A stretch of 13,180 bases of DNA from a virus. Lineage: Duplodnaviria > Heunggongvirae > Uroviricota > Caudoviricetes. This document shows, in pieces, positions 1 to 13,180 of the stretch (its first letter is position 1; the number at the start of each line of letters is the position of its first letter). The notes beneath the pieces were generated by a model. The model had not been told where the DNA came from and did not search any database. It saw only the letters and a program-made list of their open reading frames with translations. The stretch is taken from IMG/VR virus record IMGVR_UViG_3300032074_000001. The stretch is one strand, 5' to 3'. A program made the translations under genes and the position numbers.

Positions 1-132
1 GAACTGGTCCTTGTGGGTCCAGCCGCAGAGGCAGTGAATGTCCAGAGACACACCCATGGTGCGCACGTCCCTGACCTTGCGGGTGTGCGTGTCCAGAGTG
101 GTGAGGATGACCTCCAACAGATCGTCATCCAT
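1..132 (-). CDS. Hypothetical phage protein, 5' part only (runs off window): MDDDLLEVILTTLDTHTRKVRDVRTMGVSLDIHCLCGWTHKDQF...
   Basis: ATG at 132-130 overlaps the TGA of the upstream gene (ATGGATGA); frame open to the window edge; HCxCGW motif; not in the ORF track. Confidence 0.7.
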   Translation of the reverse strand, partial: MDDDLLEVILTTLDTHTRKVRDVRTMGVSLDIHCLCGWTHKDQF

Positions 133-490
133 CGGCGTCCTCCTCAGCCATGGCCTTCGCTTCCTCGCGGATCTGCTTGGCGATCCGCTCCCGCCGCTTG
201 TTCACCAGCACCGGGACCCACATCGGCGGGTCCATGGAGATGTCCAGGATCGGTTCGGTCATCGCCCTGGTCATCAGAGCGATGTCGTTCACCGCCTCGA
301 TCCAAGTGTCACCCCGAGGAGCAATGGCCGAATCGGTCCAGCTCAGCTCACCGTTCGGTCCGGTGTAGACCTCACGGATCGTGTAGAAGTCCTCACCGTC
401 GAAGACCTCTCGGGTCAGCGCGTACCGCCAGGTGGTGCCCTCCCTGGCGATCTTGGCCAAGTTCTTCACGAACTCCACCTCTCCCATCAC
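125..490 (-). CDS. Hypothetical phage protein (121 aa)
   Basis: GTG start overlaps upstream TGA (GTGA); C/G-ending codons; protein-like composition (WRYAL...FYTIREVY). Confidence 0.8.
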   Translation of the reverse strand: MMGEVEFVKNLAKIAREGTTWRYALTREVFDGEDFYTIREVYTGPNGELSWTDSAIAPRGDTWIEAVNDIALMTRAMTEPILDISMDPPMWVPVLVNKRRERIAKQIREEAKAMAEEDADG

Positions 491-804
491 TGCTTCACCT
501 CTCCAGCGATACAGGTCCCGTAGGCACTTCGGTCCCCGTCAGCGAGTTTCACCCAAGTGCCGTGGGTGCTGATGCACTCCTTCTTCTGCTGGTCTTCCAA
601 CACCTGCTGGGCCGAGGGTCCACGGACTCCCATCCAGATGATGTAGGCGACCCCTATGGGGGCCACAGCCGCAGCCGCGTACCCCACCGCCAGCGAGGCG
701 TACTTCCAACGAACGACAGCTCGTTCGTGCTTGCGCTCCTTCTCCTTCTGGCGGAAGCGCAGCATCTCCACGTCGTACTGGGAGATGGTCATCTCTTCGG
801 TCAC
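487..804 (-). CDS. Membrane protein, one TM segment plus C-terminal Cys pair (105 aa)
   Basis: GTG at 804 coupled to TGA 803-801; hydrophobic YASLAVGYAAAAVAPIGVAYIIWMGV; C-terminal CISTHGTWV...GTC. Confidence 0.8.
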   Translation of the reverse strand: MTEEMTISQYDVEMLRFRQKEKERKHERAVVRWKYASLAVGYAAAAVAPIGVAYIIWMGVRGPSAQQVLEDQQKKECISTHGTWVKLADGDRSAYGTCIAGEVKQ

Positions 805-1058
805 TGGACCACCGGCCACGGAGCGGGGTGGTTCCAGATGATCACGGAACCGTCCGGGAAGTACTGGCAGTGGCTCGCAGGAGCGCCAGAGGCGAGGACA
901 GCCGCGTGGACCATCTTCTCCAGCTTGGTCTCCCAGGCGTTCACCACGGGCGGGGTAGTGACGTTCCTACGCCGACGACGGCGAGGAGTGACCTCACCGC
1001 TGGCGATCTTCTGCACGGTGGTCTCGTGCAGCGAGGCCCTCTCCTGTACGCGGTTCAC
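801..1058 (-). CDS. Small protein with N-terminal HTH-like segment (85 aa)
   Basis: GTGA-coupled at both ends; RVQERASLHETTVQKIASGEVTP resembles XRE-type helices 2-3, followed by six Arg. Confidence 0.7.
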   Translation of the reverse strand: MNRVQERASLHETTVQKIASGEVTPRRRRRRNVTTPPVVNAWETKLEKMVHAAVLASGAPASHCQYFPDGSVIIWNHPAPWPVVQ

Positions 1059-1516
1059 GACTTCGCCTCGTCCATCTCGTGTCGGACCCGAGCCAGCAGC
1101 GACTCGGAGGGGGTCCAGCCCAGCGACTTGGCCTCTTCGAAGTCGGCCTCGGTGATCGGCCAGATGGAGACCAGGTGGGAGTCACCGTACTCACCGTCCG
1201 GCACCACCACCGAGTAGTGCCAGCCACGCCGGTAGTTGCGCTGGTGCATGTCGGTGTAGTGGCGCTTGTAGTAGTCGATCTCGTCGGAGTCAGCGCCCGC
1301 GTTCACCTCGCCCTGCACGATGTCGTCCAGGGTGTCGCACTTGGCGAACACGTAGATCGTCTCGGTCGAGGTGGTCACCGGCTTGAAGAAGTAGCTTCCC
1401 CAGGTGACCTCTCGCTGCTTGTCCACGACCTCCAGAGCAGCCGCCAGCTCACGGGTAGCCATGGCGTCGAACATCTCCTGGGCGTTGGAGTAGCTACGCA
1501 CGTTGTCGTCGTTCAC
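1055..1516 (-). CDS. Hypothetical phage protein (153 aa)
   Basis: GTGA overlaps on both sides; strong GC3 bias; motif WHYSVVVPDGEYGDSH. Confidence 0.85.
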   Translation of the reverse strand: MNDDNVRSYSNAQEMFDAMATRELAAALEVVDKQREVTWGSYFFKPVTTSTETIYVFAKCDTLDDIVQGEVNAGADSDEIDYYKRHYTDMHQRNYRRGWHYSVVVPDGEYGDSHLVSIWPITEADFEEAKSLGWTPSESLLARVRHEMDEAKS

Positions 1517-1716
1517 TTCGTCTTCTCCTCGTTGTACTTGGCCGCGTAAGTGGCCGACTTGATGTTTTGGTAGGGGGCGCTGAAACCACGAGGGAAGGCG
1601 TGGTCACAGGCTTGGCAGACCCAGAACAGAATCCCGTCGTAGACACCACGGATCTCCATGCCGAAGAACAGGTTCTGGTCGGTGTTGCCGCACTGGGGGC
1701 AGGTCAGATCGTCCAT
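1513..1716 (-). CDS. Small zinc-ribbon protein (67 aa, CPQC...CQAC)
   Basis: ATG at 1716 coupled to upstream TGA (TGATG); two CxxC pairs flanking GVYDGILFWVC. Confidence 0.8.
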   Translation of the reverse strand: MDDLTCPQCGNTDQNLFFGMEIRGVYDGILFWVCQACDHAFPRGFSAPYQNIKSATYAAKYNEEKTK

Positions 1717-2333
1717 CAGTTGCCCGCCATGTCTTCCAACTTGCTCTGCCACTGACAGGCAGCCCATCCGGCTCCGATGCCAACCCAGACCCAAGGAGCA
1801 CCGGGTCCAGAGCTAGCTCCAGTAGCGATAGCACCACCGACGCCGACGCCAGCGAGACCACCGCAGAACACGGCCTTCACGTCATCCCTGGTCCAGTTGG
1901 CGTTGTCCGGGAACGCACGAACTGGACCATCGCAGGTCCAGGCAGAGGTACTCGGGGAAGAACCGCTGACCTTGAAGTAGCAGTTGTCGTGGCTGGTGAA
2001 GTTGCGCCACATCTGTGCTCGGGTGAGGGAACCACCATCACCAATGGTGGTTCGGTGAGCACGCTGGAAGTGCATCAGCTTGTCCAGGATGACTCGCTTG
2101 GCCTTCGCGCTGTAGCGCATGTTCCTGGGTGCGTGTCCCAGGTGATGGTGCTTGAACTTTCGGACTCCCTCACGGGGAGTGTGGACAGTGCCAGTGCAGC
2201 TGGACTGACCATCTGGACACATGGCAGATGCCTTGTCCGCGATCACTCCTACGAGTGATCCGATGATCACGCACAGCAACACGAAGAGGATGCCTGTCTT
2301 CCAGGTCAGCCCCTTCTTGATCGCCTTGCTCAT
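1716..2333 (-). CDS. Secreted/membrane protein with Sec signal peptide and C-terminal Gly-rich hydrophobic hairpin (205 aa)
   Basis: SD GAAGGAG 6 nt before ATG 2333; basic n-region, h-region TGILFVLLCVIIGSLVGVI, ASA cleavage-like site; six Cys in mature part. Confidence 0.85.
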   Translation of the reverse strand: MSKAIKKGLTWKTGILFVLLCVIIGSLVGVIADKASAMCPDGQSSCTGTVHTPREGVRKFKHHHLGHAPRNMRYSAKAKRVILDKLMHFQRAHRTTIGDGGSLTRAQMWRNFTSHDNCYFKVSGSSPSTSAWTCDGPVRAFPDNANWTRDDVKAVFCGGLAGVGVGGAIATGASSGPGAPWVWVGIGAGWAACQWQSKLEDMAGN

Positions 2334-2365
2334 GTCTGTCTCCTTCAGACGTGGTGTGGACATGC

Positions 2366-2397
2366 AAAAAGCCCCAGAGGTGTTACCTCTGGGGCTT
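2366..2397 (-). terminator. Intrinsic terminator
   Basis: Perfect 13-bp stem AAGCCCCAGAGGT/ACCTCTGGGGCTT with 3-nt loop, ending in TTTTT on the minus strand. Confidence 0.85.
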
Positions 2398-2483
2398 CCG
2401 CAGTTGATGGGGTCCAGTTCGCCAGAGGTCAAGCCTCTGGGTACTTGCTGTCCCTGCTAGAGACAGTCCTCTCCCGTCAACTG
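2366..2483 (-). ncRNA. Candidate structured leader RNA / attenuator (RNA-A, ~118 nt)
   Basis: Begins at predicted TSS of PL1; closing stem 2473-2483/2401-2411, hairpins 2448-2466 and 2422-2440, then terminator; no ORF. Confidence 0.5.
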
Positions 2484-2488
2484 AGATA

Positions 2489-2517
2489 AGTGTACCACAA
2501 ACACTCTATACACACAA
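2489..2517 (-). promoter_or_regulatory. Leftward sigma70/SigA-type promoter PL1
   Basis: -35 TTGTGT (2517-2512), 17-nt spacer, TGn-extended -10 TACACT (2494-2489). Confidence 0.7.
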
Positions 2518-2561
2518 CAACCCCCAGGTTTCCCGTGGTTAGGGCGTTCTTCTGGGGGTTG
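2518..2561 (-). terminator. Hairpin / probable terminator directly upstream of PL1
   Basis: 10-bp inverted repeat CAACCCCCAG (2518-2527)/CTGGGGGTTG (2552-2561); minus-strand tail TTGTGTGT. Confidence 0.5.
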
Positions 2562-2781
2562 AGGGCATCTCTCCAGGACGAGTCGCCTAGCTGGATCACT
2601 CCTTGACGAGAGGTTCGGCATGATTCCTGGAGCACTGCTACTTCTCCCCAGAGTCGTCATCTGACTGGGTTAGACCGGTGATCCTCCTGTACTTCGCCGT
2701 CACTCTGGACAGGTACTTGGCAGGGGATCTGTGGTCTTCGCTCGGTCCATCTCACGTTGGTGAGGTGCAGATCGAGCTGAT
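2518..2781 (-). ncRNA. Candidate structured RNA (RNA-B, ~265 nt); strand uncertain
   Basis: Lies between PL2 and the 2518-2561 hairpin; several 7-8 bp complementary pairs; no credible CDS. Confidence 0.35.
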
Positions 2782-2801
2782 GTGAAGACTATAACACATC
2801 A
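2778..2801. promoter_or_regulatory. Palindromic operator candidate TGATGTG-N10-CACATCA
   Basis: Perfect 7-bp inverted repeat whose spacer contains the PL2 -10 box. Confidence 0.5.
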
Positions 2802-2816
2802 CATACACAACCACAA
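2788..2816 (-). promoter_or_regulatory. Leftward promoter PL2
   Basis: -35 TTGTGG (2816-2811), 17-nt spacer, TGn-extended -10 TATAGT (2793-2788). Confidence 0.7.
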
Positions 2817-2819
2817 CAT

Positions 2820-3106
2820 CATCAAGAGACATCTTGGCTTAGGGCATAGCTGACCCTTTAAGAACGCCTACAGGTCACTCAATCCGGACAGAAGCGTCAT
2901 CACGACGTGTCTGGCAGACCTTAGGGGCAGTGGGTAGTGGCTCCGTGAAGCCGTTGCGCCCCGGTTATCCTGCAACGCGGCTCGTTGATCACCCAGTGCC
3001 ACGTTCGTCCTGGGATGAGGTACCTCGGGAGTGATCTCGACCGGTGATGTACCTCCTCGGTAGACGGGCTGCTCTGAGTCCCTGCGACGGGCGTCTGCGA
3101 CGACGT
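2820..3106 (-). ncRNA. Candidate structured RNA (RNA-C, ~285 nt); strand uncertain
   Basis: Downstream of PL3; series of hairpins (2889-2913, 2939-2952, 2950-2981, 2992-3014); shares a 16-19 nt motif with RNA-B. Confidence 0.3.
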
Positions 3107-3112
3107 GAGATC

Positions 3113-3140
3113 ACCGTACACCCTCCTGGCGAGGTGTCAA
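3113..3140 (-). promoter_or_regulatory. Leftward promoter PL3
   Basis: -35 TTGACA (3140-3135), 16-nt spacer, -10 TACGGT (3118-3113). Confidence 0.65.
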
Positions 3141-3165
3141 CACCGTGCTTACGGTTGTGTACGGT
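3137..3165 (+). promoter_or_regulatory. Rightward promoter PR, back-to-back with PL3
   Basis: -35 TCAACA (3137-3142), 17-nt spacer, -10 TACGGT (3160-3165), the same hexamer as PL3. Confidence 0.4.
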
Positions 3166-3254
3166 GCTTACCGGTACTTGATGACTGGTGTTGTTCTGTG
3201 TCATCCTGTCCGTGCCTCGTGTAGATGGCGCTCGATCTCTCGCGACGGGATCGT

Positions 3255-3294
3255 AGAAAGCCCCCAGTCCGCTCTGGACGGGGGCTTTCTCTTT
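3255..3294 (+). terminator. Intrinsic terminator (possibly bidirectional)
   Basis: AGAAAGCCCCC/GGGGGCTTTCT stem extended by GTCC/GGAC; plus-strand tail CTTTCTCTTT. Confidence 0.75.
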
Positions 3295-3320
3295 GGAGCA
3301 GACGGTCATACCATCGAGTG

Positions 3321-3692
3321 GTGCCTCTGGTCTTCCGTCGATCCCGTTCCGTGGTGTTCCACAAGGTCGAGGACTGCCCGCAGCTCACCAAGGCCCCGGC
3401 ACGCGGCACACAGAAGCCGCTGGAGACGGTCGATCTGGACCTGATCGCGCTGCCGAAGCCGTGCAAGACCTGCTACTCCGACGCCCCTCGGGGCAAGTTC
3501 GCACGACGGTACTGCCCGCTGTGCAACAAGAACGGTCGCATCCGCCCATGCGCCCACAACGGTGGAGTCAAGGTCACCATCGCGCAGACCACCAACTACC
3601 TGAGTCTGCTGCGTGATCCCGGTGATGAGTACACCAGGGCCATCTGGGTGTGGCCGGATCGTGCCCATCGGTACGAACCTGTTGCATCGTAA
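3321..3692 (+). CDS. Cys/His-rich zinc-binding protein (~123 aa), probably leaderless
   Basis: HKVEDC, CKTC, CPLC, CAHNGG motifs; -10 TACCAT (3309-3314) lies 6 nt before GTG 3321; start uncertain. Confidence 0.75.
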   Translation: MPLVFRRSRSVVFHKVEDCPQLTKAPARGTQKPLETVDLDLIALPKPCKTCYSDAPRGKFARRYCPLCNKNGRIRPCAHNGGVKVTIAQTTNYLSLLRDPGDEYTRAIWVWPDRAHRYEPVAS

Positions 3693-3711
3693 GCACCACA
3701 TGCACTACTGT
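3682..3711 (+). promoter_or_regulatory. Promoter upstream of helicase
   Basis: TTGCAT-N18-TACTGT; spacer motif shared with the 12016-12044 promoter. Confidence 0.55.
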
Positions 3712-3750
3712 CCGTGACACCTTCCCGTCGCAAGGATCGGAGTACCGCCC

Positions 3751-4995
3751 ATGGCGTTGCCGTCAGGCGAGAGCCTGCTCATCTCAGCACTGATCAACGT
3801 AGGAAACGTCGAAGAGGCGCTCACCTACGGCATCACCCCGAACTACTTCCGGGGGTACAAGGACGAGTACAACTGGCTGCTGAACTACACCAAGACCTAC
3901 GGTGAGCAGCCCACCCGAGACATCTTCCGGGCACAGTTCTCCTCCTTCCCCATCTCCGAGCACGCCGACGTGCGCAGCGCCTGTGACATGGTGCTGAAGT
4001 CGTACGGCAAGGCACGGCTCACCGAGGCCATGGGCGAGGCCGTGGACCTGATGGGCATGGGCGATCTCCAAGCCGCCTACGCCACACTCACCAAGGCCGA
4101 GCCCCGGTCCACCGCTCCCAAGGCGAAGCGGCTGCTCACCGACCTGACCTTCTTCGACACCTGGGAGGACGACCACCAGGGCGTCGAGGTGCCCTACCGG
4201 GTGATCCAGAAGAACACCGGAGGCATCAAGCCTGGCAACCTCTGGTACCTCGCGGCCCGTCCCGGCAACGGCAAGACGGCCCACCTGTGCAACATCGCGA
4301 CCCGCGCTGTCCTTGATGGAGCGCGGGTCAAGTTTTACTCCCTGGAGATGAGCGAGATGGAGGTCCGGGCGAGGTTCCACGCCGCGCTGGCCACCCACTT
4401 CAAGGTCCCTGGGATCACCATGAACTCGATCCGTGAGCGGACCGTGGACATGTACGAGTACAAGCAGTTCATCTCGGAGTTGGACGAGCGCCTGGACGGC
4501 CACCTCGACATCCACACCCCGCGTGACGGCATCGTGACGCCGGGAACGGTGGCCTCGGTCGCGGAGGACTACCACCTGAACATCGTGGACTACATCGGTC
4601 TGATGCGGTCCGAGGACGGCACCCCCGCGATCAAGGACTGGCGGGTGGCCGCAGAGATCTCCAACCGGATGAAGGAGATCGGGCTAGCGGCCCACACCGG
4701 GATGCTGTGCGCCGCTCAGATCAACCGGGAGGGCGACAGCGGCACTGCCCCGCCCAAGATCTCCCAGCTGTCTCAGAGCGACGCTCTGGCCCAGGACGGG
4801 GACGTGGTGATCACCATGCGAGCCGCGCCCCACAACGTGGCCACCTACCTGTCGCTGGAGAAGAACCGGCACGGCCAGTCCTCCATCCTCACCGCCACCA
4901 CGTTCGACCCGAACACCGGAATCTACCGAACCATCGATCTCACCGAGGTCGATGCCCTTGCCCTAGAAGCCGAGGCCCGTCGCTATGAGCAGTGA
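3751..4995 (+). CDS. dnaB: DnaB-like (SF4) replicative helicase
   Basis: Walker A AARPGNGKT, SLEM, Walker B IVDY, AQINRE, LAQDGD, KNRHG Arg-finger motif. Confidence 0.95.
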   Translation: MALPSGESLLISALINVGNVEEALTYGITPNYFRGYKDEYNWLLNYTKTYGEQPTRDIFRAQFSSFPISEHADVRSACDMVLKSYGKARLTEAMGEAVDLMGMGDLQAAYATLTKAEPRSTAPKAKRLLTDLTFFDTWEDDHQGVEVPYRVIQKNTGGIKPGNLWYLAARPGNGKTAHLCNIATRAVLDGARVKFYSLEMSEMEVRARFHAALATHFKVPGITMNSIRERTVDMYEYKQFISELDERLDGHLDIHTPRDGIVTPGTVASVAEDYHLNIVDYIGLMRSEDGTPAIKDWRVAAEISNRMKEIGLAAHTGMLCAAQINREGDSGTAPPKISQLSQSDALAQDGDVVITMRAAPHNVATYLSLEKNRHGQSSILTATTFDPNTGIYRTIDLTEVDALALEAEARRYEQ

Positions 4996-5128
4996 ACCCA
5001 TCGTCCTGAACGTGATCCAGCCGAACATCGACGCCCGCTGCCACCACGAGCAGCTTCGCTCCAGTGGCGTCTGGACCTGCCAGATCGTCGGCTGCGACGG
5101 TGTTCACCACTACTTCGTCCGCTCATGA
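4985..5128 (+). CDS. Small Cys/His protein (47 aa) MSSEPIVLNVIQPNIDARCHHEQLRSSGVWTCQIVGCDGVHHYFVRS
   Basis: Overlaps helicase end by 11 nt, ATGA-coupled to the next gene; GC3-rich; below ORF-track cutoff. Confidence 0.7.
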   Translation: MSSEPIVLNVIQPNIDARCHHEQLRSSGVWTCQIVGCDGVHHYFVRS

Positions 5129-5262
5129 TCTGCGGAGCGATCAGCGACACGCTCTTCGGGCGTGAGCGGTGCAAGGAGGACTCGGATCACCGGGGACCGC
5201 ACTGGCGGAACACCGAGCCGATCTCCTGCGAGTGCAAGTACTTCTGCCGGTGCGAACGGTGA
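5125..5262 (+). CDS. Small Cys/His protein (45 aa) MICGAISDTLFGRERCKEDSDHRGPHWRNTEPISCECKYFCRCER
   Basis: ATGA/GTGA coupling on both sides; C-x12-C-x5-HxGxH pattern. Confidence 0.7.
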   Translation: MICGAISDTLFGRERCKEDSDHRGPHWRNTEPISCECKYFCRCER

Positions 5263-5387
5263 ACCTCTTCCACGAGTTCGGCGCGTGGCTCTTCTTCCAC
5301 GATGTACACATCACCCCGTTCGGGATCGCTGGGTTGTTCTGCCTGTTCTCACTCCTCGACAACTTGATCGAACGGGTGAAGCGGTGA
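5259..5387 (+). CDS. Small membrane protein (42 aa)
   Basis: GTGA coupling on both sides; hydrophobic ITPFGIAGLFCLFSLL. Confidence 0.7.
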   Translation: MNLFHEFGAWLFFHDVHITPFGIAGLFCLFSLLDNLIERVKR

Positions 5388-6322
5388 ACTACGCACACAC
5401 GCTGTCCGAGGCGATCACCAAGGGCCACGGCACCGAGCGCACCTTCCTGTGTCCGGTACACGGCGACAGCCGTCCGTCCGCGAGCCTCAACATCATCAAG
5501 CAGAAGTGGGTCTGCTACACCTGCGGCGCTCACGGTGGTCTCACCGGGGAGGACGCCCTGATGGAGCCCGACTACCTCCAGATGAAGCTGTGGTTCACCG
5601 AGAAGCTGGAGGAGAAGCGTGTCTACCCCGAAGCCTGGCTCGCCCGCTGGGACGCAGGACCCGTCCACCCTTACTGGACCGCTCGTGTTGGAGACGATGC
5701 GGCGCGTCACTTCCGCCTTGGTGCTGACCCAGCAGCAGATGCGGTCACTTATCCCCTACGTCGAACGGATGGGGCAGTCCTGGGAGTCGTTCGCCGCCGC
5801 CTACAACCTGATGGTGGTCCCAAGTACCTCTATCCCAAGGGCATCGACGTGGGGCGGCTTCTCTTTAACTACAGCCCTGTACGACGAACTGCCGTCGTTC
5901 TCGTGGAGGGAGCCCTGGACGCCATCGCCCTATGGAACGTCGGAGTGGAAGCGTTCGCGATCTACGGTTCTCGACTTGGTGCGGAGCAGGTGCGCCTCAT
6001 CGACCGGATCGACCCCGACTACGTGTTCACCGCGTTCGACAACGATGACGCTGGCTACCGCGCTCACCGAGACGTGGAGCAGGCCATGCGGCACCGGCTC
6101 GTGTCCCGCATCACCTGGCCCGCTTCCTGGGGCAAGGACGTGGACGAGATCGGACCGGCACGCCTGAAAAATGTTGTGCATGACGTACTTGCGCTGACCA
6201 ACAGTGCATGTATAGAGTCTCCGTCATGCAGATCGCACGAAACATCGACAGCGAAGAGCAAGAAGCCCTCCTCCGTTACGTCCACGCGAAGCGGGATGCG
6301 GATCAAGCGATCCGCCGCGTAG
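5384..6322 (+). CDS. dnaG: DNA primase (CHC2 zinc finger + TOPRIM)
   Basis: CPVHGDSRPS...WVCYTCG zinc finger; PKY; TOPRIM VLVEGALD and AFDNDDAG; GTG 5384 coupled to upstream TGA. Confidence 0.93.
   Translation: MNYAHTLSEAITKGHGTERTFLCPVHGDSRPSASLNIIKQKWVCYTCGAHGGLTGEDALMEPDYLQMKLWFTEKLEEKRVYPEAWLARWDAGPVHPYWTARVGDDAARHFRLGADPAADAVTYPLRRTDGAVLGVVRRRLQPDGGPKYLYPKGIDVGRLLFNYSPVRRTAVVLVEGALDAIALWNVGVEAFAIYGSRLGAEQVRLIDRIDPDYVFTAFDNDDAGYRAHRDVEQAMRHRLVSRITWPASWGKDVDEIGPARLKNVVHDVLALTNSACIESPSCRSHETSTAKSKKPSSVTSTRSGMRIKRSAA
5619..6167 (+). CDS. Putative overprinted ORF in the +1 frame of primase (182 aa)
   Basis: SD GGAGG 6 nt before GTG 5619; 28/46 primase codons at 5681-5818 end in A/T versus 7/77 before the ORF start. 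Confidence 0.55.
   Translation: MSTPKPGSPAGTQDPSTLTGPLVLETMRRVTSALVLTQQQMRSLIPYVERMGQSWESFAAAYNLMVVPSTSIPRASTWGGFSLTTALYDELPSFSWREPWTPSPYGTSEWKRSRSTVLDLVRSRCASSTGSTPTTCSPRSTTMTLATALTETWSRPCGTGSCPASPGPLPGARTWTRSDRHA
6189..6218 (+). promoter_or_regulatory. Promoter inside primase 3' end, driving a leaderless mRNA
   Basis: TTGCGC-N18-TAGAGT, 7 nt before ATG 6226; no SD. Confidence 0.6.
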
Positions 6323-6648
6323 AAGAGGCCGAGACTCAGCTGCTGGCGGTCATGGCCAAGCACCAGCGGAAGAACCTCACGCTCTCCTCGGAGGGCAAGA
6401 AGTTCTCTGCCACCTACACCCAGCGGACCACCAACCAGATCAACGAGTCGGGCTTGCGCAAGGCGCTCACCGCGAAGGTCTACGACAAGTTCACGGTGAA
6501 GAAGCTGGACAAGAAGGCGCTGGAGCAGGCCATGTCCGATGGTGTGGTCGATCCGCACGTCGTCGCGAGGTTCGTAGAGCTGGTACCAGGCAAGACCTAC
6601 GTGACCTATCGAGAGAAGGAAGAAGCAGATGAACCCGCAGGTGTATGA
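6226..6648 (+). CDS. Hypothetical protein (140 aa), N-terminal coiled coil; loosely Gam/Gp157-like
   Basis: GC3-rich; heptad-like N-terminus and VKKLDKKALEQA segment; family call is weak. Confidence 0.8.
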   Translation: MQIARNIDSEEQEALLRYVHAKRDADQAIRRVEEAETQLLAVMAKHQRKNLTLSSEGKKFSATYTQRTTNQINESGLRKALTAKVYDKFTVKKLDKKALEQAMSDGVVDPHVVARFVELVPGKTYVTYREKEEADEPAGV

Positions 6649-6961
6649 CGCTGACGAGATCAAGGGGGAGACCCGGATCTCACCCGCGCAGCGGATCATC
6701 GACTCCCTCGACGGCGACTTCAAGACGATGCGACAGACCGCCGAGTTGGTGGGTGTCCACATCGAGACCCTCCGTCGCCTGTGCCGGACCCCTCGGGTGA
6801 AGGCCCCGTCGAAGGCGACGAAGCAGGGCAAGCTGGTGATCTACCTGTTCACCCCCGAGGACGTGGAGGAGGTCAAGGCGTACTTCAACCAGCGCGACAA
6901 GCTCCAGAGTGAGACGGGAGCCGGTCCGCATCCCAACCAGAAGACAGAGCAGATCAGGTGA
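6629..6961 (+). CDS. MerR/excisionase-like HTH DNA-binding protein
   Basis: KTMRQTAELVGVHIETLRRL helix-turn-helix and YLFTPEDVEEV wing/helix. Confidence 0.85.
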   Translation: MNPQVYDADEIKGETRISPAQRIIDSLDGDFKTMRQTAELVGVHIETLRRLCRTPRVKAPSKATKQGKLVIYLFTPEDVEEVKAYFNQRDKLQSETGAGPHPNQKTEQIR

Positions 6962-7194
6962 AGATAGCCAAACGAAGCGAACACTTCATCCGCGAGGGCG
7001 ACACGATCACCGTCGCGGTGACTCACGAGATCAAGATCGGTGGTGAGTCCTCGTGGGTCCGCTACGAGACCACCACCAAGGTCAACCAAGAGACATCTGA
7101 AGAGGCCAGCGCACGAGCCATCGGGTTCGTCAATCAAGGGGCCATCACCGCAGTCCACGACACCGTTGCAGTAGTCAGAGGAGTAGTGAAGTAA
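6958..7194 (+). CDS. Hypothetical protein (78 aa)
   Basis: GTGA-coupled start, TAATG-coupled to SSB. Confidence 0.8.
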   Translation: MKIAKRSEHFIREGDTITVAVTHEIKIGGESSWVRYETTTKVNQETSEEASARAIGFVNQGAITAVHDTVAVVRGVVK

Positions 7195-8045
7195 TGAAGT
7201 TTGGACAGACCTGGAACCCGGACGCCGAGGAAGAGACCACCACCGGTAGCTCCGACTACCTGCGGTACTTCAAGGGAGCCGAGACCACCTTCCGTCTCCT
7301 TCAGGAGCCGAACGAGTGGATCGACTACTGGGAGCACTTCAACCCGAACGGCTACCCGTTCCCCTGCACCCGCGACCGGAAGACCTGCCCCGGCTGCACC
7401 AGCAACAACGACAAGATGAAGAAGGCGAGCAAGAAGATCGCCGTCCAGGTGCTGGAGGGTGAGTGGGTCAACGCCTACAAGCTCCCCAAGACCGTGGCCG
7501 ACAAGCTCGCCAACCGCGCCAACCGGATCGGCACCGTCACCGACCGTGACTACACCGTGTTCAAGCTCCAGACCAAGAACGCGGACGGCTCCACGAAGAC
7601 CGACTACGACGTGGAGGGCGGCGACAAGATCCCGGTGGACATCGCTGCGCTGAAGCCGAAGTTCAAGGACGTGGAGACGATCCTGGGCTCCATGTACGAC
7701 CAGGCGTGGGGCAACCCCGACGCCGCCATGCAGAACAAGGACGAGGCCGAGCAGGACCAGGCCCGCTCTTCGCTGAAGGAGCGCATCGCTGCCCAGCAGC
7801 GAGCGACCACCGAGCAGATGCAGGAGGACCGCGTTCCTCTGGCCAAGGACCCGGAGCCCGAGTGGGCCTCTCGTCCTGCCGAGGACGCTCCCAAGGCCGA
7901 GGAGCCGAAGGTGTGGACCGAGGAGGAGCTGCGTGCCCTCCCGTACGACCGCATCGTCGTGGTGGCCAAGGAGGAGGGCATGGACCTGCCCGACGACCTG
8001 GAGGAGACCACCAACGCCGTGGTTGACTGGCTGCTCGACCAGTAG
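7194..8045 (+). CDS. Phage single-stranded DNA-binding protein (T4 gp32-like) with C-terminal extension
   Basis: FRLL, YWEH, CTRDRKTCPGC Zn site, RDYTVFK, TDYDV; acidic C-terminal region; position in replication module. Confidence 0.75.
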   Translation: MKFGQTWNPDAEEETTTGSSDYLRYFKGAETTFRLLQEPNEWIDYWEHFNPNGYPFPCTRDRKTCPGCTSNNDKMKKASKKIAVQVLEGEWVNAYKLPKTVADKLANRANRIGTVTDRDYTVFKLQTKNADGSTKTDYDVEGGDKIPVDIAALKPKFKDVETILGSMYDQAWGNPDAAMQNKDEAEQDQARSSLKERIAAQQRATTEQMQEDRVPLAKDPEPEWASRPAEDAPKAEEPKVWTEEELRALPYDRIVVVAKEEGMDLPDDLEETTNAVVDWLLDQ

Positions 8046-8053
8046 AACCGGAC

Positions 8054-8092
8054 GACCCCCGCATCATGTGATCCGCCCGTGGTGCGGGGGTC
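8054..8092 (+). other. GC-rich hairpin between SSB stop and tRNA
   Basis: GACCCCCGCA/TGCGGGGGTC 10-bp stem, extendable inward with G-U pairs; no U tail. Confidence 0.6.
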
Positions 8093-8098
8093 AGCCAA

Positions 8099-8171
8099 TG
8101 GGACGTAGCTCAGCTGGCAGAGCGCCCGACTGTTAATCGGGTGGTCGCAGGTTCGAATCCTGCCGTCTCAG
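8099..8171 (+). tRNA. tRNA-Asn (GTT), CCA not encoded
   Basis: Acceptor TGGGACG/CGTCTCA, D arm, anticodon arm CCCGA-CTGTTAA-TCGGG, T loop GGTTCGAATCC, discriminator G. Confidence 0.96.
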
Positions 8172-8173
8172 CG

Positions 8174-8211
8174 AGAAGGCGAGTGTGATGTGGGTCCACT
8201 CGCCTTCTTTT
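8174..8211 (+). terminator. Intrinsic terminator after tRNA
   Basis: 12-bp stem AGAAGGCGAGTG/CACTCGCCTTCT followed by T run. Confidence 0.8.
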
Positions 8212-8217
8212 GTCCCC

Positions 8218-8246
8218 TTTTCAGTCACTACATCACATGCTAGGTT
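8218..8246 (+). promoter_or_regulatory. dnaE promoter, leaderless
   Basis: TTTTCA-N17-TAGGTT with TGn extension, 6 nt before ATG 8253; no SD. Confidence 0.6.
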
Positions 8247-8252
8247 CTCCTC

Positions 8253-10949
8253 ATGCAGATCGTACGGACGCCGAAGCGGCGGATGCAGATCCAGCGGACG
8301 CCTCGCTGGTGGTCTCTCCACACGCACTCGCGGTACTCCAACAACGACGCGCTCCCGGCTGTGTCTGACATCGTGGCGAAGGCCGCAGCCTTGGGCCAGA
8401 AGGCTGTAGGTCTCACCGACCATGGCAACATGGCCGGGAGCGTGGAGCTGTACCAGGCGTGCAAGAAGCATGGTCTGGCCCCCTTCCCTGGGTCAGAGAT
8501 GTACTTCGTGCCCGACATCTCGCAGCACAAGAAGGACTACGCCGACAAGAACAAGAAGGCGTCCAGGTTCCACCTGGGCGTGGTCGCGTACTCCACCGAG
8601 GGCTACGAGAACCTGGTGCGGCTGTCCACGGTGAGCCACCAGCAGCACTTCCACAAGCCGCTGGTGGACTTCACAACCCTGGCTCAGTTGGCGGACGATG
8701 GTCGGACCAAGGGTCTGGCGATCACCACCGGGTGCTACTTCGGCTACGCGGTGCAGACCCTCGTCAACGAGGGGGATGAGGCAGTTGAGCGCTACCTCGC
8801 CACGCTGGAGTCATGGTTCCCCGAGTCGGTCTACGTCGAGATTCAGAACCATCACATCGATCACGATGATCACTGGTGCGATGATCTCGTTGCCGATCAA
8901 CTTGTGGATGTTGCGGATCGCATGGGACTTCCTGTGGTCATCACGCAGGATTCGCACTACCTAGAGCCTGAGGACAAGAGTGACCACGAGGCCCTCAAAC
9001 GACTCGTCGCCTTCGGACCCGAAGCAGACGATGCAGTCTTCCCCGGTGATGGCTTTCAGTTCGGAACTGAGGACTGGATCAGAGACCATCACCGTGACCA
9101 TCGGCTTGCGCGAGGACTGGAAGGACTGGACCATCTCCTCGCTCGCCATGAACTCCGAATCCCGGTCCTTGACTCTTACTCTTACGCGGTCCCCGCAGTC
9201 GTAGCCAGCCCGCAGCAGGCCATGGAGGATCGCTGTCGGCAGGCGCTGGCGGCGAAGGATCTCTACACGCCCAAGTACATCGACAAGCTGACCGAGGAGT
9301 TCGACACCATCAAGGCGTCGGACATGGCTGGCTACATGATGCTGGTGGCCATGGTGACCGACTGGCTCACCGAGGAGGGCGTGCCGTTCCAGACCCGTGG
9401 CTCTGCCGCTGGCTCCCTGGTGTGCTGGCTGTTGGGGATCACCCAGGTGGACCCGATCAAGTGGGACCTGCGCTTCGACCGGTTCTTGTCCAAGGACCGC
9501 ACCAAGCCCCCGGACATCGACCTGGACATCGCCCACGACCGGCGTCAGGAGCTGATCGACATGCTCGACACCCGGTTCTCGGCGCACCAGATCGGCTCCT
9601 GGGCCACCTACGGCATGGACAACGACGAGGGTGAGGACAAGGGCTCGCTGCTGAAGCGGTACTTCAGCCGCAACAAGCACCGGGAGAACCCCATCGAGAA
9701 GTGGGAGGACATCCCCGAGGCCGACCGCAAGATGCTCTACCGGCTCTCGGACCGGAACCTGTTCTCCGGGATGGGCACCAACGCGGCGGGCGTGGTGATC
9801 ACCAGCACCAAGGAGGAGTTCGACCGACTGGTCCCGCTGGCCTACATGAACCGTGGCGGCTTCGTCACCCAGTACTCCAAGGACGACATCGAGGCACTGG
9901 GCCTGGTGAAGCTGGACGTGCTGGGGTCCAAGACCCTGACCGTGCTGCGCCGCACCATGGACAACCTGGACCTGCCGGTCTCGGCGCTGCTGGAGATCCC
10001 GCTGGGGGACAGACCCACCTTCTCCTTCATGCGCAAGGGCGACACCGCTGGCATCTTCCAGCTGGAGGGCTACACCTCGGCCAAGGGTGTGAAGCGGCTG
10101 CGTCCGAGCAGCATCAAGGACGTGATCGCAGCCATGGCGCTGTTCCGCCCCGGCGCGATGATCAGCGGAGGCACCGACGCCTTCATCCGCCGCAAGCACC
10201 GGGAGGAGCAGGTGCCCGAGCGACACGCCTTGGTCTCTCGGGTCACCGCCTCTACCTACGGGGTGATGCTGTACCAGGAGCAGGTTATCGACATCCTGCG
10301 TGGCCTGGGCATGGACGCCGACAACCTCACCAAGTTCCTGAAGGCAGTCAAGGCGTCGAACAAGAACATCGGAGCAGCCGCCGAGGTGATCGCCTCCTAC
10401 AAGGGCTGGATCGATGACAAGACCACCGAGATGGGGATGAGCGATGAGGACAAGAGGTTCTTGGACGAGTCGATCCAGGGGTTCAGCGAGTACGGCTTCA
10501 ACCGGGCGCACGCGACGGTTTACGGTCTTACTGCTTACCGCTGTGCTTGGCTGGCTGTTCACCACGGCGTTGAGTTCCACGCTGCTCTTCTTGCTGTGGC
10601 GGCGGGCGATCCAAAGAAGGAACCCGGCTACGTTACGGCTACTCGTAGGCGAGGGATCAAGATCAGCCGAGCCGACATCAACGTCAGCGGAGCCACCTAC
10701 ACCGTTGATCGGCGCACTGCGAGCATCCGGCGCGGTCTCCAGTCTCTTGACGGAATCGGAGAGACGGTTGCTGCCGCCGTGGTGGGAGCAAGAGCGGACC
10801 GACCGTTCGCAGATGTCGCAGATCTGGTGCGACGAGTACCTGCGCGACCTGTGAGCGGCGGCAAGAACTACGCCAAGGAGGGCCTCGACGGGCTCACCGG
10901 GGTGCTGCGCAAGCTGTACGAACAGCACGCACTGGACTCGATCCTGTGA
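8253..10949 (+). CDS. dnaE: DNA polymerase III alpha subunit (DnaE-like), compact, PHP intact
   Basis: PHP HTH..D, TDHG, GSE, FHL, TTGC, QDSH; RGSAAGS; PDIDLD; KLDVLG; GIFQLE; YQEQ; YGFNRAH; HhH GLQSLDGIG. Confidence 0.97.
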   Translation: MQIVRTPKRRMQIQRTPRWWSLHTHSRYSNNDALPAVSDIVAKAAALGQKAVGLTDHGNMAGSVELYQACKKHGLAPFPGSEMYFVPDISQHKKDYADKNKKASRFHLGVVAYSTEGYENLVRLSTVSHQQHFHKPLVDFTTLAQLADDGRTKGLAITTGCYFGYAVQTLVNEGDEAVERYLATLESWFPESVYVEIQNHHIDHDDHWCDDLVADQLVDVADRMGLPVVITQDSHYLEPEDKSDHEALKRLVAFGPEADDAVFPGDGFQFGTEDWIRDHHRDHRLARGLEGLDHLLARHELRIPVLDSYSYAVPAVVASPQQAMEDRCRQALAAKDLYTPKYIDKLTEEFDTIKASDMAGYMMLVAMVTDWLTEEGVPFQTRGSAAGSLVCWLLGITQVDPIKWDLRFDRFLSKDRTKPPDIDLDIAHDRRQELIDMLDTRFSAHQIGSWATYGMDNDEGEDKGSLLKRYFSRNKHRENPIEKWEDIPEADRKMLYRLSDRNLFSGMGTNAAGVVITSTKEEFDRLVPLAYMNRGGFVTQYSKDDIEALGLVKLDVLGSKTLTVLRRTMDNLDLPVSALLEIPLGDRPTFSFMRKGDTAGIFQLEGYTSAKGVKRLRPSSIKDVIAAMALFRPGAMISGGTDAFIRRKHREEQVPERHALVSRVTASTYGVMLYQEQVIDILRGLGMDADNLTKFLKAVKASNKNIGAAAEVIASYKGWIDDKTTEMGMSDEDKRFLDESIQGFSEYGFNRAHATVYGLTAYRCAWLAVHHGVEFHAALLAVAAGDPKKEPGYVTATRRRGIKISRADINVSGATYTVDRRTASIRRGLQSLDGIGETVAAAVVGARADRPFADVADLVRRVPARPVSGGKNYAKEGLDGLTGVLRKLYEQHALDSIL
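8698..8964 (+). CDS. Putative overprinted single-TM protein in +1 frame of dnaE (88 aa; alternative start ATG 8776)
   Basis: 17/32 dnaE codons at 8841-8936 end in A/T; +1 frame reads ITSITMITGAMISLPINLWMLRIAWDFLW-SSRR. Confidence 0.55.
   Translation: MVGPRVWRSPPGATSATRCRPSSTRGMRQLSATSPRWSHGSPSRSTSRFRTITSITMITGAMISLPINLWMLRIAWDFLWSSRRIRTT
8980..9204 (+). CDS. Putative overprinted soluble protein in +1 frame of dnaE (74 aa)
   Basis: SD GAGGA 5 nt before GTG 8980; 31/74 dnaE codons at 8982-9203 end in A/T; stop made by rare GTA codon. Confidence 0.5.
   Translation: MTTRPSNDSSPSDPKQTMQSSPVMAFSSELRTGSETITVTIGLREDWKDWTISSLAMNSESRSLTLTLTRSPQS
10444..10854 (+). CDS. Putative overprinted single-TM protein in +1 frame of dnaE (136 aa)
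   Basis: 15/26 dnaE codons at 10518-10595 end in T, giving RR-FTVLLLTAVLGWLFTTALSSTLLFLLW-RR; codon bias reverts right after the TGA. Confidence 0.65.
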   Translation: MRTRGSWTSRSRGSASTASTGRTRRFTVLLLTAVLGWLFTTALSSTLLFLLWRRAIQRRNPATLRLLVGEGSRSAEPTSTSAEPPTPLIGALRASGAVSSLLTESERRLLPPWWEQERTDRSQMSQIWCDEYLRDL

Positions 10950-11317
10950 GCGTCCGCGATCAGGTGGTTGCCCGTGCCTGGGGTCGGTGCGAGTGCATGA
11001 TTCGTATCGGTGGACGGTGGACGCGCTGCTGGCGCAAGCCCATCGAGATCCACCACATGCTCACAAGAGCACGGGGAGGTCTGATCTTGGATGCAGCGGG
11101 GGAGACCGCTCACCTGATCGCCCTGTGTCCCGGACACCACAGAGTGGCTCACTCTCCCAACGGCCACCGGGCAGGACTGATGATGAATGGCTATGTCACC
11201 ACAGGAGAGGACGGCCTTCCTGTATACGCGGGGTCGGACCCAAGGCTCGCCGGACACATCCGAACCATGGACGTGCCAATGCTGCCGCCTCACCTATCCG
11301 GTGACTCATCTAGCTAG
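10946..11317 (+). CDS. HNH endonuclease family protein
   Basis: RCEC...C...EIHH..R.RGG....HLIALCPGHHRVAH pattern; GTGA-coupled to dnaE. Confidence 0.85.
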   Translation: MSVRDQVVARAWGRCECMIRIGGRWTRCWRKPIEIHHMLTRARGGLILDAAGETAHLIALCPGHHRVAHSPNGHRAGLMMNGYVTTGEDGLPVYAGSDPRLAGHIRTMDVPMLPPHLSGDSSS

Positions 11318-11381
11318 AGACTGCGAGGAGAAGCATGAGCGAGAAGGATGGCCCGAGCCCGAGGTCTATGCACAGGCTTGA
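11187..11381 (+). CDS. Small zinc-finger protein overlapping HNH and the next gene (64 aa)
   Basis: WTCQCCRLTYPVTHLARDCEEKH is a C2-C-H type pattern; AGGA upstream; preceded in frame by TGA TGA TGA. Confidence 0.65.
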   Translation: MAMSPQERTAFLYTRGRTQGSPDTSEPWTCQCCRLTYPVTHLARDCEEKHEREGWPEPEVYAQA

Positions 11382-11631
11382 CCCGGACTACTACCTGGTG
11401 AACAAGGACCGATGGCGGGAGGTCAAGCTCTGGGTGATCGAGCACGGCCTCAACCCCATGTCGATCCCTCGGGACGCCCTGGTGGAGTTCCTAGACGAAG
11501 ACCACCTGGAGATCGAGTCGTACGACATGTCCACTGGCCTCCCGGCCTGGGACGAAGACAAGAAGGAAGTGAAGCGAATCTGGCTCAACGTGCAGATCAA
11601 GCGACCCTTCCCCATGGATTGCATCAAGTAG
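11335..11631 (+). CDS. Hypothetical protein (98 aa)
   Basis: SD GAGGAG 4 nt before ATG; GC3-rich from about codon 12 (alternative start 11368). Confidence 0.8.
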   Translation: MSEKDGPSPRSMHRLDPDYYLVNKDRWREVKLWVIEHGLNPMSIPRDALVEFLDEDHLEIESYDMSTGLPAWDEDKKEVKRIWLNVQIKRPFPMDCIK

Positions 11632-11640
11632 GAGAGACGC

Positions 11641-12018
11641 ATGTGGGACAAGCGAGCACAGGTCGTGGAGGTACACGACGGTGACACCATCACGGTGATC
11701 CTCGACCAAGGCTTCGATGAGACCAAGAAGATCAAGCTGCGCCTGTTCGGGGTGTTCGCCCCGGAACTTAAGGATGAAGGTGGCCAGGCGTGTCGTGAGT
11801 TCCTGACCACCTGGCTGGCTACCCACGACGATCTCCGGGGCTCCTGGCCGTTCGTGGTCACCACGGCCCGCACGCCGATCTCAGACACCGAGCAGCAGAC
11901 GCTCGGGCGGTACGTCGGCACGCTCACCAGCAGGGATGGCACCTCCAACCTGAACGTGGACATAGCCAACTTCATCCAGGTCCAGGGATACGGCCACGGC
12001 ACCGGCTGGAAGTCCTAG
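11641..12018 (+). CDS. SNase/thermonuclease-family nuclease
   Basis: VHDGDT, RLFGVFAPE, LGRYVG motifs; SD GGAG. Confidence 0.88.
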   Translation: MWDKRAQVVEVHDGDTITVILDQGFDETKKIKLRLFGVFAPELKDEGGQACREFLTTWLATHDDLRGSWPFVVTTARTPISDTEQQTLGRYVGTLTSRDGTSNLNVDIANFIQVQGYGHGTGWKS

Positions 12019-12044
12019 ACACACCGCATCACAAGCACTACAGT
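12016..12044 (+). promoter_or_regulatory. Rightward promoter
   Basis: TAGACA-N17-TACAGT. Confidence 0.65.
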
Positions 12045-12085
12045 TCAATCCGAGTCAGCGAGAGCGCTCAACCTCTAGGAGAGAC

Positions 12086-12208
12086 GTGAAGATCTGGAAG
12101 CGCTGGTTGTGCCAGCAACGGGGCCACAAGATGGCCCGACTACGCGGATACGAGTGGACCAACTTCCGCATCTGCAACTGCTGTGGTGAGCAGGGGTGGG
12201 AGGTGTGA
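12086..12208 (+). CDS. Small Zn-binding protein (40 aa) MKIWKRWLCQQRGHKMARLRGYEWTNFRICNCCGEQGWEV, DUF1660-like pattern
   Basis: SD AGGAG before GTG 12086; LCxxxGH...CxxCG; GTGA-coupled to the next gene. Confidence 0.75.
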   Translation: MKIWKRWLCQQRGHKMARLRGYEWTNFRICNCCGEQGWEV

Positions 12209-12993
12209 AGTTCGGGGATCTGTCCAAGTACCGGATCGACACCGACCTGGTGGTATCCGCACGTCACGAGAAGTGGCTGAGCGAGAACTCCAACCCGGTC
12301 TACTCCGACAAGGCGCTGGACTTCGCTGTCGAGGCGTTGGAGGCCCAGGCCAAGCCACGAGACCGCAGGGGCACCATCAGCGCGTCCTCGCTGGGCTCGT
12401 GCAGGCGCAAGCAGCAGTTCACCTTCATCGGGATGCCCGAGCTGCCGCCTTCGCCCAAGCTGGCGGGCATCTTCCAGAACGGCACGTTCATGCACATCCG
12501 CTGGCAGATGGCTGGGCTCACCGAGGGCTGGATGAAGGCTGCCGAGGTACCGGTGGGTCGCAACGACTACGGCCTGAGCGGTACTCAGGACGGCATCGCG
12601 TACGACGACTCGGTGATCGAGCTGAAGTCCACCAACTCCAACGGCTTCAACCGGGTGATGACCTTCGGTCCGCTCGGTGGCCACCCGTTCCAGGTCGGCA
12701 CCTACGTGCTCACCACTGGTGCGGAGCAAGGTGTGCTCATCTACGAGAACAAGGACACCCAGGACTTCAAGGAGTTCGTCCTGACCCGTGATGACCTGCC
12801 CTTGGACGAGATTGAGGTGATCAACGACGGCCTGTGGAAGAAGATCGCAGGCAAGGAGCTGATCGATCCCCTCGATGAGTGCGAGGCCAAGGCTGGCTAT
12901 CGCTACGCGGGCTGCCCGTTCCGCGCCCACTGTCTGAAGATCAACAGTTGGCAGCACGCCGAGGAGATTGCTGATGCGCATCGTCAAGCGTGA
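12205..12993 (+). CDS. Cas4-family (PD-(D/E)xK, RecB-like) exonuclease
   Basis: SASSLGSCRR, GTFMH, GTQDG, ELKS, QVGTY and C-terminal EC...CPFRAHC giving the 1+3 Cys Fe-S arrangement. Confidence 0.88.
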   Translation: MKFGDLSKYRIDTDLVVSARHEKWLSENSNPVYSDKALDFAVEALEAQAKPRDRRGTISASSLGSCRRKQQFTFIGMPELPPSPKLAGIFQNGTFMHIRWQMAGLTEGWMKAAEVPVGRNDYGLSGTQDGIAYDDSVIELKSTNSNGFNRVMTFGPLGGHPFQVGTYVLTTGAEQGVLIYENKDTQDFKEFVLTRDDLPLDEIEVINDGLWKKIAGKELIDPLDECEAKAGYRYAGCPFRAHCLKINSWQHAEEIADAHRQA

Positions 12994-13180
12994 GGACGAC
13001 TACCCCGACAAGGACGTGACCGGGGTGCCGTTCAAGAAGGAGCGAGAGCCAGTGGACCCCTGGACTGGTGAACCACTGGAGGTAGCCGCACCCACCCATG
13101 TCCAGTTCGGTCAGAAGCTCACCGAGGTCCCGGTGGCCTCTGACCTCCTCAGCCCGGACGAGATCACGGAGGAACTCCTT
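12974..13180 (+). CDS. Hypothetical protein, 5' part only: MRIVKREDDYPDKDVTGVPFKKEREPVDPWTGEPLEV...
   Basis: SD GAGGAG 7 nt before ATG 12974; frame open to the window end. Confidence 0.8.
   Translation, partial: MRIVKREDDYPDKDVTGVPFKKEREPVDPWTGEPLEVAAPTHVQFGQKLTEVPVASDLLSPDEITEELL

Follow-up and report, generated by a model that had tools for sequence, protein, structure and literature searches.

In the PR'-qut-tR'/Q region of lambda, and also in phage 82, a host-type promoter is combined with a promoter-proximal elemental pause and a short RNA terminated before the first gene, and the lambda and phage 82 PR' pauses are the same elemental pause used for Q loading (PMC5001585). The elemental pause in the lambda Q/qut range falls at ~+16 to +25. 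In systems of the RfaH/ops type and of the NusG paralogs LoaP and UpxY, consensus pause flanks (GG...YG) accompany conserved central non-template bases (PMC5995543), and a factor reads through leader terminators (PMC7819879). HK022, a phage without an N-like gene, has a structured RNA (putL, putR) right behind an early promoter, and a pause has been proposed for putL (PMC9378689). The PeSL cassettes of T4-type phages are repeated units of promoter and stem-loop in a variable early region (PMC2839356), and classical attenuators and riboswitches carry a terminator in the 5' leader before the first gene. Here we describe a cassette from a family of uncultured, soil-type phages that resembles each of these systems in part of the features just named.

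A predicted terminated leader ahead of the first leftward gene

The window, by which we mean the whole 13,180-nt stretch of DNA analysed, corresponds to C1:23478-36657 of a virus record of 40.6 kb (62% GC, about half complete). From a non-coding region of ~1 kb, the genes for DnaB, primase and DnaE are read to the right, and a large number of small, uncharacterised genes to the left. The cultured-phage helicases closest to that of the window belong to Gordonia and Brevibacterium phages (27–28% identity), which makes an actinobacterial host likely. No tyrosine integrase was found in four records.

The leftward promoter PL1 (2489..2517; this and the following features lie on the minus strand) is of the host sigma-A type with an extended -10: the -35 box TTGTGT (2512-2517) is separated by 17 bp from the -10 box TACACT (2489-2494), with the extended TG at 2496-2497 (TG-n-TACACT). 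The predicted +1 is A2482. A conserved initially transcribed block, +1..+19 (2464..2482), carries an elemental pause consensus. The closing stem P1 (2473-2483/2401-2411, span 2401..2483) starts at +1, contains one C.A mismatch and encloses two hairpins, P2 (2459-2466/2448-2455, span 2448..2466), which is an optional insert, and P3 (2434-2440/2422-2428, span 2418..2445 with its flanks), which is flanked by an AGUAC/CGAA internal loop. The intrinsic terminator (2358..2397) has a stem of 11 bp (2385-2395/2371-2381), or a perfect 13 bp once the flanking AA/UU are counted, a 3-nt loop, U5 at 2366-2370 and a GCATGTCC-like tail. The promoter, the stems of the three-way junction and the terminator of the initial annotation all lie where it had placed them on this strand. 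It had also described a ~118-nt RNA with a perfect terminator ~32 nt before the ATG; we obtain a predicted terminated RNA of 117 nt and a distance of 32 nt between the U-tract and the ATG at 2333. Both the start site and the termination are predictions from the letters of the DNA.

The 122-nt RNA folds at -62.8 kcal/mol, as compared with -39.3 ± 3.9 kcal/mol for shuffles (z -6.0), and the leader without the terminator reaches z -3.5 against shuffles. A generic scanner missed both the PL1 promoter and the terminator, the latter probably as some of the U-tract is taken up in the stem. Between 2326 and 2410 no hexamer combines A at position 2 with T at position 6, so that no second sigma-A-type promoter fits before the ATG, as had been claimed. 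A TTGACG at +3..+8 was considered as the -35 box of a second promoter and rejected; no -10 follows it and the hexamer varies. Given a promoter that leads into a terminated leader with no internal promoter visible, dependence of the leftward operon on read-through past the leader terminator is supported. The stronger statement of the initial annotation, that the whole operon is gated, goes too far, as two further promoters on this arm each come with a cassette.

The first gated gene (1716..2346 including its ribosome-binding site at 2339-2346; ATG 2333) encodes a 205-aa product with a hydrophobic N-terminus and no Pfam or PHROG match. The first gene behind the cassette differs between relatives.

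Recurrence of the cassette in related phages

Relatives were gathered through the helicase and the adjacent zinc protein and were scanned with a promoter matrix seeded with copies having the +1 motif. The PL1 promoter class was found about 26 times. The resulting cassettes, about 26 in number, are spread over 12 related phage records, and the genome of the window has three. They share one layout, in which the promoter is followed by the conserved +1..+19 block, then by a 5' stem whose pairs covary, and the intrinsic terminator stands ahead of the first gene; every cassette precedes a ribosome site and a gene. The two further copies in the window's genome (C1:22369 and 18386, minus strand) share with PL1 the promoter and the first 13-15 transcribed bases. 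In both, the three-way junction is reduced to a simple hairpin, which is followed by the terminator. In the complete genome G001, three such promoters were found, all leftward and each with a terminator.

Across the family, the short RNAs are predicted to be 67-121 nt long. Many of the terminator stems have only 9-11 bp and the longest, which are near-perfect, have up to 17 bp; a U-rich tract lies 3' of the stem in nearly every copy. The U-tracts are imperfect (mostly 4-6 U among the first 8 nt), and at imperfect tracts termination by mycobacterial polymerase is efficient (PMC3993855). Of random 135-nt windows, 1.7% contain a terminator like those of the cassettes. Most cassette terminators have a YATGYC-like tail behind the U-tract (2358-2365 in the window), which is seldom seen in the structural-gene region. 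Extra terminators without a detected promoter, GC-rich hairpins followed by U-tracts, lie between left-arm genes at L052 (three), L054 (at least two) and L056 and in G001 and G002.

The matrix also recovered ~10 sites with other 5' sequences that still have a terminator within ~130 nt, and three upstream PL2-type promoters without one in that distance. As judged from these predictions, nearly all of the strong early left-arm promoters found have a putative pause signal, a 5' stem and a stop signal before the first gene. In the more distant relative G004 (L050, 3900-4140), PL1 leads directly into a single long hairpin whose tail is short and U-rich, and it is the upstream promoter that has a leader similar to the main class.

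BLAST searches of the control region and leader against cultured phages gave no match or only generic terminator fragments, and the cassette was not recognised in the divergent regions of phages Chidiebere and Cantare. Pattern scans of viral, metagenome and genome collections returned mostly chance matches, the real ones being only L024 and the G001 and G002 copies.

Conservation of the leader

Covariation in homologs, which the initial annotation had proposed to look for, is present in P1. Among 10 homologs, 94% of the P1 cells are paired and four pairs are changed on both sides; the +6 pair, for example, alternates between A-U and G-C. The covariation score, somewhat inflated by the relatedness of the sequences, is 0.316 as compared with 0.211 ± 0.025 for shuffled alignments, and none of 500 shuffles reaches it. 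Slid registers give far lower covariation. On this comparative evidence P1 is a real RNA helix.

The interior of P1 is variable, ranging from an 8-10 nt loop through a two-way helix to a three-way junction, and the three-way junction is not conserved across cassettes. At the P2 site, L054 and L065 have hairpins of other sequence and L001, L052 and L069 have none. The AGUAC and GAA around P3 are invariant in four orthologs although the enclosed stem differs, and the AGUAC/CGAA loop, which may be a loop-E-like motif, is absent from the other cassettes examined.

The 5' strand of P1 is more conserved in sequence than its partner (0.94 versus 0.75). Conservation sets in sharply at +1, the discriminator (-6..-1) being variable, and positions +11..+15 are conserved irrespective of their pairing (pairing probability 0.10-1.00). 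The sharp onset and the retention of +11..+15 whether paired or unpaired point to a function of these bases in DNA or in the nascent RNA:DNA hybrid. Covariation of the 3' partner strand led us to reject a pure DNA operator as the only function, and recent duplication was rejected as the source of conservation because the discriminator is free to vary. A search of four genomes for antisense partners that could act in trans on the conserved strand gave no outstanding candidate.

A pause consensus at +18

The consensus of the elemental pause consists of GG, six free bases, tg, Y, R and ccc (PMC9974457). In the window it is matched by G2475 and G2474 (+8/+9), T2465 (+18, the predicted RNA 3' end) and G2464 (+19). 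The combination G+9, Y+18 and R+19 occurs in this fixed register in 22 of the 26 cassettes, as against at most 5 at other offsets and a genomic background of 6-7%, a match that was noticed post hoc and in which 21 of the 26 copies form one cluster related by descent. Positions +18 and +19 were in no search seed. Within the 22, +18 is only T or C, +19 only G or A and +20..+22 mostly pyrimidines, while +16 and +17 vary; this variation is the degeneracy that the consensus allows. We infer from the match that polymerase pauses at +18, with the purine-rich segment +8..+15 as a candidate site of factor loading.

A likeness to RfaH/ops is found at L055, where a different 5' sequence contains a complete ops-type 12-mer ending in the same +18/+19 register. 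The exact ops core GGCGGTAG occurs in the initially transcribed region at L055 (9284-9297, minus strand) and L052 (2027, minus strand); of these two cassettes, that of L055 is in the pause register, and it is the only one with the full element in register. In the window, +10 and +15 are both G, so there is no ops core with a C3:G8 non-template hairpin. A sigma-dependent -10-like repeat is absent from the window copy and from 17 of the 22 copies.

The motif is also frequent at +17..+19 of PL2-type promoters, the majority of which have no terminator close by, and it may therefore serve promoter escape or folding. The divergent promoter PR has no consistent +18 motif.

Other elements of the control region and the search for a factor

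Upstream of PL1, the promoter PL2 (-35 2811-2816, -10 2788-2793) precedes a ~265-nt non-coding RNA (2518..2816 with the promoter, minus strand), which ends in a conserved hairpin abutting the PL1 -35 box and having a conserved, multi-part loop. The structured PL2 RNA is seen in the window (2518-2790, minus strand) and at L001 (3790-4010), L003 (4020-4220) and L054 (9150-9520); among its conserved modules are a hairpin led by GGAAGUAC, which relatives have close to the 5' end, and a CACAGUGAUG-like stretch. It could be a separate phage RNA or an in-cis antiterminator. Between PL2 and PR, a block of ~110 bp, possibly a replication origin or another RNA, is strongly conserved at L001 (4130-4240), L003, L052, L054, L056 and L067 and diverged in the window's phage (~2830-3010).

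The rightward PR cassette (3178..3292, plus strand) has an order similar to that of the leftward cassettes: promoter (TTGATG 3178-3183, CATCCT 3202-3207), hairpin whose loop reads GCGACG (3242-3247), terminator (3260-3292) and first gene. The GCGACG loop also lies just upstream of a terminator at L003, L052, L054 and L075, on different stems. This loop motif, kept in at least five phages on differing stems, resembles a boxB-type protein site. Farther right in the window, a tRNA gene (8099-8171, plus strand; Rfam 71.6 bits, anticodon GTT) is followed by a terminator-like hairpin (8187-8210) directly upstream of dnaE, and dnaE may therefore also depend on read-through. At L065 (6286-6492) and at one further locus, a gene with a Pfam Acb5 (anti-CBASS) match lies just behind dnaB.

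The first gene behind PR (3312..3692, plus strand, start uncertain) encodes a protein with two zinc sites. It has at least 126 homologs with invariant Cys/His residues and lies upstream of dnaB at every locus examined. No clear Pfam, PDB or cultured-phage match was found, nor did sequence searches of solved structures and the Atlas give one. Its model (pLDDT 93.7) gave no clear match in fold searches either (best Z 3.1), the likeness to the Ada zinc domain being faint (Z 2.5). We regard this protein as a candidate regulator.

Among phage-encoded proteins, the NusG domain PF02357 is absent from five phage records, four of which carry the cassette (one complete, one 99% complete). The Q family PF06530 is absent from G000, G001, G002 and G004 in a search that a very remote homolog could escape, and Pfam and PHROG scans of G001 gave no Q family member. 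No antiterminator family is represented among 46 mostly non-structural G001 proteins, and no ANTAR homolog was found. The first genes of both divergent operons appear to be gated; a factor must therefore come from leak-through or from the host.

A proposed checkpoint and its alternatives

We propose that the cassette is a factor-dependent antitermination checkpoint on early phage promoters, similar to those of lambda Q and RfaH, at which a predicted factor loads on paused polymerase. Host RNA polymerase would start at +1 (2482) and pause at the +18 elemental pause, which would expose the conserved purine-rich non-template strand +8..+15. Without the factor, elongation would resume, P1 would close over the 5' end and the adjacent terminator would release a short RNA with a protected 5' end as the default product. 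A phage-encoded or host factor would load at the pause, perhaps also gripping P1 or the AGUAC/CGAA loop, and the loaded polymerase would then pass the leader terminator and the promoter-less terminators further down the operon. We give this reading about an even chance, since no factor was found. The comparison of sequences establishes the arrangement of the cassette, the pairing of P1, the fixed register of the pause consensus and the lack of a conserved alternative helix, whereas an active promoter, a polymerase that pauses and terminates, and a factor that regulates it are inferred. The genes behind the cassettes probably need a read-through factor rather than an RNA folding switch. More tentatively, and with clearly less confidence, we suggest that a previously undescribed processive antiterminator, possibly the zinc protein or the leader RNA, without sequence relation to Q or NusG, loads on actinobacterial-type polymerase at the ops-like +18 pause of early promoters.

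The checkpoint has to be weighed against an unregulated dosage device, in which constitutively leaky terminators damp strong promoters and P1 only shields the 5' end from decay. The imperfect U-tracts, a P1 that starts at +1 and tolerates any interior, and the failure of the searches to find a factor are all consistent with it. However, it leaves the fixed register of the pause, the purines at +11..+15 and the GCGACG loop at PR unexplained, and leak across several serial terminators would fall steeply. We consider a dosage device unlikely.

Less likely again is an RNA-only antiterminator of the put type, whereby the P1 leader would bind polymerase and confer resistance to downstream terminators. 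The structured RNA directly behind the promoter with its more conserved 5' strand would fit, as would the lack of a protein factor in our searches, and a promoter-proximal pause has been proposed to aid the folding of putL (PMC9378689). But the fold of putL is fixed, with two stems in ~74 nt that make many specific contacts, whereas the cassette interior varies from a short loop to a three-way junction, and a constitutive RNA signal right beside its own terminator would be self-cancelling.

If the short terminated RNAs were themselves the product, as stable decoys or regulatory small RNAs, the genes would be fed by leak-through or by PL2 transcripts. A 5' stem with a terminator would give the RNA stability, non-coding RNAs form an array in the region and the internal loop is kept in four orthologs. 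Yet P1 hides the conserved strand, four genomes offer no outstanding trans target, size and interior vary freely, and a ribosome site and gene stand behind every cassette, so that we find this explanation improbable.

The initial annotation had proposed a switch, either an attenuator with alternative 1:2, 2:3 and 3:4 pairings or a riboswitch in the three-way junction. Several of its observations stand. The 8-bp 2:3 complement is present in the window copy, with a chance of about 1% for one cassette (a rough estimate), and P3 and the terminator share a core. No leader peptide is visible, the window having only a 7-codon frame from a UUG at +3 without a ribosome site. The Rfam search that it had suggested gave nothing over the leader at E up to 10 and, among the seven homolog loci also searched, nothing near the gathering score, in agreement with its statement that no known riboswitch matches but against the riboswitch reading itself.

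The attenuator logic is unsupported by energetics, by conservation and by pairing against shuffles. Formation of the 2:3 helix breaks both P1 and P3, which close before segment 3 is made. A forced 2:3 fold lies +5.6 kcal/mol above the default at the nascent stage, before the terminator can form, and costs 14 kcal/mol once it can; in the nascent leader P(2:3) is <0.001 and P(1:2) is 0.998. No alternative helix is conserved: the 8-nt complement between leader and terminator occurs in the window copy alone of 21 cassettes, the 20 others having at most 5 nt, and none of the 21 leaders pairs with the 5' arm of its own terminator better than shuffles do (window p = 0.21). The shared core is not maintained either, since the ortholog L001 retains the P3 core but differs in its terminator, and L003 lacks P3 but still has the terminator 3' arm. 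A switch of this kind is scarcely credible.

Equally hard to credit is that the second hairpin is an RNase-processing or stabilising structure and no terminator: long near-perfect stems of up to 17 bp beside P1 would suit it, and RNase III sites are known behind early promoters of T7 and SPO1, but nearly all copies have a U-rich tract behind the stem and many stems have only 9-11 bp.

Comparison with known systems

In a limited literature search we found no description of processive antitermination in actinobacterial phages. The cassette measures ~150 bp and includes a predicted fixed pause, a terminator and ~26 natural variants, so that purified polymerase or a reporter would suffice to test it, without the phage. 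Any factor that exists has no detectable similarity to Q or NusG and could represent both a new way of modifying RNA polymerase and a switchable component for expression in actinobacteria; should read-through be no more than leakage, this would be an ordinary attenuating cassette.

At the sequence level, the cassette shares with lambda Q/qut a promoter, a short RNA and a terminator ahead of the first gene, and the pause match at +18 lies within the lambda Q/qut range. In contrast to lambda Q, the genes behind the cassette are early or accessory genes, each genome has at least three copies, the terminator adjoins a 5' stem that covaries, most copies lack a -10-like repeat and no Q homolog was found. 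With respect to RfaH/ops, the consensus pause flanks (GG...YG) are shared, but the window copy has neither the ops core nor its hairpin pair, and no phage NusG domain was found. Unlike in HK022 put, the cassette interior is variable and the second stem has a U-tract and is terminator-like; the 5' strand of putL, compared without alignment, shares with the cassette only a coincidental 4-nt GACG. The PeSL stem-loop is described as stopping transcripts that come from upstream of the cassette (PMC2839356), whereas here the cassette's own start site precedes the terminator. From attenuators and riboswitches the cassette differs in having no leader peptide, conserved antiterminator helix, conserved aptamer core or Rfam match. 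On the features tested it therefore falls outside the Q, RfaH, PeSL, attenuator and riboswitch groups, but its predicted mode of action would be that of an antitermination cassette of the Q/ops type.

Follow-up and report, generated by a model that had tools for sequence, protein, structure and literature searches.

Lambda Rz1, which lies within Rz, and phiX174 E, which lies within D, are overprinted phage genes with demonstrated products and functions. A reading frame at positions 8980-9204 of the phage DNA described here resembles them in being a same-strand, out-of-frame ORF contained wholly inside a longer gene, here in the +1 frame of dnaE and with synonymous constraint on that gene. It differs from both in that its product is putative, the selection test on the alternate frame is neutral, and most of the ORFs proposed with it fail comparative tests.

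A second point of comparison is the rare-codon cluster conserved in position, which Clarke and Clark, in 2008, and Chaney and colleagues, in 2017, are said to have described in connection with co-translational folding and translation attenuation. Like such clusters, the patches of A/T-ending codons in the dnaE and primase genes of this phage are enriched at the same alignment positions, independently of the amino acid and, in the primase patch and the dnaE patches P1a and P2, without site-by-site conservation. They are unlike the known clusters in being very long (60-120 codons), in belonging to one phage clade, and in being absent from cellular DnaE. The ATGA and GTGA terminal overlaps of packed phage operons offer a third comparison. 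The primase here likewise starts in a GTGA overlap and the HNH gene of relatives ends in an ATGA overlap, whereas a small ORF at 11187-11381 overlaps HNH by about 130 nt, longer than these ordinary junctions.

Layout of the locus and the small ORF at the HNH tail

The window, meaning the whole stretch of 13,180 nucleotides that was analysed, contains the following features, all on the + strand:

5169-5387 (+): upstream ORF of 72 aa, ending in a GTGA overlap with the primase start at 5384
5384-6322 (+): DnaG-type primase (Pfam Toprim_2, 8e-12; Zn_ribbon_DnaG, 9e-6)
5619-6167 (+): +1 ORF in primase, 182 aa, with a GGAGG-N6-GTG start; not conserved, judged a by-product
5633-5850 (+): A/T-wobble patch of primase, 35-60% A/T-ending codons; in the near clade, missing from distant relatives
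8253-10949 (+): dnaE, Pol III alpha type, 898 aa (Pfam PHP, DNA_pol3_alpha at 2e-47, DNA_pol3_finger and HHH_6)
8698-8964 (+): +1 ORF, 88 aa, upstream half of the P1 frame; hydrophobic tail not conserved
8838-8984 (+): patch P1a, dnaE codons 196-244; regional enrichment of A/T-ending codons without site-specific wobble conservation between subclades
8980-9204 (+): candidate +1 gene, 74 aa, core about 9030-9204, at the synonymous-constraint peak of dnaE (codons about 261-317)
10444-10854 (+): +1 ORF in P2, 136 aa, open in 12 of 13 near relatives; upstream stop common, peptide not conserved
10485-10850 (+): patch P2, dnaE codons 745-866; regional enrichment of A/T-ending codons, T-rich in 10503-10592
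10946-11317 (+): putative HNH-type nuclease gene (PHROG 740 'HNH endonuclease', E 3e-4; no Pfam match at E <= 0.001)
11187-11381 (+): small conserved ORF, 64 aa, with W-x-C-x2-C ... A-R-D-C-E-x2-H; kept in relatives
11335-11631 (+): gene after HNH, ATG start with GAGGAG-N4 just 5'

The five +1 ORFs, named in an earlier note on this DNA, are confirmed in both coordinates and frame relative to their host genes. The A/T-rich stretch 5190-5400 does not belong to primase; it is the separate 72-aa ORF, and the true start of primase is GTG 5384 and not GTG 5162 (relatives align from residue 1-3 of a 5393 start). A DNA search of GenBank phages returned a tRNA as its sole match, and the tRNA was also the only Rfam match. 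No promoter was found in 8200-11400, and none of three terminator-like matches in that interval is a conserved feature.

Two motifs of the HNH gene, EIHHMLTRARGG and CPGHH, are conserved in about 30 relatives. In relatives its ATGA overlap is with the next gene; here a TAG cuts the frame 7 codons early. The ORF at 11187-11381 overlaps not only the tail of HNH but also 47 nt at the start of the gene that follows. It is found in four relatives (L001, L002, L003 and L016), and W28, C30, C33, A43-R44-D45-C46-E47 and H50 are invariant in five. Over the overlap, identity by our own count is about 70% in the +1 frame versus about 35% in the HNH tail. A database word search gave no homologues. We consider it very likely that 11187-11381 is a genuine small gene, predicted to be zinc-finger-like. 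In L003 the core of this mini-gene lies downstream of HNH; in this subclade it is overlapped by a poorly conserved extension of the HNH frame, and the overlap is apparently long because that frame was extended across a formerly separate mini-gene. The fifth of the proposed +1 genes is probably real, but as an ordinary overlapping neighbour and not as a member of any layer of genes hidden within the replisome genes.

Positionally conserved A/T-ending codon patches in dnaE and primase

The dnaE and primase genes contain positionally conserved stretches in which A/T-ending codons replace the usual C/G-ending ones, whatever the amino acid. Outside these patches about 90-100% of codons end in C or G, and inside them 40-60% end in A or T. 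Across dnaE as a whole A/T-ending codons make up 17%, falling to 0-5% across 9423-10000 and reaching 45-55% in 20-codon windows at 8853-8942, 9063-9182, 10503-10652 and 10743-10862; the primase peak is 55-60%, at 5702-5821. The patches that the earlier note had seen in both genes are therefore real, and each lies inside a stop-free +1 ORF. Within them the wobble position is depleted in G and enriched in T and A, and G+C at main-frame position 1, which is the +1 wobble, climbs to 0.77-0.95. Nearly every amino acid takes part in the shift, with A/T endings in patches versus outside at 58% versus 12% for Asp, 45% versus 0% for Leu and 67% versus 16% for Gly. It is therefore regional, and amino-acid composition is rejected as its source.

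The patches occupy the same protein positions in at least 10 non-redundant uncultured relatives that are 60-82% identical. Their positions are kept in L001, in L002 and across subclades A and B, and P1 is also present in more distant lineages. Since these positions persist in lineages otherwise near synonymous saturation, the patches are old and maintained. They are absent from 16 high-GC DnaE homologues (15 of them in bacterial genome assemblies, the other on a distant viral contig), and a general DnaE folding pause is rejected on these homologues. Rare codons are enriched at homologous positions independently of amino-acid composition, within this phage clade only.

We infer that selection for some regional property maintains the composition of the patches, and that the amino acids encoded in the +1 frame are not its target. 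The preferred cause, held tentatively and at less than even odds, is that these are putative conserved rare-codon clusters that would slow or limit translation of both replication enzymes. The absence of the patches from cellular DnaE counts against this, and the effect on translation is itself putative. Two other causes seem unlikely: fast-evolving +1 ORFs that are kept open, and a need for lower G+C at the DNA or RNA level. Neutral history of the patches is slightly less likely still. Conserved RNA structure was sought in the patches on both strands, and none was found (RNAalifold against column shuffles, z -1.4 to +2.4). Antisense or +2 coding is also rejected: stops interrupt the a1, a2 and +2 frames in the patches, while the codon-complement antisense frame, open along nearly its whole length as high GC3 predicts, is interrupted at differing places in relatives.

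Recombination from a lower-GC phage, which the earlier note had offered as an alternative and under which the segments would not yet have returned to genome codon usage, is highly improbable: low-GC members of the same DnaE family do exist (GC3 0.36-0.58) and relatives carry lineage-specific A/T patches elsewhere in dnaE, but patch-to-rest identity ratios to the low-GC lineages are ordinary (0.96-1.14), with no special affinity, and the positions of the patches are shared despite the near-saturation noted above.

Open +1 reading frames in the patches

Our overall best explanation, with a probability of about 0.5, is that most of the +1 ORFs are by-products of the regional codon shift, with 8980-9204 and 11187-11381 standing apart. 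A wobble position rich in T and C and poor in G makes +1 stops disappear, because a +1 stop requires a purine at the main-frame wobble, and long stop-free +1 ORFs arise. Furthermore, T at position 2 of a +1 codon can specify only Phe, Leu, Ile, Met or Val, so that a T-rich wobble mimics a 'membrane helix'; +1 hydrophobicity is a mechanical result of T at the wobble.

In every close relative the primase ORF contains +1 stops, at codons 167 and 171 in L016, at 151 in L001 and at 96-99 in subclade B, and the number of +1 stops in relatives equals the permutation expectation. The A/T patch persists in subclade B primase despite the broken +1 frame. The earlier note had itself named interruption by +1 stops in close relatives as evidence against hidden genes, and its proposed gene at 5619-6167 falls on that count.

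In relatives, the dnaE ORFs 8698-8964 and 8980-9204 form one continuous +1 frame (P1); in this phage one CTA|G codon, at 8961-8964, cuts it in two. Among 13 near relatives, 11-12 keep the P1 and P2 +1 frames open, with their bounding stops in common. Near the 10444 start lies a purine-rich GGGGA 7 nt upstream, and most relatives have an ATG at the third or fourth codon after the stop. By synonymous shuffling the dnaE +1 ORFs are about 1-3 stops short of expectation; within-patch synonymous permutation predicts 0.6-2.9 +1 stops per sequence, with probabilities of zero stops between 0.02 and 0.49. Summed over 18 related sequences, 2 stops are observed in P1 versus about 28 expected, in a region chosen post hoc. 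Depletion beyond permutation in the near clade is not expected of a pure by-product, but with sequences that are related to one another it is no more than suggestive.

A joint reading of these frames is less likely than not. Under this reading 8980-9204 would encode a +1 beta-sheet protein of 55-74 residues and four strands, which about 10 relatives keep and a single one has lost, and the patches at 8838-8984 and 10444-10854 would be younger, fast-evolving +1 ORFs kept open, one of them with a membrane peptide in subclade A.

The stronger model of the earlier note, in which four or five small +1 proteins, two of them membrane-anchored, drive the A/T wobble through selection on their residues, appears improbable. 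Beyond the coincidence of patches with +1 ORFs and the stop depletion in P1, it can draw on several observations: in P2, 15 of 16 Leu/Val codons that precede an A-starting codon avoid G, at ten columns; within the patches, G+C is distributed over the +1 codon positions as in a gene; and the patch is lost where the ORF is broken, in L003 (P1) and L016 (832-855). Against it stand the broken primase frame and the stop in the P1 frame of the window itself, together with the behavior of the sequences between subclades. Wobble excess identity between subclades A and B is 0.03 in P1a, 0.09 in P2a and 0.18 in P2b, against 0.18 in the rest of dnaE, so the synonymous-constraint check that the earlier note had proposed yields no excess for 8698-8964 or 10444-10854 (0.03-0.09 versus 0.18 gene-wide), either between subclades or within B. 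The +1 peptides of P1a and P2 evolve faster than the off-frame baseline, with identities below it at z -2.5 to -4.9. The ratio pNN/pNS is 1.43 in P1a and 1.00 in P2a, compared with 0.90 elsewhere in dnaE, and falls below that value only marginally in P2b (0.71, CI 0.55-0.92); at ratios near 1, purifying selection on the +1 amino-acid sequence is not seen in the dnaE ORFs.

The same model fares no better in its membrane component. Hydrophobic, TM-like segments are confined to the four-member subclade A of the window and absent in subclade B, and the peptides diverge faster than off-frame ones, which argues against two membrane-anchored +1 proteins. The AlphaFold2 model of the 10444-10854 peptide is uninformative: apart from a long hydrophobic helix, all of it scores below pLDDT 50. 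None of the +1 ORFs has a significant match in Pfam or PHROG. Of the five genes proposed, three fail, both 'membrane' ORFs among them, and 8980-9204 and 11187-11381 survive.

The segment at 8980-9204 and its significance

Judged from its sequence, 8980-9204 is a credible but unproven candidate overlapping gene, because it coincides with the strongest synonymous constraint in dnaE. In each of the three comparisons this constraint reaches 0.56-0.68 over codons 261-320, whereas the mean is 0.17-0.25 (sd 0.12-0.13). Wobble-conserved four-fold sites number 10 of 21 there, versus 33 of 236 elsewhere, and include the rare codons CTT, CGA and TCT. The +1 stop at codon 316/317 is conserved among relatives. 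Nine of ten relatives have a start codon no more than 4 codons from 8980, behind GAGGAC; in the window the putative start reads GAGGA-N5-GTG, and GAGGAC is also fixed by the main-frame Glu-Asp. The window's copy of the P1 frame is without its upstream half.

At the peptide level, +1 identity in P1b exceeds the off-frame baseline (z +2.2). The pNN/pNS of the P1b core is 0.92 (CI 0.56-1.47), with low power in so short a core, and does not indicate purifying selection. AlphaFold2 models the peptide as a four-strand beta sheet, with a mean pLDDT of 75.7 and values of 80-90 over residues 21-70; no unbroken +1 stretch was available as an off-frame control for this model. A Foldseek search of the PDB and an ESM Atlas search with the model returned no meaningful match. 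A profile search with the peptide matched five database proteins (P0001-P0005); the two that were traced both sit on contigs with frameshifted dnaE, which makes them gene-caller artefacts and not evidence of translation. In L003 the main-frame residues are identical across 8980-9204, but the wobble positions are G/C and the +1 frame contains three stops.

The segment of about 9030-9204 is under real, site-specific synonymous constraint in about 10 relatives. Most simply, it would be a short +1-frame protein gene, a reading we place a little short of even odds. A more doubtful alternative is a nucleic-acid signal inside dnaE, such as a site for a DNA-binding protein, a regulatory or processing site in the mRNA, or a frameshift or pause. 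This would account for conservation at the nucleotide level at all three codon positions, for a pNN/pNS near 1 in the segment, and for the motif GAGGACTGGA / AAGGACTGGA, of which 9069-9130 holds three copies, not all in the same frame but in two. It is also consistent with the absence of a conserved ATG or strong ribosome-binding site common to all relatives. However, the first copy of the repeat is not conserved outside the window and L002, the segment has no promoter-like site or Rfam match, and RNAalifold detects no structure conserved in its RNA (z -0.3 to +2.4). A signal of this kind also leaves aside the open +1 frame with its conserved stop and a peptide that folds confidently in silico.

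A programmed +1 frameshift, yielding a truncated PHP-domain product with a +1 tail that ends at the codon 316/317 stop, by analogy with the two products of dnaX, is very improbable: rare codons CTT, CGA and GGA are conserved at 9105-9125 and the +1 frame is kept open upstream of its conserved stop, but there is no recognisable slippery or stimulator motif, and the shifted dnaE frames of L163 and L164 look like assembly errors, as other genes on L163 are also split.

If the candidate gene at 8980-9204 is translated, it would be a clean case of gene birth inside a conserved replicative polymerase, with L003 as a natural loss variant. If the joint reading holds, dnaE would carry a multi-ORF overprint on a replicative polymerase. 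If 8980-9204 is not translated, the locus would be a cautionary case, in which a shift to T/C-ending codons in high-GC phages mimics hidden membrane proteins. The clade-specific, positionally conserved patches of A/T-ending codons in two replication enzymes are testable by recoding.

Composition and maintenance of the codon patches

The window lies within a 40.6-kb phage-like contig of 62% G+C, and no close GenBank phage was found at the DNA level. Within 5100-11400, only the tRNA-Asn gene resembles GenBank phages in its DNA (83-89%, Gordonia and Mycobacterium phages). Protein-guided scans yielded 35 viral or metagenomic dnaE relatives (44-82% identity), contigs designated here by L numbers, which were then codon-aligned. 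In the tree, subclade A comprises the window, L002, L016 and L001, and subclade B comprises L033, L007, L004, L006/L008, L005 and L009/L051. L003 is sister to subclade B inside the near clade; L010, clade C and others form more distant groups.

Genes of the window discussed here
DnaG-type primase, start GTG 5384
tRNA-Asn (anticodon GTT), 8099-8172, directly upstream of dnaE
DnaE-type polymerase, 8253-10949
Small HNH-type gene, 10946-11317

A/T-ending codons make up 17% of dnaE overall and 0-5% across long stretches, rising to 45-55% at 8853-8942, 9063-9182, 10503-10652 and 10743-10862; in primase they reach 55-60% at 5702-5821. In the patches the wobble position has less G and more T/A, G+C at position 1 of the main frame climbs to 0.8-0.95, and the shift involves all amino acids. 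These counts agree with the earlier note's description of the patches in dnaE and primase, confirming the observation, and all five +1 ORFs that it claimed exist: 5619-6167 in primase, 8698-8964, 8980-9204 and 10444-10854 in dnaE, and 11187-11381 on the HNH tail. ORFs 8698-8964 and 8980-9204 are separate in the window, where a single CTA followed by G divides them, but form one undivided frame in relatives.

The patches occupy identical alignment positions in L001, L002 and throughout subclades A and B, and patch 1 (P1) recurs in L010, clade C, L030 and others. Because synonymous sites elsewhere in dnaE are near saturation between groups, this composition is maintained, beyond mere inheritance, and the alignments indicate that the patches are a real, maintained feature. 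Sixteen high-GC homologues lack them: 15 come from bacterial genome assemblies and 1 is a distant viral contig. Recombination from a lower-GC phage, an alternative previously raised, is disfavored, as no special similarity of the patches to low-GC members of the dnaE family was found. Lineage-specific A/T-wobble patches also occur elsewhere in dnaE: in L023, L026, L015 and L024 (codons ~451-510), L010 (311-390), L028 (321-430, 541-600) and L016 (21-60). Since relatives have their own patches at other positions, patchy GC3 is a general trait of the dnaE family.

The +1 frames of primase and dnaE

As a null for +1 stops, synonymous codons were permuted within each patch, preserving protein and local codon usage; on the rest of dnaE, the permutation gives observed/expected = 0.92, so it is roughly calibrated. 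Only 0.6-2.9 +1 stops are expected per sequence in the dnaE frames (P of zero stops, 0.02-0.49), because every +1 stop needs a purine at the main-frame wobble, where the patches have much T/C and little G.

Over the primase ORF, observed +1 stops equal the permutation expectation everywhere. The proposed +1 gene 5619-6167 is interrupted in L016 (codons 167, 171), L001 (151) and four of five B sequences (96-99), and the A/T patch is still present in B despite the broken frame. Comparison of these sequences indicates that the primase patch does not mark a +1 gene. A/T-rich 5190-5400 is part of a separate 72-aa ORF (5169-5387) between dnaB and primase, outside primase. This ORF shows a gene-like pattern of G+C across codon positions, includes the hydrophobic stretch GAWLFFHDVHITPFGIAGLFCLFSLL, and has a stop codon that overlaps the true start of primase, as GTGA at 5384-5387; reading primase from GTG 5162 gives a longer ORF that is spurious. 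The primase 3' end (6143-6322) is rich in A/T-ending codons (40-75%) in all 16 aligned sequences, distant ones included. In the window this end overlaps ORF 6208-6648 (+2 frame) by 115 nt, and primases of subclade B end ~40 codons earlier.

In dnaE, subclades A and B, L010, clade C and L030 have a P1 free of +1 stops between codon ~185 and codons 306-317; in a total over 18 related sequences, in a region picked after seeing the ORFs, 2 stops are observed versus ~28 expected. Of 13 near relatives, 12 have no +1 stop in patch 2 (P2; codons 745-866, 10485-10850) between the stop they share at codon 729 and a point past codon 866. Where a Leu/Val codon comes before a codon starting with A in P2, G is avoided in 15 of 16 cases, at ten different columns. 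This depletion past the null is suggestive of P1 and P2 frames being kept open, in sequences that are related and regions chosen post hoc.

The +1 protein itself is unconserved in P1a (codons 196-244, 8838-8984) and P2. Wobble identity over composition between A and B is 0.03 (P1a), 0.09 (P2a) and 0.18 (P2b) versus 0.18 in the rest of dnaE, and sliding-window profiles revealed no synonymous-constraint peak in P1a or P2, either A versus B or within B. The +1 peptides are less similar than usual off-frame translations at equal main-frame identity (z -2.5 to -4.9). An OLGenie-style ratio (pNN/pNS; changes non-synonymous in both frames over those non-synonymous in dnaE only) is 1.43 in P1a, 1.00 in P2a and 0.71 in P2b (CI 0.55-0.92) versus 0.90 (0.82-0.98) in the rest. 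Nor do the membrane-anchored proteins proposed earlier hold up: the hydrophobic segment of 10444-10854 is limited to subclade A, the same columns being Arg/Ser/Thr-rich in B, and the hydrophobic tail of 8698-8964 is also unconserved in relatives. AlphaFold2 predicts only the expected hydrophobic helix from the 10444-10854 alignment, and such helices are a direct readout of T-rich wobble, because T at +1 codon position 2 encodes hydrophobic residues only. Synonymous identity within A is mildly raised in these patches (0.27-0.41 vs 0.18), so a young, lineage-specific ORF in subclade A is conceivable.

A nested candidate at 8980-9204

The exception is nt ~9030-9204 (P1b core). Here, at codons 261-320, lies the strongest synonymous-constraint peak of dnaE, whether compared within A, within B or between A and B, at 0.56-0.68 versus means of 0.17-0.25 (sd 0.12-0.13); P1a and P2 show no such excess between subclades or within B. 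Four-fold sites are wobble-conserved at 10/21 in this segment versus 33/236 elsewhere, including rare CTT, CGA and TCT, and CTC/GTC where CTG/GTG are usual. Recent transfer is ruled out as the source of these identical bases because about one-third of DnaE positions in this stretch carry different residues in A and B. L003 encodes the same DnaE residues but with G/C-ending codons and three +1 stops, and is a natural loss variant of the frame.

The +1 frame ends with a conserved stop at codon 316/317. Its start in the window is GAGGA-N5-GTG, and 9 of 10 relatives have a start codon within 4 codons. The peptide is 45-69% identical between relatives (z +2.2), with a conserved core L-R-E-x-W-K-x-W-x-I-S-S ... 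S-L-T-L-T, and AlphaFold2 predicts a four-stranded sheet (mean pLDDT 75.7; 80-90 over residues 21-70), for which no structural relatives were found. Five database 'proteins' match the peptide. The two traced, labeled 107-109-aa 'hypothetical protein' by gene callers, were rejected as expression evidence, reflecting gene-caller behavior on frameshifted dnaE: on L163 (ENA contig, 75.5 kb) and L164 (JGI contig, 4 kb) dnaE is split across frames, as is dnaB on L163.

A DNA-level site instead of a protein also fits 9030-9204: the GAGGACTGGA motif occurs three times in two different frames, and the core's pNN/pNS of 0.92 (CI 0.56-1.47) counts against a protein. Searches there for a conserved RNA fold and for Rfam families were negative. 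Direct repeats span 9069-9138 (GAGGACTGGA at 9069 and 9112, AAGGACTGGA at 9121; GACCATC three times); the copies give EDWI in the dnaE frame and, in the +1 frame, EDWKDW. A second, weaker constraint peak at 9303-9450 (codons 351-400; excess 0.33-0.41, A vs B and within A) has neither an A/T-codon patch nor a long +1 ORF.

The HNH tail and the nature of the remaining patches

ORF 11187-11381 is found in L002, L016, L001 and L003 with an invariant W-x-C-x2-C ... A-R-D-C-E-x2-H motif, and where it overlaps the HNH tail, conservation is far stronger in the +1 frame than in the HNH frame. The L003 HNH gene stops upstream of the conserved core; in L002 and L016 the HNH frame (...EGLRGQ...) crosses it to or near the next gene's start. 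The HNH TGA of L002 forms an ATGA junction with the next ATG; L001 HNH ends earlier, at a GTGA junction, and the window's ends at TAG 11315-11317, a 7-codon truncation (11315-11338). These comparisons indicate a real small gene whose ends overlap its neighbors over long stretches, as is ordinary in packed phage operons, instead of a component of a hidden layer.

A 'hidden layer' made up of five overprinted genes is thus unsupported in the form proposed; what is left is one nested candidate (8980-9204) and one overlapping mini-gene of an ordinary kind (11187-11381). For the other patches, the alignments point to selection on a regional property, since their position is conserved, all amino acids are affected, A and T are both enriched, site-level conservation is lacking and they occur in one clade only. 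Alternatives are +1 ORFs that evolve rapidly while selection keeps them open, or a requirement of the DNA or RNA for lower local G+C. The favored explanation is long rare-codon clusters, which would make translation of DnaE and primase slower or limit it.

What the first reader, a model, noticed from the sequence alone, without database searches (positions are those of the whole stretch)
5619..6167. Overprinted ORF inside the primase catalytic core
Seen: GGAGG-N6-GTG start. Primase wobble A/T use rises from 7/77 codons (zinc finger, before the start) to 28/46 at 5681-5818, where the +1 frame reads like a helical protein (LVLETMRRVTSALVLTQQQMRSLIPYVERMGQSWESFAAAYNLMVVP). The bias fades after about 5990, so the C-terminal third may be an unconstrained tail. 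Caveat: the SD could be a by-product of Leu-Glu-Glu codons.
Basis: partly seen in the sequence, partly recalled or inferred. Interest (0 to 1): 0.7.

Follow-up and report, generated by a model that had tools for sequence, protein, structure and literature searches.

The report
Hidden gene inside phage primase gene
Inside the DNA-primase gene of an uncultured phage, a second small gene in another reading frame keeps its own ribosome-binding site and start codon across a dozen related phages, so one stretch of DNA probably codes for two proteins and standard annotation misses the second.

Summary
Observation confirmed: +1 ORF 5619-6167, GGAGG-N6-GTG, wobble A/T 28/46 versus about 8/79 upstream. 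In the window's clade (about 310-aa primases) the start-making codons CGT-GTC are kept in 15/15 loci (background CGT 17%). The site is the strongest Shine-Dalgarno match of the 16 starts scored in the window. The frame stays open for at least 75 codons in 10 of 11 lineages (1 stop versus 11.8 expected), and the A/T step starts at this codon. Some 30 gene-caller products from other assemblies share the start. The conserved gene is about 75 aa, not 182: several lineages stop at 75-94 aa. Against: the closest relative has a stop at codon 24 (restart ATG follows), a sister clade lacks this start, synonymous divergence is not reduced, and dN/dS gave no signal. The product is a predicted helix (residues 15-66) without homologues; a clean coiled-coil pattern appears in only about one third of lineages. 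Probably a translated overprinted gene (0.75), function unproven. Precedent: T7 genes 4.1/4.2 inside gene 4. The scan noted this ORF and two dnaE-nested ORFs in this genome, and similar nested genes in other genomes.

The parts
5384..6322 (+). DnaG-type phage primase (mother frame, 312 aa): CHC2 zinc finger, catalytic region with Toprim, and a C-terminal extension overlapping the next gene
   Evidence: Pfam Zn_ribbon_DnaG and Toprim_2; 120 homologues listed
5608..5612 (+). Shine-Dalgarno GGAGG of the nested ORF (primase codons 75-77)
   Evidence: -9.3 kcal/mol, strongest of the 16 starts scored in the window and the same score in 11/11 clade lineages; primase residue 78 (the spacer) is variable while its flanks are conserved
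5619..5621 (+). GTG start of the +1 ORF, made by primase codons CGT-GTC (R79-V80)
   Evidence: CGT GTC in 15/15 clade loci; the only A/T-ending codon shared by 11/11 lineages in codons 1-280, background CGT 17%; residues start-compatible in 42/44 long-form versus 7/76 short-form primases
5619..6167 (+). Overprinted +1 ORF, 182 aa in this genome
   Evidence: gene-caller products of 75-223 aa, 27 of 31 starting at the same position
5619..5843 (+). Conserved core of the nested gene, 75 codons, up to the earliest recurrent stop in relatives
   Evidence: 1 stop versus 11.8 +/- 3.3 expected in 11 lineages; stops at primase codons 154-156 in L073, L006/L060, L061, L058
5679..5816 (+). Amphipathic helix or coiled-coil segment of the nested protein (residues about 21-66)
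   Evidence: AF2 single helix 15-66, pLDDT about 80 for residues 21-60; heptad amplitude z = 3.4 in 11 lineages; not replicated on average in 28 further products, 8/28 coiled-coil-like
5697..5699 (+). Possible secondary ATG of the nested ORF (weak SD); L026 has an ATG one codon earlier, right after its premature TAG
5844..6167 (+). Optional Ser/Thr-rich tail of the nested ORF, over the Toprim domain; absent in about 40% of lineages but still stop-poor
   Evidence: 9 stops versus 23.4 +/- 4.3 expected for primase codons 154-240; product lengths

Best explanation
A de novo gene overprinted in the +1 frame of the primase gene. Shown by comparison: a strong SD, a GTG start, a frame open for at least 75 codons, and a switch of primase wobble bases from G/C to A/T that starts at this codon. 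Inferred: ribosomes initiate internally on the helicase-primase mRNA and make a 75-180-aa protein with a flexible N-terminal 20 aa, a roughly 45-aa amphipathic helix and an optional Ser/Thr-rich tail. The wobble shift is what supplies Leu/Glu/Gln/Met/Ile; G/C wobbles would give only Ser/Thr/Pro/Ala/Arg/Gly/Trp/Cys. Most likely mechanism (inferred, about 0.4 given translation): a non-enzymatic, fast-evolving helical binder made during replication that acts on a host protein (takeover or counter-defence), in some lineages as a coiled coil. A replisome adaptor is less likely (about 0.2). The target is not identified.
For: Start codon pair CGT-GTC in 15/15 clade loci, background 17%. Best conserved out-of-frame SD+start in the module, 13/13, in a scan that also recovers the true starts 6226 and 6629. 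Protein footprint: M/L75 42/44, E76 39/44, residue 78 variable, R/H79 42/44, V80 43/44; the R-to-H variants can supply ATG. +1 stops 1 vs 11.8 in codons 79-153, no depletion in +2 or in codons 5-78, nor in helicase or non-patch dnaE. The A/T step sits at codon 79 in this clade but near codon 100 in the sister clade that lacks this start. About 30 gene-caller products from other assemblies, 27 of 31 with the same start. Helix prediction; clean heptads in P0124-P0127 and P0129; 5/11 DNA lineages coiled-coil-like versus about 0.5 expected. Outgroups and cultured Gordonia/Brevibacterium phage primases have this frame broken, as expected for de novo origin.
Against: Closest relative L026/L043 (82% identity) has TAG at ORF codon 24 in two assemblies. 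The sister clade lacks the start but keeps a weaker A/T patch. No reduced synonymous divergence in the patch (excess identity 0.05-0.14 versus 0.08-0.15 outside); the close pair L006/L060 shows no dip either. OLGenie-like dNN/dNS = 1.9 [0.8-4.6], no purifying signal. Heptad periodicity not replicated on average in 28 independent products (0.047 versus null 0.065), and the register was chosen after looking. Lineages are related, so shuffling z-scores overstate independence; gene-caller products are biased toward open frames. No expression data.
Confidence: 0.75

Rival explanations
1. Translation matters but the peptide does not: the strong internal SD loads ribosomes mid-primase to damp primase synthesis, or to keep the mRNA covered against Rho or RNases up to the next promoter.
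For: Start signals are far better conserved than the product (38% mean column identity); length varies 75-223 aa; no dN/dS signal; the internal SD is stronger than primase's own (-9.3 versus -6.8).
Against: It does not explain why primase wobbles shift from 18% to 43% A/T across the whole core, which changes the +1 amino acids, nor the clean heptads in several lineages.
Confidence: 0.1
2. The motif around 5608-5626 and the A/T patch form a DNA or RNA element (protein-binding site, origin, slow-codon region), and the open +1 frame is a by-product.
For: The patch persists in the sister clade where this ORF is broken; the closest relative has an early stop; rare-codon use in dnaG genes is known (own knowledge).
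Against: Stop depletion is specific to +1 among five alternative frames. The patch folds no better than shuffles (z +1.15); no Rfam hit there; no promoter or terminator match. The conserved letters are those of an SD, a free spacer and a start codon. Both dnaE patches show the same +1-specific depletion.
Confidence: 0.12
3. Chance ORF in a recombined low-GC3 segment, with the SD a by-product of Leu-Glu-Glu.
For: For this genome alone P(open) is 0.014-0.018, not extreme given the many frames in a genome.
Against: The patch is at the same place in all 29 relatives compared; identities inside and outside the patch correlate (rho 0.69) with overlapping nearest neighbours; start and SD are conserved across the clade.
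Confidence: 0.03

Closest known systems
Phage T7 genes 4.1 and 4.2, nested in the +1 frame of primase/helicase gene 4
   Same: Small same-strand ORFs in the +1 frame of a phage primase gene: 4.1 at 11635-11757 and 4.2 at 12988-13326 against 4A at 11565-13265 (GenBank V01146; frames computed).
   Different: No sequence similarity to gp4.1. T7 4.1 is 40 aa, lies over the N-terminal part of 4A and ends at the 4B start; this ORF is 75-182 aa and lies over the linker and catalytic region of a stand-alone DnaG-type primase of an unrelated phage family.
phiX174 gene E in gene D; lambda Rz1 in Rz (overprinted or nested phage genes)
   Same: Same-strand +1 nested gene with its own ribosome-binding site and a codon-usage anomaly in the mother gene (own knowledge; overprinting concept reviewed in PMC8227390).
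   Different: Those products are membrane or lysis proteins; this product reads as a soluble helix with no evident transmembrane or lipoprotein signal (by inspection), and the host gene is an essential replication enzyme.

Membership tests
Overprinted (de novo) nested gene | Open alternative frame conserved beyond chance in relatives | tested here: met
   1 versus 11.8 +/- 3.3 stops, open in 10/11 lineages; one exception, L026/L043
Overprinted (de novo) nested gene | Own conserved initiation signal | tested here: met
   SD plus GTG in 13/13 to 15/15 loci; protein footprint 42/44 versus 7/76
Overprinted (de novo) nested gene | Narrower distribution than the ancestral frame, no stand-alone homologue | tested here: met
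   Frame broken in outgroups and cultured phages; no convincing hit in Pfam, PHROGs, PDB or phage records; the profile hits read as +1 products of related primases, apart from one weak repeat-protein match
Overprinted (de novo) nested gene | Reduced synonymous divergence in the mother frame, or purifying selection on the new frame | tested here: inconclusive
   No excess wobble identity; dNN/dNS confidence interval 0.8-4.6 with near-saturated pairs; composition shift and stop depletion are present
Overprinted (de novo) nested gene | Demonstrated translation or phenotype | not testable with these tools
T7 gp4.1 / gp4.2 | Sequence homology to gp4.1 | tested here: not met
   No alignment at E <= 100; gp4.2 not compared directly, but no PHROG or phage-record hit
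Coiled-coil protein | Heptad repeat of apolar residues over a continuous helix | tested here: inconclusive
   Met in the window (a/d 0.77 apolar, one Pro) and in about 13 of 39 sequences; not met clade-wide

The most novel reading that the evidence does not exclude
This phage family carries a hidden layer of +1 genes in its core replication enzymes (one in primase, two in dnaE). The primase one would be a de novo coiled-coil effector seen at several stages of its history: clean heptads in some lineages, degenerate in others, and shifted to a later start in the derived sister clade. It would be a functional new protein written over the catalytic region of an essential enzyme.
Probability: 0.3. 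Interest if true: 0.75.

Novelty: new member of a known kind. Interest (0 to 1): 0.55.

Why it matters
Well-supported nested genes in double-stranded DNA phages are few, and most sit in linkers or lysis cassettes. This one overlaps the folded catalytic region of a primase, has no detectable homologue, and is dropped by gene callers whenever the primase is called. With about 40 divergent versions in hand, it is a usable natural series for studying how a new helical protein arises and decays under the constraint of an essential enzyme, and it points to unannotated accessory genes in phage replication modules.

Tried and rejected
Other frames (+2 and three antisense): not stop-depleted, rejected. 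RNA structure, Rfam, promoter and terminator scans of the patch: nothing. Amber suppression of the internal TAG stops: only tRNA-Asn in the window and no suppressor called in related loci. Recombined segment: rejected. tblastn of the ORF in IMG/VR and phage records: no relative. No prophage primase relatives in GTDB genomes with the patterns used. ESM Atlas best hits 0.86 (SP15_N, 149 shared features) and 0.83: under the 0.9 mark, not used. Weak Pfam and PHROG hits were scattered, mostly generic coiled coils. Homodimer prediction gave no verdict. Fold search not run, since a single helix gives meaningless matches. Literature searches found no report of this ORF and no functional paper on T7 4.1 in the held library. 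DNA could not be fetched for P0003, P0006, P0008 and P0046.

Full report
Context. The window is the replication module of an uncultured, high-GC tailed phage (40.6-kb contig; related contigs reach about 80 kb): DnaB-like helicase 3751-4995, primase 5384-6322, a probable SSB, tRNA-Asn and DnaE 8253-10949. The nearest cultured primases are from Gordonia and Brevibacterium phages at about 32% identity, so an actinobacterial host is an inference.

Observation. The +1 ORF 5619-6167, the GGAGG-N6-GTG start and the wobble counts are as reported. On its own the open frame has P of about 0.015 under synonymous shuffling.

Relatives. I collected about 40 primase loci. The tree has L004 at the base, a grade of long (about 310-aa) primases that includes the window, and a well-supported derived clade of short (275-aa) primases. 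The A/T-rich wobble patch sits at the same place in all 29 family members compared, and identities inside and outside it correlate (rho 0.69). It is therefore not a recently recombined segment.

Start signal. All 15 long-form loci that have R79-V80 write it CGT GTC, which gives the +1 GTG. CGT is 17% of Arg codons outside the patch, and codon 79 is the only A/T-ending codon shared by all 11 independent lineages. The SD scores -9.3 kcal/mol in all 11 and is stronger than any annotated start scored in the window. A scan of all genes of the module for conserved out-of-frame starts recovers the true starts at 6226 and 6629 and ranks 5619 first. Among 44 long-form proteins, residues 75-77 and 79-80 are conserved while residue 78, the spacer, is variable; residues 79-80 can form a start in 42/44, against 7/76 short-form proteins.

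Open frame. In the 11 lineages, primase codons 79-153 hold 1 stop in +1 against 11.8 +/- 3.3 expected; the +2 frame and codons 5-78 behave as expected. Wobble A/T steps up at codon 79 in this group (0.18 to 0.39-0.45) but near codon 100 in the short clade, which lacks this start. ORF lengths from this start are 75, 75, 76, 77, 91, 163, 174, 178, 179 and 182 aa, plus 23 aa in L026/L043, where an ATG two codons after the TAG opens 139 codons. A profile search of 1.84 billion proteins returned 33 hits. Nearly all read as gene-caller products of this same frame in other assemblies; 27 of 31 begin at the same position, with lengths of 75-77, 94-99, 126 and 163-223 aa. That set is biased toward open frames. 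The conserved gene is thus about 75 codons (5619-5843); the rest is optional, though still stop-poor (9 versus 23).

Product. No convincing Pfam, PHROG, PDB, Atlas or phage-record match. AF2 gives one helix, residues 15-66. Heptad amplitude exceeds the shuffled null in the 11 DNA lineages (z 3.4; best control z 2.6), five products show six clean heptads, and 5/11 lineages including the window are coiled-coil-like against about 0.5 expected. The signal did not replicate on average in 28 further products (8/28 coiled-coil-like), and the register was chosen after inspection. A coiled coil therefore describes about a third of lineages; for the rest, only a helix-favouring composition can be claimed.

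Negative results. Synonymous identity is not raised in the patch, and overlap-aware dN/dS shows no purifying signal, with wide intervals on near-saturated pairs. The closest relative is interrupted at ORF codon 24. The short clade keeps a weaker patch, a GTG at primase codon 103 in 13/21 loci and some stop depletion (6 versus 21.6), but its products are Pro-rich and 28-126 aa long; this may be a shortened or decaying version. All shuffling statistics treat related lineages as independent and overstate significance. No expression data were available.

Mechanism. Shown: conserved SD, start, open frame and composition shift. Inferred: internal initiation on the helicase-primase transcript gives a small non-enzymatic helical protein. 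Its fast divergence (38% column identity, against 64% for the primases) fits a binder of a host target better than a fixed replisome part, but no target was identified. Rivals are translation for its own sake (0.10), a DNA or RNA element (0.12) and chance (0.03).

Comparison. T7 genes 4.1 and 4.2 lie in the +1 frame of primase/helicase gene 4, so the arrangement has a precedent; there is no homology to gp4.1. The same +1-specific stop depletion marks both A/T patches of dnaE (1 versus 29 and 6 versus 24 stops), which earlier scan notes also describe.

Verdict. Probably a real overprinted gene (0.75) of about 75 conserved codons, a new member of a known kind with a product of no known family; interest 0.55.

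Noticed in passing
window 8860-9204 (+1 frame of dnaE codons about 203-316): The +1 frame is stop-free in 21/22 relatives (1 versus 29 stops expected), with a conserved end at codon 316/317 and a conserved REEWKDW-like stretch; the window is the one genome with an internal TAG (8962-8964).
   Followed up: partly
window 10444-10854 (+1 frame of dnaE codons 731-867): Second dnaE patch with +1 stop depletion (6 versus 24; open in 15/17 loci); the window product has a transmembrane-like segment, which is much less evident in the short-primase clade.
   Followed up: partly
window 6189-6226: Conserved rare codons at the primase end (CTT 9/11, TGT 10/11, ATA 10/11) spell TTGCGC-N16/18-TATAGAGT a few bases before the ATG at 6226, whose SD is weak: probably a promoter for a leaderless mRNA (inference; below the scan threshold).
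   Followed up: partly
window 6226-6322: Long-form primases run 97 nt into the next gene with a Ser/Lys/Arg-rich tail; short-form primases stop before it.
   Followed up: partly
L007, L029, L036 and other short-primase loci, at the position of window 5684-5695: A conserved rare-codon motif CGA GTA GGT GAG gives +1 TAG followed directly by GTG (13/21 loci); possibly a later start of a shortened nested ORF.
   Followed up: partly
protein P0148: A gene-caller product that begins as the +1 ORF and continues as primase Toprim sequence: a frameshift in that assembly or lineage, not resolved.
   Followed up: no
window 10946-11317: The gene after dnaE has raised wobble A/T only in the window's close relatives, with conserved +1 ATG/GTG at 11187 and 11193 opening about 60-75 codons: a possible further overlap.
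   Followed up: no
window 8099-8172: tRNA-Asn(GTT) between the SSB-like gene and dnaE; L006 has tRNA-Tyr at a similar position, most relatives none.
   Followed up: no

Follow-up and report, generated by a model that had tools for sequence, protein, structure and literature searches.

The dnaE gene and its nested +1 frame

The window, that is the whole stretch of 13,180 nucleotides analysed here, carries a gene for a DnaE-like DNA polymerase III alpha. Its neighbours encode DnaB, a primase, an SSB-like protein, an HNH-like protein and a Cas4-like exonuclease. No match to dnaE was found among cultured phages by megablast. The closest cultured relatives found by tblastn are the DnaE-like genes of Gordonia phages, at 36% amino acid identity, which is too distant to inform on the ORF described below; this relationship suggests that the likely host is Gram-positive. 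The sequencing runs listed with the sequence are three DNA runs from soil metagenomes, with no RNA runs among them.

Wholly within dnaE lies a second reading frame, which by definition makes it an ORF embedded out-of-frame in another gene. The features of the locus are listed here, and counts out of nine refer to a comparison set of nine metagenomic phages that form one clade with 66–82% DnaE identity. All sequences compared are metagenomic, and three close DnaE relatives in ENA (P0006, P0008 and P0013) lie outside the comparison.

8253–10949, + strand: host gene dnaE, DnaE-like DNA polymerase III alpha, 898 aa (Pfam PHP, DNA_pol3_alpha, DNA_pol3_finger and HHH_6)
10438–10440, + strand: +1-frame TGA closing the frame 5' of the nested ORF, created where dnaE encodes Met-Ser/Asn/Thr (ATG A..) and shared by 7 of 9 clade members
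10444–10854, + strand: nested ORF in frame +1, 136 codons, from ATG 10444 to the TGA at 10852–10854
10444–10518, + strand: Arg/Ser/Thr-rich N-terminal region, residues 1–25, ending in an invariant Arg-Arg that comes from dnaE GCG10512 and ACG10515 (9 of 9)
10519–10599, + strand: predicted transmembrane (TM) helix, residues 26–52, from hydropathy, invariance of third-position T (T3) and an AF2 helix
10600–10620, + strand: basic juxtamembrane stretch RR-(A/E)-I-Q-R-(R/K), with non-preferred dnaE codons kept in most lineages
10621–10776, + strand: variable linker, probably disordered, from codon variability and low AF2 pLDDT
10777–10851, + strand: predicted C-terminal helix ending in a conserved W-C/W-x-E-Y-L-R-D motif, from rare-codon conservation and AF2

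The dnaE gene also contains a 238-aa ORF in the +2 frame and a 655-aa antisense ORF. Coding in those frames was considered and rejected, as both carry stops in relatives.

The predicted product has the features of a single-pass (bitopic) membrane protein, an uncharged hydrophobic stretch of at least about 20 residues with basic flanks. Across the nine sequences the stretch (about 26–27 residues) contains 0–2 TM-incompatible residues each (charged, Pro or polar-amide) where 5.6–7.7 are expected, and its mean Kyte-Doolittle hydropathy is 1.2–2.0 against an expected -0.1 to -0.6. Lineage L019 has an Arg and an Asp within the predicted helix. The AF2 model places a helix at residues 18–59 (pLDDT 80–92) and another at residues 112–135 (pLDDT 57–72), with residues 63–107 below 50. 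There is an RR on both sides of the predicted TM helix, and with both flanks basic the membrane topology is ambiguous.

The original prediction had started from codon composition, counting 15 T-ending codons among the 26 dnaE codons at 10518–10595. The count is correct and is the maximum of all 26-codon windows in the gene; it is also the highest across the 40.6-kb contig, where the next highest window outside dnaE has 12. The +1 frame at this patch does read RTRR...RRAIQRR around an Arg-flanked hydrophobic 27-mer, as quoted. T3 is 0.24 within the overlap versus 0.09 upstream of it, and GC3 is 0.64 versus 0.86. After the +1 stop the dnaE codons return to C or G endings (29 of 31), and the pairs said to avoid a +1 stop are present as CTT.ACT (10527) and GTT.ACG (10632). 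Because the third position of dnaE is the second position of the +1 frame, T-richness, hydrophobicity and the absence of +1 stops are one signal and not three. Randomisation of this genome alone gives a probability of no +1 stop in the 102-codon core of 0.07 with gene-wide codon usage and 0.54 with local usage, neither of them significant. Could this then be a chance ORF, a T3-rich patch that necessarily reads as hydrophobic and stop-free in +1 and encodes nothing? GC-rich genes often contain long ORFs in alternative frames. The two probabilities speak for it, as does the presence in the same gene of the long +2 and antisense ORFs, but the latter are not conserved in relatives. As we read the sequence, the single genome leaves the +1 ORF unconvincing, and its significance rests on the relatives.

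Constraint on dnaE codons among relatives

Six of the nine clade members keep the frame open as far as the stop used here, and at least the 80 N-terminal codons, including the TM part, are open in all nine. The other three lineages (L019, L095 and L094) have premature tail stops at about codons 82–125, in or 3' of the linker, and keep the TM part. Sense +1 is the only alternative frame that is stop-free in all lineages. Openness in relatives is nevertheless weak evidence when taken by itself, because the DnaE sequence predicts just 0.5–2 +1 stops per lineage; stop-prone dipeptides are few in this part of DnaE, a further point for chance.

The stronger evidence comes from third bases (Fisher's P values are approximate, the columns being treated as independent though the nine lineages are related). 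At the NCN codons of the patch, T3 is 0.75 and C3 is 0 of 81 in the nine members; outside the patch the gene has 0.18 and 0.42. This pattern keeps Leu in the +1 frame, and +1 Pro is never found in the patch. NGN codons in the patch have no T3 excess (0.15 versus 0.18), and there T, C or G all give a TM-compatible +1 residue. T3 is invariant at 10530, 10533, 10545, 10581, 10584 and 10593. These six ACT/GCT/TCT columns are T-invariant throughout the nine members, the rare ACT and GCT giving +1 Leu. Four columns are G-invariant (GCG10512, ACG10515, GTG10596 and GCG10602), and the GCG and ACG codons that give the flanking +1 Arg are invariant in all nine. Between these columns the codons for Tyr, Gly, Arg, Cys, His and Val differ among lineages, giving +1 T/M, V/G/A, A/G, V/A and T/I, and nearly all of these variants leave the +1 residue membrane-compatible. 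Invariant fourfold columns number 8 of 14 in the patch against 8 of 149 elsewhere (Fisher 2.8e-6), and fourfold columns with an invariant T number 5 of 14 against 0 of 149 (2.2e-6). Invariant non-preferred codons are confined to 8994–9168 and 10515–10584.

The pattern extends beyond the helix. In the juxtamembrane stretch the non-preferred codons GGA (7 of 9), GAT (8 of 9), CCA (6 of 9) and AAA (7 of 9) are kept, the last being a Lys codon at 10617 whose share elsewhere is just 0.004. At 10653–10802, which covers most of the linker and the start of the C-terminal part, none of the 17 dnaE columns with an invariant amino acid has an invariant codon. Constraint returns at 10833–10847, where the six full-length lineages have GTA, CCT and GCG in 6 of 6 and each CGA in 5 of 6, giving +1 E-Y-L-R-D. 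The shares of GTA and CGA elsewhere are 0.075 each; rare CGA-GTA-CCT codons spell +1 E-Y-L just 5' of the +1 stop.

These observations describe an excess of synonymous-site constraint on dnaE that follows second-frame rules. Selection on the second frame fixes certain dnaE third bases, namely T after C or T, giving +1 Leu or Phe; G in GCG and ACG, giving +1 Arg; and the rare CGA, GTA and CCT, giving +1 Glu-Tyr-Leu, with DnaE keeping its own sequence throughout. The constraint is visible only site by site. In 25-codon window averages synonymous divergence does not drop over the ORF (observed/expected 1.05 in the four closest relatives, WIN, L084, L019 and L002; 1.21 in the sister clade), and this unlowered average rate is a further point for a chance ORF.

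The sister clade provides a control. Its DnaE residues are the same and it is about as diverged (synonymous codon identity 0.63 versus 0.59), yet 0 of 17 columns at the patch are invariant and its +1 peptide is non-hydrophobic. Its +1 frame is open, Arg-rich and unconstrained, and outgroups carry +1 stops. The TM state maps to a single clade with 100/99 support. The original prediction had held that dnaE homologues with +1 stops would count against a gene; such homologues exist, but only outside the clade, at DnaE identities of 54% or less, which fits a lineage-restricted de novo gene. A chance ORF leaves unexplained why nine diverged lineages hold T3 constant precisely at NCN codons when neighbouring sites vary, why the sister clade has no such pattern and why a rare-codon E-Y-L motif stands at the end of the ORF. 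We consider it highly improbable.

Do the conserved codons instead serve DnaE itself, for example as a rare-codon cluster at which the ribosome pauses so that the chain can fold co-translationally between the fingers and HhH domains? Rare codons are well known to be conserved at specific positions, the patch does consist of non-preferred codons at conserved positions, and there is a second rare-codon patch in the PHP region of dnaE. For a pause, however, any rare codon would do, yet the NCN codons take T only (A3 is 0.01 versus 0.13 elsewhere), and Tyr, His, Gly and Arg sites alternate freely between common and rare codons. Several of the invariant codons are fairly common (GCG has a share of 0.31, and GTG is of the 0.30–0.50 class), and for these a rare-codon pause is no explanation. 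Additionally, this domain folds in the sister clade, where the pattern is absent. Pausing is thus very unlikely, if marginally less so than chance.

The bases might also be constrained by a nucleotide-level element in the dnaE mRNA or DNA (an RNA structure, an internal promoter or a site bound by protein). Eight of the nine lineages share the 14-nt run TTCCACGCTGCTCT unchanged, and synonymous variation is somewhat low just 5' of the ORF, at 10383–10457 (0.63). RNAalifold, however, gave no covariation support (term +0.48) and folding of the single sequence gave z = -0.84. The constrained bases extend across 90 nt, with others 330 nt apart, and they obey rules of +1 codon class and TM compatibility that would not be expected of a nucleic-acid motif. 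We give such an element as little credence as a chance ORF.

How would the +1 frame be translated? An in-frame ATG lies 5' of the TM segment in 9 of 9 lineages (null 0.18–0.81 per lineage). The position of the start varies among lineages, and most candidate starts have a weak Shine-Dalgarno sequence (SD) or none; that before ATG 10444 is weak, as first described (in both cases the SD was judged by eye). Programmed +1 frameshifting from dnaE would instead shorten the polymerase and give it a tail that anchors it in the membrane. The two frames are contiguous, and a replisome tethered to the membrane can be imagined, but with the +1 stop directly upstream in 7 of 9 lineages a shift would have to fall within about 70 nt, no shift-prone site and no rare 0-frame codon is conserved at 10441–10511, and every lineage has the ATG. 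Of the alternatives, frameshifting is the one we find hardest to credit.

A putative overprinted membrane protein

Database searches identified no family for the product. The nested ORF product (P0002) has no homologue among 5.8 billion proteins and no usable match in the ESM Atlas. A Pfam scan at E<=1 gave a chance match alone (PF19428 Sema4F_C, E=0.034), and PHROGs returned nothing below E=0.06 for all nine products. With no homologue in any of these searches, function is not transferable from a known protein. A holin was considered and rejected, as the neighbours are the genes named above rather than a lysis cassette with an endolysin and no holin family was found in Pfam or PHROGs. A lysis protein of the phiX174 E type, in which the TM domain is N-terminal and has a conserved Pro, was likewise rejected; no homologue was found, and the helix here is internal and free of Pro. 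A twin-arginine (Tat) signal peptide would have S/T-R-R-x-F-L-K before a mildly hydrophobic h-region. Here the hydrophobic stretch, of about 26 residues and with Ser, Thr and Gly in it, follows an invariant (T/M)-R-R, and no Pfam Tat-signal family was found at E<=1.

The interval 10444–10854 is therefore best read as follows. It is probably an overprinted +1 gene in the fingers-HhH interval of dnaE, encoding an orphan predicted single-pass membrane protein of about 136 aa. The claim of a real 136-aa gene of this kind has gained support from the site constraint across nine dnaE sequences, its absence from the sister clade and the C-terminal rare-codon motif, for what is still a putative product. 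The protein would consist of a basic N-terminal segment, an Arg-flanked TM helix (26–52), a basic juxtamembrane stretch, a variable linker and a short conserved C-terminal helix. Ribosomes would start it independently, inside the dnaE mRNA, here at ATG 10444 with its weak SD; it would thus be made together with the replication genes, and it would insert in the host cytoplasmic membrane. The roles first proposed (superinfection exclusion, lysis control or replisome tethering) are speculative, and the sequence does not reveal one. A low-confidence guess is that it is no part of the replisome but an early- or middle-phase accessory protein acting at the membrane, for example in host takeover, superinfection exclusion or the timing of lysis.

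The gene may have arisen once, on the stem of the nine-member clade, where an open +1 frame would have existed beforehand. It is conceivable, though we would not favour it yet, that this phage lineage carries a layer of several overprinted +1 genes on its replication genes, at least two in dnaE (10444–10854 and 8808–9204) and possibly one in the primase (5619–6167). On that reading the C-terminal dnaE case would show the steps of de novo gene birth, from outgroups with +1 stops, through a sister clade whose frame is open, Arg-rich and unconstrained, to the clade with a constrained TM protein and a C-terminal motif.

The dnaE overlap presents a codon-by-codon dual-coding signature in an essential replication gene from comparative genomics alone, with the sister clade as a natural negative control. 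If the product is real, it is a new orphan membrane protein made alongside replication genes and a dated case in which overprinting gave birth to a gene de novo in a phage of high GC content. It would also supply a rule for finding further nested genes in phages and bacteria with GC-rich genomes: patches of T-ending NCN/NTN codons that are invariant among relatives.

Comparison with known overprinted genes

Most documented overprinted genes are from small RNA or ssDNA viruses. Phage annotation misses such proteins, since gene callers do not allow one gene to be nested in another. To our knowledge, comparative proof of overprinting is scarce in large dsDNA phages outside the lysis cassette, and well-supported embedded genes in these phages are few outside spanins of the Rz/Rz1 type. 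Like overprinted de novo viral proteins of the +1 class, the predicted product is an orphan, mostly disordered outside one element and taxonomically restricted.

In lambda, the o-spanin Rz1 is embedded in the +1 frame of the i-spanin Rz, is made by internal initiation and has an envelope-associated product (PMC6139136, PMC5295617). Here too a +1 gene would be nested inside another in a tailed dsDNA phage, with a product predicted to be made by internal initiation and to lie in the envelope. Rz1, however, is a lipoprotein with a signal peptide and a lipobox, and the nested product has no lipobox; Rz1 acts with the product of its host gene in a lysis cassette, whereas here the host gene encodes a replication enzyme.

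The textbook case is the overlap of lysis gene E with scaffold gene D in phiX174 (Microviridae), in which T at the third position of the old frame gives a Leu-rich TM segment in the new one (PMC8227390). The likeness is one of design, in that E occupies the +1 frame of an essential gene over its entire length and is a lineage-restricted orphan with a single Leu-rich TM helix. Unlike E, which has no sequence similarity to the nested product and has its helix at the N-terminus, the product predicted here has an internal helix (26–52) behind a basic N-terminus and no sign of a lysis function. The setting differs as well: phiX174 is a 5-kb ssDNA phage, whereas the present one is of a GC-rich dsDNA tailed type of about 77 kb and its host gene is the replicative polymerase.

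A nested reading frame in dnaE

The window is from a viral contig in IMG/VR (40.6 kb, 62% G+C), found in runs from soil metagenomes. Its replication module comprises a DnaB-like helicase, a primase, an SSB-like protein, a DnaE-like Pol III alpha, an HNH-like ORF and a Cas4-like exonuclease. A recorded contig of 77,180 bases carries an identical DnaE protein (P0001, the product of the window's dnaE). The present contig is rated about 50% complete, and a full-length genome of the phage is probably available in public assemblies. The features discussed here are:

8253-10949 (+), dnaE, DnaE-like Pol III alpha, 898 aa
10444-10854 (+), the +1 ORF, nested in frame +1 of dnaE
10946-11317, next ORF, GTG start at 10946 overlapping the dnaE stop, weak HNH-endonuclease match (phrog_740, E=3e-4)

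The original prediction, of a membrane protein encoded within dnaE, described the frame accurately. Starting at ATG 10444 and ending at TGA 10852-10854, the +1 ORF encodes 136 aa, and the peptide reads as quoted. T ends 15 of the 26 dnaE codons at 10518-10595, a count exceeded nowhere in the gene or in the rest of the contig. C/G endings return past the +1 stop, with GC3 at 0.86 before the overlap, 0.64 within it and 0.94 beyond. The third position of dnaE is the second position of the +1 frame, where T gives Phe, Leu, Ile, Met or Val and never a stop. It follows that the T-richness, the open frame and the "clean TM segment" count as a single observation. When codons were sampled from gene-wide usage under a constant DnaE protein, 7% of trials had no +1 stop in the 102-codon core; with local codon usage 54% were stop-free. 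The same gene also holds a 238-aa +2 ORF (9701-10417) and a 655-aa codon-aligned antisense ORF (8961-10928, minus strand). Both are ordinary GC-rich artefacts and serve as negative controls, because both have stops in relatives; such stops also led us to reject antisense or +2 coding. From this genome alone, the case for the +1 ORF is weak.

Third-base constraint among relatives

The closest cultured relatives of the polymerase, from Gordonia phages, are only ~36% identical, so every informative relative is metagenomic. Scans of viral and metagenome contigs, together with DnaE protein look-ups, provided about 60 dnaE genes of 38–82% identity in three groups. Stops in the +1 frame of homologous dnaE genes, which the original prediction had named as counting against it where the protein sequence is the same, are present at ≤54% identity (1–10 per gene), while every dnaE at ≥59% has an uninterrupted +1 frame throughout the homologous region. 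This openness is only mild evidence for a gene, because DnaE dipeptides able to form a +1 stop are scarce in this region; only 0.5–2 stops are expected per lineage.

The open group was divided in two by an IQ-TREE tree. In the TM clade (support 100/99; the window, L084, L092, L019, L095, L094, L093, L002 and L097) the +1 segment is hydrophobic. In the eleven-member sister clade (L036, L008, L085, L010, L005, L007, L006, L009, L012, L004 and L096, homologous to window 10443-10850) the frame is open, for 127–194 codons, yet the product is Arg-rich and non-hydrophobic.

Silent sites are well diverged within the TM clade, with pairwise synonymous codon identity of 0.48–0.72. In the patch of T-ending codons, which overlaps the predicted TM helix (residues 26–52), third-base T is nevertheless fixed at ACT10530, GCT10533, GCT10545, GCT10581, GCT10584 and G/TCT10593, each giving +1 Leu. 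Third-base G is fixed at GCG10512 and ACG10515 (+1 Arg-Arg), GTG10596 (+1 Trp) and GCG10602 (+1 Arg). Between these sites Tyr, Gly, Arg, Cys, His and Val codons change freely, giving +1 Thr/Met, Val/Gly/Ala, Ala/Gly, Val/Ala and Thr/Ile switches that are all tolerable in a membrane helix. This interleaving of variable with fixed sites excludes recent gene conversion. Among fourfold-degenerate, amino acid-invariant columns, the third base is invariant in 8/14 in the patch vs 8/149 elsewhere (Fisher 2.8e-6), and is invariantly T in 5/14 vs 0/149 (2.2e-6). An invariant non-preferred codon occurs in 11 of 407 amino acid-invariant columns, all 11 within two clusters, 8994-9168 and 10515-10584.

The choice of base follows the +1 product. 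NCN codons end in T at a frequency of 0.75 in the patch vs 0.18 elsewhere and in C in 0/81 vs 0.42, which excludes +1 Pro from the patch; NGN codons, whose third base can be T, C or G with no harm to the +1 product, have no T excess (0.15 vs 0.18). Each +1 26-mer carries 0–2 charged, Pro or amide residues in all nine lineages, with 5.6–7.7 expected. Rare-codon pausing for DnaE folding would leave unexplained why NCN codons take T and never the equally rare A, why common and rare codons alternate at Tyr, His and Gly sites, and why the sister clade lacks the pattern. That clade carries identical DnaE residues in the patch columns and is similarly diverged (synonymous identity 0.63), but its third bases vary freely (0/17 invariant) and its +1 peptide is near random expectation, which argues against explanations based on the DnaE protein or on how it folds. 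RNA structure was also rejected (alifold covariation term +0.48, single-fold z -0.84).

NCN codons in the sister patch are depleted in C (0.12 vs 0.49) and enriched in T (0.29 vs 0.09). Candidate explanations for the +1 frame there are a product that evolves fast, a proto-gene and a relic of composition.

Flanks, start and a second region

On the 3' side of the helix, RR-(A/E)-I-Q-R-(R/K) is encoded by GGA, GAT, CCA and AAA codons retained in most lineages; the AAA share of Lys elsewhere in these genes is 0.004. No constraint was seen in the middle (10653-10802; 0/17 columns invariant), which is disordered in an AF2 model. At 10833-10847, directly ahead of the shared stop, the six full-ORF lineages keep GTA, CCT and GCG in 6/6 and each CGA in 5/6 (GTA and CGA have shares of 0.075 each elsewhere), encoding +1 Glu-Tyr-Leu-Arg-Asp. 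In L019, L095 and L094 DnaE has diverged here and premature +1 stops fall at about codons 82–125, with the TM part retained. L019 (3686-3988) has four +1 stops beyond codon 101, and Arg and Asp spaced four residues apart in an otherwise uncharged helix; the two charges may compensate each other or mark the onset of decay.

In all lineages an ATG in the +1 frame lies ahead of the helix and after the preceding +1 stop (null probability 0.18–0.81 per lineage; product 7e-4 if lineages are independent), at differing positions. As originally noted for ATG 10444, SD-like sequences are weak, and this holds in most lineages. The recurrent ATG, with no conserved shift-prone site seen for frameshift entry, suggests that the product would be made by internal initiation.

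A second low-GC3, T3-rich region lies at 8808-9204, at the PHP-domain end of dnaE. The +1 frame is open there in almost all 20 members of the two clades, and both share the conserved peptide I-x-L-R-E-x-W-K-D-W-x-I-S-S...S-R-S-L-T-L-T-L-T-R. For the sister clade, codon invariance at 9084-9186 reaches 15/23 vs 97/332 (P=7e-4); the value for the TM clade, 6/16, is not significant. A rare GTA at 9201, forming +1 TAG, is retained in 8/9 of the TM clade. The region is possibly a second overprinted gene, or else some other element.

Comparison with known overlapping genes

The proposal of a real nested membrane-protein gene gains support from codon-level constraint in nine lineages that is absent from the sister clade. 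Judged from these sequence comparisons, dual coding under selection is well supported, the +1 ORF is probably a real overprinted gene, and its product likely spans the membrane. One guess at its role is an accessory function at the membrane, with synthesis alongside the replication genes; exclusion, host takeover and lysis timing are examples. The literature searched contained no report of a gene of this type within a phage dnaE. An invariant (T/M)-R-R ahead of a hydrophobic stretch with Ser/Thr residues recalls a Tat signal; a Pfam scan returned no Tat-signal family.

The +1 product is not a member of the phiX174 E or lambda Rz1 family, because it has no homologue in 5.8 billion proteins, Pfam, PHROGs or the ESM Atlas, does not lie in a lysis cassette and has an internal helix. 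The design, however, is the same as that of the embedded spanin gene Rz1 in Rz (PMC6139136) and of phiX174 E in D, where T-rich third positions of D are second positions of E and generate its Leu-rich transmembrane domain (PMC8227390).

Follow-up and report, generated by a model that had tools for sequence, protein, structure and literature searches.

A +1 reading frame kept open within the PHP-domain region of a phage dnaE gene

The dnaE gene and its +1 open reading frame

The window (the whole stretch of DNA analysed, 13,180 nucleotides of a tailed-phage IMG/VR viral record) carries at 8253..10949, on the plus strand, where all dnaE features given by coordinates below also lie, a frame 0 gene for an 898-aa DnaE-like DNA polymerase III alpha. 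Its identity follows from the Pfam domains PHP, DNA_pol3_alpha, finger and HhH, which occur in that order and all four above gathering thresholds, and from more than 4,600 homologues in a protein search. The gene belongs to a phage replication module that also encodes DnaB (3751-4995) and primase (5162-6322), and an identical DnaE is carried by a 77-kb contig, the genome being dsDNA and of tailed-phage size. Cultured phages gave no DNA match, and the best tblastn matches among them, Gordonia phages at 36% identity, are too distant for a test of the frame considered here. The window contains 104 ORFs of at least 50 aa, including one of 655 aa antisense within dnaE.

Nested in the PHP-domain part of the gene, in its +1 frame, is an ORF at 8698..8964 (P0002 in the ORF list) of 88 aa if read from the ATG at 8698, or of 62 aa from that at 8776; both ATGs, and the peptide quoted in a preliminary description of this DNA, were confirmed when the sequence and translation were rechecked. 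The stretch, including its terminal TAG, is known from DNA contigs, no RNA data set being listed as containing it, and is identical in those from two soil metagenome runs, from which this DNA may come, with 8674-8944 identical also in a contig from a third run. Taken by itself, the length of the ORF is not beyond chance and proves little, as a +1 ATG-initiated ORF of at least 88 aa appears in 53% of synonymous shuffles of dnaE and the interval is stop-free in 12% of them. The product matches no Pfam family, a search of 5.8 billion proteins gave no homologue, its richness in Ser, Thr, Arg, Trp and Pro is the usual make-up of off-frame GC-rich DNA, and across 8697-9000 there is no synonymous constraint relative to the gene average (z = -1.7 to +0.5).

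The dnaE codons beneath this ORF include 11 Asp codons in succession that are all GAT (8697..8951, from codon counts and permutation), a run with a T-ending core patch at 8841-8936, in which, as had been described, all eight Asp codons are GAT and, on a recount, 17 of the 32 codons end in A or T. Elsewhere in dnaE GAC is the commoner codon (57 versus 10 GAT outside the run), and the enrichment of GAT at 8697-8949 has a Fisher p of 4.5e-8 and a run-length permutation p of 5e-6. The core patch is the top 32-codon window of dnaE for A/T-ending excess and ranks about fourth among approximately 280 non-overlapping windows in the 40.6-kb genome record. Several explanations for the codon pattern were considered and rejected. 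The genome follows a context rule by which GAT is nearly absent before A or T and makes up 26-31% of usage before C or G, but after correction for the next base p for the GAT run is still about 1e-4. A recent recombination tract from a lower-GC relative would raise the identity of the patch to some close relative, and to none is it raised. A GATC or iteron element was suggested by five GATC sites within 62 bp, but the window as a whole has 126 such sites against a Markov expectation of 130. Optimal C-ending codons at invariant residues do not suffice as the sole cause either, since other conserved motifs and the high-GC distant relatives lack the pattern. No repeats or tandem arrays were found, nor any internal promoter or terminator; the RNA fold of 8820-8970 (z = -0.53) supports no structure, and Rfam returned tRNA only.

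Overprinting would fit both the GAT run and the T-ending codons, because the third position of a dnaE codon is the second position of a +1 codon, where T specifies Ile, Met, Leu, Phe or Val and never a stop. By the same rule T at dnaE third positions yields hydrophobic, stop-free +1 codons automatically, and genome-wide the third-position T excess is correlated with +1 hydropathy (r = 0.68). The preliminary description had read the ORF as a membrane protein of 62-88 aa. The best 19-residue +1 window has a Kyte-Doolittle value of 1.45, below the transmembrane level of about 1.6 over some 19 residues, and holds Pro, Gly, Asn and several Ser/Thr, while the 19 residues that follow an ATG at 8881 have a value of about 1.1 (a hand calculation) and include Arg and Asp. 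Among the nine closest relatives the segment has values of 0.87-1.71, but the next four tested (65-69% identical) fall to between -0.35 and -0.07, and in more distant members, whose frame remains protected, the N-termini are rich in Trp and Arg. With hydropathy below threshold here, limited to the closest clade and gone from distant relatives that keep the frame, the membrane protein is not established and membrane insertion of the +1 peptide is not supported. The ATGs at 8698 and 8776 are not supported as starts either: they are not conserved, they have no properly spaced SD motif, and at 8697-8808 the relatives have 26 +1 stops against 18.7 expected, so that 8698-8808 is broken in most of them.

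A +1 frame kept open across related phages

The +1 frame was compared across 30 non-redundant phage DnaE genes (clades A and B) from uncultured soil and rhizosphere phages, the proteins being 58-82% identical, and stop turnover was followed on a tree of 34 ingroup genes. In 27 of the 30 relatives a +1 ORF of 105-113 codons, typically about 106, runs from an ATG to 9198-9204. Over 8832-9195 the 30 genes together have 5 +1 stops where about 72 are expected, although the relatives are not phylogenetically independent and p-values derived from them are overstated. The ratio of observed to expected stops is 0.06 in this region and 0.69-1.35 elsewhere in the gene, bar one region near 10500-10850, and DnaE motifs elsewhere that are equally conserved have no stop depletion. 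Thus the placement of a +1 frame within the PHP-domain region of dnaE stands, and the stop depletion shows that in this phage clade it is kept open by selection; at the interval of the 88-aa ORF it is the openness that is conserved and not the sequence.

How stops are avoided can be seen from the base that follows individual dnaE codons. Within 8884-9195, Leu, Val, Ile and Phe codons ending in C or T are followed by A or G in 377 of 624 cases, whereas for the 30 cases that end in A, which occupy 16 alignment columns, the next base is A or G just once, in the CTA-G of this window, and those ending in G have A as the next base in only 2 of 169. The context odds ratios are 0.02 and 0.06 inside 8884-9195 versus 0.41 and 0.86 outside it, and at alignment column 8904 GTA is used exclusively before C or T. 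The region also has the expected shift in codon choice, from G-ending to C/T-ending for Leu and Val and towards A-ending for Gly, Arg, Thr and Pro.

Of the 30 relatives, 25 have the +1 ATG at 8878-8884 of the alignment and two others have it at 8863, and in most of the relatives at 58-70% identity a GAGG-type motif precedes it by 8-11 nt. In this phage the part read from that ATG (8881..8964) has 27 codons and a TAG, with no SD-like motif before it in the window, and an ATG near 8881 is fairly often expected from GAT-G usage in an acidic loop of DnaE. At the far end, at 9198..9204, the alignment and the tree show a conserved +1 stop, formed where one or the other of two neighboring Val codons is the rare GTA and G follows: 13 of 30 genes have GTA at 9198 and 15 have it at 9201, and despite at least about 15 changes of state on the tree the stop is kept in 32 of the 34 ingroup genes. 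Just before it, at 9093..9190, codon identity reaches its peak of synonymous-site constraint in dnaE (observed/expected 1.79, z = 3.7, rank 3 of 868), with rare codons fixed across the clade; over 9105-9174 the codons CTT, CGA, GGA, GAA, GGA, GAT, CTC CTC, CTT and TCT are each fixed in 21-29 of the 30 genes.

Against these results must be set the view that the +1 ORF is a non-translated by-product of the T/A-ending codon patch and that the openness in the family reflects inherited, site-specific codon preferences in highly conserved PHP motifs, the cause of the patch being left general (a position-specific codon-usage landscape, context bias or drift). The frequency of such ORFs in the shuffles and the tie between T excess and +1 hydropathy both suit this view, as do the want of synonymous constraint over the 88-aa ORF and the failure to find homologues. 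Moreover, the profile of A/T-ending excess along dnaE is common to the clades (r = 0.75-0.80, and still about 0.7 after correction for next-codon context), with the patch being one of four, and G-ending Leu and Val codons are scarce also at sites where they could do no harm (0.10-0.17 versus 0.56). What it leaves unexplained is that A-ending Leu and Val codons are used in 16 columns yet only before C or T, that the rare GTA-G stop is retained despite repeated switching between two codons, that equally conserved motifs elsewhere show no such depletion, and that high-GC relatives below 58% identity have ordinary codon mixtures at the constrained sites in the same motifs. We therefore consider a by-product rather unlikely.

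The stop at 8962 and the split frame

In this phage the family ORF is interrupted by a +1 TAG at 8962..8964, made, as the preliminary description had recognized from the sequence, by a rare Leu codon, CTA (8961-8963), followed by G; it is the sole CTA among the 83 Leu codons of dnaE, and but for this stop the frame would continue to about 9201. The same site has a stop in three relatives, here termed L166 and L168 (both CTA-G) and L165 (CTG-AAC, giving TGA), whereas the Leu237 codon is CTC, CTG, CTT or GTN in 26 of the 30 non-redundant clade A and B genes and in L167. The stop is thus present in 4 of 34 genes, in four of the nine closest relatives and by two different codon pairs, and Fitch parsimony gives it two origins, one in this phage and one in a separate three-member subclade of relatives. 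The proposal that the stop itself is selected gains from this recurrence and loses from the fact that most relatives read through to about 9201; similarly, of the expectation that the GAT run and the CTA codon would be conserved, GAT enrichment was found in close relatives and CTA-G only in L166 and L168.

Downstream of the stop, the second half of the family frame (8980..9204) ends at the TAG at 9202-9204 and has candidate restarts at GTG 8980, which has GAGGA 6 nt upstream, and at ATG 9031 and ATG 9049. The four split genomes have no stops at 8964-9195 versus 5.2 expected, and none in the upstream half versus 3.9 expected, and each has a start codon and an SD-like motif 15-24 nt past the stop.

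Some observations, in part from the split genomes, favor an autonomous mini-protein of 62-88 aa in this phage, crossing the membrane once and encoded at 8698/8776-8964, with its own stop under selection and a GAT run selected for hydrophobicity. A stop arose twice at the same codon, the ORF that ends there is exactly 88 aa in L166 (whose DnaE is 75% identical) and 61 and 68 aa in L165 and L168, and the GAT run at 8697-8949 closely spans the ORF. Furthermore, the 19-residue windows of split genomes are more hydrophobic (1.25-1.71), and at 8697-8775 they have 1 stop against 3.3 expected, where unsplit genomes have 7 against 5.3. However, this is a small sample of four genomes and two origins, and GAT enrichment is equal (odds ratio 3-8) in close relatives that lack the 8962 stop. 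Together with the sub-threshold hydropathy, the unconserved upstream starts and the lack of synonymous constraint described above, these points make such a mini-protein improbable.

The split likewise bears on the idea that there is no separate gene, and that the signals stem from a programmed +1 frameshift, by which translation of DnaE would end in a PHP-domain protein with a different tail, or from a cis-acting RNA or DNA element at 9093-9204. The precedent is dnaX, a replicase gene in which recoding, in the form of a programmed frameshift, yields a second product (tau/gamma). Either would be in keeping with the concentration of constraint in the roughly 110 nt that lead up to the +1 stop, where there are also SD-like runs of purines, conserved CTT codons and the complementary pair CGAGGAG...CTCCTCG. 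Nevertheless, a nucleic-acid element is not expected to make some 100 codons upstream of it avoid stops according to context, and RNAalifold gave only -7 kcal/mol for 9087-9212, with no covariation, to go with the unremarkable single-sequence fold of 8820-8970. As for a frameshift, the downstream half is open in the split genomes, beyond the reach of a shifted ribosome, which would have terminated at 8962, and neither a slippery heptamer, on unsystematic inspection, nor a stimulatory structure was identified. A major recoding review (PMC5009743) covers recoding and makes no mention of dnaE. Taken together, a frameshift or an element in place of a gene appears very improbable.

Overprinting in dnaE and its precedents

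The reading that we favor, with a probability of about 0.6, is that the 88-aa ORF is the 5' piece of a selected +1 frame overprinted in the PHP-domain part of phage dnaE. Selection that holds a frame free of stops implies that ribosomes read it, and in the related phages, to judge from their sequences, the +1 frame is probably translated. In most members of the clade the product would come from a single ORF of about 106 codons, from the internal ATG near 8881 to the TAG near 9201, and would have an N-terminus predicted to form a Trp-rich or hydrophobic helix, a middle predicted to be a linker rich in Ser, Thr, Pro and Arg, and a C-terminus predicted to be beta-rich and constrained, with the motif LREEWKDW. 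An AlphaFold2 model from a 27-sequence alignment has four strands in its C-terminal half (pLDDT 64-79) and a low-confidence or disordered N-terminal half, with a mean pLDDT of 57, and it matched nothing in BFVD or the PDB with E <= 0.001. A profile of the 27 +1 ORFs found no stand-alone homologue among 1.84 billion representatives, its few matches being frameshifted dnaE pieces from error-prone assemblies plus low-complexity noise.

Under the same reading, the stop at 8962-8964 would divide this product into modules, here and independently in the three-member subclade. The piece present in this phage would be the N-terminal module, of 27 aa from the conserved ATG or of 62-88 aa if the non-conserved upstream ATGs were used, and the C-terminal module of split phages would need re-initiation at GTG 8980 or at ATG 9031/9049. 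A more elaborate form, which is possible but which we hold only tentatively, is that of a de novo overprinted and translated gene, twice split into a hydrophobic mini-protein and a beta-rich peptide, the latter made when termination is followed by re-initiation some 15-24 nt further on, with selection on the hydrophobic piece driving the run of GAT and T-ending codons.

The closest parallel is gene E inside gene D of phiX174 and G4, 5-kb ssDNA phages, where the lysis protein E is proven to span the membrane once. Like the frame in dnaE, E is a small same-strand +1 ORF wholly within another gene, overprinted and with a hydrophobic N-terminal helix, but here the host gene is dnaE, the genome is dsDNA of tailed-phage size, the +1 peptide is below the hydropathy threshold and the ORF is split. 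In lambda, Rz1, a lipoprotein with a signal peptide and lipobox that works together with Rz, is also a +1-frame ORF with its own start wholly embedded in a larger phage gene; the +1 peptide in dnaE has neither lipobox nor lysis context and sits in a replication module. With dnaX there is the likeness of a second product from an alternative frame of a replicative polymerase gene, but the conserved internal ATG and the split forms indicate separate initiation, unlike dnaX. As regards the spurious shadow ORFs of GC-rich genes, the typical off-frame composition of the +1 peptide and the many ORFs in the window are shared features, but shadow ORFs lack context-specific stop avoidance and starts and stops conserved across relatives 58-82% identical. 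A search of the literature turned up no description of an ORF nested in a phage dnaE.

Annotation pipelines discard overprinted genes, which are, to our knowledge, well documented in tiny phages and rarely shown in large dsDNA phages. For scans based on sequence alone there is a caution in this locus, as a GC-rich gene with T-ending codons will of itself contain +1 ORFs that are stop-free and transmembrane-like, and the evidence is carried by the comparative tests and not by the ORF itself. Those comparative signals are unusually clean, in that stop avoidance depends on context, the end stop is retained through rare-codon switching and split variants occur naturally, and the frame sits inside an essential polymerase gene. 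If it is translated, it would be a young gene whose birth can be located on a tree, present at DnaE identities of at least 58% and absent below, and it would offer a test case for dual-coding constraint on the PHP domain.

The flagged open reading frame within dnaE

Part of a 40.6-kb IMG/VR viral record, the window carries a replication module made up of a DnaB-like helicase (3751-4995), a primase (5162-6322), a tRNA-Asn (GTT) at 8099-8172 (Rfam, 71.6 bits; ARAGORN) and, directly 3' of the tRNA, the gene for a DnaE-like Pol III alpha (8253-10949). The 898-aa DnaE has PHP, core, fingers and HhH domains. A search for a close cultured phage relative found none, the closest being Gordonia phages at only 36% amino-acid identity. 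At the DnaE N-terminus (8253-8312) a motif is duplicated in tandem, MQIVRTPKRR / MQIQRTPRWW, giving two in-frame ATGs, either of which may be the true start; the family consensus shows the duplication too. An antisense ORF of 655 aa (8961-10928, minus strand) covers most of dnaE; long antisense ORFs are typical of GC-rich coding DNA.

The flagged ORF, 8698-8964, sits in the +1 frame of dnaE and on its own is weak evidence. The window holds 104 ORFs of at least 50 aa, a +1 ATG-ORF of at least 88 aa turns up in 53% of trials when dnaE is shuffled synonymously, and +1 stops across the whole gene number 21 vs 22.8 expected. For its predicted protein, P0002, no Pfam family and no homologue were found. 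A profile of the longer +1 ORF of the relatives, described below, was searched against 1.84 billion representatives and matched only frameshifted dnaE pieces from error-prone assemblies, with no stand-alone homologue, an absence that suits either a de novo gene or the lack of any gene. On L169, a 75-kb ENA contig, the gene calls break dnaE (2360-5001) into fragments and list the +1 ORF as a protein of 109 aa, P0122, which looks like the result of indel errors in a long-read assembly and not a stand-alone gene. The AlphaFold2 model of the product of the longer ORF (27-sequence alignment; mean pLDDT 57) has a low-confidence helix at residues 3-17, disorder at 19-49 and four strands in its C-terminal half (pLDDT 64-79), and had no fold match in BFVD or the PDB.

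The codon patch and the proposed mini-protein

The codon usage that first drew attention to the ORF is as the preliminary description gave it: all 8 Asp codons in 8841-8936 are GAT, 17/32 codons of the patch end in A/T, and the CTA at 8961, there called rare, is the sole CTA in dnaE. Eleven GAT Asp codons occur in succession in 8697-8949, vs 10 GAT and 57 GAC in the remaining dnaE (Fisher p = 4.5e-8; run permutation p = 5e-6) and 138 GAT vs 595 GAC in the whole record. Across the 40.6 kb, Asp is hardly ever written GAT before A (1/152) or T (4/116), while before C or G it is so in 26-31%; even after allowing for this strong next-base rule, the run has p ~1e-4. The sequence is identical in contigs from two soil runs and exact over 8674-8944 in a third. 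None of the repeats, promoters, terminators or RNA structures sought accounts for the patch. In the nine closest genes the flagged stretch is GAT-enriched (odds ratios ~3-8, but 1.2 in the relative L167), yet the full run is present in no relative, and selection on it is not established. The profile of A/T-ending excess along dnaE is common to clades (r = 0.75-0.80; ~0.7 context-corrected), with peaks in the window and relatives at ~8840, 9030-9075, 10500-10530 and 10710-10755.

The +1 layer over 8698-9204 was examined in codon alignments of ~130 related dnaE loci. From 8697 to ~8808 most relatives carry +1 stops (26 vs 18.7 expected in 25 genes), neither proposed start, ATG 8698 or ATG 8776, is conserved, and the Leu237 codon is CTC, CTG, CTT or GTN in most; the pattern said in advance to count against the ORF, GAC/CTG and a broken +1 frame in relatives with DnaE intact, is in part found. 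Synonymous codon identity at 8697-9000 is average or lower (z = -1.7 to +0.5). The +1 hydrophobic window score is 1.45 in the window and 0.87-1.71 in the closest clade but below zero in the next four relatives scored (65-69% identity), and neither the transmembrane character nor the 62-88 aa boundaries can be regarded as established. That the ORF encodes an autonomous transmembrane mini-protein is improbable.

A +1 frame conserved in relatives

3' of ~8841, breaks in the +1 frame are almost absent among relatives. In 30 non-redundant genes of 58-82% identity there are 5 stops in 8832-9195 vs ~72 expected, and the ratios in half-overlapping windows of 60 codons are 0.28, 0.06 and 0.06 here vs 0.69-1.35 elsewhere in the gene save ~10500-10850. 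A second clade-wide depleted region, 10444-10854 (window ratios 0.22-0.56; 5 stops vs 26.5 expected at 10527), coincides with a 136-aa +1 ORF and with patches of T-ending codons at 10518 and 10746.

Could such a frame be an untranslated by-product of codon usage? The third position of dnaE is the second of the +1 frame, where T yields Ile, Met, Leu, Phe or Val and never a stop; GAT-G gives a +1 ATG; and T3 excess and +1 hydropathy are correlated record-wide (r = 0.68). Codon-pair counts at 8884-9195, on the other side, make the depletion context-specific: A-ending codons with T at position 2 (16 alignment columns) are followed by A/G in 1/30 cases, the one being the window's own CTA-G, vs 377/624 for their C/T-ending counterparts, and G-ending codons precede A in 2/169; outside, the odds ratios for the A-ending and G-ending contexts are 0.41 and 0.86. 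Within the protected region Leu and Val shift from G-ending to C/T-ending codons, and Gly, Arg, Thr and Pro to A-ending ones, while high-GC relatives below 58% identity, with DnaE motifs alike, have ordinary codon mixtures and stops there. We consider a by-product unlikely.

In 27/30 genes a +1 ORF of 105-113 codons begins at an ATG (8878-8884 in 25, 8863 in two) and ends with a stop at 9198-9204. The terminal stop is a rare GTA-G at either of two neighbouring Val codons, a state that changed at least ~15 times on the DnaE tree, often differing between sister taxa, with a stop kept in 32/34 ingroup genes. Synonymous constraint in dnaE is strongest at 9093-9190 (ratio 1.79, z = 3.7), where rare codons (CTT, CGA, GGA, GAA, GGA and TCT among them) are fixed in 21-29/30 genes. 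The window's +1 peptide within 9093-9204 includes LREEWKDW. At 9108-9145 an SD-like CGAGGA(G) and a CTCCTCG 3' of it are perfectly complementary and nearly invariant; a hairpin between them, though possible, gained no support. A cis-acting element or a frameshift product, for which such constraint might speak, is very improbable. Because translation alone senses stop codons, the depletion is read as that of an overprinted frame that is probably translated, a reading of aligned sequences held with caution since they share ancestry.

The frame as split in this phage

In the window, TAG 8962-8964 truncates this frame 27 codons past the conserved ATG. A +1 stop at the same codon occurs in L166 and L168 (CTA-G) and L165 (CTG-AAC), three related loci forming a subclade, and is lacking in L003, the nearest relative; parsimony gives two origins, in the window phage and in the subclade. 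In the four split genomes both parts are free of stops (0 vs 3.9 expected at 8884-8958; 0 vs 5.2 at 8964-9195), and in all four a start codon accompanied by an SD-like motif lies 15-24 nt past the 8962 stop, the candidate in the window being GAGGA, 6 nt, then GTG 8980. The window retains every fixed rare codon of the 3' element; a GAGG-type motif 8-11 nt 5' of the conserved ATG, found in most relatives of 58-70% identity, is absent from it. The +1 gene first proposed within dnaE is supported in part, by a selected frame at the locus and the recurring stop at 8962, while its boundaries and membrane character are not established. With a probability of roughly 0.6, the flagged ORF would be one part of an overprinted frame that is conserved, probably translated, and split in the window phage.
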